This document shows positions 1 to 29,035 of a stretch of DNA of 29,035 nt, piece by piece. The notes beneath the pieces were generated by a model, which did no database searches, was not told the DNA's origin, and saw nothing but the letters and a program-made list of their open reading frames with translations. The position numbers were made by a program, and so were the translations under genes. The stretch is from a virus. Lineage: Duplodnaviria; Heunggongvirae; Uroviricota; Caudoviricetes. The stretch lies in the IMG/VR virus record IMGVR_UViG_2850778813_000007. One strand, 5' to 3'. How positions within the stretch are numbered: the first letter of the stretch is position 1; every line of letters starts with the position of its first letter.

Positions 1-333
1 TCAGGGTGCGGAAGGACTAAAGATAAACGTTTTCTTCACGCCTTTACACGGCCTGTCCTTCTCAAATCGCCATTTTGCCATCGCCTTTACAACCTGCTCA
101 TCAAACAGATGGTGCGGCTCTGAACGAATAAACTCAATTCGGGTGACAGTACCATCAGCACCAATATCAAACCTCACATCAACCCGTCCCTTTATATAAT
201 TTGCCGCTGCATAGGCCGGATATTGTGGTAATGCCTTAACCAACTGTCGGGGCATATCTGTTTTATGTTGCGTACAGCCCATAACCAGAGAAGACAACAA
301 AATAATTAACGGAAGGTTTCTTTTCATTTTCAT
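1..333 (-). CDS. Lipoprotein with TonB C-terminal-like domain (prophage accessory gene downstream of lysis cassette)
   Basis: ORF track 1..342; basic N-terminus then hydrophobic stretch ending in lipobox-like LVMGC; remainder matches the TonB_C pattern (PQYP..A.....G.V.V.F.I..DG.V..I.....LFD..V.KAM.KWRF). Start could be GTG 342, ATG 333 or ATG 327. Confidence 0.5.
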   Translation of the reverse strand: MKMKRNLPLIILLSSLVMGCTQHKTDMPRQLVKALPQYPAYAAANYIKGRVDVRFDIGADGTVTRIEFIRSEPHHLFDEQVVKAMAKWRFEKDRPCKGVKKTFIFSPSAP

Positions 334-671
334 TCCCGGCACAGATAAGAATAAGTCTTATTCTAACAATGCCACCCTGTCGGTCATCAATCCTCTGCTT
401 AATGGCAACGACAATTATCCGACTTAAATCACAAATCAGACACATGACATAACAGAGCTTGCGAGGTAACACATCGTCCGGTTTCTTCCACCATCGCACC
501 GGACCAGCGACCATGAGGGGACAACGCCGCGCTCCGTTAACGCGGTAAACCCCGGTGTGTATCGTTTTTGATTATCCCCGCACACTCGCGCAGAGGAGTC
601 TCCCGGTCGGGCTGCGGTCTCTGTTAATGCGGGGATACGGCGACAATACCGCGCATGGTTAATAAGGTCGC

Positions 672-896
672 TCAACACACTGGCTGTAATGCAGCGGATA
701 CCATGCGGCATTTAGCGGCATTCATCGTACACTCAACGGTTAGCTCTTCATTCGTGGCATTCACCTGAAAGGTCCGGGAGTGTAATTGCGTACATTTACC
801 ACTGAACGAACCTTCAACAAGAACACGACCACGCTGCAAAATACGGAACGGAATTGTTCCCTGAAAAGGCTTTACGGTTACCAGTAATTTCTTCAT
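672..896 (-). CDS. Hypothetical 74-aa protein immediately downstream of Rz
   Basis: ORF track 672..914; internal ATG at 896 preceded by GGAG with 5-nt spacer; begins 24 nt after the Rz stop. No recognisable family. Confidence 0.35.
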   Translation of the reverse strand: MKKLLVTVKPFQGTIPFRILQRGRVLVEGSFSGKCTQLHSRTFQVNATNEELTVECTMNAAKCRMVSAALQPVC

Positions 897-919
897 GCAT
901 TCTCCGGATAACAAAAATA

Positions 920-1393
920 CTAGTTAATACACTGAGTGCGGATATATTCCTGCGCCCCTTCCAGTTGCTTCTGCATTGTCATCAACCGCTCTCTGAGGGT
1001 GAAATAATCCCGTTCAGCGGTGTCTGCCAGTCGGGGGCCGGTTGCATTATCCATTCCGGAGGTGCCGGTGGCTTCACGCACGGTACCGGAGCAGGTGGCG
1101 TTGATCCGCAGGCGCTTACGACCAGCGGCAACATCAGCACGCAGAGTTTCATTTTCAGCTCTCGCATCGGCTAATTCCCTTGAGTATCTGGCATCAAGCG
1201 CAGCAACATCACGCTGGCGCTGCTGCATGTCAGTAATGGTTGCGTTTGCCAGCTCCAGCTCTCTGGCTTTTTTATCGCGCTGCGCTTTGTAGGTGATGGC
1301 GTTATCACGGTAATGGTCTGTTGCCAGCCACAGCGCACCACAGACCACCAGCAGAATAACGGTAAACGCGGAAAGCATTCGGTTTATGTTCAC
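920..1393 (-). CDS. Rz: Rz i-spanin (lysis, inner-membrane spanin subunit)
   Basis: 157-aa ORF with N-terminal TM segment and long helical periplasmic part; strong resemblance to lambda Rz (..[64 protein letters not shown]). Start is GTG at 1393 or ATG at 1378. Confidence 0.8.
982..1152 (-). CDS. Rz1: Rz1 o-spanin lipoprotein, embedded in the +1 frame of Rz
   Basis: ORF track 982..1167 nested entirely inside Rz; [15 protein letters not shown] signal with lipobox followed by a proline-rich segment, the classic Rz1 architecture. Confidence 0.7.
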
Positions 1394-1521
1394 CCCAGCA
1401 GCCCCGACGAAGACAACATCATCCAGGCCATGGAAAGAAAAAGAGCAACCAGCATTAGTGAAAATGAAATGCCGACAATTACACAGAGGATCTTCGCCAG
1501 CGTTATGAGTTTGTCTGACAT
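1390..1521 (-). CDS. 43-aa hydrophobic single-TM peptide, translationally coupled to Rz
   Basis: ATG at 1521 preceded by AGGGAGG with 7-nt spacer; product [43 protein letters not shown]; its TGA stop overlaps the Rz GTG start (GTGA). Confidence 0.35.
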
Positions 1522-1535
1522 GCTTAATCCTCCCT

Positions 1536-1718
1536 TCACGATTTCAACGCAATGACCAGTTTTGCCAGCCCATACAGCATCGGGGACACAGCAACACCGA
1601 CCGCCATCCACTTAATGGCAAAAGCCAGTGCTCTGCTGATGTCATCAGTTACAGGCGCTTTCAGTTCAAGGCCGTTTTTCATGGTCAACCTCAACAGAAT
1701 TCGTTTATACTTCGCCAT
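1536..1718 (-). CDS. Hypothetical 60-aa protein between endolysin and Rz
   Basis: ORF track 1536..1751; ATG at 1718 preceded by AAGGGAGAA; C-terminal hydrophobic stretch; stop codon lies inside the SD of the downstream 43-aa peptide gene. Confidence 0.3.
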
Positions 1719-1751
1719 GTTCTCCCTTGCCTTACTCAAGGTCAGAAACAC

Positions 1752-1785
1752 AAAACCCCGCTTGGTGCCAACAAACGGGGTTTTT
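1752..1785. terminator. Bidirectional rho-independent terminator-like hairpin between endolysin and downstream small genes
   Basis: AAAACCCCG ..15 nt.. CGGGGTTTTT: GC stem flanked by an A-run on one side and a T-run on the other, so a U-tract follows the hairpin on either strand. Confidence 0.45.
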
Positions 1786-1874
1786 ACTTTTATTCACTTA
1801 CGTTTCGCCAGTTCGCAGGATTTCGTGTTATCCGTCCGCGTGCTCATGCCTTATTTTTCAGCAAAATATTCTGC

Positions 1875-2408
1875 TTATCTGTCGATGTCCCAGCACGCCA
1901 GCGCACTTTCCTGGTCTCGCCGGGATACCTGACCGTAGCAATTATTTGAGCGGATACGGCAGTCTCTGCCACCGTCCTTAATCCACCAGCGAATCGCTTC
2001 GCATGCTCCCCTGCGGTCACCAGCATTAATCCGTCTGTAAAACGTCGACGGGAAACACTTACCGGGGCCAATGTTATAGGGACAAAATGACGCGATACCC
2101 GCTTTCTGGGGTTCGGTCAGCGGCACTTTAATATTGCGCTCCACCCATGCCAGCGCCTTATCACGCTCAATGGCGTTGACCTGGTCGCATTTTTCCTTCG
2201 ACAACTTCATGCCCGGGACGACAGGTTTACTATCCACCAGGATGGCACCGCGGCAGATGGTCCAGATACCCGCGCCATCACGGTATGCCGTGGTGTGGTT
2301 ACCTTCCTTTTCATCCAGAAACTGGTCGAGGATTTCAGGCGCAGGCGCACCTGCGGCAATCAGCGCCAGAACGGCAGCCGACAGGCCGTATTTGATTTTG
2401 GTGTTCAT
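1875..2408 (-). CDS. R: Phage endolysin, T4-lysozyme-like fold with N-terminal SAR-type hydrophobic segment
   Basis: 177-aa ORF; N-terminal YGLSAAVLALIAAGAPAPE hydrophobic segment followed by a lysozyme-like catalytic region (EGNHTTAYRDGAGIWTICRGA); sits between holin and Rz. Confidence 0.85.
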   Translation of the reverse strand: MNTKIKYGLSAAVLALIAAGAPAPEILDQFLDEKEGNHTTAYRDGAGIWTICRGAILVDSKPVVPGMKLSKEKCDQVNAIERDKALAWVERNIKVPLTEPQKAGIASFCPYNIGPGKCFPSTFYRRINAGDRRGACEAIRWWIKDGGRDCRIRSNNCYGQVSRRDQESALACWDIDR

Positions 2409-2458
2409 GGATATTTATCAGGGTTTATCGATTTCAAATCCCTGGATATGTTAAGTCT

Positions 2459-2803
2459 TCAGGCCAGCGGTGGAGTCTTCAGAGAACCCGTAATTATTCC
2501 CGGTAGTTTTCCTCTGTAGGTTATCAACACATCCTGCGCCTCTAAAATTACGGGGCGCTTTTCCGGCAACGGACCATCCCCTTCACATAACCCGGCAGCA
2601 ACATCCATGAAAAACTGCTTCGCCTGCTTTTTCGCCTCAGCTTCGTAAAACTCCAGCGTGGCATCTTCAGTACGGTCAAGACTAATCGCCACATCTGGCA
2701 ACAACAGTGACGGATACCCACCAATTTCCAGTGCCACAGTAACAGTAATCTTATTCGGGTAATTATTTATCCCTTTAACAACCAGTTCGTATTTTTTCTT
2801 CAT
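2459..2803 (-). CDS. Hypothetical protein between holin and endolysin (YdfR/DUF1327-like by position)
   Basis: 114-aa ORF starting 4 nt after the holin stop; position matches the essQ-ydfR-rrrQ arrangement of K-12 Qin; sequence similarity not verified. Confidence 0.45.
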   Translation of the reverse strand: MKKKYELVVKGINNYPNKITVTVALEIGGYPSLLLPDVAISLDRTEDATLEFYEAEAKKQAKQFFMDVAAGLCEGDGPLPEKRPVILEAQDVLITYRGKLPGIITGSLKTPPLA

Positions 2804-2807
2804 CGCT

Positions 2808-3023
2808 TTACTCTCCCCGCGCCGCCTTACGACGGTCCTCTCTGATTTTGAAATACAGGTTAGTCAGATATGTCAGCAGCCCAAACAACAGACTCCCCAG
2901 CACGCCTATTGCCGCCCACTGAGACGGGGAAACCCTGTCCAGCAACTGCAGGAACCAGTAGCCCGTTCCCACCGCTGACGTGGTGTATGACACACCTGTT
3001 GTGATTTTTTCCATCTGGTACAT
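2808..3023 (-). CDS. S: Class II holin (S21-like pinholin) with dual-start motif
   Basis: ORF track 2808..3077; ATG at 3023 preceded by GGGAG; product [10 protein letters not shown]...[50 protein letters not shown] closely resembles S21/EssD; Met1/Met4 give the holin/antiholin pair. Confidence 0.8.
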
Positions 3024-3099
3024 ACCCCGTCTCCCGCAATCCGGAAGCTCACAACAATATAAAGACCACCGGCACACACCGATGGTCCCTTGCGCATGC

Positions 3100-3327
3100 T
3101 TACATCATCATGTCGCTGTCAGGTGTAGGTTCACCGCCATCTGAAGCACTCCCGTCACCCGCGATACCTTCCGGCTCAGGAACCGCTGCTACGCCCAGCA
3201 GCTCATCCAGAATGGCATCCACTTCTGCATCAAGACGCGACTCAAGATTCTGGCGAAGTTTCTGTTTCAGTGCGCTCCGGACTTCCTTCACTGCCTCTGC
3301 AGTGACCAGGGATGTGATTTCTGACAT
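3100..3327 (-). CDS. Hypothetical acidic 75-aa protein (late region)
   Basis: ORF track 3100..3489; internal ATG at 3327 gives [16 protein letters not shown]... ending in an acidic tail and MMM; the antisense ORF 3110..3343 is low-complexity S/A/P-rich. Confidence 0.4.
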
Positions 3328-3352
3328 GGGATTTTCTCGCTGAAAGGGGTTG

Positions 3353-3535
3353 TTAAGGAGTAACGGGTTCTTCGGGTTTGCTTCCGGCTGACTGACTGGC
3401 GCTGATTTTCTCAGCGGCCCTTTTATCAATCTGCCTGCACCAGAAATCGCGCACAGCCCTGTACCCACCCGAAAGAAGATACAGCACACAGACCGCCGTA
3501 CAGAAGTACAGCATCACCTGATGAATAAATGTCAT
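3353..3535 (-). CDS. Hypothetical 60-aa membrane protein
   Basis: ORF track; hydrophobic N-terminus (VMLYFCTAVCVLYLL); weak RBS. Confidence 0.3.
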   Translation of the reverse strand: MTFIHQVMLYFCTAVCVLYLLSGGYRAVRDFWCRQIDKRAAEKISASQSAGSKPEEPVTP

Positions 3536-3631
3536 AATTTCTTACCGTTATGGTTGACAATGAGAATTGTTTTCATTTAAAAACCAATGTACGAAAGCAT
3601 CTTTTCTTTACATTCTCCATTGGGATTACCT

Positions 3632-3668
3632 CCGCCAGCTTCCATTCCTGCCGCTGGCGGCTTTTTTT
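3632..3668 (+). terminator. Rho-independent terminator oriented on the + strand (against late transcription)
   Basis: CCGCCAGC - 13-nt loop - GCTGGCGG perfect 8-bp stem followed by CTTTTTTT on the + strand. Confidence 0.45.
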
Positions 3669-3673
3669 AGCAA

Positions 3674-5554
3674 TTATGCGGCTGCTCCAGCTTTGTTTGC
3701 TTTAACTTCCACCGTATCAATAAGTACAGGGTAGGTTTCTGCACTACCTGTAATATCCGTAATGACAAACCTGTTGAGTCCATTAGCAGTATTGGCCCAT
3801 TTCACCAGGTCAAACGCCTGTCCATCCACACCATCAAGCACCGGAGTAACATTAATGCTGTTACTGCCCTTAAATTTAAATGCAAGCGTATGCCAGTCAT
3901 GGTCGAATGCGCCAAACGTGCCAAGTTCTTTTTGTTGATTAACTGTATGATGGTATGCAATATTAATACTGGCTTTATCTGTCTGGACAAAGAAAGAACT
4001 CAGATGGCCTTCACCACCCTCACCCGGCCATTCCGCTATTCGCCAGTACAAACCAAAGGCATACTTGTTTCTGGTTGTCTCAAGATTGACGTTTTCGGGG
4101 ATTTTAAACCGGACAGCAATTTCCCCGCCTTTTTCCAGTAAAAGTTTTGCCTTGTCTGCAGCAATATCACAGTACATTGACCAGGATTTCGCGCTGTTAT
4201 TTTTCTCAATTCGCAGAGCTTTATTGCCGCTGTCATCAACCAGTGTGCGTCTGCCATACATACCGTCCCAGCCATAAGGTTTCAGCTGATTGTCTGTAGC
4301 TTTTTTGGCATCGTAAAAAATTACAGACTCTGAGGTGGTAACCGGCCTGTCTGGAACAACCACCCCGGCAGTACCATTAACAAACGCAGAAGACTTACCC
4401 GCGCAGCTCAGAATCGCCGTTGCCAGACGGTCGGAAATAATCCCACGGCGAGCCCATGAACTGAAATGGCTCGCCCTGTCCTGTGACGTCCAGGTGGCTG
4501 AGCTGTCACGCCATTTCGAACCGTAATAACCGATACCCGGAATGTCCGGGTCTTCTTCCGGTTTGTTCGTCGGCACATTCACCCCGTTCTCATCGGTCAT
4601 GAACGGTACGAAATGGATATTCTTTTCCGTTTTATTTTTATAGCTGCCGTACACCGTCTGGTACGTGGATTCGTTCTTCTGCTTCCAGAAATACGTCGTG
4701 TCCCCGCATATCCAGGGAACACCGCCAGCAGAGCCACCGACGCACTGGCCTGCCATATCCGCCAGGTCTGCACGGAATTTATCAACCAGCGCACCAAACT
4801 GTGCGGCATGATTTGCCGGCGTACCGCCAAAATCAAATTCCCCCTGCATCCACACCACGGCAAACAGCACATTTTTCGGGTTCTTCTCCAGTGCCGCTTT
4901 TGTTCGACCGATAAGGTCCTTATACAGCGGCTTGTCCACACCCCAGCGGGTTGAATTCTCCGAGGCACCACTCGCGTCACTGTATGTGCCATCAGCTCCG
5001 GTGGTGAACGCTGAACCACCACGACAGCACGGAACCAGCAGAATGCCCGCATTCGCCGGTATAAACGGCAGCAGTTTTTTGGCGATATGCAGCCCCTGCC
5101 CCACGGTTCCGTACTGCCCCTTTGACAGGTCCGCTTTCGGATGGTTAAGACGGCTCATGTCCTGCACATCATGCAGACAATGGTCCGCCGGAATGATGTC
5201 GTTATATTTGCATGCTGCACCGCCCGGTGTCACCGTACTGCGACGCGCCAGTTGCTTAATACGCGGGTCCGGACGGTCATATGTCCCCGGCAGCGGAAGG
5301 CCTTCACCATACGACATGCCGTTTGACTGCCCTGCCAGAACCACAACAAAGTAATACTCCGGGTTGCTGGTGGCGCTGATTACTGCACCTTCTGCTGCAA
5401 TCGCCTGCATCAGAGTATAAGGGGTTATGGCCACCGGACTACCAAACGGCTGCCAGCCCTCTTTCAGTTTATGTGTCAGCTTTTCCGCAAGATCTGACGG
5501 CGACGCCGCCCTGACAACATCATAGTGTTTAAATGCCATGGTTCTTTCCACCAT
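3674..5554 (-). CDS. nanS-p: NanS-p-type prophage 9-O-acetyl-sialate esterase (DUF1737 N-terminus plus SASA/SGNH esterase domain)
   Basis: 626-aa ORF; VVVLAGQSNGMSYG motif typical of sialate O-acetylesterases; this family sits immediately downstream of stxAB in Stx phages. Start is ATG 5554 or ATG 5539. Confidence 0.8.
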   Translation of the reverse strand: MVERTMAFKHYDVVRAASPSDLAEKLTHKLKEGWQPFGSPVAITPYTLMQAIAAEGAVISATSNPEYYFVVVLAGQSNGMSYGEGLPLPGTYDRPDPRIKQLARRSTVTPGGAACKYNDIIPADHCLHDVQDMSRLNHPKADLSKGQYGTVGQGLHIAKKLLPFIPANAGILLVPCCRGGSAFTTGADGTYSDASGASENSTRWGVDKPLYKDLIGRTKAALEKNPKNVLFAVVWMQGEFDFGGTPANHAAQFGALVDKFRADLADMAGQCVGGSAGGVPWICGDTTYFWKQKNESTYQTVYGSYKNKTEKNIHFVPFMTDENGVNVPTNKPEEDPDIPGIGYYGSKWRDSSATWTSQDRASHFSSWARRGIISDRLATAILSCAGKSSAFVNGTAGVVVPDRPVTTSESVIFYDAKKATDNQLKPYGWDGMYGRRTLVDDSGNKALRIEKNNSAKSWSMYCDIAADKAKLLLEKGGEIAVRFKIPENVNLETTRNKYAFGLYWRIAEWPGEGGEGHLSSFFVQTDKASINIAYHHTVNQQKELGTFGAFDHDWHTLAFKFKGSNSINVTPVLDGVDGQAFDLVKWANTANGLNRFVITDITGSAETYPVLIDTVEVKANKAGAAA

Positions 5555-5799
5555 CTGAAAAATGATTCTTTAAAATACCTGACATGTAATACAGAAAAAA
5601 CACAAAACCATACCTTAAATAAAAACCTCATCATCAAGCAGATATGCATGGATAAACTACAAGACGAGATATAAACCACCCTGCATTTAAATAAACAATA
5701 AACAACATCAGAAAAATAATTCTGCTCTATGGTTTACATTCAAAAATATCATTTATTCTTTTCAGAACATCACCAGCAATGCATAAACAAGGAAACCAA

Positions 5800-6135
5800 A
5801 TGAAGTGGATTGTGATTGATACAGTTATCCAGCCATCATGCGGAATATCTTTTTCAGTCATATGGAGTAAAATAAAATTAATAATCTGGTATCAATCGGA
5901 TGCTTTCTTACCTCCTGAAAGTATATTTACACTGACTCACACAGGCATCATGCTCAATAACAAAGTGCTACCTGTAACCATTTACAACGTAGTACCATTC
6001 AATAAAACATTCTGGAATTTAATCAAAAACAGCCAGGAATGCCCTACAAATACAGATAACGTATTGAATGAATGCTTTAATAACCGTTGCACTCTGCAAA
6101 TATGTCCTTATGGGCTAAAACAACAAAGTCCATAA
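5800..6135 (+). CDS. Hypothetical 112-aa Cys-rich protein in an AT-rich insert at the stx-equivalent locus
   Basis: ORF track 5779..6135; ATG at 5800 preceded by AAGGAAA with 4-nt spacer; a long ORF in a visibly AT-rich segment is unlikely by chance; opposite strand to the late operon; five Cys residues, four of them in the last 25 residues; no signal peptide. Confidence 0.5.
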
Positions 6136-6154
6136 GGAGTTTACTCACATCTGA

Positions 6155-6189
6155 CAAAATCAATATAAACAGCCCCTCCGGAGAGGGGC
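6155..6189 (-). terminator. Terminator-like hairpin just beyond the 3' end of the AT-rich ORF
   Basis: GCCCCTC-CGGA-GAGGGGC 7-bp stem at 6172..6189; on the minus strand it is followed by a U-rich tract (CUGUUUAUAUUGAUUUU). Confidence 0.4.
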
Positions 6190-6386
6190 TGGAGAGTGGC
6201 GCTATGTGCCATTGCATGGTGCCGGGTGCCTCCCGGTGAATTCAGTACCAGCACCTGAATCTGCGATTATCCCATATACCTACTCGCTGATTGCCCCTCC
6301 GCACAGGGGGATTCACCATGCCAGTTTCTTTTAACAAACTCCCCGCAAACCAGACAACAGTCAACCGCCTGAATTGTGAGACATTT

Positions 6387-6410
6387 AAAAAAAAGCCCGC
6401 AAAAGCGAGC
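6387..6410 (-). terminator. Rho-independent terminator after the tRNA array
   Basis: Minus strand reads GCTCGC-TTTT-GCGGGC followed by eight T residues; 6-bp stem with one G-U wobble. Confidence 0.45.
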
Positions 6411-6425
6411 CAGGGAAAATAAGTG

Positions 6426-6502
6426 TGGCGCGTTCTACTGTATTCGAACCAGTGACCGATTGCTTAGAAGGCAATTGCTCTGTCCGGCTGAGCTAACAAC
6501 GC
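6426..6502 (-). tRNA. argO: tRNA-Arg (anticodon UCU), argO-like
   Basis: Manual fold: acceptor GCGTTGT, D-arm GCTC/GAGC, anticodon loop CTTCTAA, T-loop TTCGAAT, 3' GCCA encoded. One acceptor mismatch and a non-canonical 53-61 pair in my fold. Confidence 0.65.
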
Positions 6503-6518
6503 AGGATACAGATAATGA

Positions 6519-6592
6519 ACCGCCTTCGGGGACCCGAACTCCGCGCAACCAGCTTCGAAGGCTGGCGCTCTTTCCTGATGAGCTAATGGCGG
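6519..6592 (-). tRNA. argN: tRNA-Arg (anticodon UCG), argN-like; possibly imperfect
   Basis: Manual fold: D-arm TAGCTC..GAGC, anticodon stem CCAGC/GCTGG with loop CTTCGAA; acceptor and T stems each carry one mismatch and position 1 is C. Confidence 0.5.
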
Positions 6593-6602
6593 TATGTGAT
6601 AG

Positions 6603-6675
6603 TGGCCCTTGCTGGATTTGAACCAGCGACCTGGCGATTATGAGTCGCTCGCTCTCACCACTGAGCTAAAGGGCC
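6603..6675 (-). tRNA. ileZ: tRNA-Ile2 (anticodon CAU, lysidine type), ileZ/ileX-like
   Basis: Sequence GGCCCTTTAGCTCAGTGGTGAGAGCGAGCGACTCATAATCGCCAGGTCGCTGGTTCAAATCCAGCAAGGGCCA folds canonically and closely matches E. coli ileX; CCA not encoded. Confidence 0.8.
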
Positions 6676-6724
6676 GGGAGCAGAATAATAATGGTGCGTA
6701 ATTAATTCTGCAATCTCATCCGTT

Positions 6725-7774
6725 TCAAACGATTAAATCCTGAACTTCCCTGACTGTCTGCTCAAAACGTCCTGTCTCCAGTTCAACGCCAATCGCACGA
6801 CGCCCGAGCGCCAGTGCCGCTTTTACCGTTGAACCCGACCCCATGAAAAAATCCGCAACCAGATCACCAGGACGACTACTTGCGCTGATTATCTGCTGCA
6901 GCATTTCTGCCGGTTTTTCGCACGGATGTTTCCCGGGATAGAACTGCACCGGTTTATGTGTCCACACATCCGTGTACGGCACCTGCGCCGTCACACCAAA
7001 ATACCGCCGCAGATGTTTATATTCACTCTGCAGCTCCGCATACTGTCGGTTCAGTGAAGTATACGTATCCACCAGCTGGTGGTGGGGCTTTTCCAGTTCC
7101 CCCCGCTGATGCTTCTCTTCTGCCACCCTGGCAAACAGTGCCTGTAATTTCAGATAATCGCTTTCGTTCGGCAACTGCCACTGACTGGCACTGAACCAGT
7201 GCGACACCATGTTTTTCTTTCCTGTGGCATCTGCAATCTGTTTTGCCGTTATCCCCAGGGCCGCGCATGCATCACGAAAGTAAGAAATCAGCGGGGCCAT
7301 CACATGCTGTTTCAGTGCCCTGCCCTTCGCCTCATACCCGGCATCTTTCGGACGATACGGCCCCTGATAATGTTCCGCGAACAGAATGCGCTCTGTGGCG
7401 GGGAAATACGCCCGCAGGCTTTCCTTGTTGCACCCGTTCCAGCGTCCGGAAGGCTTCGCCCAGATAATATGGTTCAGCACACTGAAGCGTTCACGCATCA
7501 TGATTTCGATATCAGATGCCAGGCGATGACCACAGAACAGGTAAAGACTTCCGGCAGGTTTCAGCACCCGCCAGAACTGCGCCAGACACTGGTCCAGCCA
7601 CTTCAGGTAATCATCGTCGCCCTTCCACTGGTTATCCCAGCCCTCAGGCTTCACTTTAAAGTACGGCGGGTCCGTGACTATCAGGTCAACAGAATTTTCG
7701 GGTAACGACCGGATAAATTCCAGGCAGTCGGCGTTGATTAACTCACAACTGGATATTTTTACAGTATTAAGCAT
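6725..7774 (-). CDS. DNA methyltransferase, N6-adenine/N4-cytosine family (beta class: DPPY motif IV before FxGSGS motif I)
   Basis: 349-aa ORF; LIVTDPPY near the N-terminus and DFFMGSGST near the C-terminus; no adjacent restriction endonuclease candidate. Confidence 0.8.
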   Translation of the reverse strand: MLNTVKISSCELINADCLEFIRSLPENSVDLIVTDPPYFKVKPEGWDNQWKGDDDYLKWLDQCLAQFWRVLKPAGSLYLFCGHRLASDIEIMMRERFSVLNHIIWAKPSGRWNGCNKESLRAYFPATERILFAEHYQGPYRPKDAGYEAKGRALKQHVMAPLISYFRDACAALGITAKQIADATGKKNMVSHWFSASQWQLPNESDYLKLQALFARVAEEKHQRGELEKPHHQLVDTYTSLNRQYAELQSEYKHLRRYFGVTAQVPYTDVWTHKPVQFYPGKHPCEKPAEMLQQIISASSRPGDLVADFFMGSGSTVKAALALGRRAIGVELETGRFEQTVREVQDLIV

Positions 7775-7910
7775 GGATCATTAAGCCTGTCTCTGATAGG
7801 CTCATTCTGCTTTTGCGCAAAGCAGTGGGCCTGAGGTTTGCTTGTGAACCCAACGCATGAGCAGATGGCTGGTGGGTGCCCCTAACACCCACCAGCCGCC
7901 CATTTACCAC

Positions 7911-7938
7911 AAATAAAAAAGCCTTCACTGCGGAAGGC
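7911..7938 (-). terminator. Rho-independent terminator (second terminator downstream of Q)
   Basis: Minus strand GCCTTC-CGCAGT-GAAGGC followed by TTTTTTATTT; the stop codon of the 65-codon ORF lies inside the stem. Confidence 0.5.
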
Positions 7939-8122
7939 GTCTGTAACAACCGAACTGATAGTCTGCCAGACCCGCCATAACCAGCTGGGTCAGTATTAAC
8001 TGGCAGCGTTCGCGTGAAAGGTAAGTATTCTGCGCTATCTCCCCGACTGTCGCCGGTTCGGTAACGCTTAATTCATTAAACACCACTCTGGCGGTTTCTG
8101 TCATATCCTGCTGTTTTAGCAT
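7925..8122 (-). CDS. Hypothetical 65-aa protein between Q and the methyltransferase (possible small DNA-binding protein)
   Basis: ORF track 7925..8209; ATG at 8122 preceded by AAGGGAAAAAGAC; flanked by terminators on both sides. Confidence 0.3.
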   Translation of the reverse strand: MLKQQDMTETARVVFNELSVTEPATVGEIAQNTYLSRERCQLILTQLVMAGLADYQFGCYRRLPQ

Positions 8123-8244
8123 GTCTTTTTCCCTTTTCCGGTTAACGTGACACACCAATAACTCTTGTCGAAAAAGCCAGCAAGCTGAAAGACAGGTATT
8201 CACCGCCACCAGCGCGTTTACTGTACTGACGCGATTTCAGTCAT

Positions 8245-8266
8245 AAAAAACCCGCCAGGCGGCGGG
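8245..8266 (-). terminator. Rho-independent terminator about 85 nt downstream of the Q stop (tR'-like position)
   Basis: Minus strand CCCGCC-GCCT-GGCGGG followed by TTTTTTAT. Confidence 0.5.
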
Positions 8267-8348
8267 GTGTAAAAAATCTTCTAACGTCAGGCATAAAACG
8301 CCCATCATTAGAGCAAATTTACCACAGATTCGGGAAAAATCAACAACA

Positions 8349-9170
8349 CTATCGCGTTACCCTCTTTAACTGCCGCTCCGCCCATGCCTCTTCAATGTCA
8401 AACCGAACCACCAACGTATCGTAAAAGCGTTTCACTGATTTTTTCCACGTATCAAGCGTGATAGCACTCGTCACTTTGCATATGGCATTAAATGCCTCCG
8501 TTGATGGTAGTCTTTCACAGCCACGACCACCACAACGCTGGCAGTCTCTGATAACAGGCATACCACGTTTTACCGACTCTTCACGATGAATGGCGACACC
8601 ACGCCCACGGCAATCCTTACAGGCGGTGGAAACCTCACCCTTTCCGCCACACTCCGGACAGGCAACTTTTACCACCTCCCTGACTTTTTTCCATTCTTCC
8701 CAGTAAGACGGATACACGCCTTTTGTGCACTTTGCCCACACTGGTGGCTTACCATCCGGATACTGGATCTTGTTTGTAAAAACCTCGCTTTCAATAAATT
8801 TTTTTCCGTGACAGCAGGGGCACTGTTTTTTGCTCGCCGCGCTACGGGCATAATCTTCAAACGCATACGAAGCCATAATGCGCATCACTACCGGTTTTAT
8901 TTCTGCCGGAAGTTTTCTCAACGCCGCTACACGATCGCACCGACTGAGTGCATAATCTGCCAGTAATTCTGTTGCCCGCGCCCTGTCATTCATACTGATG
9001 CCCATTTTCCCCAGGAACGCAGAAAACCCCATCTCAGCCCGATTCTGTGTCATGCCCTGCGCGGCCATCACATCAGTGATACTCAGCGCATCTTTTGACG
9101 TTGAGGCCGATGCATCGGTCAGGCTAGGGGATTTTGGGGAGTAGTATTTCGGTAAATCTTCCAGTTTCAT
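8349..9170 (-). CDS. Putative late-gene antiterminator Q-like protein with four CxxCxGxG zinc-ribbon repeats
   Basis: 273-aa ORF directly downstream of rusA and upstream of terminators and late genes (the Q position); CPCCHGKK, CPECGGKG, CKDCRGRG, CQRCGGRG repeats. Family assignment is by position and length, not confirmed. Confidence 0.5.
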   Translation of the reverse strand: MKLEDLPKYYSPKSPSLTDASASTSKDALSITDVMAAQGMTQNRAEMGFSAFLGKMGISMNDRARATELLADYALSRCDRVAALRKLPAEIKPVVMRIMASYAFEDYARSAASKKQCPCCHGKKFIESEVFTNKIQYPDGKPPVWAKCTKGVYPSYWEEWKKVREVVKVACPECGGKGEVSTACKDCRGRGVAIHREESVKRGMPVIRDCQRCGGRGCERLPSTEAFNAICKVTSAITLDTWKKSVKRFYDTLVVRFDIEEAWAERQLKRVTR

Positions 9171-9541
9171 TTTTTGACCTGCTCTTCATGCATTATGGGG
9201 TAAATCTTCACCCCCATACGTCCACCAGATACTGGCTGACCACGAACGATATTGATTTCATCAAACTGCTCATCGTCCATTAACACTCCCGCATGCGTCA
9301 GCGCATCCAGCGGTGCTTTCAGGATATTGTCCAGGTCGCGACGACGCTTATCCGGTGGCTCTGCAATCACCTTTATCGCCAGCCTTCCGGACAGGCTTAA
9401 TTTCAGCCGCTGCTGGCGAACAATAAGCGCCACAGCCCGGCGATAACGCTTTCCCTCCTCCGAGATAAAATATGTGCTGCCACGGCGTCGCCAGTAAGTG
9501 TTCACCGTCGGCGGGTAAGGTAAAACCAAATCTATGAGCAT
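9167..9541 (-). CDS. rusA: Holliday junction resolvase RusA
   Basis: 124-aa ORF; LPYPPTVNTYW...DKRRRDLDNILKAPLDALTHAGVLMDDEQ matches the RusA family signature; 4-nt overlap with the upstream Q-like gene. Confidence 0.85.
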   Translation of the reverse strand: MLIDLVLPYPPTVNTYWRRRGSTYFISEEGKRYRRAVALIVRQQRLKLSLSGRLAIKVIAEPPDKRRRDLDNILKAPLDALTHAGVLMDDEQFDEINIVRGQPVSGGRMGVKIYPIMHEEQVKK

Positions 9542-9715
9542 CAGTCACCTCTTTTACCCAAGCACGCCAGTTGCAAAGGCGTGATCAAGAAAACGAAAAA
9601 TTAAATCAACCTGAGAACCATGCTTTTCTTCGAACGCCAGAGGATCCGCATGAAGCTCGTTGTGATGCTCCCGACACAGCGGTAGCGTGAAAATATCGTG
9701 AGATTTTGTCCCCAT

Positions 9716-10549
9716 TCAGCCCTGACCATGACCAATCAGGTGATGGGGATCGTCGGCTGGCTTACCACAACACGCACACGGCTGTGTCTTCACCCAGCGT
9801 GTGTATTTCTCGTTAACCCAGCGGCGACGTTTTGGGCGTAACATAAAAGACTCCGGCGACTCCGGATCCACTTTCAGCGCCAGCACCTTTTTCGCCTTAT
9901 CCTGGATGATGCTGGTGGCAGGAACCGAAGGCACAAGGTCACTTTCCCGGGTGACAGACGGCACAACAGGCTTCGGTAATCTCAGTGCCTTACGGGCTGC
10001 ACTTTCCGGTAAGGCATCCGCCAGGTCATTACGAATCAGCCACCAGCACAGTTCCGGCATTGTCACAACGTGACTGTCATCAAAACCGAGATCCCGACGC
10101 ACAACAGACAACACCCAGCGGGCACAGTTATCCGTTGCCATTGATTCCAGCCGTTCCGTGAACTGGTCACGGAGAAGATTGTCACAGTGCCAGCACAGAC
10201 GGATTGCGCCTGGCGCGTGCCGCATTGTGGTCATGTTCTCGCTGTGCCAGTCGGAATGAGGCCACTGACAGCCCTTTTCACGAAGTAACCAGCTCTCAAG
10301 GCATTCCACGCCACCAGCACGACGGATCACCGCCTCATGGCGGAACACGGCCCGAACGGCAGGATCATCCGCCAGCGGTTGTGATGCTGCCGGAACGGCA
10401 CCGCTGGCGAAAGATGAATAACGTTCCGGCTCAGGCTCCAGCAGGACACGCCCCTGCATAAACAGGGGCATCAGCTCTGAACCGGGCCTGAACAATACAA
10501 TCCCCATTCGCGGGGCAATTTCAGGAGTCAACAATGCTCTCACGGTCAC
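9716..10549 (-). CDS. Phage protein with C-terminal HNH-like motif, interrupted by an in-frame TGA (DUF968-like by position next to rusA)
   Basis: 277-aa ORF ending CACCGKPADDPHHLIGHGQG then TGA; the same frame continues for 52 codons (9557..9715) with PLCREHHNELH, completing an HNH-type motif. Confidence 0.55.
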   Translation of the reverse strand: MTVRALLTPEIAPRMGIVLFRPGSELMPLFMQGRVLLEPEPERYSSFASGAVPAASQPLADDPAVRAVFRHEAVIRRAGGVECLESWLLREKGCQWPHSDWHSENMTTMRHAPGAIRLCWHCDNLLRDQFTERLESMATDNCARWVLSVVRRDLGFDDSHVVTMPELCWWLIRNDLADALPESAARKALRLPKPVVPSVTRESDLVPSVPATSIIQDKAKKVLALKVDPESPESFMLRPKRRRWVNEKYTRWVKTQPCACCGKPADDPHHLIGHGQG

Positions 10550-10594
10550 CTCAGCGAACGATATTGCATGAACGCAGGAGAAAAAATTCAGCCA

Positions 10595-10852
10595 TCACGC
10601 AGTAAACTCCTTCACCAGCGTTTCAAACTGGCTTACCTGGCCTTCCAGTTCCGCCACGCAATCCACCAGCTCATCCACCGCCTTTTGTGTACGGTGTTTT
10701 GCCTGCAGCAGATCACGAAGCGCCGGAGTAAGCTGCTTGCGGAGCGTATCTTTTGCCACGCTCGTTTTTTCCATCTGTTCAGCACAACGAAGCATCTCCT
10801 GCGCCTGCCGACGAAGTTGTTCCGGTGAAACAGTGATTGTTCTGTTGTTCAA
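10595..10852 (-). CDS. Hypothetical 85-aa helical protein
   Basis: ORF track; charged helical sequence; ATGA overlap with the helicase gene stop. Confidence 0.45.
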
Positions 10853-12250
10853 AATAAACGCTCCGTTTTACTGCCCGACATGCGGTTATTGCTGTATCTG
10901 CGCGGATTGCCCGGCGTCATGGGTGTGGAAAGAACCCGGGCACTCTCCTGGTCCACAGGCAGAAAATGTCCGTTATGAAAACGCCGGTAAATGGTCCCGA
11001 GCGTGCCATTACGCTGTTTCGTGATGTTGATTTCTGCTATGCCTCTGGCCTGAGTTTCCGGGTTGTATACCTCATCCCTGTAAAGCATCAGAATGATGTC
11101 GGCATCCGCCTCGATTTCCCCGGAGTTTTTCAGGTCCGAGTTCATTGGGCGTTTATTGGGTCTGGATTCCACGCCGCGGGAGAGCTGGCTCAGAGCAATC
11201 AGCGGAAAACCGCCGGATTTTGCCAGGCTTTTAAGTCCCTTTGAGATTTCCCCCACCGCAAGGTCGTGACGCCCCGTACTGCGGGTTTTAATCAGGCCGA
11301 GGTAATCGACCACCACCAGCGCCGTTTCCGGGTGTTTCATCCGGTGGTGCTTCGTGGTTGCACATATCTCATCAATGGGTCAGGTTTGCCTGGTCCACCA
11401 TCCAGATATTACGCCCCGTCATTCGTCCCACGCCCTGCGAGAAACGCGCCCAGTCTTCATCTTCAAAACGGGCAACAGACTTAAGACGGGATACCGGCAT
11501 TCCACCGGCAGCAGACACCATACGTTCACCAATCTGGATGTTCGCCATCTCCATGGTGAACAGAAGCACGCCATGCCCCTGCTCAGTCACCTTGTCGATG
11601 ATGTCCAGCGCAAGTTCGGTTTTCCCCATCGAAGGACGGGCGGCAATGAATACCAGGTCTCCGGGCTCCATACCGCCCGTTTTTGCGTCCAGTTCATCAA
11701 TACCGGTCATCAGCGCCCTGGATTTCTCCAGTCCCTGATTGCGGCATTCAACACGGTCGACCACTTCCAGAAGGACATCATCAATGTGAACCGGCTGAAT
11801 GACGCCCTTTCCGGTCGACAGTGAGGCCATCATGTTCTGCACATCCTTCAGGGCATCCTCGGCTGCTTCACAGGTATACGCATCACGTAAATTCTGTAAT
11901 GCTTCAGTCAGTGTTTTTTCTGCATCGCGCAGTGCGGCATTGCGCCGCAACGCTGCGACATAGTGCTCCAGTGAAGACTTCACCCAGGTTTTGCGTCCGG
12001 TGTCGGTAATCACCGGGGCAAGTTCCGGCATCTCATTGCACAGCAGTACGGGGTCAATGACGCCGGATATGCGAGCCTGTCTGCAAATCCCCGCGTAAAT
12101 ATCCCGGTACTGACGCACAAAAAATACATCCGCCGGAAGTGTGGCCAGAATATCCATCACTTCCGGATCGGCCCCACGCAGAAAAAACGCACCGATGACA
12201 GCGCCTTCCAGGTCATCGTTACGCCATGCCGGGGTGTTCTGGCTGGTCAT
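10849..12250 (-). pseudogene. DnaB-like replicative helicase, split into two ORFs by a frameshift
   Basis: N-part 11372..12250 and C-part 10849..11340 (Walker-B-like [44 protein letters not shown]) lie in different frames; removing one G from the GGG run at 11377..11379 restores ..[34 protein letters not shown]. Confidence 0.7.
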
Positions 12251-13134
12251 GCGGCAACACCTCCGATACGAGAACGGTAGCTGGGCCAGTTAAACGACAA
12301 CCAGTTGCGCCCGCCATCGGTGATCCTGTCGGCAATCCGGGGACTGATGAACGCCCACAATTCTTCCGGTGAAAGATTGCTGATCAAGATAGTTGGCAAA
12401 ATACCCTCATACCGGGCATTGATAATTTCCTGCAAAATGGCCATTTCAGCCGCACTGCCAAACTGAACGCCGACTTCGTCGACAATCAGCAAATCCAGTG
12501 ACGCATAATGCTCAATGACGTCATCCGCTGTTTTTTCACTGTCATTCCGCCAGCAGTTTTTCACAGCCCGGGTAAGGCGCATCACGTCGGTGATCTCCAC
12601 ACTGGCCAGATAGTTACGGATGATGTGTTTTGCCATTGATACCGCCAGATGATTTTTCCCGGTACCGCAACTGCCGGTCATAACAAGACTGGTACCGTTC
12701 TCCAGCATATCTGGCCAGTTCTCCGCATAGCGGCGACAGGCCGCAAGATTTCTGGCTGCGTCAGGATTAACCTCCAGATAATTATCAAACTCGCAGTCCC
12801 GAAAACGCAGAGCAATTCCGGCGTTATCAGTCAGTTCTTCCGCCTTGAGGGACGACAGTTCCATGGTCAAATAACTGGCCTCAGCGATCAAGCAGTCAGG
12901 GCAGCATGAAATTTTTTCTCTGTCCTCGCCATTACGATCGCTCCACACCAGTATATGCGTACGATATTTACCGTGTTTTTCGCAATATCCGCGACCTTCA
13001 CGCATCAGGCAGGAACGATAAGGCCATGGCTTTTCGCCCTTCTGAGCAAATGCAATCTCTGCCCGTAACTCATCCATTCGCGCCTGTAGTCTTGTTTGTT
13101 TCTCACGTTGGTCAATCGTCATCATCGCTGTCAC
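12247..13134 (-). CDS. DnaC/IstB-like AAA+ helicase loader (phage replication protein)
   Basis: 295-aa ORF; Walker A GSCGTGKNHLA, Walker B LLIVDEVG; Cys-rich N-terminus; overlaps the helicase gene start. Confidence 0.75.
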   Translation of the reverse strand: MTAMMTIDQREKQTRLQARMDELRAEIAFAQKGEKPWPYRSCLMREGRGYCEKHGKYRTHILVWSDRNGEDREKISCCPDCLIAEASYLTMELSSLKAEELTDNAGIALRFRDCEFDNYLEVNPDAARNLAACRRYAENWPDMLENGTSLVMTGSCGTGKNHLAVSMAKHIIRNYLASVEITDVMRLTRAVKNCWRNDSEKTADDVIEHYASLDLLIVDEVGVQFGSAAEMAILQEIINARYEGILPTILISNLSPEELWAFISPRIADRITDGGRNWLSFNWPSYRSRIGGVAA

Positions 13135-13135
13135 C

Positions 13136-14116
13136 TCAGAATGTCAATTTGTTACTGGATTTACCGAATTTGTCAGACATGGCTCCCAGGCCAGCCAGGA
13201 CATCAACCTGTCGCTGTCGCCCACCTCCGTGAGCGGCTGGCTGTTGCCAGTAATCTTCGAAGTGACGATCGGGTCCAAAGAACGTCGCAGCCTGCTTCAC
13301 GAACTGTGTGCCGGTATTTCCTGTAGCACGTACCCAGGCGGCATACCGCTTCACGCCATCAAGCATGGTCTCCGGTTTTATTCCTTCCCTGATACGGGCT
13401 TTCCAGGCTTTGAAGGCTGCTGACTTGGAATTGCCACCAGCACGTTTGGGATATTCCTGCCAGGCCTGTTCAAATTCCGGTGAATATTCCTGTCGGGCAG
13501 AACGCGCTGGCGCAGACGCGTCAGCGGATGCATCAATAGTGTTTTTAGTCTCCGTTGTAATCTCTGTATTTGTATCAACATTCGGCGTATCCCCTGTTCC
13601 GTTATGACGTCGGGGGGTGTTCCGTTTTAACGTAATAGCTGTATCGCTGATTGCATTATTGCTGTTACTTTCTGGCGAAACAGAAGAAGGTGTGGTGATG
13701 GCCGCAATTGCCTGTGGGTTGATCCCGACAAACAAAATATTGCTGCATTTCACCCCATCGAGCATTTCCACCGTGCGTAAATCCAGAGTAATAAACCCTG
13801 CATCGCGCAGACGCTTCAGCGCATCTGCGGTTTCCCTTTTCCCGAAACCAAACTGCTCAGCAAACGCCTGGTAGCTTCTTTGCAGTTTGTCGCCCTGAAA
13901 ACGCTTGCGATATCCCAGCAACGCTCCGGTGTGCTCATCCCTGACCTCTGTCGGGCGGTACCAGTAAACGATCTCTGAAAGCAGAGCGATAGCCGTCGCA
14001 TCCGGACGCCCACTGGGTAGTCGAATATATTTCCACCAGTTCGCAGGTGTAACATTGCCGGAAATATTAATTTGACCAATAGCCATAACTTCCGGTGTGG
14101 GGGCGTAACGGCTCAT
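13136..14116 (-). CDS. Phage replication initiation protein (O-like position)
   Basis: 326-aa ORF immediately upstream of the loader and helicase; low-complexity T/N/S-rich central linker; conserved-looking C-terminal KAWKARIREGI..VKRYAAWVRA motif; family not verified. Confidence 0.55.
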   Translation of the reverse strand: MSRYAPTPEVMAIGQINISGNVTPANWWKYIRLPSGRPDATAIALLSEIVYWYRPTEVRDEHTGALLGYRKRFQGDKLQRSYQAFAEQFGFGKRETADALKRLRDAGFITLDLRTVEMLDGVKCSNILFVGINPQAIAAITTPSSVSPESNSNNAISDTAITLKRNTPRRHNGTGDTPNVDTNTEITTETKNTIDASADASAPARSARQEYSPEFEQAWQEYPKRAGGNSKSAAFKAWKARIREGIKPETMLDGVKRYAAWVRATGNTGTQFVKQAATFFGPDRHFEDYWQQPAAHGGGRQRQVDVLAGLGAMSDKFGKSSNKLTF

Positions 14117-14412
14117 ACAACCTCCTTCCGCGGCATGAGAATTGTGTAGCCACGCGCAGGTTGTAGTCTGGCTTTTGCATCAATAGTAAGCGTTGCAATT
14201 TTTCGGATATGAAGATAACCAGCTCTTTCCAGTGCCAGGGTTTCCCTGAATATCGCTTGCTTAGAACAACAGCAGAAATCAGCAAGCACCTGATGATCAA
14301 TAACTCTCTCGCCTTCACCGTCTGAAGAACCCGACATCAAAACACGCAACATAATCAGGCGCTGAATCGGGTTATCGAAAGCACATCCGCACACAAACTG
14401 AAAACAGTTCAC
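14113..14412 (-). CDS. Hypothetical 99-aa protein (possible winged-helix)
   Basis: ORF track; 4-nt overlap with neighbours on both sides. Confidence 0.4.
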   Translation of the reverse strand: MNCFQFVCGCAFDNPIQRLIMLRVLMSGSSDGEGERVIDHQVLADFCCCSKQAIFRETLALERAGYLHIRKIATLTIDAKARLQPARGYTILMPRKEVV

Positions 14413-14633
14413 GCCACACCTCCCAGACGCTTAAACATTTTTCCAGACAGAAATACCGCCAGAGGGTAACTGATGGTGTAGCTACGCCCCTGTAGTTCGC
14501 ACACGACTTTCTGGCTTTCAGCGTTGACTAGGCAAACCCGCAGAACGTGACCGTTGCTGGTGGCGAACCACTGCCCCACACGGGGGCAACGGTTGTATCG
14601 GTGATACAGGGAATTAACGATGTGGCGGATCAT
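14409..14633 (-). CDS. Hypothetical 74-aa protein
   Basis: ORF track; 4-nt overlap with neighbours, part of a coupled chain. Confidence 0.35.
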   Translation of the reverse strand: MIRHIVNSLYHRYNRCPRVGQWFATSNGHVLRVCLVNAESQKVVCELQGRSYTISYPLAVFLSGKMFKRLGGVA

Positions 14634-14824
14634 GGACGCACCTCCACCGTAGTTACGTATTTAACCGGGCTACCTTTCATTGAGATGGTTTCACACATCT
14701 CTGCCGCTTTCAGTTCCGCTGTTTTTCTGGATTTATAGCGACGGTGCCAGACAGATACATCCGTGCGAACTGATACATCGTTTCTGTATTCCGTAGTGGA
14801 GATGATGATTTCGTAACTAATCAT
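14630..14824 (-). CDS. Hypothetical 64-aa protein
   Basis: ORF track; 4-nt overlap with the Rha-like gene stop and the next gene start. Confidence 0.35.
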   Translation of the reverse strand: MISYEIIISTTEYRNDVSVRTDVSVWHRRYKSRKTAELKAAEMCETISMKGSPVKYVTTVEVRP

Positions 14825-15372
14825 GGGCGAACCTCCTTGTCAGAACCATTCAGCCTGGAATCAACAAGTGCAGCGCCAAAAACAGCATCACCAACACGGT
14901 CGTACAGTTTGCTAGCCAGCGGAGATTCAACGGCCTTAAGCATTGGATAAAGCTGGCTTGTCCAGATTTGATGGATTTCACGCAAATGCAGGTATACGCC
15001 TCTGGCGTTTCGTGCGACAGCTGACATATCAACCGCGTCAGCACCAGATAAATTCTTCTCCATCTGGTTAAAGGCGTTGATGTATGCCTCTTTGAACCGG
15101 GCTGCACGTTTGCCAGTAAAGCCCATAGCAAGGAACGCGAAGCCATCGCGGGTGATTTGATAGCAAGGTAGTTTGCGGCCTGTGCAATCGGTGTAATCAC
15201 TGGGCTGAAAATTCAGCTCAGTGAATTCAACAGAGCACTCAAGCGTCTGGATTTTTTGAATAACGTTTTTGTGCTGCTTGCAGAAATATTCGGCAACGGC
15301 CAAAGAAGAGGTAACAGCCTTCCCATGGATAACATCAATTTTAGGGTGAGTTTGGGTAGGGGTGGTTGCCAT
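14821..15372 (-). CDS. Phage regulatory protein, Rha/antirepressor-type N-terminal domain
   Basis: ORF track 14821..15669; ATG at 15372 preceded by GAGGA with 7-nt spacer; product MATTPTQTHPKIDVIHGKAVTSSLAVAEYFCKQHKNVIQKI...YQITRDGFAFLAMGFTGKRAARFKEAYINAFNQME. The in-frame upstream extension is treated as non-coding. Confidence 0.6.
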   Translation of the reverse strand: MATTPTQTHPKIDVIHGKAVTSSLAVAEYFCKQHKNVIQKIQTLECSVEFTELNFQPSDYTDCTGRKLPCYQITRDGFAFLAMGFTGKRAARFKEAYINAFNQMEKNLSGADAVDMSAVARNARGVYLHLREIHQIWTSQLYPMLKAVESPLASKLYDRVGDAVFGAALVDSRLNGSDKEVRP

Positions 15373-15535
15373 AGTGACATCCTCATGTGCGAATTTTGAA
15401 AACTCACCACATGGGACGCCAATCACAGAGGTGGTGAGACGTACAGGGTTGGCGTAACCGGTCGCACATGACCCCGGCGCATCTTTCGATGCCCCTGCAC
15501 GCCCCACCATAATTTGGATGTGAGGAAACGTGCGC

Positions 15536-15558
15536 AAAAAAACCGCTGAAGCGCGGTT
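15536..15558 (-). terminator. Rho-independent terminator downstream of the 235-aa regulator gene
   Basis: Minus strand AACCGC-GCTTCA-GCGGTT followed by TTTTT. Confidence 0.4.
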
Positions 15559-15777
15559 ATGCGCATGTGCGAATTTCAGGACGCCAATCCCGGCACCCGC
15601 TTTATAAGGTGCGGAGACAGTGTAACGTCCCGAAATTGCAGAATCAATATTTGGTCTTGAAATGATCATATAGCTGCTGATATCTTTAGAACTGTTCTTG
15701 GATGTTTCGGAGCCGTTTTATGCGAAACAGCTCCCCGTTATTGATGTTGAGTGAGCCGGGTTACTCCCGGCTTTTTT

Positions 15778-16485
15778 TCACCGCTGCCAACCAATAACCT
15801 GAAATAACCCCATTTTCGGGTGATACCAGCGAGTCCCTCGCGGTTCTGCTTCCTCCATAACCCGATAAAAAGCAGCCATAAACGGTTCCACAGCAACAAT
15901 TGCGCGACGTGGCAACAATCTGTCCGGCGTCATGAACTCATGGGTGTCTGTAGGAATTTGATAGGCGTTCACCAGATTGCGGCATTTATCATCTGACAAA
16001 CCGGTTTTTGCTTTCAGTTGGCGATATCCGGCATAGCCCTCACGAATAGTGCCCTTTTTAATTTGCTCGACTGTTTCAGCAACGTGGCTGACTTTTTCTT
16101 CCACCTGAGTGATCCGTTTCTGTTGGCGAACGGCTTCAAGAGCCATCGCGGCAACCATTTCGATTTCGCTCATTGGCTTACGGATCTGTTCTTCCAGTTC
16201 GCGCCAGCGATCTACCAGGCGAGCTGTGAATTCAGGACAGAGCTGTGCGACGACAATGATGCTGTCGCGCTTACCTCGTTCACCTTCGAATACATACGCG
16301 CTAGAAAATCGGCGAGGCCCAAGTGATTGTTTATTCTCAATTTCCACAGTCTGTGGAAATTGGATGATTCCCTTTTTAGCCAGTGTTTCAATAGTTCTCT
16401 TAACACTATCTGGTCGGCTTCCCACCAGCTCTGCGATCTCAACGCTGGTCATGGATGCTTTGCCGTTAAAAATTGCGGTGTTCAT
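15778..16485 (-). CDS. Phage regulatory protein with N-terminal HTH-type domain (Rha/ORF6N-like) and helical C-terminus
   Basis: 235-aa ORF; MTSVEIAELVGSRPDSVKRTIETLAKKGII N-terminal motif; RBS AGGAGA; ATGA overlap with the upstream Cro-like gene. Confidence 0.5.
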   Translation of the reverse strand: MNTAIFNGKASMTSVEIAELVGSRPDSVKRTIETLAKKGIIQFPQTVEIENKQSLGPRRFSSAYVFEGERGKRDSIIVVAQLCPEFTARLVDRWRELEEQIRKPMSEIEMVAAMALEAVRQQKRITQVEEKVSHVAETVEQIKKGTIREGYAGYRQLKAKTGLSDDKCRNLVNAYQIPTDTHEFMTPDRLLPRRAIVAVEPFMAAFYRVMEEAEPRGTRWYHPKMGLFQVIGWQR

Positions 16486-16709
16486 TGTTGGTCTCCTGTG
16501 GGCTTGTCATCTTCTGTATTCGCTAGCCTTGGGTGTGTATATGGAATGCTCGGATCCAGATGACAAAGAATGGCAACATCCTCCGGAACACCTCGCGTTT
16601 TCCACTTTCCAACACCTTGACTGCCACGAGGCCTTCCTTTCTTTGGGAACCTGCGACCAATAGCGGCATTGGTTTTAAATTGAATTTTTAATATTTCATA
16701 AAGGGTCAT
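16482..16709 (-). CDS. Cro-like small protein (diverged YdaS/Cro-type), first gene of the rightward early operon
   Basis: 75-aa ORF divergent from cI; C-terminal WKTRGVPEDVAILCHLDPSIPYTHP resembles the YdaS/Cro-type ..GRVP....IE..T.G.V.R.DLRPDIYP pattern, but the expected HTH segment is not evident. Confidence 0.4.
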   Translation of the reverse strand: MTLYEILKIQFKTNAAIGRRFPKKGRPRGSQGVGKWKTRGVPEDVAILCHLDPSIPYTHPRLANTEDDKPTGDQQ

Positions 16710-16820
16710 TCTTTAGTCTCACACCAGATACTTTGTTATTCAACGATGTTAACCGCGAGATTCCAAAGTATCAAGAAATTCTGTTACTTTCGTATCAACA
16801 GCCATGAGAGGAGAAGAAAA
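16710..16820. promoter_or_regulatory. Divergent promoter/operator region between the Cro-like gene and cI
   Basis: 111-bp AT-rich intergenic region between divergent starts; repeated TATCAA and GTTA motifs; operators not resolved by eye. Confidence 0.4.
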
Positions 16821-17477
16821 ATGAAGTCTTTAGGTGAACGTCTCATCAACGCACGGCAAAAAGCTGGGTTAACACAAGATGCGTTGGCTAAAAAAGCTGG
16901 GATCACCAGAGTTGCAATCAGTAAAGCCGAGCAAGGCCTTACAAAAAGTTTCAACGGTGACACCCTTTTTAAAGTTGCAGCTGCACTGCGGTGTTCACCG
17001 CAGTGGCTTCAGAACGGAGATGAAAAAGATAAGCATTGGGAAAATAATGTTAAGAGCTGCCCACAGAGAGACACAGCACACTCTTACCCTGTAATTAACT
17101 GGGTTCAGGCAGGATTATTCGCAACTTCTGGTGATGACTACAACATGTATGATCAGGATAATTGGAGGCATTCTGTAAAATACGCTGGTGAGAGGGGGTT
17201 CTGGCTGGAAGTGCACGGAGACTCAATGACTTCGCCCGTAGGAATAACATTTCCTGAAGGAATGTCGATCCTTGTCAACCCAGATAAAGAAGTTTTTTCA
17301 GGGTGTTACGTCATCGCCAGAAAAAAATCCACCAATGAAGCAACATTCAAAAAATATATTTCTGACATGGGAAAGGCGTTTCTAAAGCCCCTTAATCCAC
17401 AATATCCAATCATAGAAATGGACAATGATTGCGAAATAGTAGGTGTTGTGGTTGATGCCAGGTGGGATATTTTCTGA
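16821..17477 (+). CDS. cI: CI-type prophage repressor (HTH_XRE N-terminal domain plus S24/LexA-like autopeptidase domain)
   Basis: ORF track 16746..17477; ATG at 16821 preceded by GAGAGGAG; QKAGLTQDALAKKAGITRVAIS HTH; LEVHGDSM serine motif and a downstream Lys. Confidence 0.8.
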   Translation: MKSLGERLINARQKAGLTQDALAKKAGITRVAISKAEQGLTKSFNGDTLFKVAAALRCSPQWLQNGDEKDKHWENNVKSCPQRDTAHSYPVINWVQAGLFATSGDDYNMYDQDNWRHSVKYAGERGFWLEVHGDSMTSPVGITFPEGMSILVNPDKEVFSGCYVIARKKSTNEATFKKYISDMGKAFLKPLNPQYPIIEMDNDCEIVGVVVDARWDIF

Positions 17478-17579
17478 CCAGACACAAAACACAAAAAGAA
17501 ACCAAAGTATCAAAATCACTTGCCACACCTTGACACCTTAGTTACCATAAAACAAAGTTCGTAACTGAGGTATCATCTC

Positions 17580-18083
17580 ATGATCAATAAAGCTACAACT
17601 CTTGACTGTCTCGAAGAACTGAAAAACCTCGGCAGCCTCATTACACTAATAGCAAAAGCAACACCTGATGCTACACTCTCTAGCGATATAGAGTCATGCG
17701 CAGGACTGGCATGGGATATGACAAATAGCATATCCAGAAAGCTATCGTCAGCAATGCTTTTACAGAACAAAAATTCTGCAATCAACAACCGTCTTCGCAC
17801 CCAACGCGAAGCCTGCGGCTTAACAACCGCCGAACTCGCCAGGCTGCTCGATCTCGATGAAGAAATTATCATCCAGTGGGAGAGCGGAGAGTATGAACCA
17901 ACTATCAGTATGCTTATCCCACTGGCAAATATTCTTGGCTGCGATCCGATGTGGCTGTTAACTGGTGAGGTTACTCCTCCGGAGCAACCAAAAAGTGAGG
18001 AGCAGCAACACCATGACGCATCTCAACAAGTTTGCCCCTTATCTCGCGAAGCTCTTCTGCGGAAGAACCAATACCAATGGTGA
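17580..18083 (+). CDS. XRE-family HTH protein with an unknown 60-aa N-terminal domain
   Basis: 167-aa ORF; central HTH_XRE segment (RLRTQREACGLTTAELARLLDLDEEIIIQWESGEYEPTISMLIPLANILGCDPMWLLTG); the C-terminal 40 aa are low complexity and overlap a convergent ORF. Confidence 0.5.
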   Translation: MINKATTLDCLEELKNLGSLITLIAKATPDATLSSDIESCAGLAWDMTNSISRKLSSAMLLQNKNSAINNRLRTQREACGLTTAELARLLDLDEEIIIQWESGEYEPTISMLIPLANILGCDPMWLLTGEVTPPEQPKSEEQQHHDASQQVCPLSREALLRKNQYQW

Positions 18084-18231
18084 CATAATCGCCGCTTCGC
18101 CCTTCAAGGTACATGCGAACATTTTTATCAATCATTGCGGAAACAGTCTCAATATGAAAACACTTCTGAGACTCGCTATATAGCAGAACATATAAGTCAG
18201 CTGAGGAAGCCATGAAAAAGTTCGAAAACAT
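17971..18231 (-). CDS. Hypothetical 86-aa protein (overlaps neighbours on both sides; uncertain)
   Basis: ATG at 18231 preceded by GGAGAA with 5-nt spacer; overlaps the 3' end of the XRE ORF by 113 nt and the start of the 121-aa ORF by 20 nt. Confidence 0.3.
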   Translation of the reverse strand: MFSNFFMASSADLYVLLYSESQKCFHIETVSAMIDKNVRMYLEGRSGDYVTIGIGSSAEELREIRGKLVEMRHGVAAPHFLVAPEE

Positions 18232-18577
18232 AACTGTTCTCCATGTTGATGACTTTGATTATACAAACCCGGAACTTCTCCCGGAGGTTGTAAAGGCAAT
18301 AGATGTTGCCGATATAGTGATTAGAGAAAAGAGAATTGTCAAAAACAGGCTCGCATGCACTTCAGGAGCAATGACAGAAACAACCTCACAGCAAGATAAT
18401 TACGAAGGCATTTGTCTGGAGCCTGATTCATTTGCGGTAAATGTTTATCATTTATTGCATGCAACACAGGTATTACATATGTCCAGTAATCACGAAACGA
18501 AAACACTCGGCAGCGAAATTCTGAGTTTTGCATGTGAGTATACAAAAGCTGCTGCCGAAAAAGAATTAGCGCAATAA
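18212..18577 (+). CDS. Hypothetical 121-aa protein in the cI-proximal accessory region
   Basis: ORF track; ATG preceded by GAGGAAG with 5-nt spacer; no recognisable family. Confidence 0.4.
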   Translation: MKKFENITVLHVDDFDYTNPELLPEVVKAIDVADIVIREKRIVKNRLACTSGAMTETTSQQDNYEGICLEPDSFAVNVYHLLHATQVLHMSSNHETKTLGSEILSFACEYTKAAAEKELAQ

Positions 18578-18704
18578 CAACAAATATGCCCTGAACGTTT
18601 ATTGCGGTTTTATCGCCGGGGATTGTTACAACCTTAATCCGCAGGAGGCTTTATTGTGACTTTTATAAAGAATATGGCATCACACAAGACCGCTGGATTT
18701 GCCC

Positions 18705-19610
18705 CTATATTTCCAGACATCTGTTATCACTTAACCCATTACAAGCCCGCTGCCGCAGATATTCCCGTGGCGAGCGATAACCCAGCGCACTATGCGGATG
18801 CCATTCGTTATAATGCTCGAACGCCTCTGCAAGGTTCTTTGCTGCCGTTAACCCGTCTGGTTTGGGCATGATACTGATGTAGTCACGCTTTATCGTTTTC
18901 ACGAAGCTCTCTGCTATTCCGTTACTCTCCGGACTCCGCACCGCCGTGTTCTTCGGTTCAAGTCCCAACATCCGGGCGAACTGGCGTGTTTCATTAGCCC
19001 GGTAGCATGAACCATTATCCGTCAGCCACTCCACTGGAGACGACGGAAGATCGTTGCCGAAGCGGCGTTCCACCGCTCCCAGCATGACGTCCTGTACTGT
19101 TTCACTGTTGAAGCCGCCGGTAGTCACCGCCCAGTGCAGTGCCTCACGATCACAGCAGTCCAGCGCGAACGTGACACGCAGTCTCTCTCCGTTATCACAG
19201 CAGAACTCGAACCCGTCAGAGCACCATCGCTGATTGCTTTCTTTCACGGCCACTCTGCCTGTATGTGCCCGTTTCGATGGTGGTACAGCAGGTTTTCGCT
19301 CAAGCAACAGGGCATTCTGGCGCATGATCCGGTAAACACGTTTGGCATTGATCGCAGGCATACCATCAAGTTCTGCCTGTCTGCGAAGCAGCGCCCATAC
19401 CCGACGATAACCATACGTGGGCAGCTCTCCGATAACATGGTGTATACGGAGAAGCACATCCGTATCATCAGTGTGACGACTGCGGCGGCCATCCATCCAG
19501 TCATCGGTTCGTCTGAGAATGACGTGCAACTGCGCACGCGACACCCGGAGACAACGGCTGACTAAGCTTACTCCCCATCCCCGGGTAATAAGGGCGCGTG
19601 CGCTATCCAC
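18705..19610 (-). CDS. insD: IS2 transposase OrfB (InsD)
   Basis: 301-aa ORF matching IS2 InsD (DDE integrase-type domain). Confidence 0.9.
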
Positions 19611-19933
19611 TTTTTTGCCCGTCCATATTCAACGGCTTCTTTGAGGAGTTCATTTTCCATCGTTTTCTTGCCGAGCAGGCGCTGGAGTTCTTTAATCTGC
19701 TTCATGGCGGCAGCAAGTTCAGAGGCAGGAACAACCTGTTCTCCGGCGGCCACAGCAGTAAGACTTCCTTCCTGGTATTGCTTACGCCAGAGAAATAACT
19801 GGCTGGCTGCTACACCATGTTGCCGGGCAACGAGGGAGACCGTCATCCCCGGTTCAAAGCTCTGCTGAACAATTGCGATCTTTTCCTGTGTGGTACGCCG
19901 TCTGCGTTTCTCCGGCCCTAAGACATCAATCAT
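19568..19933 (-). CDS. insC: IS2 OrfA (InsC)
   Basis: ORF track 19568..19978; internal Met gives the 121-aa InsC ([26 protein letters not shown]...). Confidence 0.85.
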
Positions 19934-20107
19934 CTGTACTCCAATGACTAGTCTAAAAACTAGTATTAAGACTATCACTTATTTAAGTGATACTGGTTGT
20001 CTGGAGATTCAGGGGGCCAGTCTAACCGCCTGCCTTATTGCACAATACGGTGAAAATTACATGCATATTGCCTGCTTATTTCTGCGTAAAGCATACGGGA
20101 GATAATA

Positions 20108-20308
20108 ATGCATCAGAAAACAGCAGAACACGAACAAACCAGAATATTGCTGACCATCAAAAACGGGAAAGTAATATTCATTCGCCATGTTCATGACGAT
20201 GAACTTGTAGGAACTCTTTCAACATTCCTGTTTATTGCAGAAAAGGCAGGATATGACGTTATTGCACCAGCAGATGAAGATGAAGATGAAGATGAAGATG
20301 AGGAATAA
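20108..20308 (+). CDS. Hypothetical 66-aa protein with poly-acidic C-terminal tail (DEDEDEDEDEE)
   Basis: ORF track; RBS GGGAG with 6-nt spacer; first intact gene after the IS2 insertion. Confidence 0.5.
   Translation: MHQKTAEHEQTRILLTIKNGKVIFIRHVHDDELVGTLSTFLFIAEKAGYDVIAPADEDEDEDEDEE
20273..20302 (+). repeat. Hexanucleotide microsatellite (GATGAA)x4 plus GATGAG encoding the acidic tail
   Basis: Direct tandem repeat read from the sequence, in frame within the 66-aa ORF. Confidence 0.7.
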
Positions 20309-20313
20309 ATATC

Positions 20314-20895
20314 ATGCAATACGATGAATTCCAGGCTGAAGCAACAGCCAATGGTATACGAACTGGCAGTATGACGATTGATTATCACGACGCCATACGT
20401 CGTCTGGATGCCGGAGAATTCGATACTCCTAATGTGCGAGGTTTACGTATCCTTCAGTGTCTGGCGCAAGCCGACGAAGCAGGATTACTGGGTAAACTTC
20501 CGGTTGAGATGAAGGTTGCTCAGTGGCGATGGTTGTATGTGACGACATTCATCAACGAAGAAGAAGACAAGAACGGCACAATTGATATCCTGAATGAACA
20601 CGGAACAACTGAACACGCCGTGGTATATAACGGGATGTATGGGTTTATGACGATATATCCCGGCCCCATTCGATTTGCCTTACAACAGTATATTGAATGG
20701 AATTTAATTCAAAAATACGGCGAAGCTGAAGGAATGGGAAGAGCGCTGTTTCTTTATCAGAAAATGCTCACTACTTCCCCTGATAAAGGTTTCATTCTTT
20801 CAGATATGGGTCGAGAAGGGCTTGAAATCCTTCTGGATGAAATTATTAACGAAATGAATACTCATGGCATGCAATCCGAAACAGATATTAAGTAA
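20314..20895 (+). CDS. Hypothetical 193-aa protein (early-left operon)
   Basis: ORF track; starts 5 nt after the acidic-tail gene; no recognisable family. Confidence 0.5.
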   Translation: MQYDEFQAEATANGIRTGSMTIDYHDAIRRLDAGEFDTPNVRGLRILQCLAQADEAGLLGKLPVEMKVAQWRWLYVTTFINEEEDKNGTIDILNEHGTTEHAVVYNGMYGFMTIYPGPIRFALQQYIEWNLIQKYGEAEGMGRALFLYQKMLTTSPDKGFILSDMGREGLEILLDEIINEMNTHGMQSETDIK

Positions 20896-20905
20896 AAGGG
20901 ACCAC

Positions 20906-21154
20906 ATGACCGTTATCGAGTATATCCAGGAAAATCCAGATTGCAGTAGAGAAGATATATCCCTCGCACTTGGAAGAAGCGCAACTTCTATCAGTAATAA
21001 ATTATCACGGTTATTGTGGAATGGGTTAATAGTACGAACTGGAGAAAAAAACAAAATGATTCTGTACTGCGTAAACAATCTGCCGTTTGGATACAGCAAT
21101 CCCCTAAGTGTTATGTTCAACCAGTTACTTAAACAGGTAAGAAATGGCAACTGA
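20906..21154 (+). CDS. Hypothetical 82-aa protein (possible winged-helix DNA-binding)
   Basis: ORF track 20864..21154; internal ATG at 20906 preceded by AAGGGA; segment DISLALGRSATSISNKLSRLLWNGLIVR looks HTH-like. Confidence 0.4.
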   Translation: MTVIEYIQENPDCSREDISLALGRSATSISNKLSRLLWNGLIVRTGEKNKMILYCVNNLPFGYSNPLSVMFNQLLKQVRNGN

Positions 21155-21461
21155 CTCACAACTAACCATAGAAACGGCCCTGAATGTCGGCCTGGCGCTC
21201 CTTGGTTATTTTTACATCGTGTTCTGCAGCGGACGGTGGCTGTCGCTGTTGTTCCTGAAAAAATGGAATAAACGCCGTAAGCAGGATGAACGCCAGAAGG
21301 CAATGAATGCGTTTTCCGAAGCCTTCGGAATTGACGGCATGGAACCAGGGGATCCAGCTCGCGCAATCAGCAGAGGGGGTGTAGTAATCCTTGTATATCG
21401 GAGTGAAGAGAAAAATGACGATCACAAAACAACGAGTAGAAAAAATCATATATCGCCATGA
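21144..21461 (+). CDS. Hypothetical 105-aa protein with one predicted TM helix
   Basis: ORF track; hydrophobic LNVGLALLGYFYIVFCSGRWLSLLFL followed by a basic region. Confidence 0.35.
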   Translation: MATDSQLTIETALNVGLALLGYFYIVFCSGRWLSLLFLKKWNKRRKQDERQKAMNAFSEAFGIDGMEPGDPARAISRGGVVILVYRSEEKNDDHKTTSRKNHISP

Positions 21462-21729
21462 AATGGGACTGAACAGCGATGTCACTGCCGAAGAGGTTTA
21501 TGACCTGGCTGTACTGGCGCTGAATTTATCAAATATCGCAAACCTGAAGCGATACGAGCTTGATATGGATGGTTGCGACTCGTGCGGTCAGGATTGTGGC
21601 GCAGATATGACTGAAGATCCTGATGGTGATTATGTCCTGTTTGATGACGTGGTTAAGTTGTTTGAATTTGATACAACCACTCAAAAGTTAGAAATCCCGG
21701 CAAAGGAGGCTGCCAGTGAGCAAGATTGA
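21415..21729 (+). CDS. Hypothetical 104-aa acidic protein with CxxC..C cluster
   Basis: ORF track 21391..21729; internal ATG at 21415; DMDGCDSCGQDCGADMTEDPDGDY motif. Confidence 0.35.
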   Translation: MTITKQRVEKIIYRHEMGLNSDVTAEEVYDLAVLALNLSNIANLKRYELDMDGCDSCGQDCGADMTEDPDGDYVLFDDVVKLFEFDTTTQKLEIPAKEAASEQD

Positions 21730-22396
21730 CTATCAGGCACTGCGCGAGGCGGCGGAACAGGCAACGCAAGATGAATGGGTAGCATATATTTTGCCGGGTC
21801 ATAACGGCATTTATCCTGCGCGCACGTCTGAGGGTAGGCATTGCGGATACTTTATTGACTGGCCTGGCGTCTGTCAGGGGCGGGAGAGCATCAGCATCAG
21901 AACCTACGCAGTGAATTGCAATGACGCATGGCTAAACACCGAAGGTGATGACATCTCCGGCTCATACGTTAAGTACAAAGACCATCAGGAAGTGGTTGCC
22001 GCTCTTGAAGCCAAGTGCGCGGCGCTGGCAGCGGAGAATGCGGGAATAAAGTCTGCAATTCCAGAATCACGGGATATTGAGGATGACAATGACAATATGG
22101 ATGACGTATCTCTCGCGGAAGACTTCGGGTTCAATCATGCAATAGAACGGATGAGGAGACAGATACCTGAAACGCCAACCACTGATGCTTTCCTGGCTGA
22201 AGTCCGGGCGCAGGGGGTGGATGCTGCTATAGAAGCTGCAAAAAATCTGGTGGCCCAAGAATATGAGTGTAAGGATTTCAAAGCGGCGCAGAGTGATTGC
22301 TGTATGCACCCTAGTTCAGACCTGGTAGGGAAGGTTGAAATGACTGAGTGGTTAGTTGACTTTGCTGCCCAGCTTCGCAAAGGAGGCAATCAGTGA
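21716..22396 (+). CDS. Ea22-like early-left protein
   Basis: GTG start preceded by AAGGAGG; N-terminus MSKIDYQALREAAEQATQDEW, which I recall as typical of the Ead/Ea22-like family. Confidence 0.55.
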   Translation: MSKIDYQALREAAEQATQDEWVAYILPGHNGIYPARTSEGRHCGYFIDWPGVCQGRESISIRTYAVNCNDAWLNTEGDDISGSYVKYKDHQEVVAALEAKCAALAAENAGIKSAIPESRDIEDDNDNMDDVSLAEDFGFNHAIERMRRQIPETPTTDAFLAEVRAQGVDAAIEAAKNLVAQEYECKDFKAAQSDCCMHPSSDLVGKVEMTEWLVDFAAQLRKGGNQ

Positions 22397-22929
22397 GCGA
22401 AATTAATTACCAGGCACTGCGTGAGGTGGCGGAACGTGCAATTCCAGCAATGGAACGCCTGTTAATGTTGCCAGTTGATGATGATTTGTTAAGTGAACAG
22501 GAACTTAAAGATTACGGTGTGGATATTGATGCGCTCAATGCCTTCAAATTTCTGACCGGACCAGAAACCGTGCTGGCACTACTGGATGAACGGGAAAGAA
22601 ACCAGCAATACATCAAACGCCGCGACCAGGAGAACGAGGATATTGCGCTTACGGTTGGGAAGCTGCGCGTTGAGCTTGAAGCAGCAAAATCAAAACTCAA
22701 CGAGCAGCGCGAGTATTACGAGGGAGTTATCTCTGATGGGTGCAAGCGTATTGCTGAACTGGAAGCGCGGGAAGTTCAATTACCGACTCGCTACGACCTT
22801 CGATATGGACACCCGATAAATGCATATGAGCGACAAGTCATGATACCTAAAGAAAATGGCAGTTGGCTTTACCTGATTGACCTAGAACACGCATTACGCG
22901 TCGCTGACATTCGCATCAAAGGAGAGTGA
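22393..22929 (+). CDS. Ea22-like paralog with coiled-coil region
   Basis: GTG start with the same AAGGAGG RBS; N-terminus MSEINYQALREVAERA paralogous to the preceding gene; 4-nt overlap. Confidence 0.55.
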   Translation: MSEINYQALREVAERAIPAMERLLMLPVDDDLLSEQELKDYGVDIDALNAFKFLTGPETVLALLDERERNQQYIKRRDQENEDIALTVGKLRVELEAAKSKLNEQREYYEGVISDGCKRIAELEAREVQLPTRYDLRYGHPINAYERQVMIPKENGSWLYLIDLEHALRVADIRIKGE

Positions 22930-22930
22930 T

Positions 22931-23230
22931 ATGGCGTTAACACACCACGAACTCTGTCAGATTGCGTACAAGTTCCTTAAGCGCAACGGGTTCAAGGTTT
23001 GCTTTCATGACCGCTTTGTTACTGTAACCAGTACCGGAGAACAGCCAGATGCTATGGGATTCAGAAATTCAGCATCATGCCTGATAGAGGCGAAGTGTTC
23101 TCGTGCTGACTTGTTGGCAGATAGAAAAAAGCGTTTCCGTAAAAATCCCTCACTTGGCATGGGCGACTGGCGATTCTTTATTAGTGAGCCGGAAATTATT
23201 TCAGTTGAGGATTTACCTCCCGGCTGGGGA
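22931..23230 (+). pseudogene. 5' part of a PD-(D/E)xK-motif nuclease-like gene split by the IS911-like insertion
   Basis: 100-aa ORF whose stop codon is supplied by the first TGA of the IS; QPDAMGF...CLIEAKCS resembles a PD-(D/E)xK motif; frame resumes after the IS at 24388. Confidence 0.5.
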
Positions 23231-23302
23231 TGAAGTGGCACACTGAATTTGGCCACCTGAACAGAGGTGATATGCTCACCTCAGAACAACACAGGTGCTC
23301 CA

Positions 23303-24384
<1,082 letters not shown>

Positions 24385-24387
24385 TCA

Positions 24388-24606
24388 GGATTACTTCACG
24401 TTGTTAACGGAAGAGTACGGAAAGTACATGGATGGCCCAGGGGTAATTGCTGTTGGGGTAATCCTGACGATAAGCCATTTACCGGGAATAAGCAGGTTGA
24501 ATGCGATTACATGTTATCTGCATTAAGGCGCATGGAGTTGAGAGGGCACCTTAATGAAATATATGACGGTGTGATTGTTAATAAGAAAGAAGGAAACGCG
24601 GCATGA
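24388..24606 (+). pseudogene. 3' part of the PD-(D/E)xK-like gene split by the IS911-like insertion
   Basis: After removing the IS and one GGA copy the reading frame of 22931..23230 continues (..PPGWG|LLHVVNGRVRKVHGWPRGNCCWGN...EGNAA*); shown in the ORF track as 24373..24606. Confidence 0.5.
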
Positions 24607-25547
24607 TCACTATTACCAAAGGGCGACTGCTGACAATCAAGCAGTGGCGCGAAACATACGGACCGGGTAGCAACGTTGTACTGCCAGCAGAAGAAGCGGA
24701 AGAACTGGCACGGATTGCACTGGCATCATTGGAAGCAGATCCAGTTAAACGAGTTAACTCAGATCAGATGCACCGAGTCTGCTTAGAAGCTAATCGCTAT
24801 TTAGATAAATATGACGCGATGGCGAAAGAGGTAAATAAGTTGCTTGGACGCATCGCCCCGCCAGCGCCAGTATTTAACGGCGAATACGGTGACGCATATC
24901 AGGGCGCTCGTGAAGACCTGTCCATCTGGAAACGGCGAGCGCTTGAAGCTGATGAGCACGTTCGGCGACTGGAGCAAATCAATGACCACATGGTGAAAGA
25001 GGCGCAGGGAGAATCACGCATGGGCGAGCCTGTAATACGTGAGCCAGCACCGGTAGTGCCTGAAGAAGCAACTCCGGAAAACGTAGAAATGCTCTCTGGC
25101 TATGTTTCAACGTACAAATTAACCGATAGCGAGCGCGATATTGCTGCCGAAATATGGAACGCCTGCCGCGCCGCCATGCTTCAGTCCGGAAACTTTCGGG
25201 AAAACAAGAATTCGTCAACCAATAATTTTCGGGAAATCGCGGAAACGTCAACCAACTATCCGGCAATTCCTAGTGAGGTGTTGTCCGCAATCCTGAAGGT
25301 TGCCAGGATTCGTGCCGATTTCGATGATTTTGACGGTGACAGGCGAGGTATCGGTGATTGTCTGGATGAGGCTGAGCAAGAGCTTATCGTTACCATTAAC
25401 AAATATGCCAGTCAGTTGGCAGCAGAACCTATAGCGCCTAATGACGTTCGAGAGCAGACAGCCATTCCACAAGTTCCGGTAACTCCGGATGGTTGGATAA
25501 GCTGTAGTGAGCGAATGCCGGACGACAGGCAGGAGGTGAATCAATGA
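24603..25547 (+). CDS. Hypothetical 314-aa early-left protein
   Basis: ORF track; ATGA overlap with the upstream gene stop; no recognisable family. Confidence 0.5.
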   Translation: MITITKGRLLTIKQWRETYGPGSNVVLPAEEAEELARIALASLEADPVKRVNSDQMHRVCLEANRYLDKYDAMAKEVNKLLGRIAPPAPVFNGEYGDAYQGAREDLSIWKRRALEADEHVRRLEQINDHMVKEAQGESRMGEPVIREPAPVVPEEATPENVEMLSGYVSTYKLTDSERDIAAEIWNACRAAMLQSGNFRENKNSSTNNFREIAETSTNYPAIPSEVLSAILKVARIRADFDDFDGDRRGIGDCLDEAEQELIVTINKYASQLAAEPIAPNDVREQTAIPQVPVTPDGWISCSERMPDDRQEVNQ

Positions 25548-25631
25548 GCTGGCCTGATGCAATCGTAACTCTGGGGGTGGTATTCGCAGCAGCGTTTGTT
25601 GTGTTCTCGATTTGTCGATGGGGATAACCAC

Positions 25632-25874
25632 ATGTTCGCTTTGATTCAACGCGGTCAGATATACACGGACAGAGCTGGATACCCCGTGGTGATTACTCGC
25701 ATCACTGAGCACTCAGTGTTCTTTCGACGGATGGACGGACGATCCGGGCGGGTACGCATTGGTGAGTTAAACTGCCTGTTCGAACATATTGACCACCAGG
25801 AGTACCGCAAAATTCTCGCGGACACTGAGCAGGAAAAGCACCTGAAAAAATTACGAGCCATAAAAAGGAAGTAA
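25632..25874 (+). CDS. Hypothetical 80-aa protein (DUF4222-like by recollection)
   Basis: ORF track 25596..25874; internal ATG at 25632 preceded by GGGGA; product MFALIQRGQIYTDRAGYPVVITRITEHSVFFRRMDGRSGRVRIGELNCLFEHIDHQEYRKI. Confidence 0.45.
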   Translation: MFALIQRGQIYTDRAGYPVVITRITEHSVFFRRMDGRSGRVRIGELNCLFEHIDHQEYRKILADTEQEKHLKKLRAIKRK

Positions 25875-25948
25875 AGAATGAATAAAGCATTTGGGTGATG
25901 CTGCCAACTTACTGATTTAGTGTATGATGGTGTTTTTGAGGTGCTCCA

Positions 25949-26224
25949 GTGGCTTCTGTTTCTATCAGCTGTCCCTCCTGTTCAGCTACTGACGGGGTGG
26001 TGCGTAACGGCAAAAGCACTGCCGGACATCAGCGCTATCTCTGCTCTCACTGCCGTAAAACATGGCAACTGCAGTTCACTTACACCGCTTCTCAACCCGG
26101 TACGCACCAGAAAATTATTGATATGGCCATGAATGGCGTTGGATGCCGGGCAACTGCACGCATTATGGGCGTTAGCCTCAACACGATTTTACGTCACTTA
26201 AAAAACTCAGGCCGCAGTCGGTAA
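25949..26224 (+). CDS. insA: IS1 InsA
   Basis: 91-aa product [43 protein letters not shown]... matches IS1 InsA. Confidence 0.9.
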
Positions 26225-26268
26225 CCTCGCGCATACAGCCGGGCAGTGACGTCATCGTCTGCGCGGAA

Positions 26269-26646
26269 ATGGACGAACAGTGGGGATACGTCGGGGCTAA
26301 ATCGCGCCAGCGCTGGCTGTTTTACGCGTATGACAGGCTCCGGAAGACGGTTGTTGCGCACGTATTCGGTGAACGCACTATGGCGACGCTGGGGCGTCTT
26401 ATGAGCTTGCTGTCACCCTTTGACGTGGTGATATGGATGACGGATGGCTGGCCACTGTATGAATCCCGCCTGAAGGGAAAGCTGCACGTAATCAGCAAGC
26501 GATATACGCAGCGAATTGAGCGGCATAACCTGAATCTGAGGCAGCACCTGGCACGGCTGGGACGGAAGTCTCTGTCGTTCTCAAAATCGGTGGAGCTGCA
26601 TGACAAAGTCATCGGGCATTATCTGAACATAAAACACTATCAATAA
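26269..26646 (+). CDS. insB: IS1 InsB' (ATG-initiated part of the insB frame; expressed as InsAB' by -1 frameshift)
   Basis: ORF track; product matches the IS1 InsB C-terminal region; A6C slippery motif near 26200. Confidence 0.85.
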
Positions 26647-26661
26647 GTTGGAGTCATTACC

Positions 26662-27187
26662 CCGTAGGAATTATACAAAACTTGGCGAATTCACTCCACC
26701 AAAAACCGATGCTGGCACCGGAAGGACAATTCATCTGGTTCAACCAGCTATTGATGCTCTTAAAAGTCAGGCGGAAATGACCATGCTTGGAAAGCAACAT
26801 TCTGTAGAGGTAAAGCAGAGGGAATATGGGAGAAGTACTGTGCATAAATGCACTTTTGTTTTTAGTCCTCAGGTAATAAAACAGCGGCAGTTTTCCGGAC
26901 CGCACTATAAGGTTGACTCCATCAGGGAGTCATGGACAAGTATCTTAAAACGCGCAGGTCTGAGACACAGAAAATCGTACCAATCCAGGCATACTTATGC
27001 ATGCTGGTCACTTGCCGCTGGAGCTAATCCTAGTTTTATCGCAAGCCAGATGGGCCACACAAACGCACAAATGGTATTCAATGTTTACGGAGCATGGATG
27101 AAAGACAACAATCACGAACAGATAGAACTCCTTAACAAAAGACTATCTGAAAGTGTCCCATGTATGCCCCATAAGAAAGTGGGGTAA
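26662..27187 (+). pseudogene. Tyrosine integrase, C-terminal catalytic fragment truncated by IS1
   Basis: ORF 26648..27187 begins inside the IS1 terminus; remaining sequence carries catalytic-domain motifs (..RHTYACWSLAAGANPSFIASQMGHTNAQMVFNVYGAWM); only about 170 aa remain. Confidence 0.7.
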
Positions 27188-27225
27188 AATAAAAACTTGT
27201 AAAATCAGTTAGTTTACCCTTAATC

Positions 27226-27801
27226 CCTGTCACGTTACGCGCGTGGCAGAGGCGTTACGGATTGCTGAAACCGCAACGGACAGACGGCGGTCATCGGCTG
27301 TTCAACGATGCCGATATTGACCGGATCCGCGAGATCAAACGCTGGATCGACAACGGCGTGCAGGTCAGCAAAGTTAAAATGCTGCTCAGTAATGAAAATG
27401 TTGATGTGCAGAACGGCTGGCGCGATCAGCAAGAAACATTACTGACTTACTTGCAAAGCGGCAATCTGCATAGCCTGCGAACGTGGATCAAAGAGCGCGG
27501 TCAGGATTACCCCGCCCAGACGCTCACCACGCATTTGTTTATTCCTCTGCGTCGACGGCTTCAGTGCCAACAACCGACTCTCCAGGCGCTGCTGGCGATC
27601 CTCGACGGCGTACTGATCAACTACATCGCCATCTGTCTGGCTTCGGCACGTAAAAAACAGGGTAAAGATGCGCTGGTGGTTGGCTGGAATATTCACGATA
27701 CCACCCGTCTGTGGCTGGAGGGCTGGATTGCCAGTCAACAAGGATGGCGCATTGATGTCCTCGCCCACTCGCTCAATGTAAGGCAGTATGACTTTCCGTG
27801 A
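27226..27801 (+). pseudogene. mlrA: mlrA (yehV) 3' portion, separated from its 5' end by the prophage
   Basis: In-frame translation from about 27226 reads ..PVTLRAWQRRYGLLKPQRTDGGHRLFNDADIDRIREIKRWIDNGVQVSKVKMLLSNENV..., matching MlrA from about residue 17; upstream sequence is phage (int). The last 7 residues differ from the MlrA C-terminus as I recall it. Confidence 0.65.
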
Positions 27802-27907
27802 GACAGATGCTGGCCAACGTGGGATATTTAACGCGGGTTAACATCGTTGTCAGAGCCGCATGGGTGAGCTGTTGCTACACCCCGGTATTTCCACCACGGA
27901 GGCCAGC

Positions 27908-29035
27908 ATGAACAACAATAACACATTGTACGTCGGGTTAGATGTTCACAAAGAATCGATTACTGTCGCTTATGCTATCAATTCAGAACCTGTTGAACTG
28001 ATGGGTAAAATTGGCACATCACCTACTGATATTCAGAATCTTTGTAAACGTCTCAGGTCAAAGTCATCGCAGGTCAGTATCGTTTATGAAGCGGGGCCCT
28101 GTGGTTATGGACTTTATCGTCGGCTGGTGAAATCCGGTTTTGACTGCATGGTCTGCGCCCCCTCACTTATCCCGAAAAAACCGGGGGAGCGGGTTAAAAC
28201 CGATCGCCGTGATGCCATCAGACTTGTGCGTTCACTGCGTGCAGGAGATCTTTCTGCTGTCTACGTACCCGGCATTGAAGATGAGGCATTCCGGGATTTG
28301 GCCCGGGCATGGGCATCTGCCCGCGATGATTTACGGCATGCAAGGCAACGTCTGAAATCGTTTCTTCTGGTTCATGGGGTCCATTATGTCGGGCGAGCAG
28401 ATTGGGGCCCTGCACACCGACGCTGGCTCAGCAAATACTCATTCGAAAGTCCCTGGCGACAATTAGCTTTTGACGAACACCGTCGTACAATAGAAGACCG
28501 GCAGGCACAATGTGAACGGCTGGAATCCGCCCTGAAGGAGGCCGTTACCGAATGGAGGCTGTATCCGGTAGTAGAGGCGCTGCAAGCCATGCGAGGGATT
28601 CAGTTTATTACTGCGGTTGGATTAATTTCTGAACTGGGTGATCTGACCCGTTTTGAACATCCACGACAACTGATGTCATGGTTTGGTATCACGCCATCAG
28701 AATATTCATCGGGTGGAAGCAGACATCAGGGCAGCATTACCAAAGCCGGAAACAGCTATGCCAGAAAGCTATTGGTCGAGGCAGCGTGGAGTTACCGTCA
28801 TCCGGCACGCATCAGTCCGGCAATACAAAAAAGGCAGGAAAATTTACCCCGCCCCGTCATTGACAGAGCATGGGATGCTCAACTCAGGCTTTGTAAGAGG
28901 TATCGAAAACTTCAGGCCAAAGGAAAGAATGTCAATATTACAATTGTTGCTGTTGCACGTGAGCTGGCGGGTTTTATCTGGGATATGGGCCGAATAGCAA
29001 TGTCTGTCGCACAACAACCACAATGTCACAAATAA
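27908..29035 (+). CDS. IS110-family transposase
   Basis: ORF track 27860..29035; ATG at 27908 preceded by GGAGG with 5-nt spacer; N-terminal LYVGLDVHKESITVAY motif typical of IS110-family transposases; stop codon is the last triplet of the window. Confidence 0.75.
   Translation: MNNNNTLYVGLDVHKESITVAYAINSEPVELMGKIGTSPTDIQNLCKRLRSKSSQVSIVYEAGPCGYGLYRRLVKSGFDCMVCAPSLIPKKPGERVKTDRRDAIRLVRSLRAGDLSAVYVPGIEDEAFRDLARAWASARDDLRHARQRLKSFLLVHGVHYVGRADWGPAHRRWLSKYSFESPWRQLAFDEHRRTIEDRQAQCERLESALKEAVTEWRLYPVVEALQAMRGIQFITAVGLISELGDLTRFEHPRQLMSWFGITPSEYSSGGSRHQGSITKAGNSYARKLLVEAAWSYRHPARISPAIQKRQENLPRPVIDRAWDAQLRLCKRYRKLQAKGKNVNITIVAVARELAGFIWDMGRIAMSVAQQPQCHK

Follow-up and report, generated by a model that had tools for sequence, protein, structure and literature searches.

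Can a small lipoprotein encoded by a tailed phage act on the TonB-dependent entry routes of its bacterial host? The question is raised by an open reading frame at one end of a 29,035-nt stretch of viral DNA (Caudoviricetes; IMG/VR record IMGVR_UViG_2850778813_000007), which is called the window in the following and represents a lambdoid prophage of E. coli. A first-pass annotation, made from the letters alone, described the product as a lipoprotein with a TonB C-terminal (TonB_C) domain encoded just beyond the lysis cassette, and suggested that it might interfere with TonB-dependent receptors.

The reading frame is indeed present at 1..342 on the minus strand and ends with a TGA stop codon at 3..1. 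Its beginning has to be moved, however, from the GTG at position 342 to the ATG at 327..325, which is almost certainly the true start on comparative grounds: RefSeq gives a 327-nt CDS in a 98%-identical locus, the upstream ATG is changed to ATA in phage 21 while the second ATG is retained, and a GGGA motif lies 6 nt 5' of this second ATG. The upstream in-frame GTG (342-340) and ATG (333-331), both within 328..342 (minus strand), are probably unused as start codons. The resulting CDS (1..327, minus strand) encodes a protein of 108 aa that begins with MKRNLPL. The gene is already annotated in public databases as 'TonB family protein', 'TonB C-terminal domain protein' or 'TonB fragment', and the exact protein sequence is found on at least 1000 public contigs under the first of these names.

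The N-terminus consists of a 17-residue signal peptide, with a basic n-region and a hydrophobic h-region, that ends in a lipobox (MKRNLPLIILLSSLVMG followed by C; 274..327, minus strand). The LVMGC lipobox reported by the first-pass annotation fits the PROSITE pattern PS51257 in a regular-expression search at Cys18 (codon TGT, 276-274), and the same pattern is kept in 14 of 17 family members. Lipoproteins with an Asp at position +2 are retained in the inner membrane. At +2 all family members carry T, S or A, Asp being absent, and relatives with identities as low as 33-52% still have the lipobox together with a residue other than Asp at this position. The window protein would be lipidated at Cys18, and its Thr at +2 and Gln at +3 predict sorting to the outer membrane. 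The tether between Cys18 and the following domain comprises 7 residues, with no Pro-rich stretch, and varies between 6 and 8 in close relatives.

Residues 26-105 (13..252, minus strand) form the TonB C-terminal-domain fold in an AlphaFold2 model, with two short helices, beta1, beta2, a helix and beta3 in this order and the three strands forming a sheet against the helices, and can be aligned to residues 153-230 of E. coli TonB with 38% identity over 78 positions and zero gaps. The TonB_C motif spelled out in the first-pass annotation is present far above chance, as judged from the Pfam family TonB_C (PF03544; E 9.1e-15, 55.3 bits against a cutoff of 24.6), from TIGR01352 (7e-15, 55.1 bits against a cutoff of 27.1) and from the sequences of solved TonB C-terminal domains in the PDB (about 1e-15). 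Structure prediction led to the same fold as the profiles. The core of the model has a pLDDT of about 90, and the top Foldseek matches are 2gsk_B and 2grx_C (target-normalised TM 0.88, rmsd 1.4-1.8 A, probability 1.00), that is, TonB from the BtuB and FhuA complexes, on both of which the model superposes. The top 16 fold matches in the PDB are TonB C-terminal domains or the homologues FusB and HasB, followed by weak matches to TolA C-terminal domains. Beyond TonB_C and TonB_2, Pfam gave nothing at E<=1, neither the Bor family nor peptidoglycan-binding families (OmpA_C, LysM), the BFVD fold search returned zero matches at E<=0.001, and no Llp or Cor structure was among the PDB Foldseek or BFVD matches. 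The view that the protein resembles neither Bor nor Cor is borne out by these searches. A PADLOC search gave no significant match (best E 0.038, to an oligonucleotide-cyclase model).

The residues that define the family are largely those of TonB itself. In an alignment of 17 members, the 10 invariant and 8 near-invariant columns match the E. coli TonB residue with the exception of the near-invariant S69, which corresponds to Ala196. Columns common to the family and TonB include P153, P161, Y163, P164, A167, G174, V176, D181 and G186 as well as P198, F202, V206, W213, E216, P220 and F230 (TonB numbering). The PxYP motif is kept, and the positions of TonB F180, F202, W213, Y215 and F230 are still aromatic. 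One exchange counts against the decoy role considered below: R166 of TonB, a FhuA contact, is replaced by Tyr in the whole close family. The position of TonB Q160, which is variable within the family, is occupied by Leu in the window allele, and a Q160L exchange in TonB is described in PMC11658791 as a suppressor of TonB-box mutations. The same source cites the pairing of beta3 with the TonB box (Pawelek 2006), and in the model of the phage protein the beta3 strand is formed by residues 94-103. The match to the NCBIfam TonB equivalog (PRK10819) reaches at best 73.6 bits against a cutoff of 315 bits and covers only positions 157-240 of the 249-position profile. An energy-transducing TonB is distinguished by an uncleaved N-terminal transmembrane anchor for ExbB/ExbD and a Pro-rich spacer, and the phage protein has neither.

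The gene does lie just beyond the lysis cassette, as the first-pass annotation had stated. Upstream of it, and likewise on the minus strand, are a class II holin gene (2808..3023; PHROG 9876, 2.4e-40; RefSeq 'class II holin'), the endolysin gene (1875..2408; PHROG 7, 6.4e-61) and the genes of the i-spanin Rz (920..1393; PHROG 13, 2.4e-75) and of the o-spanin Rz1 that is embedded in it (982..1167; PHROG 3198, 1.7e-29). A 74-aa reading frame between Rz and the gene (672..896, minus strand) matches only positions 100-172 of the 291-position PHROG 2571, which marks it as a remnant outside the TonB_C unit; phage Lys8385Vzw carries a 552-nt Rha gene in its place. The gene and about 150 nt of upstream sequence belong to a mosaic cassette (1..476) that extends about 177 bp past the window start. 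Its other boundary lies at 476/477, where the best whole-window matches begin. In locus L001 the 653 bp from 11824 to 12476 correspond to an unrelated 465 bp in strain SF-088, with identical flanks on the YlcI side and the Rz side. The cassette behaves as a single exchangeable block within conserved flanks, in the manner of a moron insertion, and is missing from most otherwise identical lysis regions. Among 80 IMG/VR contigs the gene is located between Rz and the terminase genes, with Rz upstream in 73 and YlcI downstream in 75, and the same Rz-terminase position is occupied in phage 21, Lys8385Vzw and one Klebsiella phage. No cor gene or other clue to the receptor is annotated in the tail regions of Lys8385Vzw and phage 21, and an Rfam search of window positions 1-1500 gave zero matches.

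Within the cassette, a promoter-like site (360..387, minus strand) precedes the gene. It is composed of a -35 element ATGACC (387-382), a 16-nt spacer and an extended -10 element TGtTAGAAT (368-360), and shares 9 of 12 consensus positions plus the TG. Taken alone this site carries little weight because two such sites occur in the region and about 1.5 are expected by chance. The block ATTGTyAGAATAAGAC (370-355), however, is conserved with phage 21 at 15 of 16 positions, whereas its surroundings are only 30-60% identical. A perfect 8-1-8 palindrome (AGAATAAG-a-CTTATTCT; 348..364) overlaps both the -10 element and the probable start of transcription. Being particular to the window allele, it does not represent a conserved operator, since phage 21 has no counterpart of its second half; as a Fur box it was rejected for the same reason and because each half-site, judged by eye, agrees with the Fur consensus at no more than about 4 of 7 positions. 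No Fur box was recognised by eye upstream of the gene, and no intrinsic terminator was found downstream of it in a full-length locus (fold z-score 0.21).

Transcription in a lysogen has been recorded for an orthologue that is 71% identical to the window protein. RNA-seq of the adherent-invasive strain LF82 placed PERCE_65, the 'TonB fragment' of prophage Perceval, 8-fold above the prophage background, with log2 fpkm values of 5-6.6 in all conditions compared to 2.3-4.4 for endolysin, Rz and terminase, and without a response to macrophages or DMEM (log2FC 0.26, not significant) (PMC9928086). Transcription in the lysogen marks the orthologue as a moron and more than a mere late gene. This independent transcription unit is seen in LF82; its putative counterpart in the window is the promoter-like site that is conserved with phage 21.

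Could the protein nevertheless take part in lysis, or be a relic? Its best PHROG, 1267 (1.3e-42), carries the label 'Rz-like spanin', and a lipoprotein encoded beside Rz on the late strand would fit a lysis accessory or spanin-like protein. Such a role is highly improbable: the set of holin, endolysin, Rz and Rz1 is complete in the window, the protein is a globular TonB_C domain that ends in ...FIFSPSAP with no C-terminal transmembrane segment, the LF82 orthologue is transcribed while the lysis genes are silent, and most otherwise identical lysis regions do without the cassette. The PHROG label is most likely a positional mis-annotation. Database names such as 'partial tonB-like membrane protein' and 'TonB fragment', together with many truncated or frameshifted copies, speak for a captured tonB gene of which only a decaying remnant without function is left. 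Frameshifted alleles without beta3 are frequent, with 130 sequences in one such group (P0012), and the gene is therefore not under strong selection in all hosts. Against decay stand a dN/dS of 0.12 between the window and phage 21 alleles, whose products show 71% identity, and of 0.08-0.26 in chromosomal relatives, as well as the intact 108-aa form on so many contigs, the separate transcription unit of the LF82 orthologue and the signal peptide with lipobox, which is found throughout the family and is absent from TonB. The 38% identity to E. coli TonB is also far from the 61-86% shared among enterobacterial TonB C-terminal domains, and a phylogeny separates the family from them as a distinct clade. 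On this comparative evidence the fragment hypothesis appears largely refuted already and is left with a very small probability, and the phylogeny indicates that the gene was not derived recently from host tonB but is part of this distinct clade of stand-alone TonB_C lipoproteins.

This family is widespread. An allele of the gene is present in about 30% of the 5,426 complete E. coli genomes, and phage 21 and Stx1a phages possess it as well. A tblastn search with an alignment of 7 sequences revealed related lipoproteins that are encoded among ordinary chromosomal genes in Klebsiella, Raoultella and Pseudescherichia. A prophage context was considered for them and dismissed, as no lysis or terminase genes are nearby; the homologue of Klebsiella sp. 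I138 adjoins genes for a DUF1440 membrane protein, a glycine-zipper protein and an MlrA-like regulator, and that of Pseudescherichia adjoins SRAP, DUF1272 and DUF326 genes. Since such homologues exist outside phages, the function need not be phage-specific, and the distribution suggests that the ancestral role was probably a host envelope function and not phage exclusion. As a separate observation, the TonB-independent Fe/Mn importer genes sitABCD are present in 7 of 7 phage records with the phage-21-type allele and in 0 of 7 with the window-type allele, and 20 sit-positive phage records have no TonB_C gene.

How might such a protein act in the phage-carrying cell? The likeliest of the answers considered, to which somewhat less than an even chance is assigned, is that it serves as an outer-membrane-tethered decoy for TonB boxes and blunts TonB-dependent phages, colicins and uptake. 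The short tether would hold a complete TonB C-terminal domain at the outer membrane, where the protein would occupy the TonB boxes of TonB-dependent transporters (TBDTs) through TonB-like beta-strand augmentation, possibly along with those of incoming group B colicins, and would compete with the real TonB. Lacking an inner-membrane anchor, a Pro-rich spacer and an ExbD-contacting linker, it could bind without transducing energy. Modest expression in the lysogen would come from its own promoter, plus read-through from the late operon. Irreversible adsorption of T1/phi80-type phages, the action of group B colicins and microcins and the uptake of siderophore-antibiotics would be lowered, and the lysogen would pay with reduced siderophore and B12 uptake.

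Superinfection exclusion by interference with TonB-dependent receptors, as put forward by the first-pass annotation, would be mechanistically reasonable, both because all energy-coupling parts of TonB are absent and because iron import through TBDTs of E. coli is inhibited when the periplasmic domain of TonB is overproduced (Howard 2001, with FecA and FhuA named in its title, as cited in PMC9841981). The same article cites a TonB-box pentapeptide that lowers colicin killing and phi80 infection (Tuckman & Osburne 1992). A phage precedent at the receptor is Llp of T5, a lipoprotein of the inner leaflet of the outer membrane that binds the periplasmic face of FhuA (bioRxiv 10.64898/2026.03.26.714494). 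The literature search revealed no functional study of a phage-encoded TonB_C protein. The LF82 lysogen expresses the orthologue constitutively and no growth defect has been reported. TonB-dependent transporters greatly outnumber TonB, and with these two points in mind a decoy made in modest amounts may leave most of the receptors unblocked. It is rather doubtful, though conceivable, that the protein jams all TonB boxes generically and confers on lysogens a broad tolerance to TonB-dependent phages, group B colicins, microcins and siderophore-antibiotic conjugates such as cefiderocol or albomycin, with SitABCD offsetting the cost in some phages. If it did, exclusion would take place at the energy-coupling step and not at one receptor.

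Two further explanations accept a functional protein and differ from the decoy in what it binds or what it is good for. It could be a host-type envelope protein whose TonB_C domain binds another partner, for example peptidoglycan or some other component of the periplasm or outer membrane, and which acts as an outer-membrane tether or envelope-robustness factor in a Bor-like lysogenic conversion, the phage merely carrying a useful chromosomal gene. The related lipoproteins in ordinary chromosomal neighbourhoods, the clade apart from true TonB C-terminal domains, the constitutive expression of the LF82 orthologue and a genome slot that is the same as that of the bor lipoprotein gene, with both genes in phage 21, are all in line with this idea. 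Binding of peptidoglycan by the TonB C-terminus has been proposed, which was counted in its favour too. It is nonetheless considered fairly unlikely, given that Pfam recognised no OmpA_C or LysM domain and that the residues invariant in the family are TonB's own, including the PxYP region beside the TonB-box site, as would be expected if the ligand were the same as that of TonB. Alternatively, the protein may bind transporters or TonB for a physiological tuning of the lysogen instead of phage or colicin exclusion, for example by limiting iron or haem influx, limiting the entry of toxic siderophore conjugates or altering TonB-dependent signalling. The structural evidence for such tuning is identical to that for the decoy, and the carriage of sitABCD with the phage-21-type allele, with both morons in LF82, would fit a shift to TonB-independent metal uptake. 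The sit link is probably a matter of shared ancestry, however, in view of the 20 sit-positive records without the gene and the lack of sit in the window-type clade, and for the same reasons a functional coupling of the two was downgraded. The unchanged expression of PERCE_65 in macrophages and DMEM and the lack of a Fur box recognisable by eye likewise weigh against tuning, which is judged unlikely.

If the protein is a TonB-box decoy, how does it compare with known systems? With the C-terminal domain of E. coli TonB (about 153-239; PDB 1U07, 2GSK, 2GRX) it has the fold, the signature residues and beta3 in common, and it differs in carrying a cleavable lipoprotein signal in place of the transmembrane anchor, Pro-rich spacer and linker; such a signal would tether it to the opposite, outer membrane and preclude transduction of the proton-motive force. 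Llp of T5 and Cor of lambdoid phages and T1 are likewise small phage lipoproteins of the inner leaflet of the outer membrane (predicted or shown) whose target is a TonB-dependent transporter approached from the periplasm, as is predicted for the TonB_C protein. Their fold is unrelated, they are specific for FhuA and work allosterically on its surface loops, in contrast to a TonB_C decoy, which would suit any TonB box, and cor genes are found near tail genes and not after the lysis genes. The serum-resistance moron Bor/Iss of lambda occupies the same slot between Rz and cos, its product is of the same type, a small lipoprotein of the outer membrane, and it is likewise expressed in the lysogen; in phage 21 and Perceval the two genes are neighbours. 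Bor has no sequence or family similarity to the TonB_C lipoprotein, its gene lies on the opposite strand, and it is strongly induced in DMEM and macrophage conditions, unlike the LF82 orthologue (PMC9928086). The periplasmic TonB domain of Howard (2001) occupies TonB boxes competitively and the peptide of Tuckman & Osburne (1992) competes from the TonB side, according to PMC9841981, but these are a laboratory construct and an added peptide supplied in large excess, in contrast to a natural, lipid-anchored and selected gene product at modest expression. Closest in architecture are the chromosomal 'TonB family proteins' of Klebsiella, Raoultella and Pseudescherichia with the same signal, lipobox, short tether and single TonB_C domain in about 110 aa. 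They are 34-51% identical over the whole protein (tblastn), with 45-52% over the domain for the Klebsiella type, and share the motifs YPxYAxxN, SEPxHLFD and KWRFE. They differ in being located outside prophages.

If the decoy hypothesis is correct, all routes of entry that depend on TonB would be modulated at once by a gene that about one in three sequenced E. coli genomes contain and that is found in Stx1a-converting phages, prophage Perceval of adherent-invasive LF82 and the historical phage 21 as well. T1- and phi80-like phages, which matter in phage therapy and in the contamination of fermentations, would be affected, as would the group B colicins and microcins of gut competition and siderophore-drug conjugates such as cefiderocol. 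Prophage exclusion would follow a new logic, namely competition for the docking site of the transducer rather than the masking of one receptor, and the protein could become a natural tool to probe the coupling between TonB and its transporters. Should the decoy hypothesis be wrong, the gene would still represent a widespread and conserved class of uncharacterised stand-alone TonB_C lipoproteins in Enterobacteriaceae.

The minus-strand ORF at the start of the window, claimed for 1..342 in the first-pass annotation, exists (113 aa if counted from GTG; stop TGA 3..1), and only its start had to be corrected. The true start is placed at the ATG 327..325, with a predicted product of 108 aa (MKRNLPL...), because the RefSeq CDS measures 327 nt in a 98%-identical E. 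coli locus, comparison with phage 21 revealed ATA at the first of two ATGs and conservation of the second, and GGGA lies 6 nt 5' of that second ATG. The N-terminus, MKRNLPLIILLSSLVMG followed by the lipobox residue Cys18 (window 276-274, minus strand) and Thr at +2, fits the PROSITE lipoprotein pattern, which bears out the claimed lipoprotein signal.

The proposed TonB_C pattern is recovered in agreement by Pfam PF03544 (E 9.1e-15, 55.3 bits versus a 24.6 cutoff), TIGR01352 (7e-15), a phmmer search of the PDB, in which the E. coli and Salmonella TonB C-terminal domains matched at about 1e-15, and a 78-residue gapless alignment with E. coli TonB 153-230 (38% identity). An AlphaFold2 model (mean pLDDT 76, about 90 in the domain) has the element order helix, helix, beta1, beta2, helix, beta3. 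Its top structural matches are 2gsk_B (TonB crystallised on BtuB) and 2grx_C (TonB on FhuA), each with a target-normalised TM of 0.88 and with rmsd of 1.8 and 1.4 A, respectively, and TolA domain III matched far more weakly than TonB. The fold was thus found by profile and by structure prediction, and the first-pass observation is confirmed with a corrected start codon.

At every family-invariant column, and at all but one of the near-invariant columns, E. coli TonB carries the same residue (shared columns in TonB numbering: P153, P161, Y163, P164, A167, G174, V176, D181, G186, P198, F202, V206, W213, E216, P220 and F230). Model and alignment show that the predicted fold and the signature residues of the TonB-box-binding domain are kept. 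The position of TonB R166, a FhuA contact, is occupied by Tyr. Beta3, the strand with which the TonB box pairs in the FhuA complex according to PMC11658791, is present. The same paper lists Q160L in TonB as a classical TonB-box suppressor; this allele has Leu there, to which little weight is given because the position varies within the family.

What TonB needs for energy transduction is missing. The protein sequence lacks an uncleaved membrane anchor, a Pro-rich spacer and a linker, and the best TonB equivalog reached 73.6 bits versus a 315-bit cutoff and covered only the C-terminal 84 profile positions. The TonB anchor is replaced by the lipoprotein signal, whose +2 residue is not Asp, and the tether that follows is just 6-8 residues long. 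The +2 residue governs the membrane destination of lipoproteins, and by this established sorting rule the domain is predicted to lie on the periplasmic side of the outer membrane.

The window comprises the early, regulatory and lysis half of a lambdoid E. coli prophage, including Q, a DNA methylase, three tRNAs, an S24 repressor and IS elements. A complete lysis cassette lies upstream of the gene on the same minus strand, in keeping with the claimed position just beyond the lysis genes: holin (2808-3023), a YdfR-family ORF (2459-2803), endolysin (1875-2408), Rz (920-1393) and the embedded Rz1 (982-1167). Between Rz and the TonB_C gene, a 74-aa ORF (672-896, minus strand) matches only positions 100-172 of the 291-position PHROG 2571; it is a remnant of an antirepressor-type gene, because phage Lys8385Vzw has a 552-nt Rha-family gene at the same place. 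The non-coding block at about 477-671, the right-hand flank of the swappable segment, is kept in phage 21 and thousands of E. coli prophages; Rfam gave no match for it, and family support is missing for the mechanically listed ORFs that overlap it (436-711 minus, 555-662 plus, 655-768 plus).

Further upstream, the Q-to-holin stretch is laid out like the late region of Stx phages, with no stx genes in it. It carries the DNA methylase, tRNAs Arg-tct and Arg-tcg, a CAT-anticodon tRNA, the sRNA STnc100 (126.9 bits) and a 626-aa DUF1737+SASA-esterase+DUF6645 protein (listed features at 6161-6350, 6426-6675, 3674-5554, 6725-7774 and 8349-9170, all minus strand). A C4 antisense RNA (75 bits; 15427-15514) and the sRNA isrK (62 bits; 15536-15612) overlap the 5' part of a Rha/Ash-domain antirepressor-like ORF (14821-15669, 5' end 15669), all on the minus strand; this group resembles an RNA-controlled antirepressor module of the P1/P7 or Gifsy type, here within a lambdoid prophage. 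An IS3-family transposase with rve domains (18705-19610, minus strand) lies beside the S24/HTH repressor gene (16746-17477), an IS110-family transposase (27860-29035, plus strand) reaches the window end, and the prophage is probably defective or rearranged.

The position of the TonB_C gene is fixed. In complete loci a convergent YlcI/YnfO gene comes next, then an HNH gene and the terminase genes. Among 80 IMG/VR viral contigs carrying the window-type allele, Rz lies upstream on the same strand in 73 and YlcI lies downstream in 75, and 57 continue into a gene for a small terminase subunit (48 HK97-like, 9 lambda-like). The same position is found in Stx1a-converting phages, Lys8385Vzw, a Klebsiella phage and phage 21, where the gene sits beside bor.

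The top whole-window matches begin at 476/477 and therefore lack the gene. In a pairwise comparison the flanks are conserved, and the 653 bp between them, made up of the gene with about 150 nt on its upstream side and about 177 nt on its downstream side, give way to 465 bp of unrelated sequence. Inside this cassette lies a promoter-like site on the minus strand (-35 ATGACC, 387-382; extended -10 TGtTAGAAT, 368-360), which alone is no better than chance; ATTGTyAGAATAAGAC is kept at 15 of 16 positions in phage 21, and the adjoining sequence is poorly conserved. A perfect 8-1-8 palindrome, AGAATAAG-a-CTTATTCT (348-364), overlaps the putative -10 and transcription start and arises from a 13-nt stretch missing in the phage 21 allele. 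In E. coli LF82, the orthologue in prophage Perceval (LF82_160/PERCE_65, 71% identical) was classed as a moron, 8-fold over prophage background by RNA-seq (PMC9928086). Its log2 fpkm was 5.0-6.6 in every condition, versus 2.3-4.4 for the adjacent endolysin, Rz and terminase (supplementary table, PMC9928086), which shows independent transcription in the lysogen, at least of the sister allele. Judging from position, and with no strong terminator seen between the late genes and the TonB_C gene, transcription from the late promoter would be expected to reach it as well. The window and phage 21 alleles differ with a dN/dS of 0.12 (dS 1.5), so this 'fragment' is under purifying selection.

The gene was detected in 1,618 of 5,426 complete E. 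coli genomes (blastn, query window 1-476), almost always on the chromosome. The window-type allele covered at least 80% of the query in 414 genomes (416 best matches had at least 95% identity), and the phage-21-type allele, with about 74% nucleotide identity, occurred in about 1,200. The exact protein is found on at least 1,000 public contigs, always under generic names. Many public phage-21-type copies (proteins P0012, P0013, P0018, P0019 and P0021; P0012 alone represents 130 member sequences) are frameshifted just past KWRFEK, which swaps beta3 for unrelated sequence; such copies may be natural loss-of-function alleles.

A full HMMER scan of 1.84 billion representatives unveiled many relatives of 107-133 aa (33-51% identity), most with a lipobox and a few with an ordinary signal peptide. 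Homologues in Klebsiella sp. I138, Raoultella and Pseudescherichia lie among ordinary chromosomal genes, and lysis or terminase genes are absent from their surroundings. Because such chromosomal relatives exist, we argue that the ancestral role would have been a host envelope function. A DUF1440 (YagU-like) membrane protein gene adjoins the Klebsiella sp. I138 gene, and another lies about 3 kb upstream of the TonB_C gene in Klebsiella phage ST13-OXA48phi12.4, two cases only (8749-9312 of locus L006; 2277-2903 of locus L004). A crude neighbour-joining tree, built on the domain only, splits stand-alone lipoproteins from enterobacterial TonB C-terminal domains, which are 61-86% identical to each other and only 38% identical to the TonB_C protein; the gene is thus no recent truncation of host tonB. 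It belongs to an older family that has motifs of its own (YPxYAxxN, SEPxHLFD, KWRFE). One 152-aa lipoprotein (P0158), whose linker is long and whose domain shares 61% identity with that of E. coli TonB, looks like a separate, apparently independent lipid-anchored TonB C-terminal domain much nearer to true TonB.

Since the box-binding fold is kept, the energy parts are absent and competitors have precedents, the protein is tentatively viewed as an outer-membrane-tethered decoy for TonB boxes that could dampen TonB-dependent phages, colicins, microcins and uptake, a reading to which we give somewhat less than an even chance. A binder without the ability to pull would, most simply, be a competitor. 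As cited in PMC9841981, overproduction of a periplasmic TonB domain in E. coli inhibited TBDT-mediated iron import (Howard 2001, with FecA and FhuA in its title), and a TonB-box pentapeptide reduced colicin killing and phi80 infection (Tuckman & Osburne 1992). The T5 lipoprotein Llp acts from the inner leaflet of the outer membrane on the periplasmic face of a TonB-dependent transporter (bioRxiv 10.64898/2026.03.26.714494). Counting against a decoy are the host envelope role argued for from the chromosomal relatives and the Tyr in place of TonB R166; moreover, beta3-less frameshift alleles are common, native expression is modest and LF82 has no reported defect. The literature searched yielded no functional paper on a phage-encoded TonB_C protein.

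It is unlikely that the ligand is instead something other than a TonB box, for example peptidoglycan. A physiological role in tuning metal uptake, in place of exclusion, is judged rather improbable; it draws on the Fe/Mn ABC importer sitABCD in phage 21 (OL657228.1, 21967-25416) and in all six other phage-21-type records; however, this link probably reflects shared ancestry. The TonB_C gene is missing from 20 additional E. coli and Salmonella phage records that have sit, and sit is missing from the window-type clade. A dead tonB fragment is very hard to reconcile with the low dN/dS, the transcribed orthologue in LF82 and the conserved lipobox. The PHROG label suggests a lysis accessory, which is scarcely credible given the full holin, endolysin and Rz/Rz1 set and expression of the orthologue apart from lysis genes.

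At the domain level the protein is a bona fide TonB_C member, yet it lacks the defining features of TonB itself, Bor, Cor/Llp and spanins, in keeping with the earlier statement that it is neither Cor-like nor Bor-like. Existing annotations ('TonB C-terminal domain protein' in phage 21, 'partial tonB-like membrane protein' in CP-933N, 'TonB fragment' in Perceval) and its moron status make the gene a known object, whose function would be new. The gene is widespread and present in a classical phage, and the decoy idea extrapolates known inhibition by TonB fragments and is no surprise. If true, it would be a variant of a known theme, prophage outer-membrane lipoproteins that disable TonB-dependent receptors, in which use of the transducer's own docking domain would make the action potentially generic.

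Follow-up and report, generated by a model that had tools for sequence, protein, structure and literature searches.

Two widespread, previously uncharacterised membrane micro-genes at the endolysin/spanin junction of an Escherichia coli prophage

We report that two short open reading frames between the endolysin and spanin genes of an Escherichia coli prophage are real, widespread and previously uncharacterised membrane micro-genes. In the window, by which we mean the whole 29,035-nt stretch of DNA analysed, the order on the minus strand is the endolysin gene R, a hairpin, a 60-codon ORF (o60, 1536..1718), a 43-codon ORF (pep, 1390..1521) and the spanin genes Rz/Rz1. The two ORFs are thus inserted between R and Rz, which are adjacent in lambda, and the first-pass annotation was right both in finding them there and in placing the slot outside the canonical S-R-Rz/Rz1 set. 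The histories of the two ORFs differ, and their functions probably do too. We suggest, as an explanation about as likely to be right as wrong, that both are genuine inner-membrane micro-protein genes, with pep serving as an Rz-coupling ORF and o60 as an antisense-gated lysis accessory; the role in lysis is one that we infer.

Neither ORF is considered to have arisen by chance, because both fall into PHROG families, both are annotated by PGAP (as hypothetical proteins) and both are found in roughly one third of complete E. coli genomes. The profile matches are to phrog_4906 for pep (2.1e-23) and to phrog_1115 (1.5e-41) and phrog_4493 (3e-29) for o60, all families without an assigned function. 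That they are genes is further supported by selection on o60, by a fixed and intact pep that lacks radical transmembrane (TM) changes, and by RIBOseq of a pep homologue; chance is accordingly ruled out for o60 on the strength of selection and, less strongly, for pep on that of its TM-core replacements and the RIBOseq homologue. A plus-strand ORF of 126 codons (1552..1932) is unsupported by frame-specific selection analysis. Neither o60 nor pep has a significant match in Pfam, NCBIfam, PADLOC or Rfam, the closest for pep in Pfam being a sub-threshold match to DUF3930. Literature searches with accession numbers and peptide strings returned no paper, and papers on Stx-phage genomics and on Pas-sRNAs make no mention of the hairpin, o60, pep or the antisense elements discussed below. 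Scans of genome contigs found nothing, the first viral scans recovered near-identical loci only, and both ORFs are absent from the Qin prophage of E. coli K-12.

The two ORFs do not form one unit, as the earlier description of them as a pair would have it, because homology breakpoints assign the hairpin to o60 and pep to Rz. The left anchor of the variable slot is R (1875..2408, minus strand), a SAR-type lysozyme with the N-terminus YGLSAAVLALIAAGAPAP (Pfam Phage_lysozyme, 2.8e-24), whose 3' untranslated block (1789..1874) is common to all architectures. In blastn comparisons, the homology of the window with Ant-type and Rha-type loci stops at 1780-1789, and the right-hand homology block begins precisely at the pep ATG (1521), which marks a mosaic boundary. 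The slot between them (approximately 1522..1789) holds the hairpin and o60, and pep falls in the Rz-side block. These breakpoints indicate that hairpin and o60 are a single mobile cassette and that pep belongs with Rz. The G+C content of the slot is 0.46-0.49, against 0.54-0.55 in R and Rz. In related phages and prophages, antirepressor-type genes have been exchanged into the same R/Rz slot, an ant-type gene being present there in Stx phages; this was anticipated in the first reading and is seen in the Ant-type loci. The region is not the remnant of a degraded larger gene: every homologue in the databases is small, the breaks in blastn homology fall at the ends of genes, and the region aligns with nothing larger, the longer database entries being upstream read-throughs, other-frame calls across a pep copy or fusions arising from the type D gene order. 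The neighbouring S gene matches Phage_holin_2_1 (Pfam, 9e-33), so the window is already equipped with an S21-type pinholin.

The hairpin (1752..1784, both strands) resembles a bidirectional intrinsic terminator, with 13 pairs in the stem and a 7-nt loop (AAAACCCCG-N15-CGGGGTTTT). It folds with an energy of -18.9 kcal/mol on the late (minus) strand (z = -3.1; none of 200 shuffles as good) and of -15.7 kcal/mol on the plus strand, and is flanked on both sides by T-rich tails (minus, TTTTGTGTTTCTG; plus, TTTTTACTTTTATT); it had been described as bidirectional and terminator-like, which stands, and as running to 1785, which is one base too long. It does sit between R and the small genes, as first noted, but to regard it merely as the terminator of R is not the whole story, given that it accompanies the o60 family elsewhere and that Ant-type and Rha-type loci carry a different, one-directional hairpin at the same position. 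Salmonella and unrelated phage modules have a homologous hairpin upstream of their o60-family ORFs, with compensatory changes in four of the ten aligned pairs. It weighs against our explanation that AAAACCCC...GGGGTTTT is a common terminator shape.

The o60 gene opens with an ATG preceded by the Shine-Dalgarno (SD) sequence AAGGGAG (1722..1728); a 71-codon extension to a GTG at 1751 is mechanical only. Its product has a basic N-terminus, a sequence motif and one C-terminal TM helix (Kyte-Doolittle maximum 1.86 in a 19-residue window), and ends in ...VIALKS, relatives ending in ...IRWW or ...ALK. The pN/pS ratio is 0.21 across 14 alleles and 0.29 between E. coli and Salmonella, where differences fall 12/3/20 by codon position, and frames other than its own give values of about 1 or more, a pattern that points to clear purifying selection on o60. 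A second start at Met13 is probable: a GAGG (1689..1692) with a 6-nt spacer precedes the Met13 ATG (1680..1682), which would yield a 48-aa form (MKNGLE...) beside the 60-aa one, and the 12-residue extension that distinguishes them contains four basic residues. Met13 is invariant in 13 family members, the Arg at the GAGG site is encoded by AGG in 11 of 11 cases, and many database homologues are called from Met13. The family, represented in our HMM by 22 sequences, extends to Salmonella, Yersinia, a Klebsiella-like contig and Achromobacter, and its usual site is between endolysin and spanin genes that themselves belong to different families: at least two Pfam-level kinds of endolysin (phage lysozyme and a GH19-like enzyme with a PG-binding domain), distinct lysozymes in the window and in Salmonella, and at least two spanin types. 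In the cassettes with GH19-like endolysins, no other holin was found in the ~2.5 kb examined on either side. Some members lie outside lysis cassettes, in tail/baseplate modules or after tail-fibre genes; in Yersinia enterocolitica the cassette is kept beside Rz in a decayed prophage remnant (more than 1000 contigs); and in type D loci there is a further phrog_4493 match, the delta mini-ORF.

Within codons 3-13 of o60, on the plus strand, lies a sigma-70-like promoter (1682..1711; TGGTCA, 18 nt, TATACT; 9 of 12 matches). Inspection by eye recovers this element in 12 of the 14 diverged modules, and in loci L235 and L239 it is the sole promoter-like match in 600 nt (10 of 12). Synonymous sites beneath both hexamers are invariant, the third codon positions under the promoter being fixed (TAT, AAA, CGA/AGA, xTG, AGG, TTG), whereas in the following 18 codons the commonest third-position base reaches just 0.33-0.67; some of the conservation of the hexamers is owed to the protein, because they are part of the o60 reading frame. 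From the promoter and terminator motifs we predict a cis-antisense RNA of ~75 nt (1718..1794, plus strand) that would start opposite the o60 start codon, cover the o60 SD and end at the hairpin and its T tract, so that it would lie over the ribosome-binding site and start of o60. Rfam gave a single, non-significant match at the locus (rimP leader, 1720..1794, plus strand; 25.6 bits against a cut-off of 47, E 0.42), and the TSS supplements of an EDL933 study contain no match for the locus or promoter sequence strings. No sense-strand sigma-70-like promoter for o60 or pep was detected between the hairpin and the ORFs or just upstream. We envisage both ORFs as part of the Q-dependent late transcript, within a recombinationally exchanged slot between SAR endolysin and spanin. 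Hairpin and o60 would constitute a self-contained mobile cassette of bidirectional terminator, SD and ORF, in which o60 would be silenced by the upstream terminator and by the short antisense RNA, itself terminated by the same hairpin, and would be made only once antiterminated late transcription floods the locus. Its product would then act on the inner membrane during lysis, most likely as a holin- or antiholin-like accessory.

The second ORF, pep (minus strand), encodes a 43-aa single-pass membrane peptide. Upstream of its ATG (element at 1528..1536, minus strand), at a distance of 7 nt, stands the SD GAAGGGAGGA, whose anti-SD duplex of -11.3 kcal/mol is the strongest in the cassette (S, ydfR and o60, -7.4 to -8.5; Rz, -5 to -6); with a Kyte-Doolittle maximum of 2.89 (19-residue window), the peptide is indeed the single-TM product with an excellent ribosome-binding site that was first proposed. 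Its helix carries the small-xxx-small motifs G17xxxS21 and A26xxxS30, its C-terminus is ...SSSGLLG, and residues G17, S19, F20 and W33 are invariant. The conservation search found pep in every related cassette examined; among complete E. coli genomes it was found in 1750 of 5426, and 276 phage records contain it, Stx phages making up the majority, its database homologues being confined to lambdoid phages of Escherichia/Shigella. All 26 DNA alleles are intact with 43 codons fixed, and there are no indels across alleles that are 65-100% identical. The TM core has taken 22 replacements without a single radical one, where 26% would be expected to be radical (P ~0.0014); charged, polar, proline or stop changes are thus significantly avoided there. 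By other measures selection is slight: pN/pS is 0.76, against 0.81 and 1.08 in the other frames, and variable sites are spread 15/9/13 over the codon positions. As the ratio is barely below that of the other frames, the peptide product itself may be unimportant. To judge from these alleles, the pep sequence is nearly neutral except for hydrophobicity, with TM character alone under selection, and such evolution better fits a coupling ORF or a generic TM peptide than a specific regulator. The Sakai homologue, XECs191, has been called translated by RIBOseq, and uninduced Sakai cultures gave a low RNA and ribosome signal for it (PMC5597208); this signal could stem from spontaneous induction.

In all ~130 loci compared, comprising four architectures, pep adjoins the 5' side of Rz, with two mini-ORFs between them in type D, where pep is intact; none of these loci has pep away from Rz. 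Carriers of the type A cassette include phage PhiR5_2 (PV340546), E. coli O104:H4 and ATCC 25922. Rz, the i-spanin (920..1393, minus strand; Pfam Phage_lysis, 7.1e-50), contains the embedded o-spanin gene Rz1 (982..1167). As first observed, the pep stop overlaps the Rz start: the TGA (1390..1392) shares bases with the GTG (1391..1393) that opens the Rz frame (GTGA). PGAP prefers an ATG at 1376..1378, 11 nt past the pep stop, but the GTG is better supported because only this start keeps, in N-terminal alignment, the Arg at position 3 that is invariant in the Rz proteins of lambda, Stx phages and Salmonella. The SD of Rz itself is weak and badly spaced, and in all architectures Rz starts 0-11 nt from the stop of some mini-ORF. 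We posit that pep probably delivers ribosomes to Rz: ribosomes loaded at its strong binding site would reach the pep stop at the Rz start itself or 0-11 nt from it, restoring the translational coupling that in lambda is given by the 4-nt overlap of R and Rz, and the released peptide would insert in the inner membrane as a generic TM helix of loosely constrained sequence. The arrangement resembles lambda R/Rz (ATGA overlap) in having a weakly served Rz start at or near the preceding stop, with pep in the place of R; it differs in giving Rz a dedicated partner upstream, a micro-ORF of 43 codons whose SD surpasses all others of the cassette, and in having a terminator and an exchangeable gene between R and this partner. 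Weighing against our explanation, a homologous Rz works without pep in lambda and in the Salmonella cassette, where Rz has its own SD.

A comparison with known systems does not place either ORF squarely in a class. Both are small, have at least one TM domain and lie near the endolysin gene, as holins do, but neither matches a curated Pfam holin family and both lack the charged hydrophilic C-terminal domain of holins. Like S105/S107 of lambda and S68/S71 of phage 21, o60 is a small membrane protein of a lysis cassette with two possible in-frame starts, the longer form bearing extra positive charges; unlike these dual-start holins, it has one TM helix and almost no C-terminal tail, and lacks a Pfam holin match. 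Phage P1 encodes the extra holin-like proteins LydC and LydD, which are likewise small membrane proteins within a lysis cassette (PMC9025707). The releasin gp25 of Mu (DUF2730), a 99-aa N-out/C-in protein with a 73-aa acidic cytoplasmic domain (PMC9239132), is also a small membrane-anchored accessory encoded just 3' of a SAR endolysin gene, but neither o60 nor pep has a soluble or acidic cytoplasmic domain or matches DUF2730 in Pfam. Nor does either ORF show the periplasmic coiled-coil or the lipobox of spanins. The layout of o60 and its predicted antisense RNA resembles a type I toxin-antitoxin (TA) system: with its single TM helix and a length of 60 aa, or 48 aa from Met13, the protein is within the size (~60 aa or fewer) and hydrophobicity of type I toxins; and a small hydrophobic single-pass protein, a prophage location and the predicted short cis-antisense RNA, which would cover the ribosome-binding site and end at an intrinsic terminator, are points of likeness to the systems with 5' overlap (symE/SymR type) and to hokW-sokW of the Stx2 prophage Sp5 (PMC8621323). 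It departs from type I systems in matching none of the known families by sequence or covariance model, in showing no toxin promoter in our searches, and in its preference for the endolysin/spanin junction; the RNA and the toxicity are themselves predictions. In P22, the sar RNA is a short antisense transcript that faces the site of translation initiation on ant, the antirepressor gene. The predicted RNA would lie over the translation-initiation region of a phage gene in the same manner, but the gene is a different one and there is no sequence relation.

It is against this background that other explanations must be weighed. That pep is a mere leader or coupling ORF, or a passenger linked to Rz, whose peptide has no function of its own, we regard as unlikely. 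The near-neutral pN/pS and codon-position spread, the module boundary exactly at the ATG, the restricted distribution and the conserved GGGGTGA end, which supplies a stop and a G-run ahead of Rz, would all suit such an ORF, but it would hardly be expected to hold 43 codons without indels over such divergence, to avoid disruptive changes in its TM core, to keep four residues invariant, or to stay intact in type D, where two mini-ORFs precede Rz. We found no co-variation between pep and the Rz TM segment, one pep type occurring with two Rz N-terminal alleles.

Were one of the two ORFs toxin-like, o60 would be a better candidate than pep on the evidence. The hairpin, o60 and the antisense RNA could then be a selfish type I TA system that stabilises the prophage or aborts infection, in a site that is merely permissive, and hokW-sokW of Sp5 (PMC8621323) sets a precedent for this; the hydrophobic protein of at most 60 aa, the predicted antisense RNA over its ribosome-binding site, the terminator of its own, the movement among unrelated phage modules and the retention beside Rz in the decayed Yersinia remnant are all consistent with it. 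We nevertheless think it improbable: no sense promoter for the toxin was found and two terminators lie upstream in several contexts, nothing matches the antitoxin RNAs of Rfam, the toxin families of Pfam or PADLOC, and a purely selfish element would not need the endolysin/spanin junction at which most members reside. Least probable, and in our view very unlikely, is that both ORFs are morons expressed in the lysogen, for superinfection exclusion or modulation of the host membrane, and not lysis genes. An insertion of lower G+C between R and Rz, at an exchange point that also hosts antirepressor genes, is what a moron would give, distant relatives of o60 are found at sites typical of morons (behind tail-fibre genes, inside tail modules), and the pep homologue does give RNA and ribosome signal in uninduced Sakai; yet the terminator lies upstream and not downstream, no sense promoter was found between it and the ORFs, the Sakai signal is low and may reflect spontaneous induction, and pep is never seen apart from Rz.

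We also put forward, tentatively and as a more doubtful extension of the coupling and lysis-accessory explanation, that the o60 cassette is a hitherto unrecognised, horizontally mobile small membrane effector gated by antisense RNA in a type I TA layout, a holin-like lysis protein with dual-start isoforms that is auxiliary or, in some phages, the sole one, and that it forms, with pep and the mini-ORFs alpha and delta, a shuffling array at the junction. If this is true, the array of micro-membrane-protein genes at the endolysin/spanin junction would include most Shiga-toxin phages.

Holin, endolysin and spanins are taken to be the complete parts list of the lysis cassette in lambdoid and Shiga-toxin phages, yet roughly one in three complete E. 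coli genomes, and nearly every Stx phage searched, has one to four unstudied micro-membrane-protein genes right at the endolysin/spanin junction. Should the ORFs prove dispensable, that would explain how Rz, once mobile genes had entered the R/Rz junction, remained translationally coupled. In the o60 cassette one has a compact example, easy to test, of a promoter that lies inside codons, and perhaps a new family of antisense-controlled membrane peptides. Finally, because release of both phage and Shiga toxin depends on the lysis cassette, a new regulator of lysis timing or spanin dosage would bear on toxin release.

The lysis cassette of the window lies on the minus strand, where a class II holin gene of the S21 type (S, 2808..3023 (-); PF04971, 9e-33) is followed by ydfR, a YdfR/DUF1327 gene (2459..2803 (-), 114 aa; phrog_406 and others, function unknown) lodged between the pinholin and the SAR endolysin, and by the SAR-type lysozyme gene R (1875..2408 (-)). 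Next come a 13-pair hairpin (1752..1784), a 60-codon ORF whose product has one C-terminal TM helix (o60, 1536..1718 (-)), a 43-codon ORF for a single-pass membrane peptide (pep, 1390..1521 (-)), and the spanin genes Rz (920..1393 (-); PF03245, 7e-50) and Rz1, embedded in Rz (982..1167 (-)). The ydfR gene occurs in only part of the related cassettes, both S-ydfR-R and S-R orders being found, and R is without a recognisable SD (+0.6 kcal/mol).

Transcriptionally upstream lie genes for a Q antiterminator, a DNA methylase, three tRNAs, STnc100, a NanS-p-like esterase, DUF1378 and DUF826; the window is a lambdoid prophage with its late region laid out as in Stx phages. The STnc100 sRNA (126.9 bits) adjoins tRNAs Met-CAT, Arg-TCG and Arg-TCT (6161..6350 (-), 6426..6675 (-)) downstream of Q (8349..9170) and the methylase, at the site where Stx phages have stx; no stx or toxin gene was noticed from the tRNAs to the NanS-p-like esterase (3674..5554). 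Small DUF1378 (3353..3535) and DUF826 (3100..3327) genes precede another 13-pair terminator-like hairpin (3061..3090 (-)), immediately upstream of the holin gene. According to a 2026 preprint, the esterase-holin interval of such prophages holds the PasA/PasC sRNA genes. Farther away, C4 antisense RNA (75 bits) and, beside it, isrK (62 bits) (15427..15612 (-)) adjoin an ORF (14821..15669) and a Rha/HTH protein (15778..16485), which suggests a P1/P7-type c4-controlled antirepressor immunity region within a lambdoid prophage. Downstream of Rz are a conserved 74-aa ORF (672..896 (-); phrog_2571, function unknown), also found after Rz in the type D loci described below, and a lipoprotein with a TonB_C domain (1..342 (-)) cut by the window edge; bor is absent from its lambda position there.

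The first-pass annotation took the two ORFs between R and Rz for one terminator-separated pair of small genes. Both exist, but they belong to two modules, each with its own linkage. Among about 130 IMG/VR loci, together with phage records, pep stands directly before Rz in three architectures whose preceding genes vary: hairpin and o60, as in the window (type A, R-to-pep gap 356-357 nt, 82 loci); a 189-aa Ant gene (type B, 933W-like, Min27, BP-4795 and P13374, gap ~860 nt, 21 loci); and a 231-aa Rha-like gene with a 31-aa TM mini-ORF, alpha (MKMIKTDWKFLLVWLIPFLWVVARLITAIKG) (type C, gap 1067 nt, 17 loci), these counts being biased by locus retrieval. Type B, in which pep begins MISDK... with upstream starts possible, agrees with the earlier remark that relatives carry a larger antirepressor-type gene at this position. 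The blastn breakpoints are sharp: R-side homology stops at 1780-1789, just short of the hairpin, and Rz-side homology starts precisely at the pep ATG (1521). In Salmonella, o60 alone lies between a SAR-type lysozyme gene and Rz, and pep is absent. Type D (ST131 and others) has the hairpin, an alpha-like ORF, pep, gamma and delta before Rz, gamma being the last 38 codons of o60, begun by a GTG that overlaps the pep stop, and delta a truncated o60-family member of 28 aa. Its four single-TM mini-ORFs stand in tandem (L138 612..1177; L143 1208..1851), and many of the 58-90-aa 'proteins' in databases result from frame-shifted or fused calls spanning this array. One Salmonella locus (L139) has a 34-codon hydrophobic ORF overlapping the lysozyme gene end (2708..2812) and an 8-codon mini-ORF (MCREVYSL, 2977..3003) whose TGA overlaps the o60 GTG start, both of them possibly further coupling devices.

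The hairpin and o60 together form a mobile cassette. In the window, the hairpin folds at -18.9 kcal/mol in the late strand (z = -3.1) and at -15.7 kcal/mol in the opposite strand, and T tracts flank it in both directions. A hairpin from this family (AAAACCCCG...CGGGGTTTT), likewise with T tracts on both sides and with compensatory changes in four of ten aligned pairs, lies 35-75 nt upstream of the o60-family ORF in all contexts except a Yersinia remnant, and since the genes upstream of the cassette are unrelated between contexts, the hairpin travels with o60. A profile search of 1.8 billion representatives gave 22 relatives, from Klebsiella aerogenes, Yersinia enterocolitica, other Escherichia, Achromobacter and metagenomes, sharing a motif that ends in (L/V)DAP and then a TM helix. 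In Salmonella, and in L234, where a methylase is inserted, the family member sits between a SAR-type lysozyme gene and Rz; in L236 it is flanked by a SAR endolysin gene and a different i-spanin gene. In L233 and L239 it immediately follows a GH19-like endolysin and precedes small lipoproteins, and no holin was seen close by. Other members adjoin Rz in the decayed Yersinia prophage remnant, belong to a tail module (L235) or to baseplate modules (L147, L153), or come after tail-fibre genes (L150, L152). The remnant, on the Y. enterocolitica chromosome (L144-L146 2501..3101), consists of a 49-aa o60-family ORF and Rz, stop and start 1 nt apart, without holin or endolysin and with host genes and an IS110 element as neighbours; the ORF is found on >1000 contigs, and the remnant may be domesticated or addictive. 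The L150 gene (2330..2820), at the end of a myovirus-like prophage, is bounded on both sides by a near-identical double terminator (GCGGTTTTTTTGTG... plus AAAACCCCGGCTG...CAGTCGGGGTTTT) and may have been inserted through recombination at terminators.

Both genes are under selection, as judged from approximate tests that treat related sequences as independent. Pooled Nei-Gojobori pN/pS in the annotated frame was 0.11 for R, 0.15 for S, 0.21 for o60, 0.48 for Rz, 0.54 for ydfR and 0.76 for pep (0.81 and 1.08 in its other two frames). Between E. coli and Salmonella, o60 has pS 0.42 and pN 0.12, with differences by codon position of 12/3/20, and is clearly protein-coding. Constraint on pep is weak: a minimum spanning tree of 26 alleles has 55 replacement and 28 silent changes, against an expected ~2.4:1. 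All 26 alleles keep 43 codons, G17, S19, F20 and W33 are invariant, and in the TM core (residues 11-31) none of 22 replacements was to a charged or polar residue, proline or stop (26% expected, P ~0.0014).

The excellent RBS ascribed to pep is indeed the strongest of the cassette (SD pairing -11.3 kcal/mol), and its stop overlaps the Rz start as had been described, in the form GTGA; only a start at the GTG at 1391..1393 retains the position-3 Arg that lambda, Stx-phage and Salmonella Rz proteins invariably have. The SD of Rz itself is weak (-5 to -6 kcal/mol), being made by the G-run of the last pep codons and badly spaced. In every architecture Rz starts 0-11 nt from a mini-ORF stop, and in lambda the Rz start and the R stop have a 4-nt overlap. 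From this geometry we infer, as the simplest reading, that Rz is likely coupled through pep, which would re-create the translational coupling once mobile DNA had parted Rz from R; the lambda and Salmonella cassettes show that pep as such is dispensable for Rz.

Inside o60, a consensus scan found a promoter-like element on the opposite strand (TGGTCA-18 nt-TATACT, 1682..1711 (+)). Within 600 nt, L235 and L239 each have no promoter-like match other than this element, located at the same codons (10/12 matches); in L232 it falls below threshold. By eye, T[GAT]G[TA]CA, 18 nt and TATA[AC]T are kept in 12 of 14 diverged modules. When 12 diverged members are aligned by codon, the third positions beneath both hexamers are fixed (Tyr TAT 11/11, Lys AAA, Arg CGA or AGA, xTG, Arg AGG 11/11, Leu TTG), and over the next 18 codons the commonest third-position base reaches merely 0.33-0.67. 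The promoter block is under nucleotide-level constraint added to that on coding, and an antisense promoter within o60 is likely. Its transcript would start opposite the o60 start codon, pass over the o60 SD and stop at the hairpin, giving a predicted product of ~75 nt (1718..1794 (+)). Rfam holds no family at this interval; a rimP-leader match with exactly the predicted ends is non-significant (25.6 bits against a cut-off of 47, E 0.42). Part of the conserved block, a GAGG and 6 nt later the ATG of the invariant Met13, can double as a possible second translation start, for a 48-aa form of o60.

The peptide had been singled out for a conservation check, and it is conserved: tblastn found pep in 276 phage records (identity 65-100%), nearly all of them Stx or other lambdoid phages of E. 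coli and Shigella, the ORF often unannotated. Among 5426 complete E. coli genomes, 763 cover at least 80% of the 601-nt region; pep by itself is present in 1750 genomes, at 4658 places and up to 11 times per genome, and o60 in 1598 (full-length in 1044), and K-12 Qin is without either. PGAP labels both hypothetical proteins, no Pfam, NCBIfam or PADLOC family matches them, and their PHROGs (pep, phrog_4906; o60, phrog_1115/4493) are all of unknown function. No paper found names them; a Sakai homologue of pep is candidate gene XECs191 of a RIBOseq study, with an RNA RPKM of 30.0, a footprint RPKM of 12.6, a ratio of 0.43 and a coverage of 0.55 in LB (PMC5597208).

The closest described 'extra' membrane protein beside a SAR endolysin, Mu releasin, differs from the ORFs of the window in size, topology and domain content; o60 matched no known family searched, and no sense promoter was found for it. 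That some members sit in tail modules argues for o60 as a general cargo gene. Its preference for sites flanked by endolysin and spanin genes, whose families differ, speaks for a role in lysis. A 5' bidirectional terminator, a predicted antisense RNA over the RBS and a small TM protein make up the layout of a type I toxin-antitoxin system or of an antisense-gated lethal gene.

Follow-up and report, generated by a model that had tools for sequence, protein, structure and literature searches.

[quoted passage not shown] A 2014 publication already covered the gene and its product, together with the biochemical target and the wide distribution, and the locus is an ordinary one.

Identification of the ORF as iraL

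The coding sequence lies on the + strand and comprises 111 aa plus the stop codon. It is preceded by a Shine-Dalgarno sequence (AAGGAA; 5789 to 5794) located 6 nt ahead of the ATG, and its product contains five Cys (residues 14, 81, 92, 97, and 102). The sequence thus bears out the initial annotation, which had described a single ORF on the opposite strand with a good Shine-Dalgarno sequence and five Cys, but not its placement of four Cys in the last 25 residues; three are found there, and four only within the last 31.

All 111 of 111 residues are identical to IraL of uropathogenic Escherichia coli CFT073 (C_RS06710/c1429, WP_000871291.1), and the window from 5386 to 6391 (1006 bp, including the iraL module delimited below) is 98.5% identical to CFT073. 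All reported iraL matches are at least 95% identical to the CFT073 gene (PMC4045071). After our own Pfam scan of the product had returned no family at an E value of ≤0.1, the identity of the ORF was settled by NCBIfam and a PDB sequence search. The product matched NCBIfam NF007393 (anti-adapter protein IraM) over residues 1 to 110 of 111, with 162 bits against a cutoff of 121 and an E value of 4.7e-48, and its residues 1 to 78 aligned end to end with the crystallized IraM domain (PDB 8TWD; E value, 9e-32), which places it in the IraM/IraL/RssC family of RssB anti-adaptors. Furthermore, precomputed Pfam tables give PF11183 (PmrD) for the protein. An AlphaFold2 model built from a 15-sequence alignment was of low confidence (mean pLDDT of 53, and below 50 in the tail), with the order of strands and helices correct. 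Annotation pipelines name the gene already, as IraM, and the exact protein carries this name in both RefSeq and UniProt (IRAM_ECO27).

IraL was characterized as the product of c1429, which lies in the potB prophage of CFT073 (Hryckowian et al. 2014, PMC4045071). [quoted passage not shown] IraL acts in unstressed log phase, and its mode of RssB binding differs from that of IraM (PMC4045071). Later studies reported higher iraL levels when fur was mutated in CFT073 (PMC7157518) and after a temperature shift to 37°C (PMC12890032); we found no evidence of direct Fur control of iraL. The ORF had initially been regarded as a cargo gene of unknown function, a reading against which homology to a common characterized phage gene was expected to speak. 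Such homology is what we found, the product being identical to the characterized anti-adaptor IraL (PMC4045071).

Organization of the late region and extent of the iraL module

Gene calls and Pfam assignments place the late operon of the lambdoid prophage on the - strand throughout, and they confirm the order that had been read from the sequence, i.e., Q, methyltransferase, tRNAs, slot, nanS-p, and lysis genes. On this strand lie the Q antiterminator (8349 to 9170; PF03589), an N6/N4 DNA methylase (6725 to 7774), and a cluster of three tRNAs (6426 to 6675) with a CAT anticodon (ileZ-type), Arg-TCG, and Arg-TCT; the CAT-anticodon tRNA is called Met by ARAGORN and tRNA-Ile by RefSeq in homologous prophages. 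The last tRNA, argO, is followed by an intrinsic terminator (6394 to 6411, - strand) with a 7-bp stem and then eight T, and in 933W the corresponding site, which precedes the stx genes, bears the annotation of a possible rho-independent terminator. On its left, the slot is bordered by a nanS-p-type sialate O-acetylesterase (3674 to 5539, - strand; Pfam DUF1737, SASA, and DUF6645), whose start is most probably at 5539 and not at 5554, following the 933W and RefSeq homologues. Past nanS-p, the - strand encodes a DUF826 protein, a class II holin, a DUF1327 protein, a lysozyme, and Rz.

By windowed calculation, the G+C content is 0.326 at 5555 to 6165, compared with 0.495 for the whole window; it is 0.294 in the part preceding the ORF and 0.348 within the ORF. 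The value is 0.525 at 6166 to 6420 and 0.51 to 0.53 in the flanking genes. The AT-rich slot of the initial annotation can therefore be retained for 5541 to 6170, but not for 6171 to 6420, which is backbone of 52% G+C common to other lambdoid phages. Indeed, three phages without iraL and stx (phi296, PhiR5_1, and Nil3) show homology from 6171 rightwards, and the two whose records include nanS-p (phi296 and PhiR5_1) also show homology leftwards from 5540. Since backbone homology ends at 5540 and restarts at 6171, the iraL module is defined as 5541 to 6170 (+ strand), an AT-rich block (33% G+C) that sets this prophage apart from lambdoid backbones without iraL.

These limits also bear on whether 5800 to 6135 might be a chance frame, or residual stx-flanking DNA from which no product is made. 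The segment from 6171 to 6420 does flank stx in Stx phages, and the small ORFs at 6206 to 6334 and 6291 to 6422 appear spurious, as such an explanation would have it. The block from 5541 to 6170, however, has no counterpart in 933W by alignment, is conserved at an identity of at least 90% in 1446 genomes, and encodes a protein whose identical counterpart has been characterized experimentally. Judged from these comparisons, the chance of a residual or fortuitous ORF at 5800 to 6135 is negligible, and this explanation can be considered already refuted. The two small ORFs were rejected as genes; both overlap the STnc100 gene described below, and the one at 6206 to 6334 is an incomplete fragment according to RefSeq.

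STnc100 and the two hairpins

An STnc100-family small RNA (sRNA) gene (Rfam RF02076) occupies 6161 to 6350 on the - strand; it scored 126.9 bits (gathering score, 47), and the full model (1 to 206) was covered. iraL and STnc100 are convergent, with their 3' ends 26 nt apart. In Rfam scans, a member of this family was found at the equivalent position in 933W, phage 75/02, phi296, PhiR5_1, and Stx2_EH2201. The window gene overlaps, by family, EcOnc27/sRNA103 of Stx2 phages, an Hfq-binding sRNA encoded directly downstream of stx2B (PMC4104026, PMC12711010). Expression and Hfq binding have been reported for the STnc100 copies of Stx2 phages (PMC4104026, PMC12711010, PMC12370729), and the published STnc_100 qPCR primers (PMC12370729) match exactly at 6229 to 6248 and at the reverse complement of 6300 to 6319.

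According to Rfam, two hairpins first listed as features in their own right are both parts of this single late-strand gene. Hairpin 1 (6170 to 6191, - strand) is the predicted stem of the STnc100 Rho-independent terminator and is followed by UUUAUAUUGA on the - strand. It has 9 bp and a folding energy of -19 to -20 kcal/mol, with a z score of about -4 and none of 200 shuffled sequences as stable. Hairpin 2 (6294 to 6310, - strand) is an internal STnc100 stem-loop, CCCCU/AGGGG, which is paired in the Rfam consensus structure. Thus, hairpin 1 stands as a hairpin on its own stability, whereas hairpin 2 taken alone is within chance (z score, -1.2; 17 of 200 shuffles). The 8-mer common to both hairpins had been thought worth pointing out; it occurs twice, and at least two matches were also obtained in 15 of 100 shuffles, which is not beyond chance.

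The stx junction and the occupants of the iraL site

No stx-like ORF had been recognized in the slot, in agreement with our comparison with phage 933W, relative to which the window is without exactly stx2AB. The tRNA/terminator block of 933W aligns to 6388 to 6800, the 933W DNA just downstream of stxB2 aligns to 6293 to 6383 and to 6213 to 6243, and the first 109 bp of 933W nanS-p align to 5432 to 5540. Between the first two of these segments 933W carries Stx2AB (933W locus, 4463 to 5703). Since the 933W blocks meet at 6383/6388, this junction is the position of stx2AB, and the equivalent of the stxAB insertion point (6384 to 6387, with no strand assigned) is empty here. The iraL module lies about 215 bp from the junction, on the opposite side of STnc100. 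Alignment with the late region of Stx phages, to which the initial annotation had looked for the replacement breakpoints, therefore sets the stx breakpoint at 6383/6388, and alignment with the iraL-less, stx-less backbones sets those of iraL at 5540/6171.

The stx-converting phages (933W, H-19B type) have the same backbone, consisting of Q, methylase, ileZ-argN-argO, terminator, STnc100, nanS-p, and lysis genes, but their toxin genes are on the late strand, whereas iraL is on the opposite strand. It had been proposed that the cargo is carried instead of stxAB. This wording is imprecise because the two cargo sites are independent: the stx junction is separate and empty in the window, and both sites are filled in the two phages inspected, in which a paralogue of iraL lies beside stx2AB.

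When the iraL module was combined with either stx2AB or stx1AB into chimeric queries, the two were adjacent in none of the 5426 genomes. The mutual exclusion of iraL and stx suggested by this result was overturned by a diverged paralogue in Stx2 phages, which was found by tblastn and is invisible to megablast. With tblastn, this IraM-family paralogue was found in 41 phage records, most of which bear the names of Stx2c, Stx2, or Stx2a converting phages; it has 107 aa and shares 73.6% identity with IraL and 65% with K-12 IraM. In phage 2851 and Stx2_EH2201, the only two inspected, it lies between STnc100 and nanS-p and opposite to stx2AB, i.e., in the same sub-slot as iraL and likewise convergent with STnc100, and in Stx2_EH2201 it is annotated as iraM. 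The window from 5300 to 6383 aligns with the paralogue module at 69% at the nucleotide level. The paralogue is a distinct allele, and these two phages also carry stx2AB upstream. In the literature searched, we found no experiments on the Stx-phage paralogue and nothing relevant on iraM together with Stx.

Rfam scans showed that the place equivalent to that of iraL is occupied by AsxR in 933W and by AgvB in Shigella phage 75/02. At this place in phi296 and PhiR5_1, no Rfam family scored above threshold, and AsxR/AgvB (RF02703, RF02702) had no match in the window at the gathering threshold. AsxR and AgvB were described by Tree et al. (2014, PMC4104026) as members of convergent pairs of sRNAs at the moron site of lambdoid phages. 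Like iraL, they are partners convergent with STnc100/EcOnc27 just upstream of nanS-p, and like iraL, they are prophage elements that retune global regulators of the host. However, they are Hfq-dependent RNAs of 51 to 60 nt, whereas iraL encodes a protein. As far as alignments and family scans indicate, iraL replaces the AsxR/AgvB anti-sRNA segment relative to 933W and phage 75/02. It may be that the STnc100-convergent sub-slot is a dedicated cassette site for interchangeable hijackers of host regulators, the candidate contents of which may be IraL, the Stx-phage IraM paralogue, AsxR, and AgvB.

Distribution and context of iraL

The 630-bp module (5541 to 6170) was found at an identity of at least 90% in 1446 of 5426 complete E. 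coli genomes, with 1 to 3 copies in each, and the exact protein is recorded in 34,862 blocks of an assembly collection. In all 10 of 10 diverse contigs, Q, in some cases with a methylase, precedes an oppositely oriented iraL, which is followed by nanS-p or a DUF1737 remnant (by neither in locus L019) and then by holin; the gene output for these contigs lists no tRNAs among the called genes. Overall, we examined the neighborhood of 12 other copies, and in all 12 iraL is placed between a Q/tRNA side and a side with nanS-p or its remnant (L019 having neither). The same context was seen in CFT073, in strain 300444, and in phage vB_EcoS-640R1. Furthermore, GenBank contains four E. coli phages from the UK with iraL, in which it is annotated as an anti-adapter protein.

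In CFT073, iraL occupies the same place, on the opposite strand between the Ile/Arg/Arg tRNAs and the nanS-p/DUF1737 gene. The two loci differ in that nanS-p is full length in the window but truncated to a DUF1737 remnant in CFT073, and in that CFT073 has about 500 bp extra between STnc100 and the tRNAs, including a DUF3927 ORF. The view of the ORF as a separately acquired cargo gene in the conversion area of the late region is therefore supported, with the addition that the gene is conserved in related prophages. The block can also be regarded as a moron, a cargo gene that is probably transcribed independently.

Promoter, transcription start, and expression of this copy

The transcription start site of iraL has been mapped in CFT073 by 5' RACE (PMC4045071). 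The published sequence, ACATCACCAGCAAGGCATAAACAAGGAAACCA, corresponds to 5767 to 5798 of the window with one mismatch (G to T at 5780), which places the transcription start and 5' untranslated region at 5767 to 5799 on the + strand. Upstream of it, we infer a sigma-70 promoter (5733 to 5759, + strand) with a -35 hexamer TTTACA (5733 to 5738), a 15-bp spacer, and a -10 hexamer TATTCT (5754 to 5759), the last of which sits 7 nt upstream of the mapped start. A consensus promoter scan missed this promoter because of the 15-bp spacer.

Two substitutions distinguish the promoter and leader of this copy from those of CFT073. The A-to-T change at 5757, by which the -10 hexamer reads TATTCT instead of TATACT, is private to the window copy, as TATACT was present in 13 of the 13 other copies compared. 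The G-to-T change at 5780 (+14) is common only to locus L019 among the copies compared, and it gives rise to a spurious in-frame ATG at 5779, which is included in the mechanical ORF list. Since this ATG follows the transcription start by 12 nt and lacks a Shine-Dalgarno sequence, the start codon is placed at 5800. A megablast search with a 73-nt promoter query was tried for counting the -10 alleles and was abandoned in favor of the direct comparison of 13 copies; it gave no match and was uninformative because the substitutions at 5757 and 5780 leave no exact word of 28 bases. Low-complexity masking may also have added to this null result.

Given the change from TATACT to TATTCT, expression of this copy may be weaker than that in CFT073. 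A stronger version is that iraL is intact yet effectively silent here, owing to the A-to-T change in the -10 hexamer and probably also to H-NS acting on an AT-rich promoter. Consistent with silencing are the TATTCT hexamer, which stands against TATACT in all 13 other copies, the G+C content of only 29% in the promoter region, and the fact that expression of a second iraL copy with a point mutation in its -35 hexamer was questioned previously (PMC4045071). On the other hand, A2 and T6, the most critical positions of the -10 hexamer, are retained, and the coding sequence is intact and specifies a product identical to functional IraL. We therefore consider silence of this copy unlikely.

Relation to K-12 IraM and the Cys-rich tail

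IraL and K-12 IraM (b1160) belong to the same family and probably have the same fold, with 62% identity overall and 67% over the crystallized residues 1 to 78, and all five Cys of IraL are kept in K-12 IraM. This relationship, together with the NCBI name IraM, raises the question of whether IraL is simply the functional equivalent of K-12 IraM, induced through PhoP/PhoQ under Mg2+ starvation. In its favor, the best PhoP-box-like match of the window, TGTTTATTGTTTATTTA, with one mismatch, lies at 5688 to 5704, upstream of the transcription start. This site was rejected as regulatory evidence, as 33 of 100 shuffled sequences matched as well or better, which is within chance. Besides, nucleotide alignment with the K-12 iraM locus is restricted to coding sequence (71%; 5797 to 6119), and the promoter and flanks are unrelated. 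The genomic locations also differ: K-12 iraM adjoins the e14 element, whereas the IraL copy is in the late-region slot. Moreover, K-12 IraM is PhoP dependent and stress induced and touches both domains of RssB, whereas IraL works in log phase and, by two-hybrid analysis, binds only the N-terminal domain. The window copy has neither the identity of at least 95% nor the homologous PhoP-controlled promoter expected of a K-12-type IraM. Equivalence to K-12 IraM is therefore very improbable.

The residues of IraM contacting RssB were taken from PMC10844676 (structure 8TWD) and aligned with IraL. Five of the five residues in cluster I, which contacts the N-terminal receiver domain of RssB, are identical in IraL. 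The corresponding figures are three of five, plus two conservative changes, for cluster II (contacts to the C-terminal domain of RssB), and two of four for cluster III (contacts to the linker). [quoted passage not shown]

The C-terminal tail has been described as flexible and less conserved, and it was removed for crystallography. Across the 11 family members that we aligned, with identities as low as 54%, C81, C92, C97, C102, and ICPYG are invariant, as is the tail motif C-x10-C-x4-C-x4-CPYG as a whole, while the residues between the Cys vary freely and C14 is variable. On the basis of this conservation, the Cys tail could act as a sensor of metal or redox state through which the stability of the anti-adaptor is controlled. 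Both this suggestion and that of a dedicated cassette site convergent with STnc100 are speculative, and we consider them unlikely.

Proposed mechanism and implications

RssB binding and sigma-S stabilization have been shown elsewhere for the identical protein (PMC4045071). With the identity, anatomy, context, and prevalence observed for the window copy, the following mechanism may be proposed. IraL would be a small cytoplasmic protein with a PmrD-like beta-barrel which, as is known from the identical protein, binds the response-regulator-type adaptor RssB, so that sigma-S (RpoS) is not delivered to ClpXP; sigma-S levels would consequently rise in growing lysogens. Transcription of iraL would begin at 5767 from a sigma-70 promoter of its own and run against the Q-dependent late operon. 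Because of its own promoter and opposite direction, its expression in the lysogen would be independent of pR'. Two late-strand terminators, one after argO (6411 to 6394) and the other that of STnc100 (6191 to 6170), are predicted to insulate iraL as long as Q does not act, in that transcription of the tRNAs and of STnc100 would end short of iraL and not run into it in antisense. Once the prophage is induced, polymerase modified by Q would pass these terminators and collide with iraL transcription. For the source strain, we infer both the expression of iraL and its insulation by terminators.

What is gained is a map of the slot, in which stx and iraL have separate insertion points, one on each side of STnc100. 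Such a map can help in annotation and in considering the ways in which RpoS is retuned by prophages, although it will not surprise the specialist. If the sub-slot is indeed a cassette site for hijackers of host regulators, then Q-driven antisense transcription through iraL on induction would end sigma-S stabilization and thereby tie it to lysogeny.

The iraL Promoter Region

Compared with CFT073, the iraL copy in the window carries two substitutions, at 5757 and 5780. The former is an A-to-T change in the -10 hexamer, as we infer its position, and was found in none of the 13 other copies. The latter is a G-to-T change at +14 that is common only to one other iraL-carrying locus (L019) among the copies compared, and it yields a spurious upstream ATG. 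Besides, a PhoP-box-like site with one mismatch, TGTTTATTGTTTATTTA (window 5688 to 5704, minus strand), precedes the transcription start of iraL by 63 to 79 bp; although the best match in the whole window, it is not significant, because 33 of 100 shuffles gave equally good matches.

C-Terminal Cysteine Motif of IraL and a Third IraM-Family Paralogue

The motif C-x10-C-x4-C-x4-CPYG, within IraL residues 81 to 111 (window 6041 to 6132), was invariant across 11 members of the family, the most distant of which had 54% identity, and the positions separating its cysteines were variable across the same proteins. In the structural study of IraM, the C-terminal tail was taken off as unstable and flexible (PMC10844676). 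As for the domain assignment, our local Pfam-A scan of IraL (window 5800 to 6135) gave no match at an E value of 0.1 or better, whereas the protein collection gives PF11183 (PmrD) for the identical sequence in its precomputed tables; this mismatch is probably due to version or threshold differences.

Furthermore, we identified a third paralogue in the IraM family, 107 aa long and sharing 73.6% identity with IraL and 65% with K-12 IraM, in phage 2851 (L020, 4501 to 4830) and Stx2_EH2201 (L021, 4501 to 4824), where it is flanked by stx2B/STnc100 on one side and nanS-p on the other. The same paralogue is encoded by 41 phage records, mostly named Stx2c, Stx2, or Stx2a converting phages, and is without annotation in most of the records listed. 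No experimental work on this Stx phage paralogue was found in the literature searched.

Small RNA Genes

Within the prophage's early region, Rfam detected a C4 antisense RNA (window 15427 to 15514; 75 bits) and the Hfq-binding RNA isrK (15536 to 15612; 62 bits) side by side on the minus strand. Their pairing is of the P1/P7 immunity RNA type, which is known from certain lambdoid and Gifsy-like prophages.

At window 6161 to 6350, the minus strand carries an STnc100/EcOnc27-type sRNA gene over its full length. Two small ORFs on the plus strand (6206 to 6334, 42 aa; 6291 to 6422, 43 aa) overlap it, the former being labeled an incomplete hypothetical protein by RefSeq in related genomes, and both are probably annotation artifacts. 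The iraL-carrying phage vB_EcoS-640R1 has two diverged STnc100 genes in tandem (L001, 6607 to 6795 and 7071 to 7264; 132 and 138 bits, respectively) in the interval from iraL to the tRNA, which suggests that the STnc100 segment is a recombination-prone junction.

In Stx2 phages, the STnc100/EcOnc27 RNA lies directly 3' of stxB, its proposed but unproven target (PMC12370729). The sRNA gene is present in the window, a prophage without stx, and was also found in phi296 and PhiR5_1, which likewise lack stx. Thus, STnc100/EcOnc27 is a backbone feature and not a toxin accessory.

Follow-up and report, generated by a model that had tools for sequence, protein, structure and literature searches.

The DUF968 family (PF06147), to which YdfU of the Qin prophage of E. 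coli K-12 belongs, corresponds to group 7 of the His-Me finger proteins in the classification of Jablonska et al. 2017 (PMC5714182). That study placed DUF968 and DUF1364, the family of YbcO, in the His-Me finger (HNH) superfamily, and it lists RusA and the antiterminator Q as typical genomic neighbours. A C-terminal zinc-finger HNH motif has also been described for DUF968 by Curtis et al. (PMC4118853). In the literature that we searched, we found no biochemical characterisation of an enterobacterial DUF968 protein. Experimental information is available for Gp16 of the Staphylococcus phage PhiNM1, a RecA-interacting HNH nickase: its toxicity is abolished by the C148A, C181A, and H184A exchanges and partly relieved by H185A and H189A (PMC12817073). 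The Ref protein of phage P1 (PDB 3plw) is an HNH endonuclease that depends on RecA and carries a disordered basic N-terminus, and YbcO of the DLP12 prophage (DUF1364, PDB 3g27) consists of a single domain of 96 residues.

The window, i. e. the whole stretch of 29,035 nucleotides that was analysed, contains a DUF968 gene on the minus strand between rusA and the replication genes of a lambdoid prophage. While the intact orthologs are named by RefSeq as 'DUF968 domain-containing protein', the copy in the window is very probably a nonsense pseudogene: a single G-to-T exchange has interrupted this His-Me finger (HNH) gene of a defective prophage, and the altered allele was inherited from one origin. 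The case is an ordinary one, as the phage nuclease family is known and the prophage that carries the pseudogene is defective. The domain is of full length once the stop codon is bridged, and, as described for the DUF968 group, the genes for RusA and the antiterminator Q are adjacent.

The reading frame of the gene is broken by an in-frame TGA (9718..9716, minus strand). The upstream ORF ends with ...CACCGKPADDPHHLIGHGQG directly before this TGA, and beyond it the unchanged frame reads MGTKSHDIFTLPLCREHHNELHADP...GVLG through 53 sense codons (9715..9557) until it reaches a TAA at 9556..9554. An earlier note on this DNA had reported that a TGA at this place splits one frame, and re-reading of the sequence reproduced both its coordinates and its peptide strings. 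The open frame down to the TAA was also found as described, but it counts 53 codons rather than the 52 that had been given. Similarly, the 277-aa ORF of that note does exist as the maximal ORF that starts from the GTG at 10549, but the likeliest product is a protein of 275 amino acids that starts from the GTG at 10543. The latter start is better supported: it has a GAGG Shine-Dalgarno sequence 5 nt upstream, the RefSeq orthologs start at the matching position, and the gene callers used for the carrier genomes give 275 aa. With this start, the gene consists of a 5' fragment of 275 codons plus the premature stop (9716..10543, minus strand) and a 3' remnant of 53 codons plus the native TAA (9554..9715, minus strand), and the intact protein therefore has 329 amino acids, in good agreement with the size of about 330 that had been proposed. 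In the numbering of this 329-aa protein, the premature opal codon (9716..9718, minus strand) is G276*. The 3' remnant opens with the methionine that is conserved in the family, and for this reason gene callers annotate it separately as an ORF of 53 amino acids; judged from its sequence, it is a remnant of the DUF968 gene rather than a gene of its own.

The two pieces are parts of a single domain, as the earlier note had suggested, and the resemblance is not due to chance. When the stop codon is bridged, the protein matches Pfam DUF968 with 263.2 bits (E=1.4e-78), well above the gathering threshold of 27.8 bits. The 5' piece alone matches profile positions 2-120 (169.5 bits), and the 53-aa piece by itself spans positions 122-171 of the 171 in the profile (77.9 bits, E=1.2e-21). 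The assignment to the HNH type was likewise borne out: PHROG 96, 'HNH endonuclease', covers the intact ortholog from end to end (E=2.5e-174), and this agrees both with the published His-Me finger class (PMC5714182) and with the profile alignment to Gp16 that is described below. The HNHc_6 family (PF16784) reached 22.7 bits, just below its cut-off of 26.6, although precomputed matches to this family are present in many homologs. A search of NCBIfam returned no family, and a search of the PDB with the single sequence gave only a spurious match. With a profile made from 26 homologs, the PDB search resulted in weak matches to YbcO (E=0.028) and to the HNH domains of IscB, with the cysteine and histidine residues aligned. 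Among the 26 homologs, C256, D264, D265, P266, H267, H268, C290, and R291 are invariant, and C259, H294, and H298 are nearly so. The core HNH/zinc-finger motif, C256-x2-C259...H267-H268...C290-x2-H293-H294-x3-H298 (9650..9778, minus strand), is defined by these homologs and by the alignment with Gp16, and it is cut by the stop codon. The 5' fragment encodes the N-terminal region, the CxxC pair (codons 256-259), and the two histidines of strand beta-1 (codons 267-268), whereas, according to conservation and a structure model, strand beta-2, the helix with C290, H293, H294, and H298, and the C-terminal helices would be encoded by the 3' remnant. For the homolog P0041, an AlphaFold2 model with a mean pLDDT of 74 (mostly 80-93 in the C-terminal domain) has a strand at 107-110, a loop, a second strand at 128-131, and a helix at 133-141. 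The stop codon corresponds to G118 of this model, in the loop between the strands where the pLDDT is about 66. The intact protein thus has the beta-beta-alpha-metal arrangement of the His-Me finger/HNH superfamily, with the catalytic histidine on strand 1, the metal-binding histidines on the helix, and zinc ligands formed by cysteine and histidine residues; in the allele of the window, these elements are separated by the stop.

The gene for Gp16 is located in DQ530359 at 8051-8722, and in this phage, too, rusA is found nearby. In an hhalign comparison, Gp16 matched the DUF968 profile with a probability of 96% (E=4e-9, 39% identity over 62 columns), and with 29.1 bits against DUF968 it also exceeds the gathering threshold of 27.8 bits. 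The two proteins share a homologous HNH zinc-finger domain with the common pattern C-x8-H...C-x2-H-H-x3-H, in which C148, H157, C181, H184, H185, and H189 of Gp16 align with C259, H268, C290, H293, H294, and H298 of the window protein. The last four of these residues of the window protein are all located downstream of G276*. Outside this domain the proteins differ: Gp16 has 223 amino acids, HNHc_6 (PF16784) as its main family, and an N-terminal domain similar to NinB/Orf, whereas the protein of the window has 329 amino acids with an N-terminal region of 220 residues. For P1 Ref, there is no match at the level of sequence, and it was absent from the PDB profile matches at E<=10. By predicted structure, Ref is nevertheless the protein nearest to the C-terminal domain of enterobacterial DUF968, although the Foldseek comparison with the model did not reach significance by itself. 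The disordered basic N-terminus of Ref contrasts with the 220-residue N-terminal region of the window protein, and YbcO differs from it in being a small single-domain protein.

What did the TGA replace? In the nearest intact relatives, the complete E. coli genomes SF-088, AR_0372, and TD225-C4 (93-98% identity), the codon at this position is GGA. The lesion is therefore a single G-to-T exchange on the coding strand that converts GGA (Gly276) to TGA; on the plus strand, position 9718 is A here and C in the relatives. A nonsense mutation, which the earlier note had ranked as most likely, is supported by this result, and GGA is exactly the former sense codon that the note had considered possible. 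The 3' part of the gene aligns with all three relatives without gaps, and the alignment with SF-088 is free of gaps over all 990 nt, with 19 substitutions. Gly276 is retained in 25 of 26 diverse homologs in an alignment that reaches down to 53% identity, so that the residue at the position of the TGA is a conserved glycine. The homologs do not end at this point but continue, and the 53 codons downstream are conserved family sequence in which T, K, D, C, R, and L residues are invariant and His residues nearly so. The premature stop is thus located at the position of a conserved sense codon, and sequence that is conserved in the family is lost downstream of it. Between intact relatives and the window, the ratios of synonymous to non-synonymous codon changes are 16:2, 47:5, and 30:0 when the stop codon is left out, showing strong purifying selection on the intact relatives. 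The 162 nt downstream of the stop contain no further lesion: the DNA of the 3' remnant is identical to that of the intact SF-088 gene, and there is hardly any difference among the TGA carriers. Since this stretch is unchanged, decay after the stop is not visible. This would fit a recent event, but would in itself be no proof that the gene has lost its function.

The TGA allele is not limited to the window. Look-up of the exact 53-aa and 275-aa products identified at least five other assemblies: the 990-nt gene with the TGA is identical in the complete chromosomes CP026866.1, CP026762.1, and CP026797.1 and in the draft LPTP01000149.1, and it differs by 1 nt in the draft assembly LPTT01000109.1. 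In addition, the TGA is present on an IMG/VR contig that shares 99.94% identity with the window along 13.7 kb; for CP026797.1, the identity is 99.97% over 19.7 kb. The 275-aa product has been deposited as SPZ87804.1, 'bacteriophage protein [Shigella boydii]', and is present on about 20 contigs. The carrier copies of the prophage differ from the window at 6, 8 (the IMG/VR contig), 45, and 110 positions, and all of them have kept the TGA. To see how far the allele extends, we searched with a 41-mer that has the mutated base in its middle, for which a megablast match is possible only if the central base is identical. The TGA version was found in none of 5,426 complete E. coli genomes; the GGA version was present in 1,752 of them, with loci annotated as DUF968 genes among the matches listed. 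With a codon-degenerate pattern, in which every synonymous background was permitted, there was a single match for TGA in viral contigs, again the same prophage, as compared to at least 120 viral contigs for the GGN control, and the TGA pattern was absent from metagenome contigs and from species-representative genomes. TGA on other synonymous backgrounds, which we had considered, was discarded on these results. Taken together, these sequence comparisons indicate that the allele is genuine, of a single origin, and confined to one prophage lineage.

Among the nearly identical prophages that carry the TGA, several indels were observed: one of 12 nt at about 13569, within a 326-aa ORF of the replication region, one of at least 14 nt at about 3286, and single-base indels at 13617 and 5120. 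Moreover, a contig from Logan SRR31599427 (L016, 1501-2325) codes for the same 275 residues, its codon changes being 30 synonymous and 0 non-synonymous. It has a different phage background with KilA-N upstream, and its sequence stops exactly one codon before the mutated position; this end could be a branch of the assembly graph or a coincidence.

The surroundings of the gene are those of a decaying prophage. The genes follow the order of a lambdoid early-right operon: replication genes, a DnaB-type helicase, an ORF of 85 amino acids, the DUF968 gene, rusA, Q, a DNA methylase, and a tRNA cluster. The neighbouring gene had been taken for rusA, and this is corroborated by a Pfam RusA match and by RefSeq orthologs: it encodes an intact protein of the Holliday-junction resolvase family (124 aa; 9167..9541, minus strand) and starts 12 nt past the TAA of the DUF968 gene. 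The Q-type antiterminator gene is also intact (273 aa; 8349..9170, minus strand), as judged by Pfam Antiterm and the annotation of the RefSeq ortholog. A second lesion of the operon affects the DnaB-type replicative helicase (10849..12250, minus strand): in the alignment with SF-088, one additional C within the CCC run at about 11377-11379 causes a +1 frameshift that divides the gene into ORFs of 292 and 163 amino acids, with Pfam DnaB_C split over the two. The intact helicase of E. coli SF-088 has 466 amino acids, and the split is common to all assemblies that carry the TGA. The left arm of the prophage is rich in IS elements: it contains IS2 (18705-19978) and a truncated IS3-family element (23267-24357), as well as further remnants of IS elements, the integrase, and a host gene (26269-27187 and 27262-29035). 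There, a fragment of IS1 InsB directly abuts the C-terminal half of the phage integrase, and a fragment of the host gene mlrA (yehV) is followed by a transposase of the IS110 family. The insertion site of the prophage seems to be mlrA, and, as deduced from its sequence, the prophage would be unable to excise. The IS load and the source name of the identical protein point to a host of the Shigella boydii type, and we assume from this source name that CP026797, CP026762, and CP026866 are probably derived from Shigella boydii.

Several other features of the window deserve mention. The tRNA cluster (6426-6675, minus strand), in which ARAGORN identified Arg(tct), Arg(tcg), and Met/Ile(cat), follows downstream of the methylase, a position that it also has in Stx-converting phages; no stx gene was apparent from the window's ORF lists, and the best phage matches are Stx2a phages with only about 92% identity over half of the window. 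The tRNA cluster and a gene for a NanS-p-like esterase (3674-5554) flank a PmrD-like ORF (5779-6135, plus strand) of the prophage; this ORF is named after the Pfam PmrD entries that the gene tables give for L005 and L007, two matching loci. The DNA methyltransferase gene (6725-7774, minus strand) is intact in the window with 349 codons, carries a frameshift in E. coli SF-088 according to the annotation, and is present as ORFs of 104 and 161 amino acids in CP026866.1 (loci compared: L001 5926-6974 and L005 11941-12990). Since the state of this gene differs, the members of the prophage group carry different lesions.

Could the TGA have arisen or be tolerated in another way? Sequencing errors, which the earlier note had considered, and assembly errors in the window record could result in a single-base difference of this type, and we have set this option aside as extremely improbable: the same base is present in the three complete chromosomes, the two draft assemblies, and the IMG/VR contig, the truncated product has its own accession, and the prophage copies that share the TGA differ from the window elsewhere. 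Just as improbable is a programmed recoding event, i. e. insertion of selenocysteine or an evolved readthrough at the UGA. All that speaks for it is an in-frame UGA with an open frame downstream. The homologs carry glycine at this position and never cysteine or selenocysteine, and a SECIS-like element, the search for which had been proposed earlier, was not detected: an Rfam search of 9300-10000 at E<=10 that included the SECIS models gave only a meaningless lncRNA match. When a stretch of 75 nt at and beyond the UGA was folded, it was no more stable than shuffled sequences (z=+0.64) and had no hairpin adjoining the UGA; the only centroid helix begins about 47 nt downstream. A SECIS or other recoding RNA was rejected on these grounds, as was an opal suppressor encoded by the phage, because the three tRNAs that ARAGORN found on the prophage are specific for Arg, Arg, and Met/Ile. 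Finally, the stop is present in one prophage lineage only, and the sequence downstream of it is identical to that of relatives with GGA; therefore nothing has co-evolved with the stop. Low-level readthrough had also been proposed, and for its programmed form there is neither a signal nor a conserved stop; an unprogrammed background leak at the UGA is possible. Residual function might result from such a leak, with tryptophan inserted at position 276, or from reinitiation at the adjacent ATG (UGAAUG) followed by reassembly of the pieces; we regard this as unlikely, if less so than recoding. In E. coli, UGA is comparatively leaky when the next base is A, as is the case here. UGA is also the leakiest stop codon in E. 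coli, and readthrough in a K-12 reporter was about 2-4%, i. e. about 2% at 37 C and 4% at 25 C (PMC10570021). In view of this context and these rates, a trace of a full-length Gly276Trp protein may be formed. Moreover, the ATG follows the stop directly, has an AGG 5 nt upstream, and opens into a frame that has stayed open. However, this ATG encodes the conserved methionine of the family (GGMGTK) and is no evolved start, the glycine that would be replaced is nearly invariant so that tryptophan may not be tolerated, and the split is located inside a small fold stabilised by zinc. The lack of a downstream structure or recoding signal and the restriction of the stop to a single lineage argue against residual function as well.

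The remaining alternative concerns the reason for the loss rather than its nature: the stop may have become fixed by selection, as the lysogen would suffer from an active DUF968 nuclease, and G276* would then be one of many independent inactivations in prophages of Escherichia and Shigella. If so, a DUF968 HNH nuclease would, like P1 Ref or PhiNM1 Gp16, damage the chromosome of the lysogen, and its loss would be selected in resident prophages. In a weaker variant of this idea, a leak at the UGA would keep up a trickle of active enzyme. This idea is in line with the inhibition of S. aureus growth upon expression of PhiNM1 Gp16 (PMC12817073) and with the reported increase in ciprofloxacin sensitivity of lysogens caused by P1 Ref (PMC4713147). 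In 7 out of 10 sampled loci of E. coli prophages, DUF968 is broken by IS insertions or frameshifts at various sites, and the orphan 53-aa ORF is recorded on more than 300 contigs. The frequency of this ORF in public contigs results from DUF968 genes that are broken in many ways in E. coli prophages. However, the ten loci had been picked by look-up of the orphan ORF and are thus biased towards broken genes, the GGA 41-mer is present in the 1,752 E. coli genomes mentioned above, with annotated DUF968 genes among the matches listed, and the helicase and the integrase are also broken in the same prophage, as neutral decay would predict. We therefore consider adaptive loss improbable, although it is a less remote option than leaky expression of the full-length protein. 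In the seven other loci with the 53-aa remnant ORF (L004, L006, L008, L009, L010, L012, and L013, about 7800-10162 each), codon 276 is GGA; L006 and L008 have an IS insertion in the gene, and in L004, L009, L010, L012, and L013 it is interrupted by frameshifts, the sites of which differ. A recurrent break point at codon 276 was discarded accordingly, as there is no hotspot at this codon.

We thus return to the nonsense pseudogene as by far the most probable explanation, and the following course of events can be proposed. The common ancestor of a small lineage of the Shigella boydii type would have undergone, a single time, a G-to-T transversion that turned the Gly276 codon GGA of the DUF968 gene into TGA, and the allele would then have been passed on vertically. 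Translation would end at codon 276, in the loop that connects strands 1 and 2 of the beta-beta-alpha-metal fold. The resulting 275-aa product would retain the N-terminal region, the CxxC pair, and the two histidines of strand 1, but it would lack strand 2, the helix with C290, H293, H294, and H298, which provide the third zinc ligand and the histidines for metal binding, as well as the C-terminal helices. Since these four residues are located downstream of G276*, the 275-aa product is predicted to be nuclease-dead, based on homology and on a structure model of medium confidence (mean pLDDT 74). The loss of the gene itself probably reflects neutral decay.

For annotation, the consequence is straightforward: in several Shigella-type genomes, gene callers give two proteins for the ORFs of 275 and 53 amino acids, and these should be merged into a single DUF968 pseudogene (G276*). 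Beyond annotation, the importance of the finding is small. It adds one more case of prophage decay in the IS-rich genomes of the Shigella type, and together with the frameshift in the helicase gene, G276* provides a clean internal marker for one prophage lineage. A side result of this work may be more useful than the pseudogene itself: the structural likeness to P1 Ref and the homology to Gp16 suggest a testable function for the intact protein of the YdfU family, which is very common in E. coli prophages.

Follow-up and report, generated by a model that had tools for sequence, protein, structure and literature searches.

Among the closest described counterparts of the locus considered here are rexAB of lambda, sieB-esc of P22 and lambda, and bstA of BTP1, which are expressed in the lysogen from near the immunity region. 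SieB and Esc follow a self-immunity logic. More generally, genes that run antisense to lytic operons and have promoters of their own are typical accessory loci (PMC7067206). In Stx phages, Rha-family genes across cI mark the "Eru" type of regulatory region (PMC8951638); N-less phages of the Stx type are documented, and some Eru-type phages are known without N, CII and CIII (PMC8044961). In the papers on Stx and Eru phages that were consulted, discussion is confined to the opposite side of cI from the one described below.

By sequence, the stretch of 29,035 nucleotides analysed here (the window) is a phiP27-like lambdoid prophage, most likely of the N-less, phiP27/Eru-like type. Read along the plus strand, Rha-like genes and a cro-like gene, which lie on the minus strand, come before cI. 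cI (16821-17477) is followed by the segment under study (17478-18693), then by small co-directional genes and by xis and int. Matches to the segment are found in phage phiP27 (95.8%), PhiR49_2 and ASU11, with weaker ones in Stx1a phages, and mlrA (= yehV) adjoins a near-identical prophage. We found the segment in 331 of 5426 complete E. coli genomes, with a query coverage of at least 80% in 154 of the 331. An earlier, sequence-only reading had drawn three ORFs in the segment together with their signals and mutual overlaps, all of which were confirmed. Its remarks on the ribosome-binding sites, good for the 121-aa ORF and excellent for the 86-aa ORF, also held. So did its impression that the G+C content is lower than in the flanking phage DNA: the value is 0.428 against a window mean of 0.495. 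Since this is the 4th percentile among 1216-bp windows, the dip is real but modest, and it extends to cI. The features referred to below are as follows.

16710-16820, no strand assigned: cro-cI spacer (oR); operator-like words, promoter-like site pointing leftward
16821-17477, plus strand: cI-type LexA/S24 repressor, 218 aa (Pfam S24 4e-22, HTH_3 2e-14)
17478-17579, plus strand: inferred oL/pL in the 102-bp cI-L10 spacer (repeats, promoter scan, conservation)
17580-18083, plus strand: L10-like XRE regulator (phiP27 L10), 167 aa (PHROG 4739/4836)
17580-17792, plus strand: L10 N-domain, aa 1-71, immunity-linked
17793-17957, plus strand: L10 HTH, aa 72-126
Codons ~133-167 of L10, plus strand: Q/S/P-rich tail, dispensable, overlapping orf86
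18231-17971, minus strand: orf86, 86 aa (dN/dS, PHROG 6104, AF2 fold)
18239-18263, minus strand: orf86 signals, GGAG at 18242-18239 and TATAAT at 18263-18258
18212-18577, plus strand: L08-like protein (phiP27 L08), 121 aa (PHROG 5451)
Codons ~1-50 of L08, plus strand: L08N module, motif ADIVIxxxRIVKNR
18422-18571, plus strand: L08 domain X, helical hairpin, aa 71-120
18692-20022, minus strand: IS2 insertion (InsC/InsD ORFs on the minus strand; uninterrupted relatives)

The likely start of cI is the ATG at 16821; in relatives, PGAP annotates an equally long "LexA family protein". Two operator-like words, CCAAAGTATCAA at 16763-16774 and TACTTTCGTATCAA at 16785-16798, lie in the cro-cI spacer, which also contains a promoter-like TTGATA-17-TAACAT directed leftward. 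The exact 12-mer CCAAAGTATCAA occurs at only one other place in the window, at 17502-17513, 25 bp past the cI stop. Four of the ten plus-strand GTATCA words in these 29 kb fall inside the cro-cI and cI-L10 spacers, of about 100 bp each; the second GTATCA of the cI-L10 spacer (17570-17575) adjoins the ribosome-binding site of L10 (GAGG, 17567-17570). Between the two operator-like words of this spacer sits a candidate pL, with a -35 TTGCCA (17520-17525), a 17-nt gap and a -10 TACCAT (17543-17548), which matches the consensus at only 9 of 12 positions. Words and promoter-like site are kept in a Stx1a phage with flanks about 82% identical, and the spacer elements are conserved in phiP27 as well. 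In PhiR49_2, which has another immunity type, cI is followed by a hairpin-T terminator, then by the near-consensus promoter TTGACA-17-TAATAT and the L10 homologue, and the operator-like AATCAAGT words before L10 are common to its oR. ASU11 has ATAG-N6-CTAT-type words at both spacers. These observations lead us to infer operators and a promoter, oL/pL, directly after cI. Because oR-like words and a promoter-like site occupy the cI-L10 spacer, and given the layout of PhiR49_2, L10 and L08 most likely come first and second in the early-left operon, at the "N position".

The sequence-only reading had put the segment between cI and the early-left operon, in the rex position, a placement that the oR-like words and promoter-like site ahead of L10 do not support. 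It seems unlikely that the whole segment is rex/sieB-like and lysogen-expressed with cI from pRM, with the true early-left promoter further downstream. For this immunity type, we found no terminator in the spacer that separates cI from L10, so that read-through from pRM into L10 and L08 is possible, as with rex, and could express some of both in the lysogen. The low G+C content, too, is like that of many morons, and PADLOC models (RmrA, CapH) match L10, through its HTH only. Against these points, the operator-like words and the conserved promoter-like site lie upstream of L10 and not downstream of L08, where the interval 18578-18691 shows neither a promoter nor an operator repeat. Moreover, PhiR49_2 has its terminator and promoter between cI and L10, and in intact relatives L10, L08 and the later early-left genes form one co-directional run to xis/int. 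For RexAB, SieB and known defence systems (PADLOC), none of the three ORFs gave a meaningful match outside the generic HTH.

That an N-like antiterminator is missing nearby, as first noticed by eye, was borne out by annotation and by searches. No N-like gene is annotated in near-identical prophages, none of the ORFs tested matched a lambda N-type antiterminator in PHROG or Pfam, and the N-terminus of L10, MINKATTLDCLEELK, is devoid of arginine. Rfam returned no RNA family match in the segment. A 99-aa minus-strand ORF (17573-17872) is of low complexity and had no family match in Pfam, and was treated as non-coding.

L10 has the architecture first proposed for it, a central HTH_XRE behind an unmatched N-terminal domain: aa 72-126 match HTH_3 (Pfam PF01381, E=3.8e-11, 43.3 bits against a gathering cut-off of 23), and aa 1-71 have no Pfam match. 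The protein aligns end to end with PHROG 4739 (E=3.6e-99), a family whose function is listed as unknown. The best PDB match pairs aa 68-132 with the N-terminal domain of P22 C2 (E=3e-6), and the HTH resembles the DNA-binding domains of P22 C2 and 434 repressor most. We rejected two identities, that of a DicA repressor (NF007257; 49.2 bits against a cut-off of 101, over model positions 2-83 of 135 only) and that of a LexA/cI-type cleavable repressor, there being no Peptidase_S24 match, unlike in the neighbouring cI. The DNA that codes for the HTH is nearly constant between phages. To the left of codon 72, L10 of the E. coli phages varies with the repressor type, and two Salmonella loci (L006 and L007) have the C-terminal half of L10 in common and differ in both N-domain and repressor. 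Thus, these comparisons show that the N-domain is exchanged together with the immunity region, with a nearly constant HTH. The constancy of the HTH implies that its target lies within the constant DNA on the right. We could not define a candidate operator for L10. Variants of L10 with two HTH domains are common (the 230-aa P0139, for example, is found on more than 1000 contigs). The tail is hypervariable, and is absent from ASU11 and from phiP27-type L10 proteins. The most fitting description of L10 is that of an early DNA-binding regulator.

L08 is preceded by GAGG 5 nt before its ATG. It aligns end to end with PHROG 5451 (E=1.7e-83), also listed with unknown function, and its length of 121 aa is kept in homologues down to about 35-45% identity, and in database homologues down to 44%. 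Over codons 8-53, pairwise comparisons of E. coli, Salmonella and Citrobacter copies gave dN/dS values of 0.17-0.44. PGAP annotates only the last 68 codons; an internal start at Met54, which would yield this 68-aa product as an Esc-like second protein, was rejected, as neither the Met nor the upstream SD is conserved. In the AF2 model, aa 9-45 form a small beta N-domain, at low confidence; a disordered linker joins it to a two-helix hairpin (aa 71-120), which is predicted with confidence and corresponds to domain X. In a Stx1a phage, domain X is a stand-alone 66-aa protein directly after L10, and L08N is a free-standing protein of 60-78 aa at three loci, L092, L111 and L011, the last in a Pirellula MAG. 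L08 is shown by this distribution to be a fusion of two modules that occur elsewhere as separate small proteins. Since the modules stand alone elsewhere, L08 would join the partner of orf86 to a partner-like paralogue of L10.

L10 and the L08 hairpin might form a regulator-antagonist pair of the SinR/SinI kind. L10 would then be an HTH protein whose helical hairpin serves oligomerisation, and L08-C a hairpin-only paralogue heteromerising with it. Together they would make up a further decision switch, set for instance over orf86 or the early-left genes, with orf86 merely a regulated target. In all the variants examined, domain X comes after the L10 HTH, as part of the L08N fusion or as the 66-aa protein. 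A paralogue of domain X forms the N-terminal domain of type-2 L10 proteins (BLASTP E=1e-9, 43% over 47 aa), the hairpin itself is predicted with confidence, and one member of the orf86 family (P0192) is fused to an XRE HTH. The N-domain of the window-type L10, in contrast, gave no BLASTP match to L08 and a probability of 0.3% in hhalign against the L08-C/domain X alignment. With no detectable homology between it and domain X, the SinR/SinI-like logic can only be conjectured for this particular phage. We regard this reading as doubtful; in part it is compatible with the explanation that we prefer, set out below.

orf86 overlaps the 3' end of L10 by 113 bp, convergently, and the 5' end of L08 by 20 bp, head-to-head. 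Its GGAG lies 7 nt before the ATG, and both elements are conserved. The TATAAT, 21-26 nt upstream and inside L08 codons 16-18, is perfect in the E. coli copies and degenerate in those of Salmonella and Citrobacter; the candidate orf86 promoter consists of this -10 hexamer alone, without a -35. As an operator or terminator, the inverted repeat CCCGGAACTTCTCCCGG (18268-18284) was rejected, since it is not conserved in Salmonella or Citrobacter. PGAP omits orf86 in near-identical genomes, and the frame overlaps two genes and is truncated in phiP27, all of which would suit an open frame that is no gene but a side effect of constraints on the L10 tail, the L08 5' region or an antisense RNA. The pattern of substitutions makes this hardly credible. 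E. coli, E. albertii, Salmonella and Citrobacter have homologues of 82-88 aa, down to 58% identity. Compared pairwise, four diverged copies (from E. coli, Salmonella and Citrobacter) gave dN/dS values of 0.07-0.27 in the frame of orf86 itself, with differences piling up at its own third positions and stops in the other frames. The third positions of orf86 are second positions in the L10 frame, so that silent changes in orf86 alter the L10 tail; in ASU11, the tail is missing and orf86 is intact. Because the L10 tail is hypervariable, or missing in some phages, while orf86 is constrained, the overlap is, on this comparative evidence, one of a real minus-strand gene with an incidental extension of L10. 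The existence of a wide family of mostly free-standing relatives and the predicted fold, both described below, also argue for a gene. Together, the comparisons show orf86, L10 and L08 all to be genes under purifying selection, and the three are conserved in related prophages, the point on which the sequence-only reading had wished its ORFs to be judged; dN/dS is below 1 for both orf86 and L08.

PHROG 6104 matches orf86 over all of its 80 positions (aa 7-86 against positions 1-80/80, E=1.4e-49). A profile search of 1.84 billion representatives returned 372 relatives of orf86 (cluster representatives); among the 150 listed, most are free-standing proteins of about 50-130 aa, and a few are longer or multi-domain. 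Most of the relatives have 60-100 aa, and the family pattern is [YW]V.L.[WY]S.SQ..FH[IV]E...M...N...DY..L...E. Distant relatives also map to PHROG 6104, which is listed without function, and the family has no relative in Pfam or PDB. AF2 confidently predicts a beta-beta-alpha-beta-alpha core (aa 14-72) with a mean pLDDT of 79, in a model built from only 12 sequences, and the predicted structure has no significant structural neighbour. A GIY-YIG nuclease was considered and rejected, judged by a significant fold or profile match together with the catalytic Tyr/Tyr/Arg/Glu/Asn set. Sequence searches of Pfam, NCBIfam, PADLOC and PDB found nothing meaningful for orf86 or L08; in PADLOC, orf86 gave a single chance-level match (Cas11a, E=0.03) and L08 none. 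Loci could not be scanned with a broad alignment of orf86, whose sequences were too divergent, and two single-protein viral scans found nothing. In agreement with the first impression that no product belongs to a recognised family, none of the three has a characterised homologue and all fall into PHROGs without function. None of them turned out to be an ordinary repressor or antitoxin whose partner is known.

The antisense layout and the 20-bp overlap of orf86 and L08 are conserved in Salmonella and Citrobacter loci (L006, L009), and homologous head-to-head orf86/L08N pairs are present in L092, L111 and the Pirellula MAG (L011). The pairing is restricted to enterobacterial prophages and this one planctomycete MAG, and most of the distant orf86 loci have no L08N partner. 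Its recurrence shows orf86 and the L08 N-module to be a conserved head-to-head pair. The overlapping 5' ends imply facing promoters, transcripts that would collide and mRNAs that would pair across both ribosome-binding sites; expression of orf86 and L08 should, as a consequence, be mutually exclusive. The pair bears also on whether the segment could be a toxin-antitoxin or abortive-infection module, in which L10 would be the antitoxin or regulator and the toxin would be orf86 or L08. XRE-HTH antitoxins are common, and the L10 HTH gave weak matches to HipB, MqsA and spr1629-type antitoxins in NCBIfam, besides the two PADLOC models named above. All these matches, however, are far below the family cut-offs and limited to the HTH, and family searches found no toxin-type domain, including those of type II systems, in orf86 or L08. 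orf86 lies on the opposite strand instead of in one operon with L10, and in L092 the orf86/L08N pair is present without an L10 homologue. We consider such a module very unlikely.

In phiP27 and in many genomes of E. coli, orf86 has lost its C-terminal two-thirds to a 530-bp cassette (phiP27/BEC1), which carries another antisense ORF, coding for a 75-aa coiled coil. As phiP27 is inducible, the truncation indicates that orf86 is dispensable for lytic growth, and the presence of a different antisense ORF in the same slot suggests that the slot behaves like a moron or cargo site. The expectation that the region holds lysogen-expressed accessory genes is thus upheld in part. It suits orf86, which has the hallmarks (antisense orientation, own signals) and is the only one of the three that looks like a lysogen-expressed moron, as a candidate; it does not suit L10 and L08, which are most likely early-left genes.

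As for what orf86 might act on, at least 11 distant loci have an orf86-like gene that abuts a DnaB_C, Toprim or primase-type gene, and the main context of distant members (64 metagenomic loci) is directly after, often overlapping, a DnaB-type helicase or primase-helicase gene. This suggests a role linked to replication, a link drawn only from the gene neighbourhood of distant relatives; in the present prophage, orf86 is not adjacent to the helicase gene.

This copy of the prophage has suffered damage. IS2 is flanked by a 5-bp target duplication (ACCGC at 18687-18691 and 20023-20027), interrupts a small early-left ORF beginning at 18656 and splits the early-left operon after L08. The right edge of the segment as first delimited (18693) is therefore the left junction of IS2 and no natural module boundary. 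In addition, the replicative helicase gene is frameshifted near 11377. The IS2 split and the frameshift together make the prophage probably defective.

We favour the view, with a probability of roughly 0.55, that the segment forms the promoter-proximal end of an early-left operon under cI control, in a prophage of the N-less phiP27/Eru-like kind, and that a separate antisense gene is embedded in it. In the lysogen, cI bound to operator-like sites after its own gene would shut pL, keeping L10 and L08 off or low, and orf86 would be transcribed leftward from its own putative promoter within the L08 coding sequence. Upon induction, rightward early transcription would cross the promoter and 5' end of orf86, silencing it and making L10 and L08. 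The L08 N-module would be a protein partner or antagonist of orf86, L10 would act as an early DNA-binding regulator of the conserved block, and the L08 hairpin may be a SinI-like partner of L10. Possibly, the target of orf86 is a replicative helicase of the DnaB family, and orf86 thereby restrains the replication of the prophage itself or of relatives that superinfect. This is the most speculative step, and is proposed because the genes of distant family members come immediately after helicase or primase genes of phages. Carried to its end, the proposal would make orf86 and L08N a previously unrecognised two-gene prophage system. In the lysogen, the small orf86 protein would bind or brake a DnaB-family helicase, so that neither the prophage nor superinfecting relatives could replicate; upon induction, an antidote from the early operon, encoded head-to-head with it, would silence it through RNA as well as through protein. 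The same family would be in wide use in phage replication modules. We think it improbable that all of this holds.

The block adjoins the switch for prophage induction, and its carriers include ST131 strains and relatives of Stx phages. The families concerned are uncharacterised and have been listed as "unknown" since phiP27 was sequenced. New here are the findings that the antisense gene family is real and broad, that it has a conserved partner placed head-to-head, that L08 is a fusion, that a domain of L10 is swapped along with the immunity type, and that the orf86 family is associated with helicase genes. The map of N-less phiP27/Eru-like phages is corrected in that their first early-left gene most likely codes for a DNA-binding regulator and not for an antiterminator. 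Furthermore, the NCBI pipeline often omits one real gene (orf86) and shortens another to 68 aa (L08). For a phage protein family of 372 clusters without a Pfam model, the neighbourhood provides a lead that points to replicative helicases. Should orf86 prove to brake replication in the lysogen and to be countered by an early antidote, it would represent a novel type of device for prophage self-control or exclusion; if that reading is false, the region consists of ordinary small early genes.

How, then, does the locus compare with known systems? Like rexAB, sieB-esc and bstA, orf86 lies near the immunity region and is putatively lysogen-expressed; it is small and, as in those systems, oriented for possible expression when the lytic operon is off. 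That its partner L08N lies in the early operon recalls the logic of SieB/Esc (PMC7067206). There is no sequence or fold relationship between these systems and the present ORFs, orf86 being a soluble 86-aa protein and not one of the membrane or large Abi proteins of exclusion systems, and L10 and L08 lie downstream of the inferred pL, whereas rex-type genes lie between cI and pL. L10 shares its map position, the first ORF after the inferred oL/pL, with lambda N, P22 gp24 and HK022 Nun, but is a 167-aa XRE HTH DNA-binding protein in place of an arginine-rich RNA-binding peptide. Its HTH is like those of P22 C2, 434 repressor and DicA (whose model was matched in part); unlike them, L10 has no S24 or C-terminal dimerisation domain and carries its HTH in a central to C-terminal position behind a swappable N-domain. 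Bacillus SinR/SinI, an XRE HTH with a helical hairpin and a small hairpin-only neighbour, may be paralleled by type-2 L10 and L08-C. The domain order of type-2 L10 is reversed relative to SinR, the likeness is one of architecture, and the N-domain of the window L10 differs from the type-2 hairpin compared with SinR. Finally, the overlapping 5' ends of orf86 and L08 would allow face-to-face or antisense control like that of 186 pR/pL and P22 sar/sas; in contrast to those systems, both transcripts encode proteins, which are themselves a conserved pair.

In prophages near-identical to the one studied here, the RefSeq/PGAP call for the 121-aa ORF L08 takes in only its last 68 codons (7673-7879 of locus L004, equal to window 18371-18577), and orf86, the 86-aa ORF on the minus strand, carries no RefSeq/PGAP annotation at all. 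Because of the conservation data, the RefSeq/PGAP handling of both L08 and orf86 looks wrong. In loci of the phiP27 type (L005, 3800-4530; L001, 5600-6170), a different cassette, about 530 bp long, takes the place of the 3' two-thirds of orf86; it carries another antisense ORF, encoding a 75-aa coiled-coil-like protein (WP_000606214), and beside it orf86 persists as a truncated stub. A homologue of orf86 with about 32% identity was also found on a planctomycete contig, a Pirellula sp. MAG (L011, 2742-3189), where it lies head-to-head with a 78-aa ORF resembling the N-module of L08, with 2 bp separating the two starts. It is surprising to find the pair in so distant a source, and the contig may represent contamination or be of prophage origin.

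Many homologues of L10, the 167-aa XRE-family protein, are 216-247 aa long and have two XRE helix-turn-helix domains in tandem, as in the following:
P0139, homologue of L10
P0155, homologue of L10
L003 3362-4075, gp50 of the related phage ASU11
One two-domain homologue, of 230 aa, was present in more than 1000 contigs, 5.5-Mb chromosomes among them.

Downstream, the early-left operon is interrupted:
18687-20027, including the target duplication, IS2 (1331 bp), with InsC/InsD on the minus strand
The element is inserted in a small early-left ORF starting at 18656, with a 5-bp duplication, ACCGC, and stands between L10 and L08 on one side and the remaining operon genes, xis and int among them, on the other. 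Excision driven by pL, the inferred early-left promoter, is therefore probably impaired.

Three other protein-coding features of the window were noted:
20108-20308, plus strand, 66-aa ORF of PHROG 340, a family with no assigned function
16482-16709, minus strand, 75-aa gene in the cro position, PHROG 4749
10852-12250, minus strand, gene for the phage's DnaB-type replicative helicase, with a frameshift near 11377 that splits it
The 66-aa product ends in an acidic run, DEDEDEDEDEE, and has weak matches to anti-repressor families. A Pfam search for a helix-turn-helix in the cro-position product gave no match; the protein looks like a Cro/YdaS-type helix-turn-helix protein, with a basic insertion, PKKGRPRGSQG, inside the putative motif. 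As for the helicase, residues 1-291 of the intact homologue are encoded in one frame and 292-466 in another, which points to a pseudogene or else to an error in sequencing.

RNA genes were also located:
within 6161-6675, minus strand, sRNA STnc100 (127 bits)
6429-6502, 6519-6592 and 6603-6675, minus strand, three tRNA genes
15427-15612, minus strand, C4 antisense RNA and isrK in tandem (Rfam)
STnc100 and the adjoining tRNA genes lie in the late-regulatory section of the prophage. The Rfam matches, at 75 bits for the C4 antisense RNA and 62 bits for isrK, fall in the 5' portion of a Rha/Ant-like stop-to-stop ORF of 282 aa (14821-15669, minus strand) in the early-right region; the RNAs and the ORF together look like an antisense-controlled antirepressor module of the P1/P7 immI type.

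Follow-up and report, generated by a model that had tools for sequence, protein, structure and literature searches.

Lambda Ral, Gam and other anti-defence genes lie in the early-left region, and anti-restriction genes are also known to cluster in the leading regions of plasmids. DNA-mimic proteins resemble B-DNA through acidic residues spread across their folded surface. T7 Ocr, ArdA, T4 Arn and lambda Gam are, like the 66-aa product described here (ORF66), small, acidic and early expressed, and the genomic position of ORF66 would be plausible for a protein of this kind. Lambda Ral and Rac Lar are similarly small (about 66 aa) and encoded in a lambdoid early operon, but ORF66 has no Pfam match. 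Anti-CRISPR/Aca operons are alike in that small proteins are followed by a small helix-turn-helix (HTH) gene in an early phage operon. Named relatives of ORF66 and of the 193-aa protein encoded after it (ORF193), in the families phrog_340 and phrog_1515, are phiP27 L07/L06, Fels-1 STM0898.2n and mEp237 gp49; these relatives occupy an early-left accessory site in temperate enterobacterial phages or, in mEp237, the nin-region. The searchable literature holds nothing relevant on phrog_340, phrog_1515 or the repeat in ORF66.

The window, the whole stretch of 29,035 nucleotides of viral DNA that was analysed, is a lambdoid prophage and is phiP27-like. On its + strand a cI-type repressor is followed by a 167-aa HTH protein, a 121-aa homolog of phiP27 L08, an insertion element, ORF66, ORF193, an 82-aa winged-helix (wHTH) protein, a DUF4752 protein and two Ea22-like proteins. 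Close relatives (E. coli prophages at yecE, phage PhiR49_2 from ECOR13, and Stx1a- and Stx2a-converting phages) keep the same gene order, ending in xis and int, and in all relatives the operon position of ORF66 and ORF193 is between cI and xis/int. The features concerned are the following.

16746 to 17477, + strand: cI-type repressor (Pfam Peptidase_S24, E=4e-22; HTH_3, E=2e-14; annotated as LexA family/cI in relatives)
17497 to 17548, + strand: candidate control region of OL/pL type, directly after cI
17580 to 18083, + strand: 167-aa HTH (DicA/CII-like) regulator (Pfam HTH_3, E=4e-11; phrog_4739 and phrog_4836, 'CII-like regulator')
18212 to 18577, + strand: 121-aa protein, phiP27 L08 homolog (phrog_5451, E=2e-83; match to phiP27 L08, E=4e-77)
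18656 to 18693, + strand: 5' part of a 37-codon leader ORF, cut by IS2 (junction by 25-mer matching)
18694 to 20024, - strand: IS2 insertion, 1331 bp, with the 5-bp target duplication ACCGC
20025 to 20105, + strand: 3' part of the leader ORF, with the stop codon 2 nt ahead of the ORF66 ATG
20108 to 20308, + strand: ORF66, 66 aa, a phrog_340 member with a predicted beta-hairpin and helix core and a disordered D/E tail
20273 to 20302, + strand: microsatellite (GATGAA)x4 plus GATGAG, encoding (DE)5 (Tandem Repeats Finder and allele comparison)
20314 to 20895, + strand: ORF193, a phrog_1515 member, predicted alpha/beta protein for which no structural relatives were found
20906 to 21154, + strand: 82-aa winged-helix (MarR-like) protein, 10 nt after ORF193 (phrog_1687, E=1e-23)
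21144 to 21461, + strand: DUF4752 protein, the next operon gene (Pfam DUF4752, E=7e-37)

The element at 18694-20024 is presumably IS2, a name given from its length and its ends as recognised and used also in the earlier note. Its borders were set by junction mapping against the uninterrupted PhiR49_2, by the terminal inverted repeats and by transposase-type ORFs on the minus strand. The leader ORF that it cuts is intact in PhiR49_2 (37 aa, locus 5968-6081, GTG start behind an AGGAGG Shine-Dalgarno), and the 3' ~84 nt of this ORF are also present in other E. coli prophages without ORF66, which suggests that they may be a conserved mosaic joint or a translational-coupling element. ORF66 and ORF193 had been described as the first early-left operon genes after IS2, and this placement holds, as both follow the cI-type repressor in the leftward early operon and come directly after the element. 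When the + strand was searched for promoter-like sites between 18401 and 21600 none was found, and the two genes therefore depend on an upstream promoter. Two pairs of elements are common to the cI-cro intergenic region and the region after cI (16758-16774/17497-17513 and 16607-16621/17520-17534), and a sigma-70-like site, TTGCCA-17-TACCAT, overlaps the repeated elements at 17520-17548, where the promoter count is not above shuffle expectation. The elements and this site together make an OL/pL-type control region right after cI plausible; if true, the early-left operon would also take in the 167-aa HTH gene and the L08 homolog.

In the window, as in Stx1-type relatives, 10 nt separate ORF193 from the wHTH gene that follows it, and in Stx2-type relatives homology ends at the ORF193 stop. 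The wHTH product passes the curated cutoff of Pfam HTH_24 (E=6e-5) but falls short of that of MarR_2 (E=2e-4); the gene is annotated as MarR in Stx1 phage records and is uncalled by PGAP in all RefSeq relatives inspected. This protein was also compared with the ORF6N/Rha proteins encoded after ORF193 homologs elsewhere, and it does not correspond to their C-terminal domain. Further insertion sequences are present in the prophage, namely an IS3-family element at about 23267-24357 and IS1 at 26269-26646. The integrase is truncated where IS1 adjoins and mlrA (yehV) is truncated at the right junction (26648-27187, 27262-27801), and with the extra insertion elements this therefore marks a defective prophage copy at mlrA, whereas the closest relatives are at yecE. 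The late region carries genes typical of Stx-type lambdoid prophages, all on the - strand (3674-5554, 6725-7774 and 8349-9170), with the products NanS-p-like sialate O-acetylesterase, N6/N4 DNA methylase and Q antiterminator with a zinc-finger-like insert.

ORF66 begins with ATG, 5 nt behind a GGGAGA Shine-Dalgarno, and its product is MHQKTAEHEQTRILLTIKNGKVIFIRHVHDDELVGTLSTFLFIAEKAGYDVIAPADEDEDEDEDEE, with the C-terminus APADEDEDEDEDEE and the acidic tail DEDEDEDEDEE. The ORF193 start follows the ORF66 stop after a gap of 5 nt. Both readings of the earlier note, a 66-aa protein whose DEDEDEDEDEE ending is encoded by (GATGAA)x4 plus GATGAG and a 193-aa frame 5 nt behind it, were recovered at 20108-20308 and 20314-20895. 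Against diverged alleles, dN/dS is 0.23-0.40 for ORF66 and 0.16-0.23 for ORF193, indicating purifying selection on both (0.16-0.40), and both are real genes. The PhiR49_2 phage record encodes the ORF193 protein at 100% identity. A 1.2-kb segment with both genes is present in 249 of 5,426 complete E. coli genomes, with Stx1- and Stx2-converting phages and ST131-type strains among the carriers. Both products are acidic, with a pI of 4.4 for ORF66 and 4.6 for ORF193.

The earlier note recognised no family for the longer protein. It is true that no named family was found for either protein, but both fall in PHROG families. ORF66 belongs to phrog_340 (E=3.6e-23, residues 2-65 on positions 17-80 of the 85-position profile), which is matched also by diverged members from Klebsiella, EKP1, mEp237 and phiP27. 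A profile search returned 493 ORF66 homologs, nearly all of them standalone proteins of 60-85 aa from Enterobacteriaceae, in prophages of Escherichia, Klebsiella, Salmonella, Citrobacter and Enterobacter. The conserved part, RV(L/V)LxIENGxV...DxE...TF(L/I)xxAxxAG(Y), covers about 45 residues. Sequence searches of Pfam, NCBIfam, PADLOC and PDB gave no match to ORF66 (Pfam and PADLOC at E<=1), and the core was not found as a domain in larger proteins, including the Rha-type proteins of the window, among the six-frame ORFs of all loci. A HicB-N-like fold, a possible lead from the beta-beta-alpha-(beta) pattern and a 'G-x-x-I/V-x-P' ending, gained no sequence support, Pfam and PDB profile searches being negative. 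Structure prediction, proposed in the earlier note for both proteins, yielded AlphaFold2 (AF2) folds but no link to a known function. For ORF66 the model has strands at residues 12-18 and 21-28, forming a beta-hairpin, a helix at 37-46 and a tail with pLDDT of about 54. The net charge is -1.1 for the core (residues 1-55, pI 6.4) and -12 for the full protein. The tails differ by lineage: PPAKEQTL in phiP27 L07, EEISNVG in Fels-1, TPSSGN in EKP1, PPSDNMKSTV in mEp237, and elsewhere in the family PADEDEE or, in Klebsiella phages, EEEAGGTDSDTNS. Stacked on an ORF193 homolog, phiP27 L07 has a pI of 6.7 and no acidic tail. A neutral core with tails that are unrelated across the family argues against DNA mimicry as the function of phrog_340, and the modelled core suggests a small hydrophobic module that may bind a protein or oligomerise.

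ORF193 matches the phrog_1515 profile at E=3e-90 (residues 1-192 on positions 12-202 of 203) and is a member of this family. An exhaustive profile search of 1.84 billion representatives gave 101 clusters at E<=1e-3, mostly of about 200 aa. Conserved residues are D37, which is invariant, G34, R72, W73, F79, Y105, R120, E128, Y148 and G166, with D37, R72, W73, Y105, R120, E128 and Y148 forming a conserved polar/aromatic set. A C-terminal His that is nearly invariant in the family is gone from the window allele. The AF2 model, with mixed helices and strands, has a pLDDT of 86.5 and a pTM of 0.83. No sequence match was found in Pfam, NCBIfam, PADLOC or solved structures (Pfam and PADLOC at E<=1), and the fold has no structural relative in PDB or BFVD. 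Two candidate relatives were rejected. The ~120-aa protein encoded ahead of the small gene in Klebsiella phages and Fels-1, taken as a possible counterpart of the C-terminal half of ORF193, gave an hhalign probability of 8.5% and belongs to the separate family phrog_1737, and the ~200-aa protein encoded after the small-family gene in mEp237 and PHB10 reached 8.5 bits in a 7-sequence database. Genes of the ORF193 family are misannotated as '2-polyprenylphenol hydrolase / flavodoxin oxidoreductase' in several Klebsiella phages and at locus 6286-6912 of ST11-VIM1phi8.3; no hydrolase or oxidoreductase domain that could underlie this annotation was detectable in the family.

The two genes are stacked in window-type and phiP27-type E. 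coli prophages, with 5 nt between them in the window and an overlap of 4 nt at six loci of the phiP27 type. One early-left operon holds both families, 0.2-1.6 kb apart with other genes in between, in Klebsiella-type phages, CharmingMan, EKP1 and phi467. Fels-1 and prophages of Salmonella and Citrobacter have an ORF66-family gene and no ORF193 homolog from repressor to integrase, and Aeromonas phage AsXd-1 has an ORF193 homolog without an ORF66-family gene. Each family is thus found without the other, and the pairing is therefore lineage-specific and not obligate; the description as a gene pair is apt for the stacked arrangement here, but not beyond a lineage-specific juxtaposition. Klebsiella-type phages carry a tiny ParE_like gene (PF24732, E about 1e-19) after the phrog_340 gene (ST11-VIM1phi8.3, locus 4408-4852), and in AsXd-1 a ParE_like gene (locus 3346-3567) fills the slot of the small phrog_340 gene.

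Within ORF66, four GATGAA units (20273-20296) are followed by GATGAG (20297-20302), GAA and the TAA stop. Tandem Repeats Finder places the array at 20272-20301 (period 6, 5.0 copies, 100% match, score 60), making it the highest-scoring tandem repeat in the 29-kb window; by our own arithmetic the chance of 24 further matching bases is ~4^-24 per site, and the array is therefore no chance feature. The last repeat unit, GATGAGGAA, provides the GAGG Shine-Dalgarno of ORF193, so that expansion upstream leaves the spacing to the ORF193 start unchanged. Four complete E. coli genomes carry, at the DNA level, alleles of 2, 3, 5 and 6 units with 1-2 substitutions relative to the window over 880 nt, and encode the identical ORF193 protein, WP_001199104.1. 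A 4-unit allele is seen in proteins, and the alleles in E. coli span 2-6 units or 60-68 aa overall. In the 90%-identity cluster, alleles of 60 aa and 62 aa are each found on at least 1000 contigs, those of 64 aa on 265 and those of 66 aa on about 170, and the 68-aa form is represented by a cluster of 3 sequences. Length differences are always multiples of 6 nt and in frame. The suggestion that the repeat may change length in frame by slippage, together with the proposed comparison of copy number across strains, is thus borne out by 2, 3, 4, 5 and 6 units on near-identical backgrounds; the array is a slippage-prone, in-frame variable-number tandem repeat (VNTR) of perfect units whose copy number differs among near-identical alleles. 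Diverged E. coli lineages, with 78-89% identity to the ORF66 of the window, all have 2 units and end in ADEDEE, and tail expansion is therefore recent and limited to one sublineage. The poly-D/E tail is likewise restricted to one E. coli sublineage, its commonest form being only DEDEE. Three 'Bacillus phage' nucleotide matches were rejected as relatives because they match only the 31-nt microsatellite. The same (GATGAA)n run lies at 121780-121810 of Bacillus phage SP-10 (AB605730.1 / NC_019487.1), in a gene given as a single-strand DNA-binding protein (SSB) in one record and as hypothetical in the other. The DNA identity between ORF66 and SP-10 extends no further than the 31-nt repeat and is a coincidence; in SP-10 this repeat seems to have given rise to an acidic stretch independently.

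Several functions could be proposed for this locus. In a counter-defence role, which we regard as decidedly unlikely, the acidic tail of ORF66, alone or with the acidic ORF193, would mimic nucleic acid or otherwise inhibit a restriction or defence system of the host soon after infection or induction, and slippage would tune its potency. The early-left position, home of Ral, Gam and other anti-defence genes, the acidity of both proteins (pI 4.4 and 4.6), the small wHTH gene directly downstream, as in acr-aca operons, and the variation in tail length among strains are consistent with such a role, and the fold of ORF193, being without a known relative, is not assigned to another function. Most family members, however, have no such tail or an unrelated one, phiP27 L07 with its stacked ORF193 homolog among them, the ORF66 core is neutral, and neither protein matches Pfam, NCBIfam or solved structures. 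Neither family is found in plasmid leading regions, and related phiP27-type prophages already have a separate Lar/Ral-type gene (PF14354). In these E. coli prophages that gene lies on the opposite arm (locus 2021-2239). An association with plasmid leading regions had been considered and rejected, the plasmid matches being phage-like circles or prophages integrated in plasmids. Neither ORF66 nor ORF193 matches Lar_restr_allev (PF14354) or another Pfam anti-restriction model at E<=1, and no sequence or structure homology to known DNA-mimic families (Ocr, ArdA and similar) was found. Charge over the folded part, as expected of a DNA mimic, is not seen in ORF66, whose extra charge is all in the tail. 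The proposal of the earlier note that ORF66 is a DNA mimic or anti-restriction factor is not sustained, given a tail confined to one sublineage, a core net charge of -1, the tail-less phiP27 L07 and negative searches; the argument breaks down, as the charge sits apart from the part that is folded and conserved, and close functional equivalents lack it. ORF66 is unlikely to act as a DNA mimic, and a counter-defence role argued from position only is a guess.

A regulatory accessory role appears unlikely as well. Here ORF66 would be a stand-alone domain of phage 'anti-repressor' C-termini that modulates a repressor or regulator, with ORF193 and the wHTH protein in the same cassette. The ORF66 core matches the C-terminal part of phrog_4792 (199-240 of 268, E=5.6e-6) and phrog_2379 (127-175 of 187, E=6e-4), both labelled anti-repressor, and phiP27 L07 also matches phrog_4792; these matches give a weak hint, the only homology-based functional one for ORF66, but the label probably reflects the N-terminal domains of those PHROG proteins, and neither the fetched loci nor phage tblastn searches yielded a fused member. 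In four distant phages ORF6N, Rha or anti-repressor-type genes lie about 10 nt after the ORF193 homologs, as the wHTH gene follows ORF193 in the window. The downstream DNA-binding genes are, however, not homologous to one another across lineages, and therefore perhaps only gene order is shared. It is very unlikely that the prophage uses the two genes as an exclusion, defence or toxin-antitoxin-like pair, active in the lysogen and shielding the host against other phages; the features of a type II toxin-antitoxin system are lacking, with no obligate co-occurrence and no toxin or antitoxin Pfam match, and a ParE_like neighbour is found only in Klebsiella-type relatives.

The explanation that we prefer, and to which we give about an even chance, is that ORF66 and ORF193 are two tightly stacked, independent early-left accessory genes, with ORF66 acting via its core and the tail being a slippage appendage. 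It builds on the reality of both genes, their family membership, the predicted folds, the repeat polymorphism and the separability of the two families, all of which are established. The leader ORF, ORF66, ORF193 and the wHTH gene would stand in this order in the leftward early operon of a phiP27-like prophage, with early lytic-phase expression probably driven from an upstream pL-type promoter, from which IS2 would separate ORF66 and ORF193 in this copy. The ORF66 core, hydrophobic and nearly neutral, would most likely bind another protein or itself, and would not act on DNA-binding enzymes as a DNA mimic. Replication slippage of (GATGAA)n would create and keep resizing the disordered tail of the sublineage (2-6 units), and this tail is most likely of little or only modulatory effect, its length being presumably near-neutral. 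ORF193 probably works as an early accessory factor in its own right, with no obligate partnership with ORF66. A bolder scheme is highly improbable, namely that ORF193 founds a structurally new class of early effectors, that the ORF66 binding module works with it, and that the two form a new cassette for host takeover or counter-defence, widely carried by STEC and ExPEC prophages, whose activity is tuned by slippage of the acidic tail as in a phage-borne contingency locus.

As matters stand, the locus holds an ordinary pair of phage hypothetical proteins. ORF66 is a polymorphic new member of a known phage protein family, with an acidic tail that is a recent slippage product; the tail is polymorphic and not a conserved motif, so it gives no basis for inferring DNA mimicry. 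ORF193, well predicted and without structural relatives in PDB or BFVD, is a reasonable target when prophage early operons are mined for host-interaction functions.

Set against known systems, ORF66 differs from Ocr-type mimics in that its core is neutral and its charge is held in a disordered, non-conserved tail of variable length. The locus also differs from anti-CRISPR/Aca operons, its proteins having no likeness to solved structures by sequence or fold and the wHTH gene being absent downstream in many relatives. Single-strand DNA-binding proteins share with ORF66 a disordered D/E-rich C-terminus, but ORF66 has no OB fold. Compared with the named phrog_340 and phrog_1515 relatives, the window alleles have an expanded D/E tail in ORF66 and lack the nearly invariant C-terminal His in ORF193. 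In true contingency loci, frameshifts turn genes on or off, whereas the ORF66 repeat changes tail length only. No record of it as a typing marker was found in the searchable literature; as a clean in-frame VNTR it is a possible strain marker, and it resembles the MLVA-type VNTRs in E. coli prophage ORFs in its 6-bp unit, its in-frame copy change and its variation among near-identical strains.
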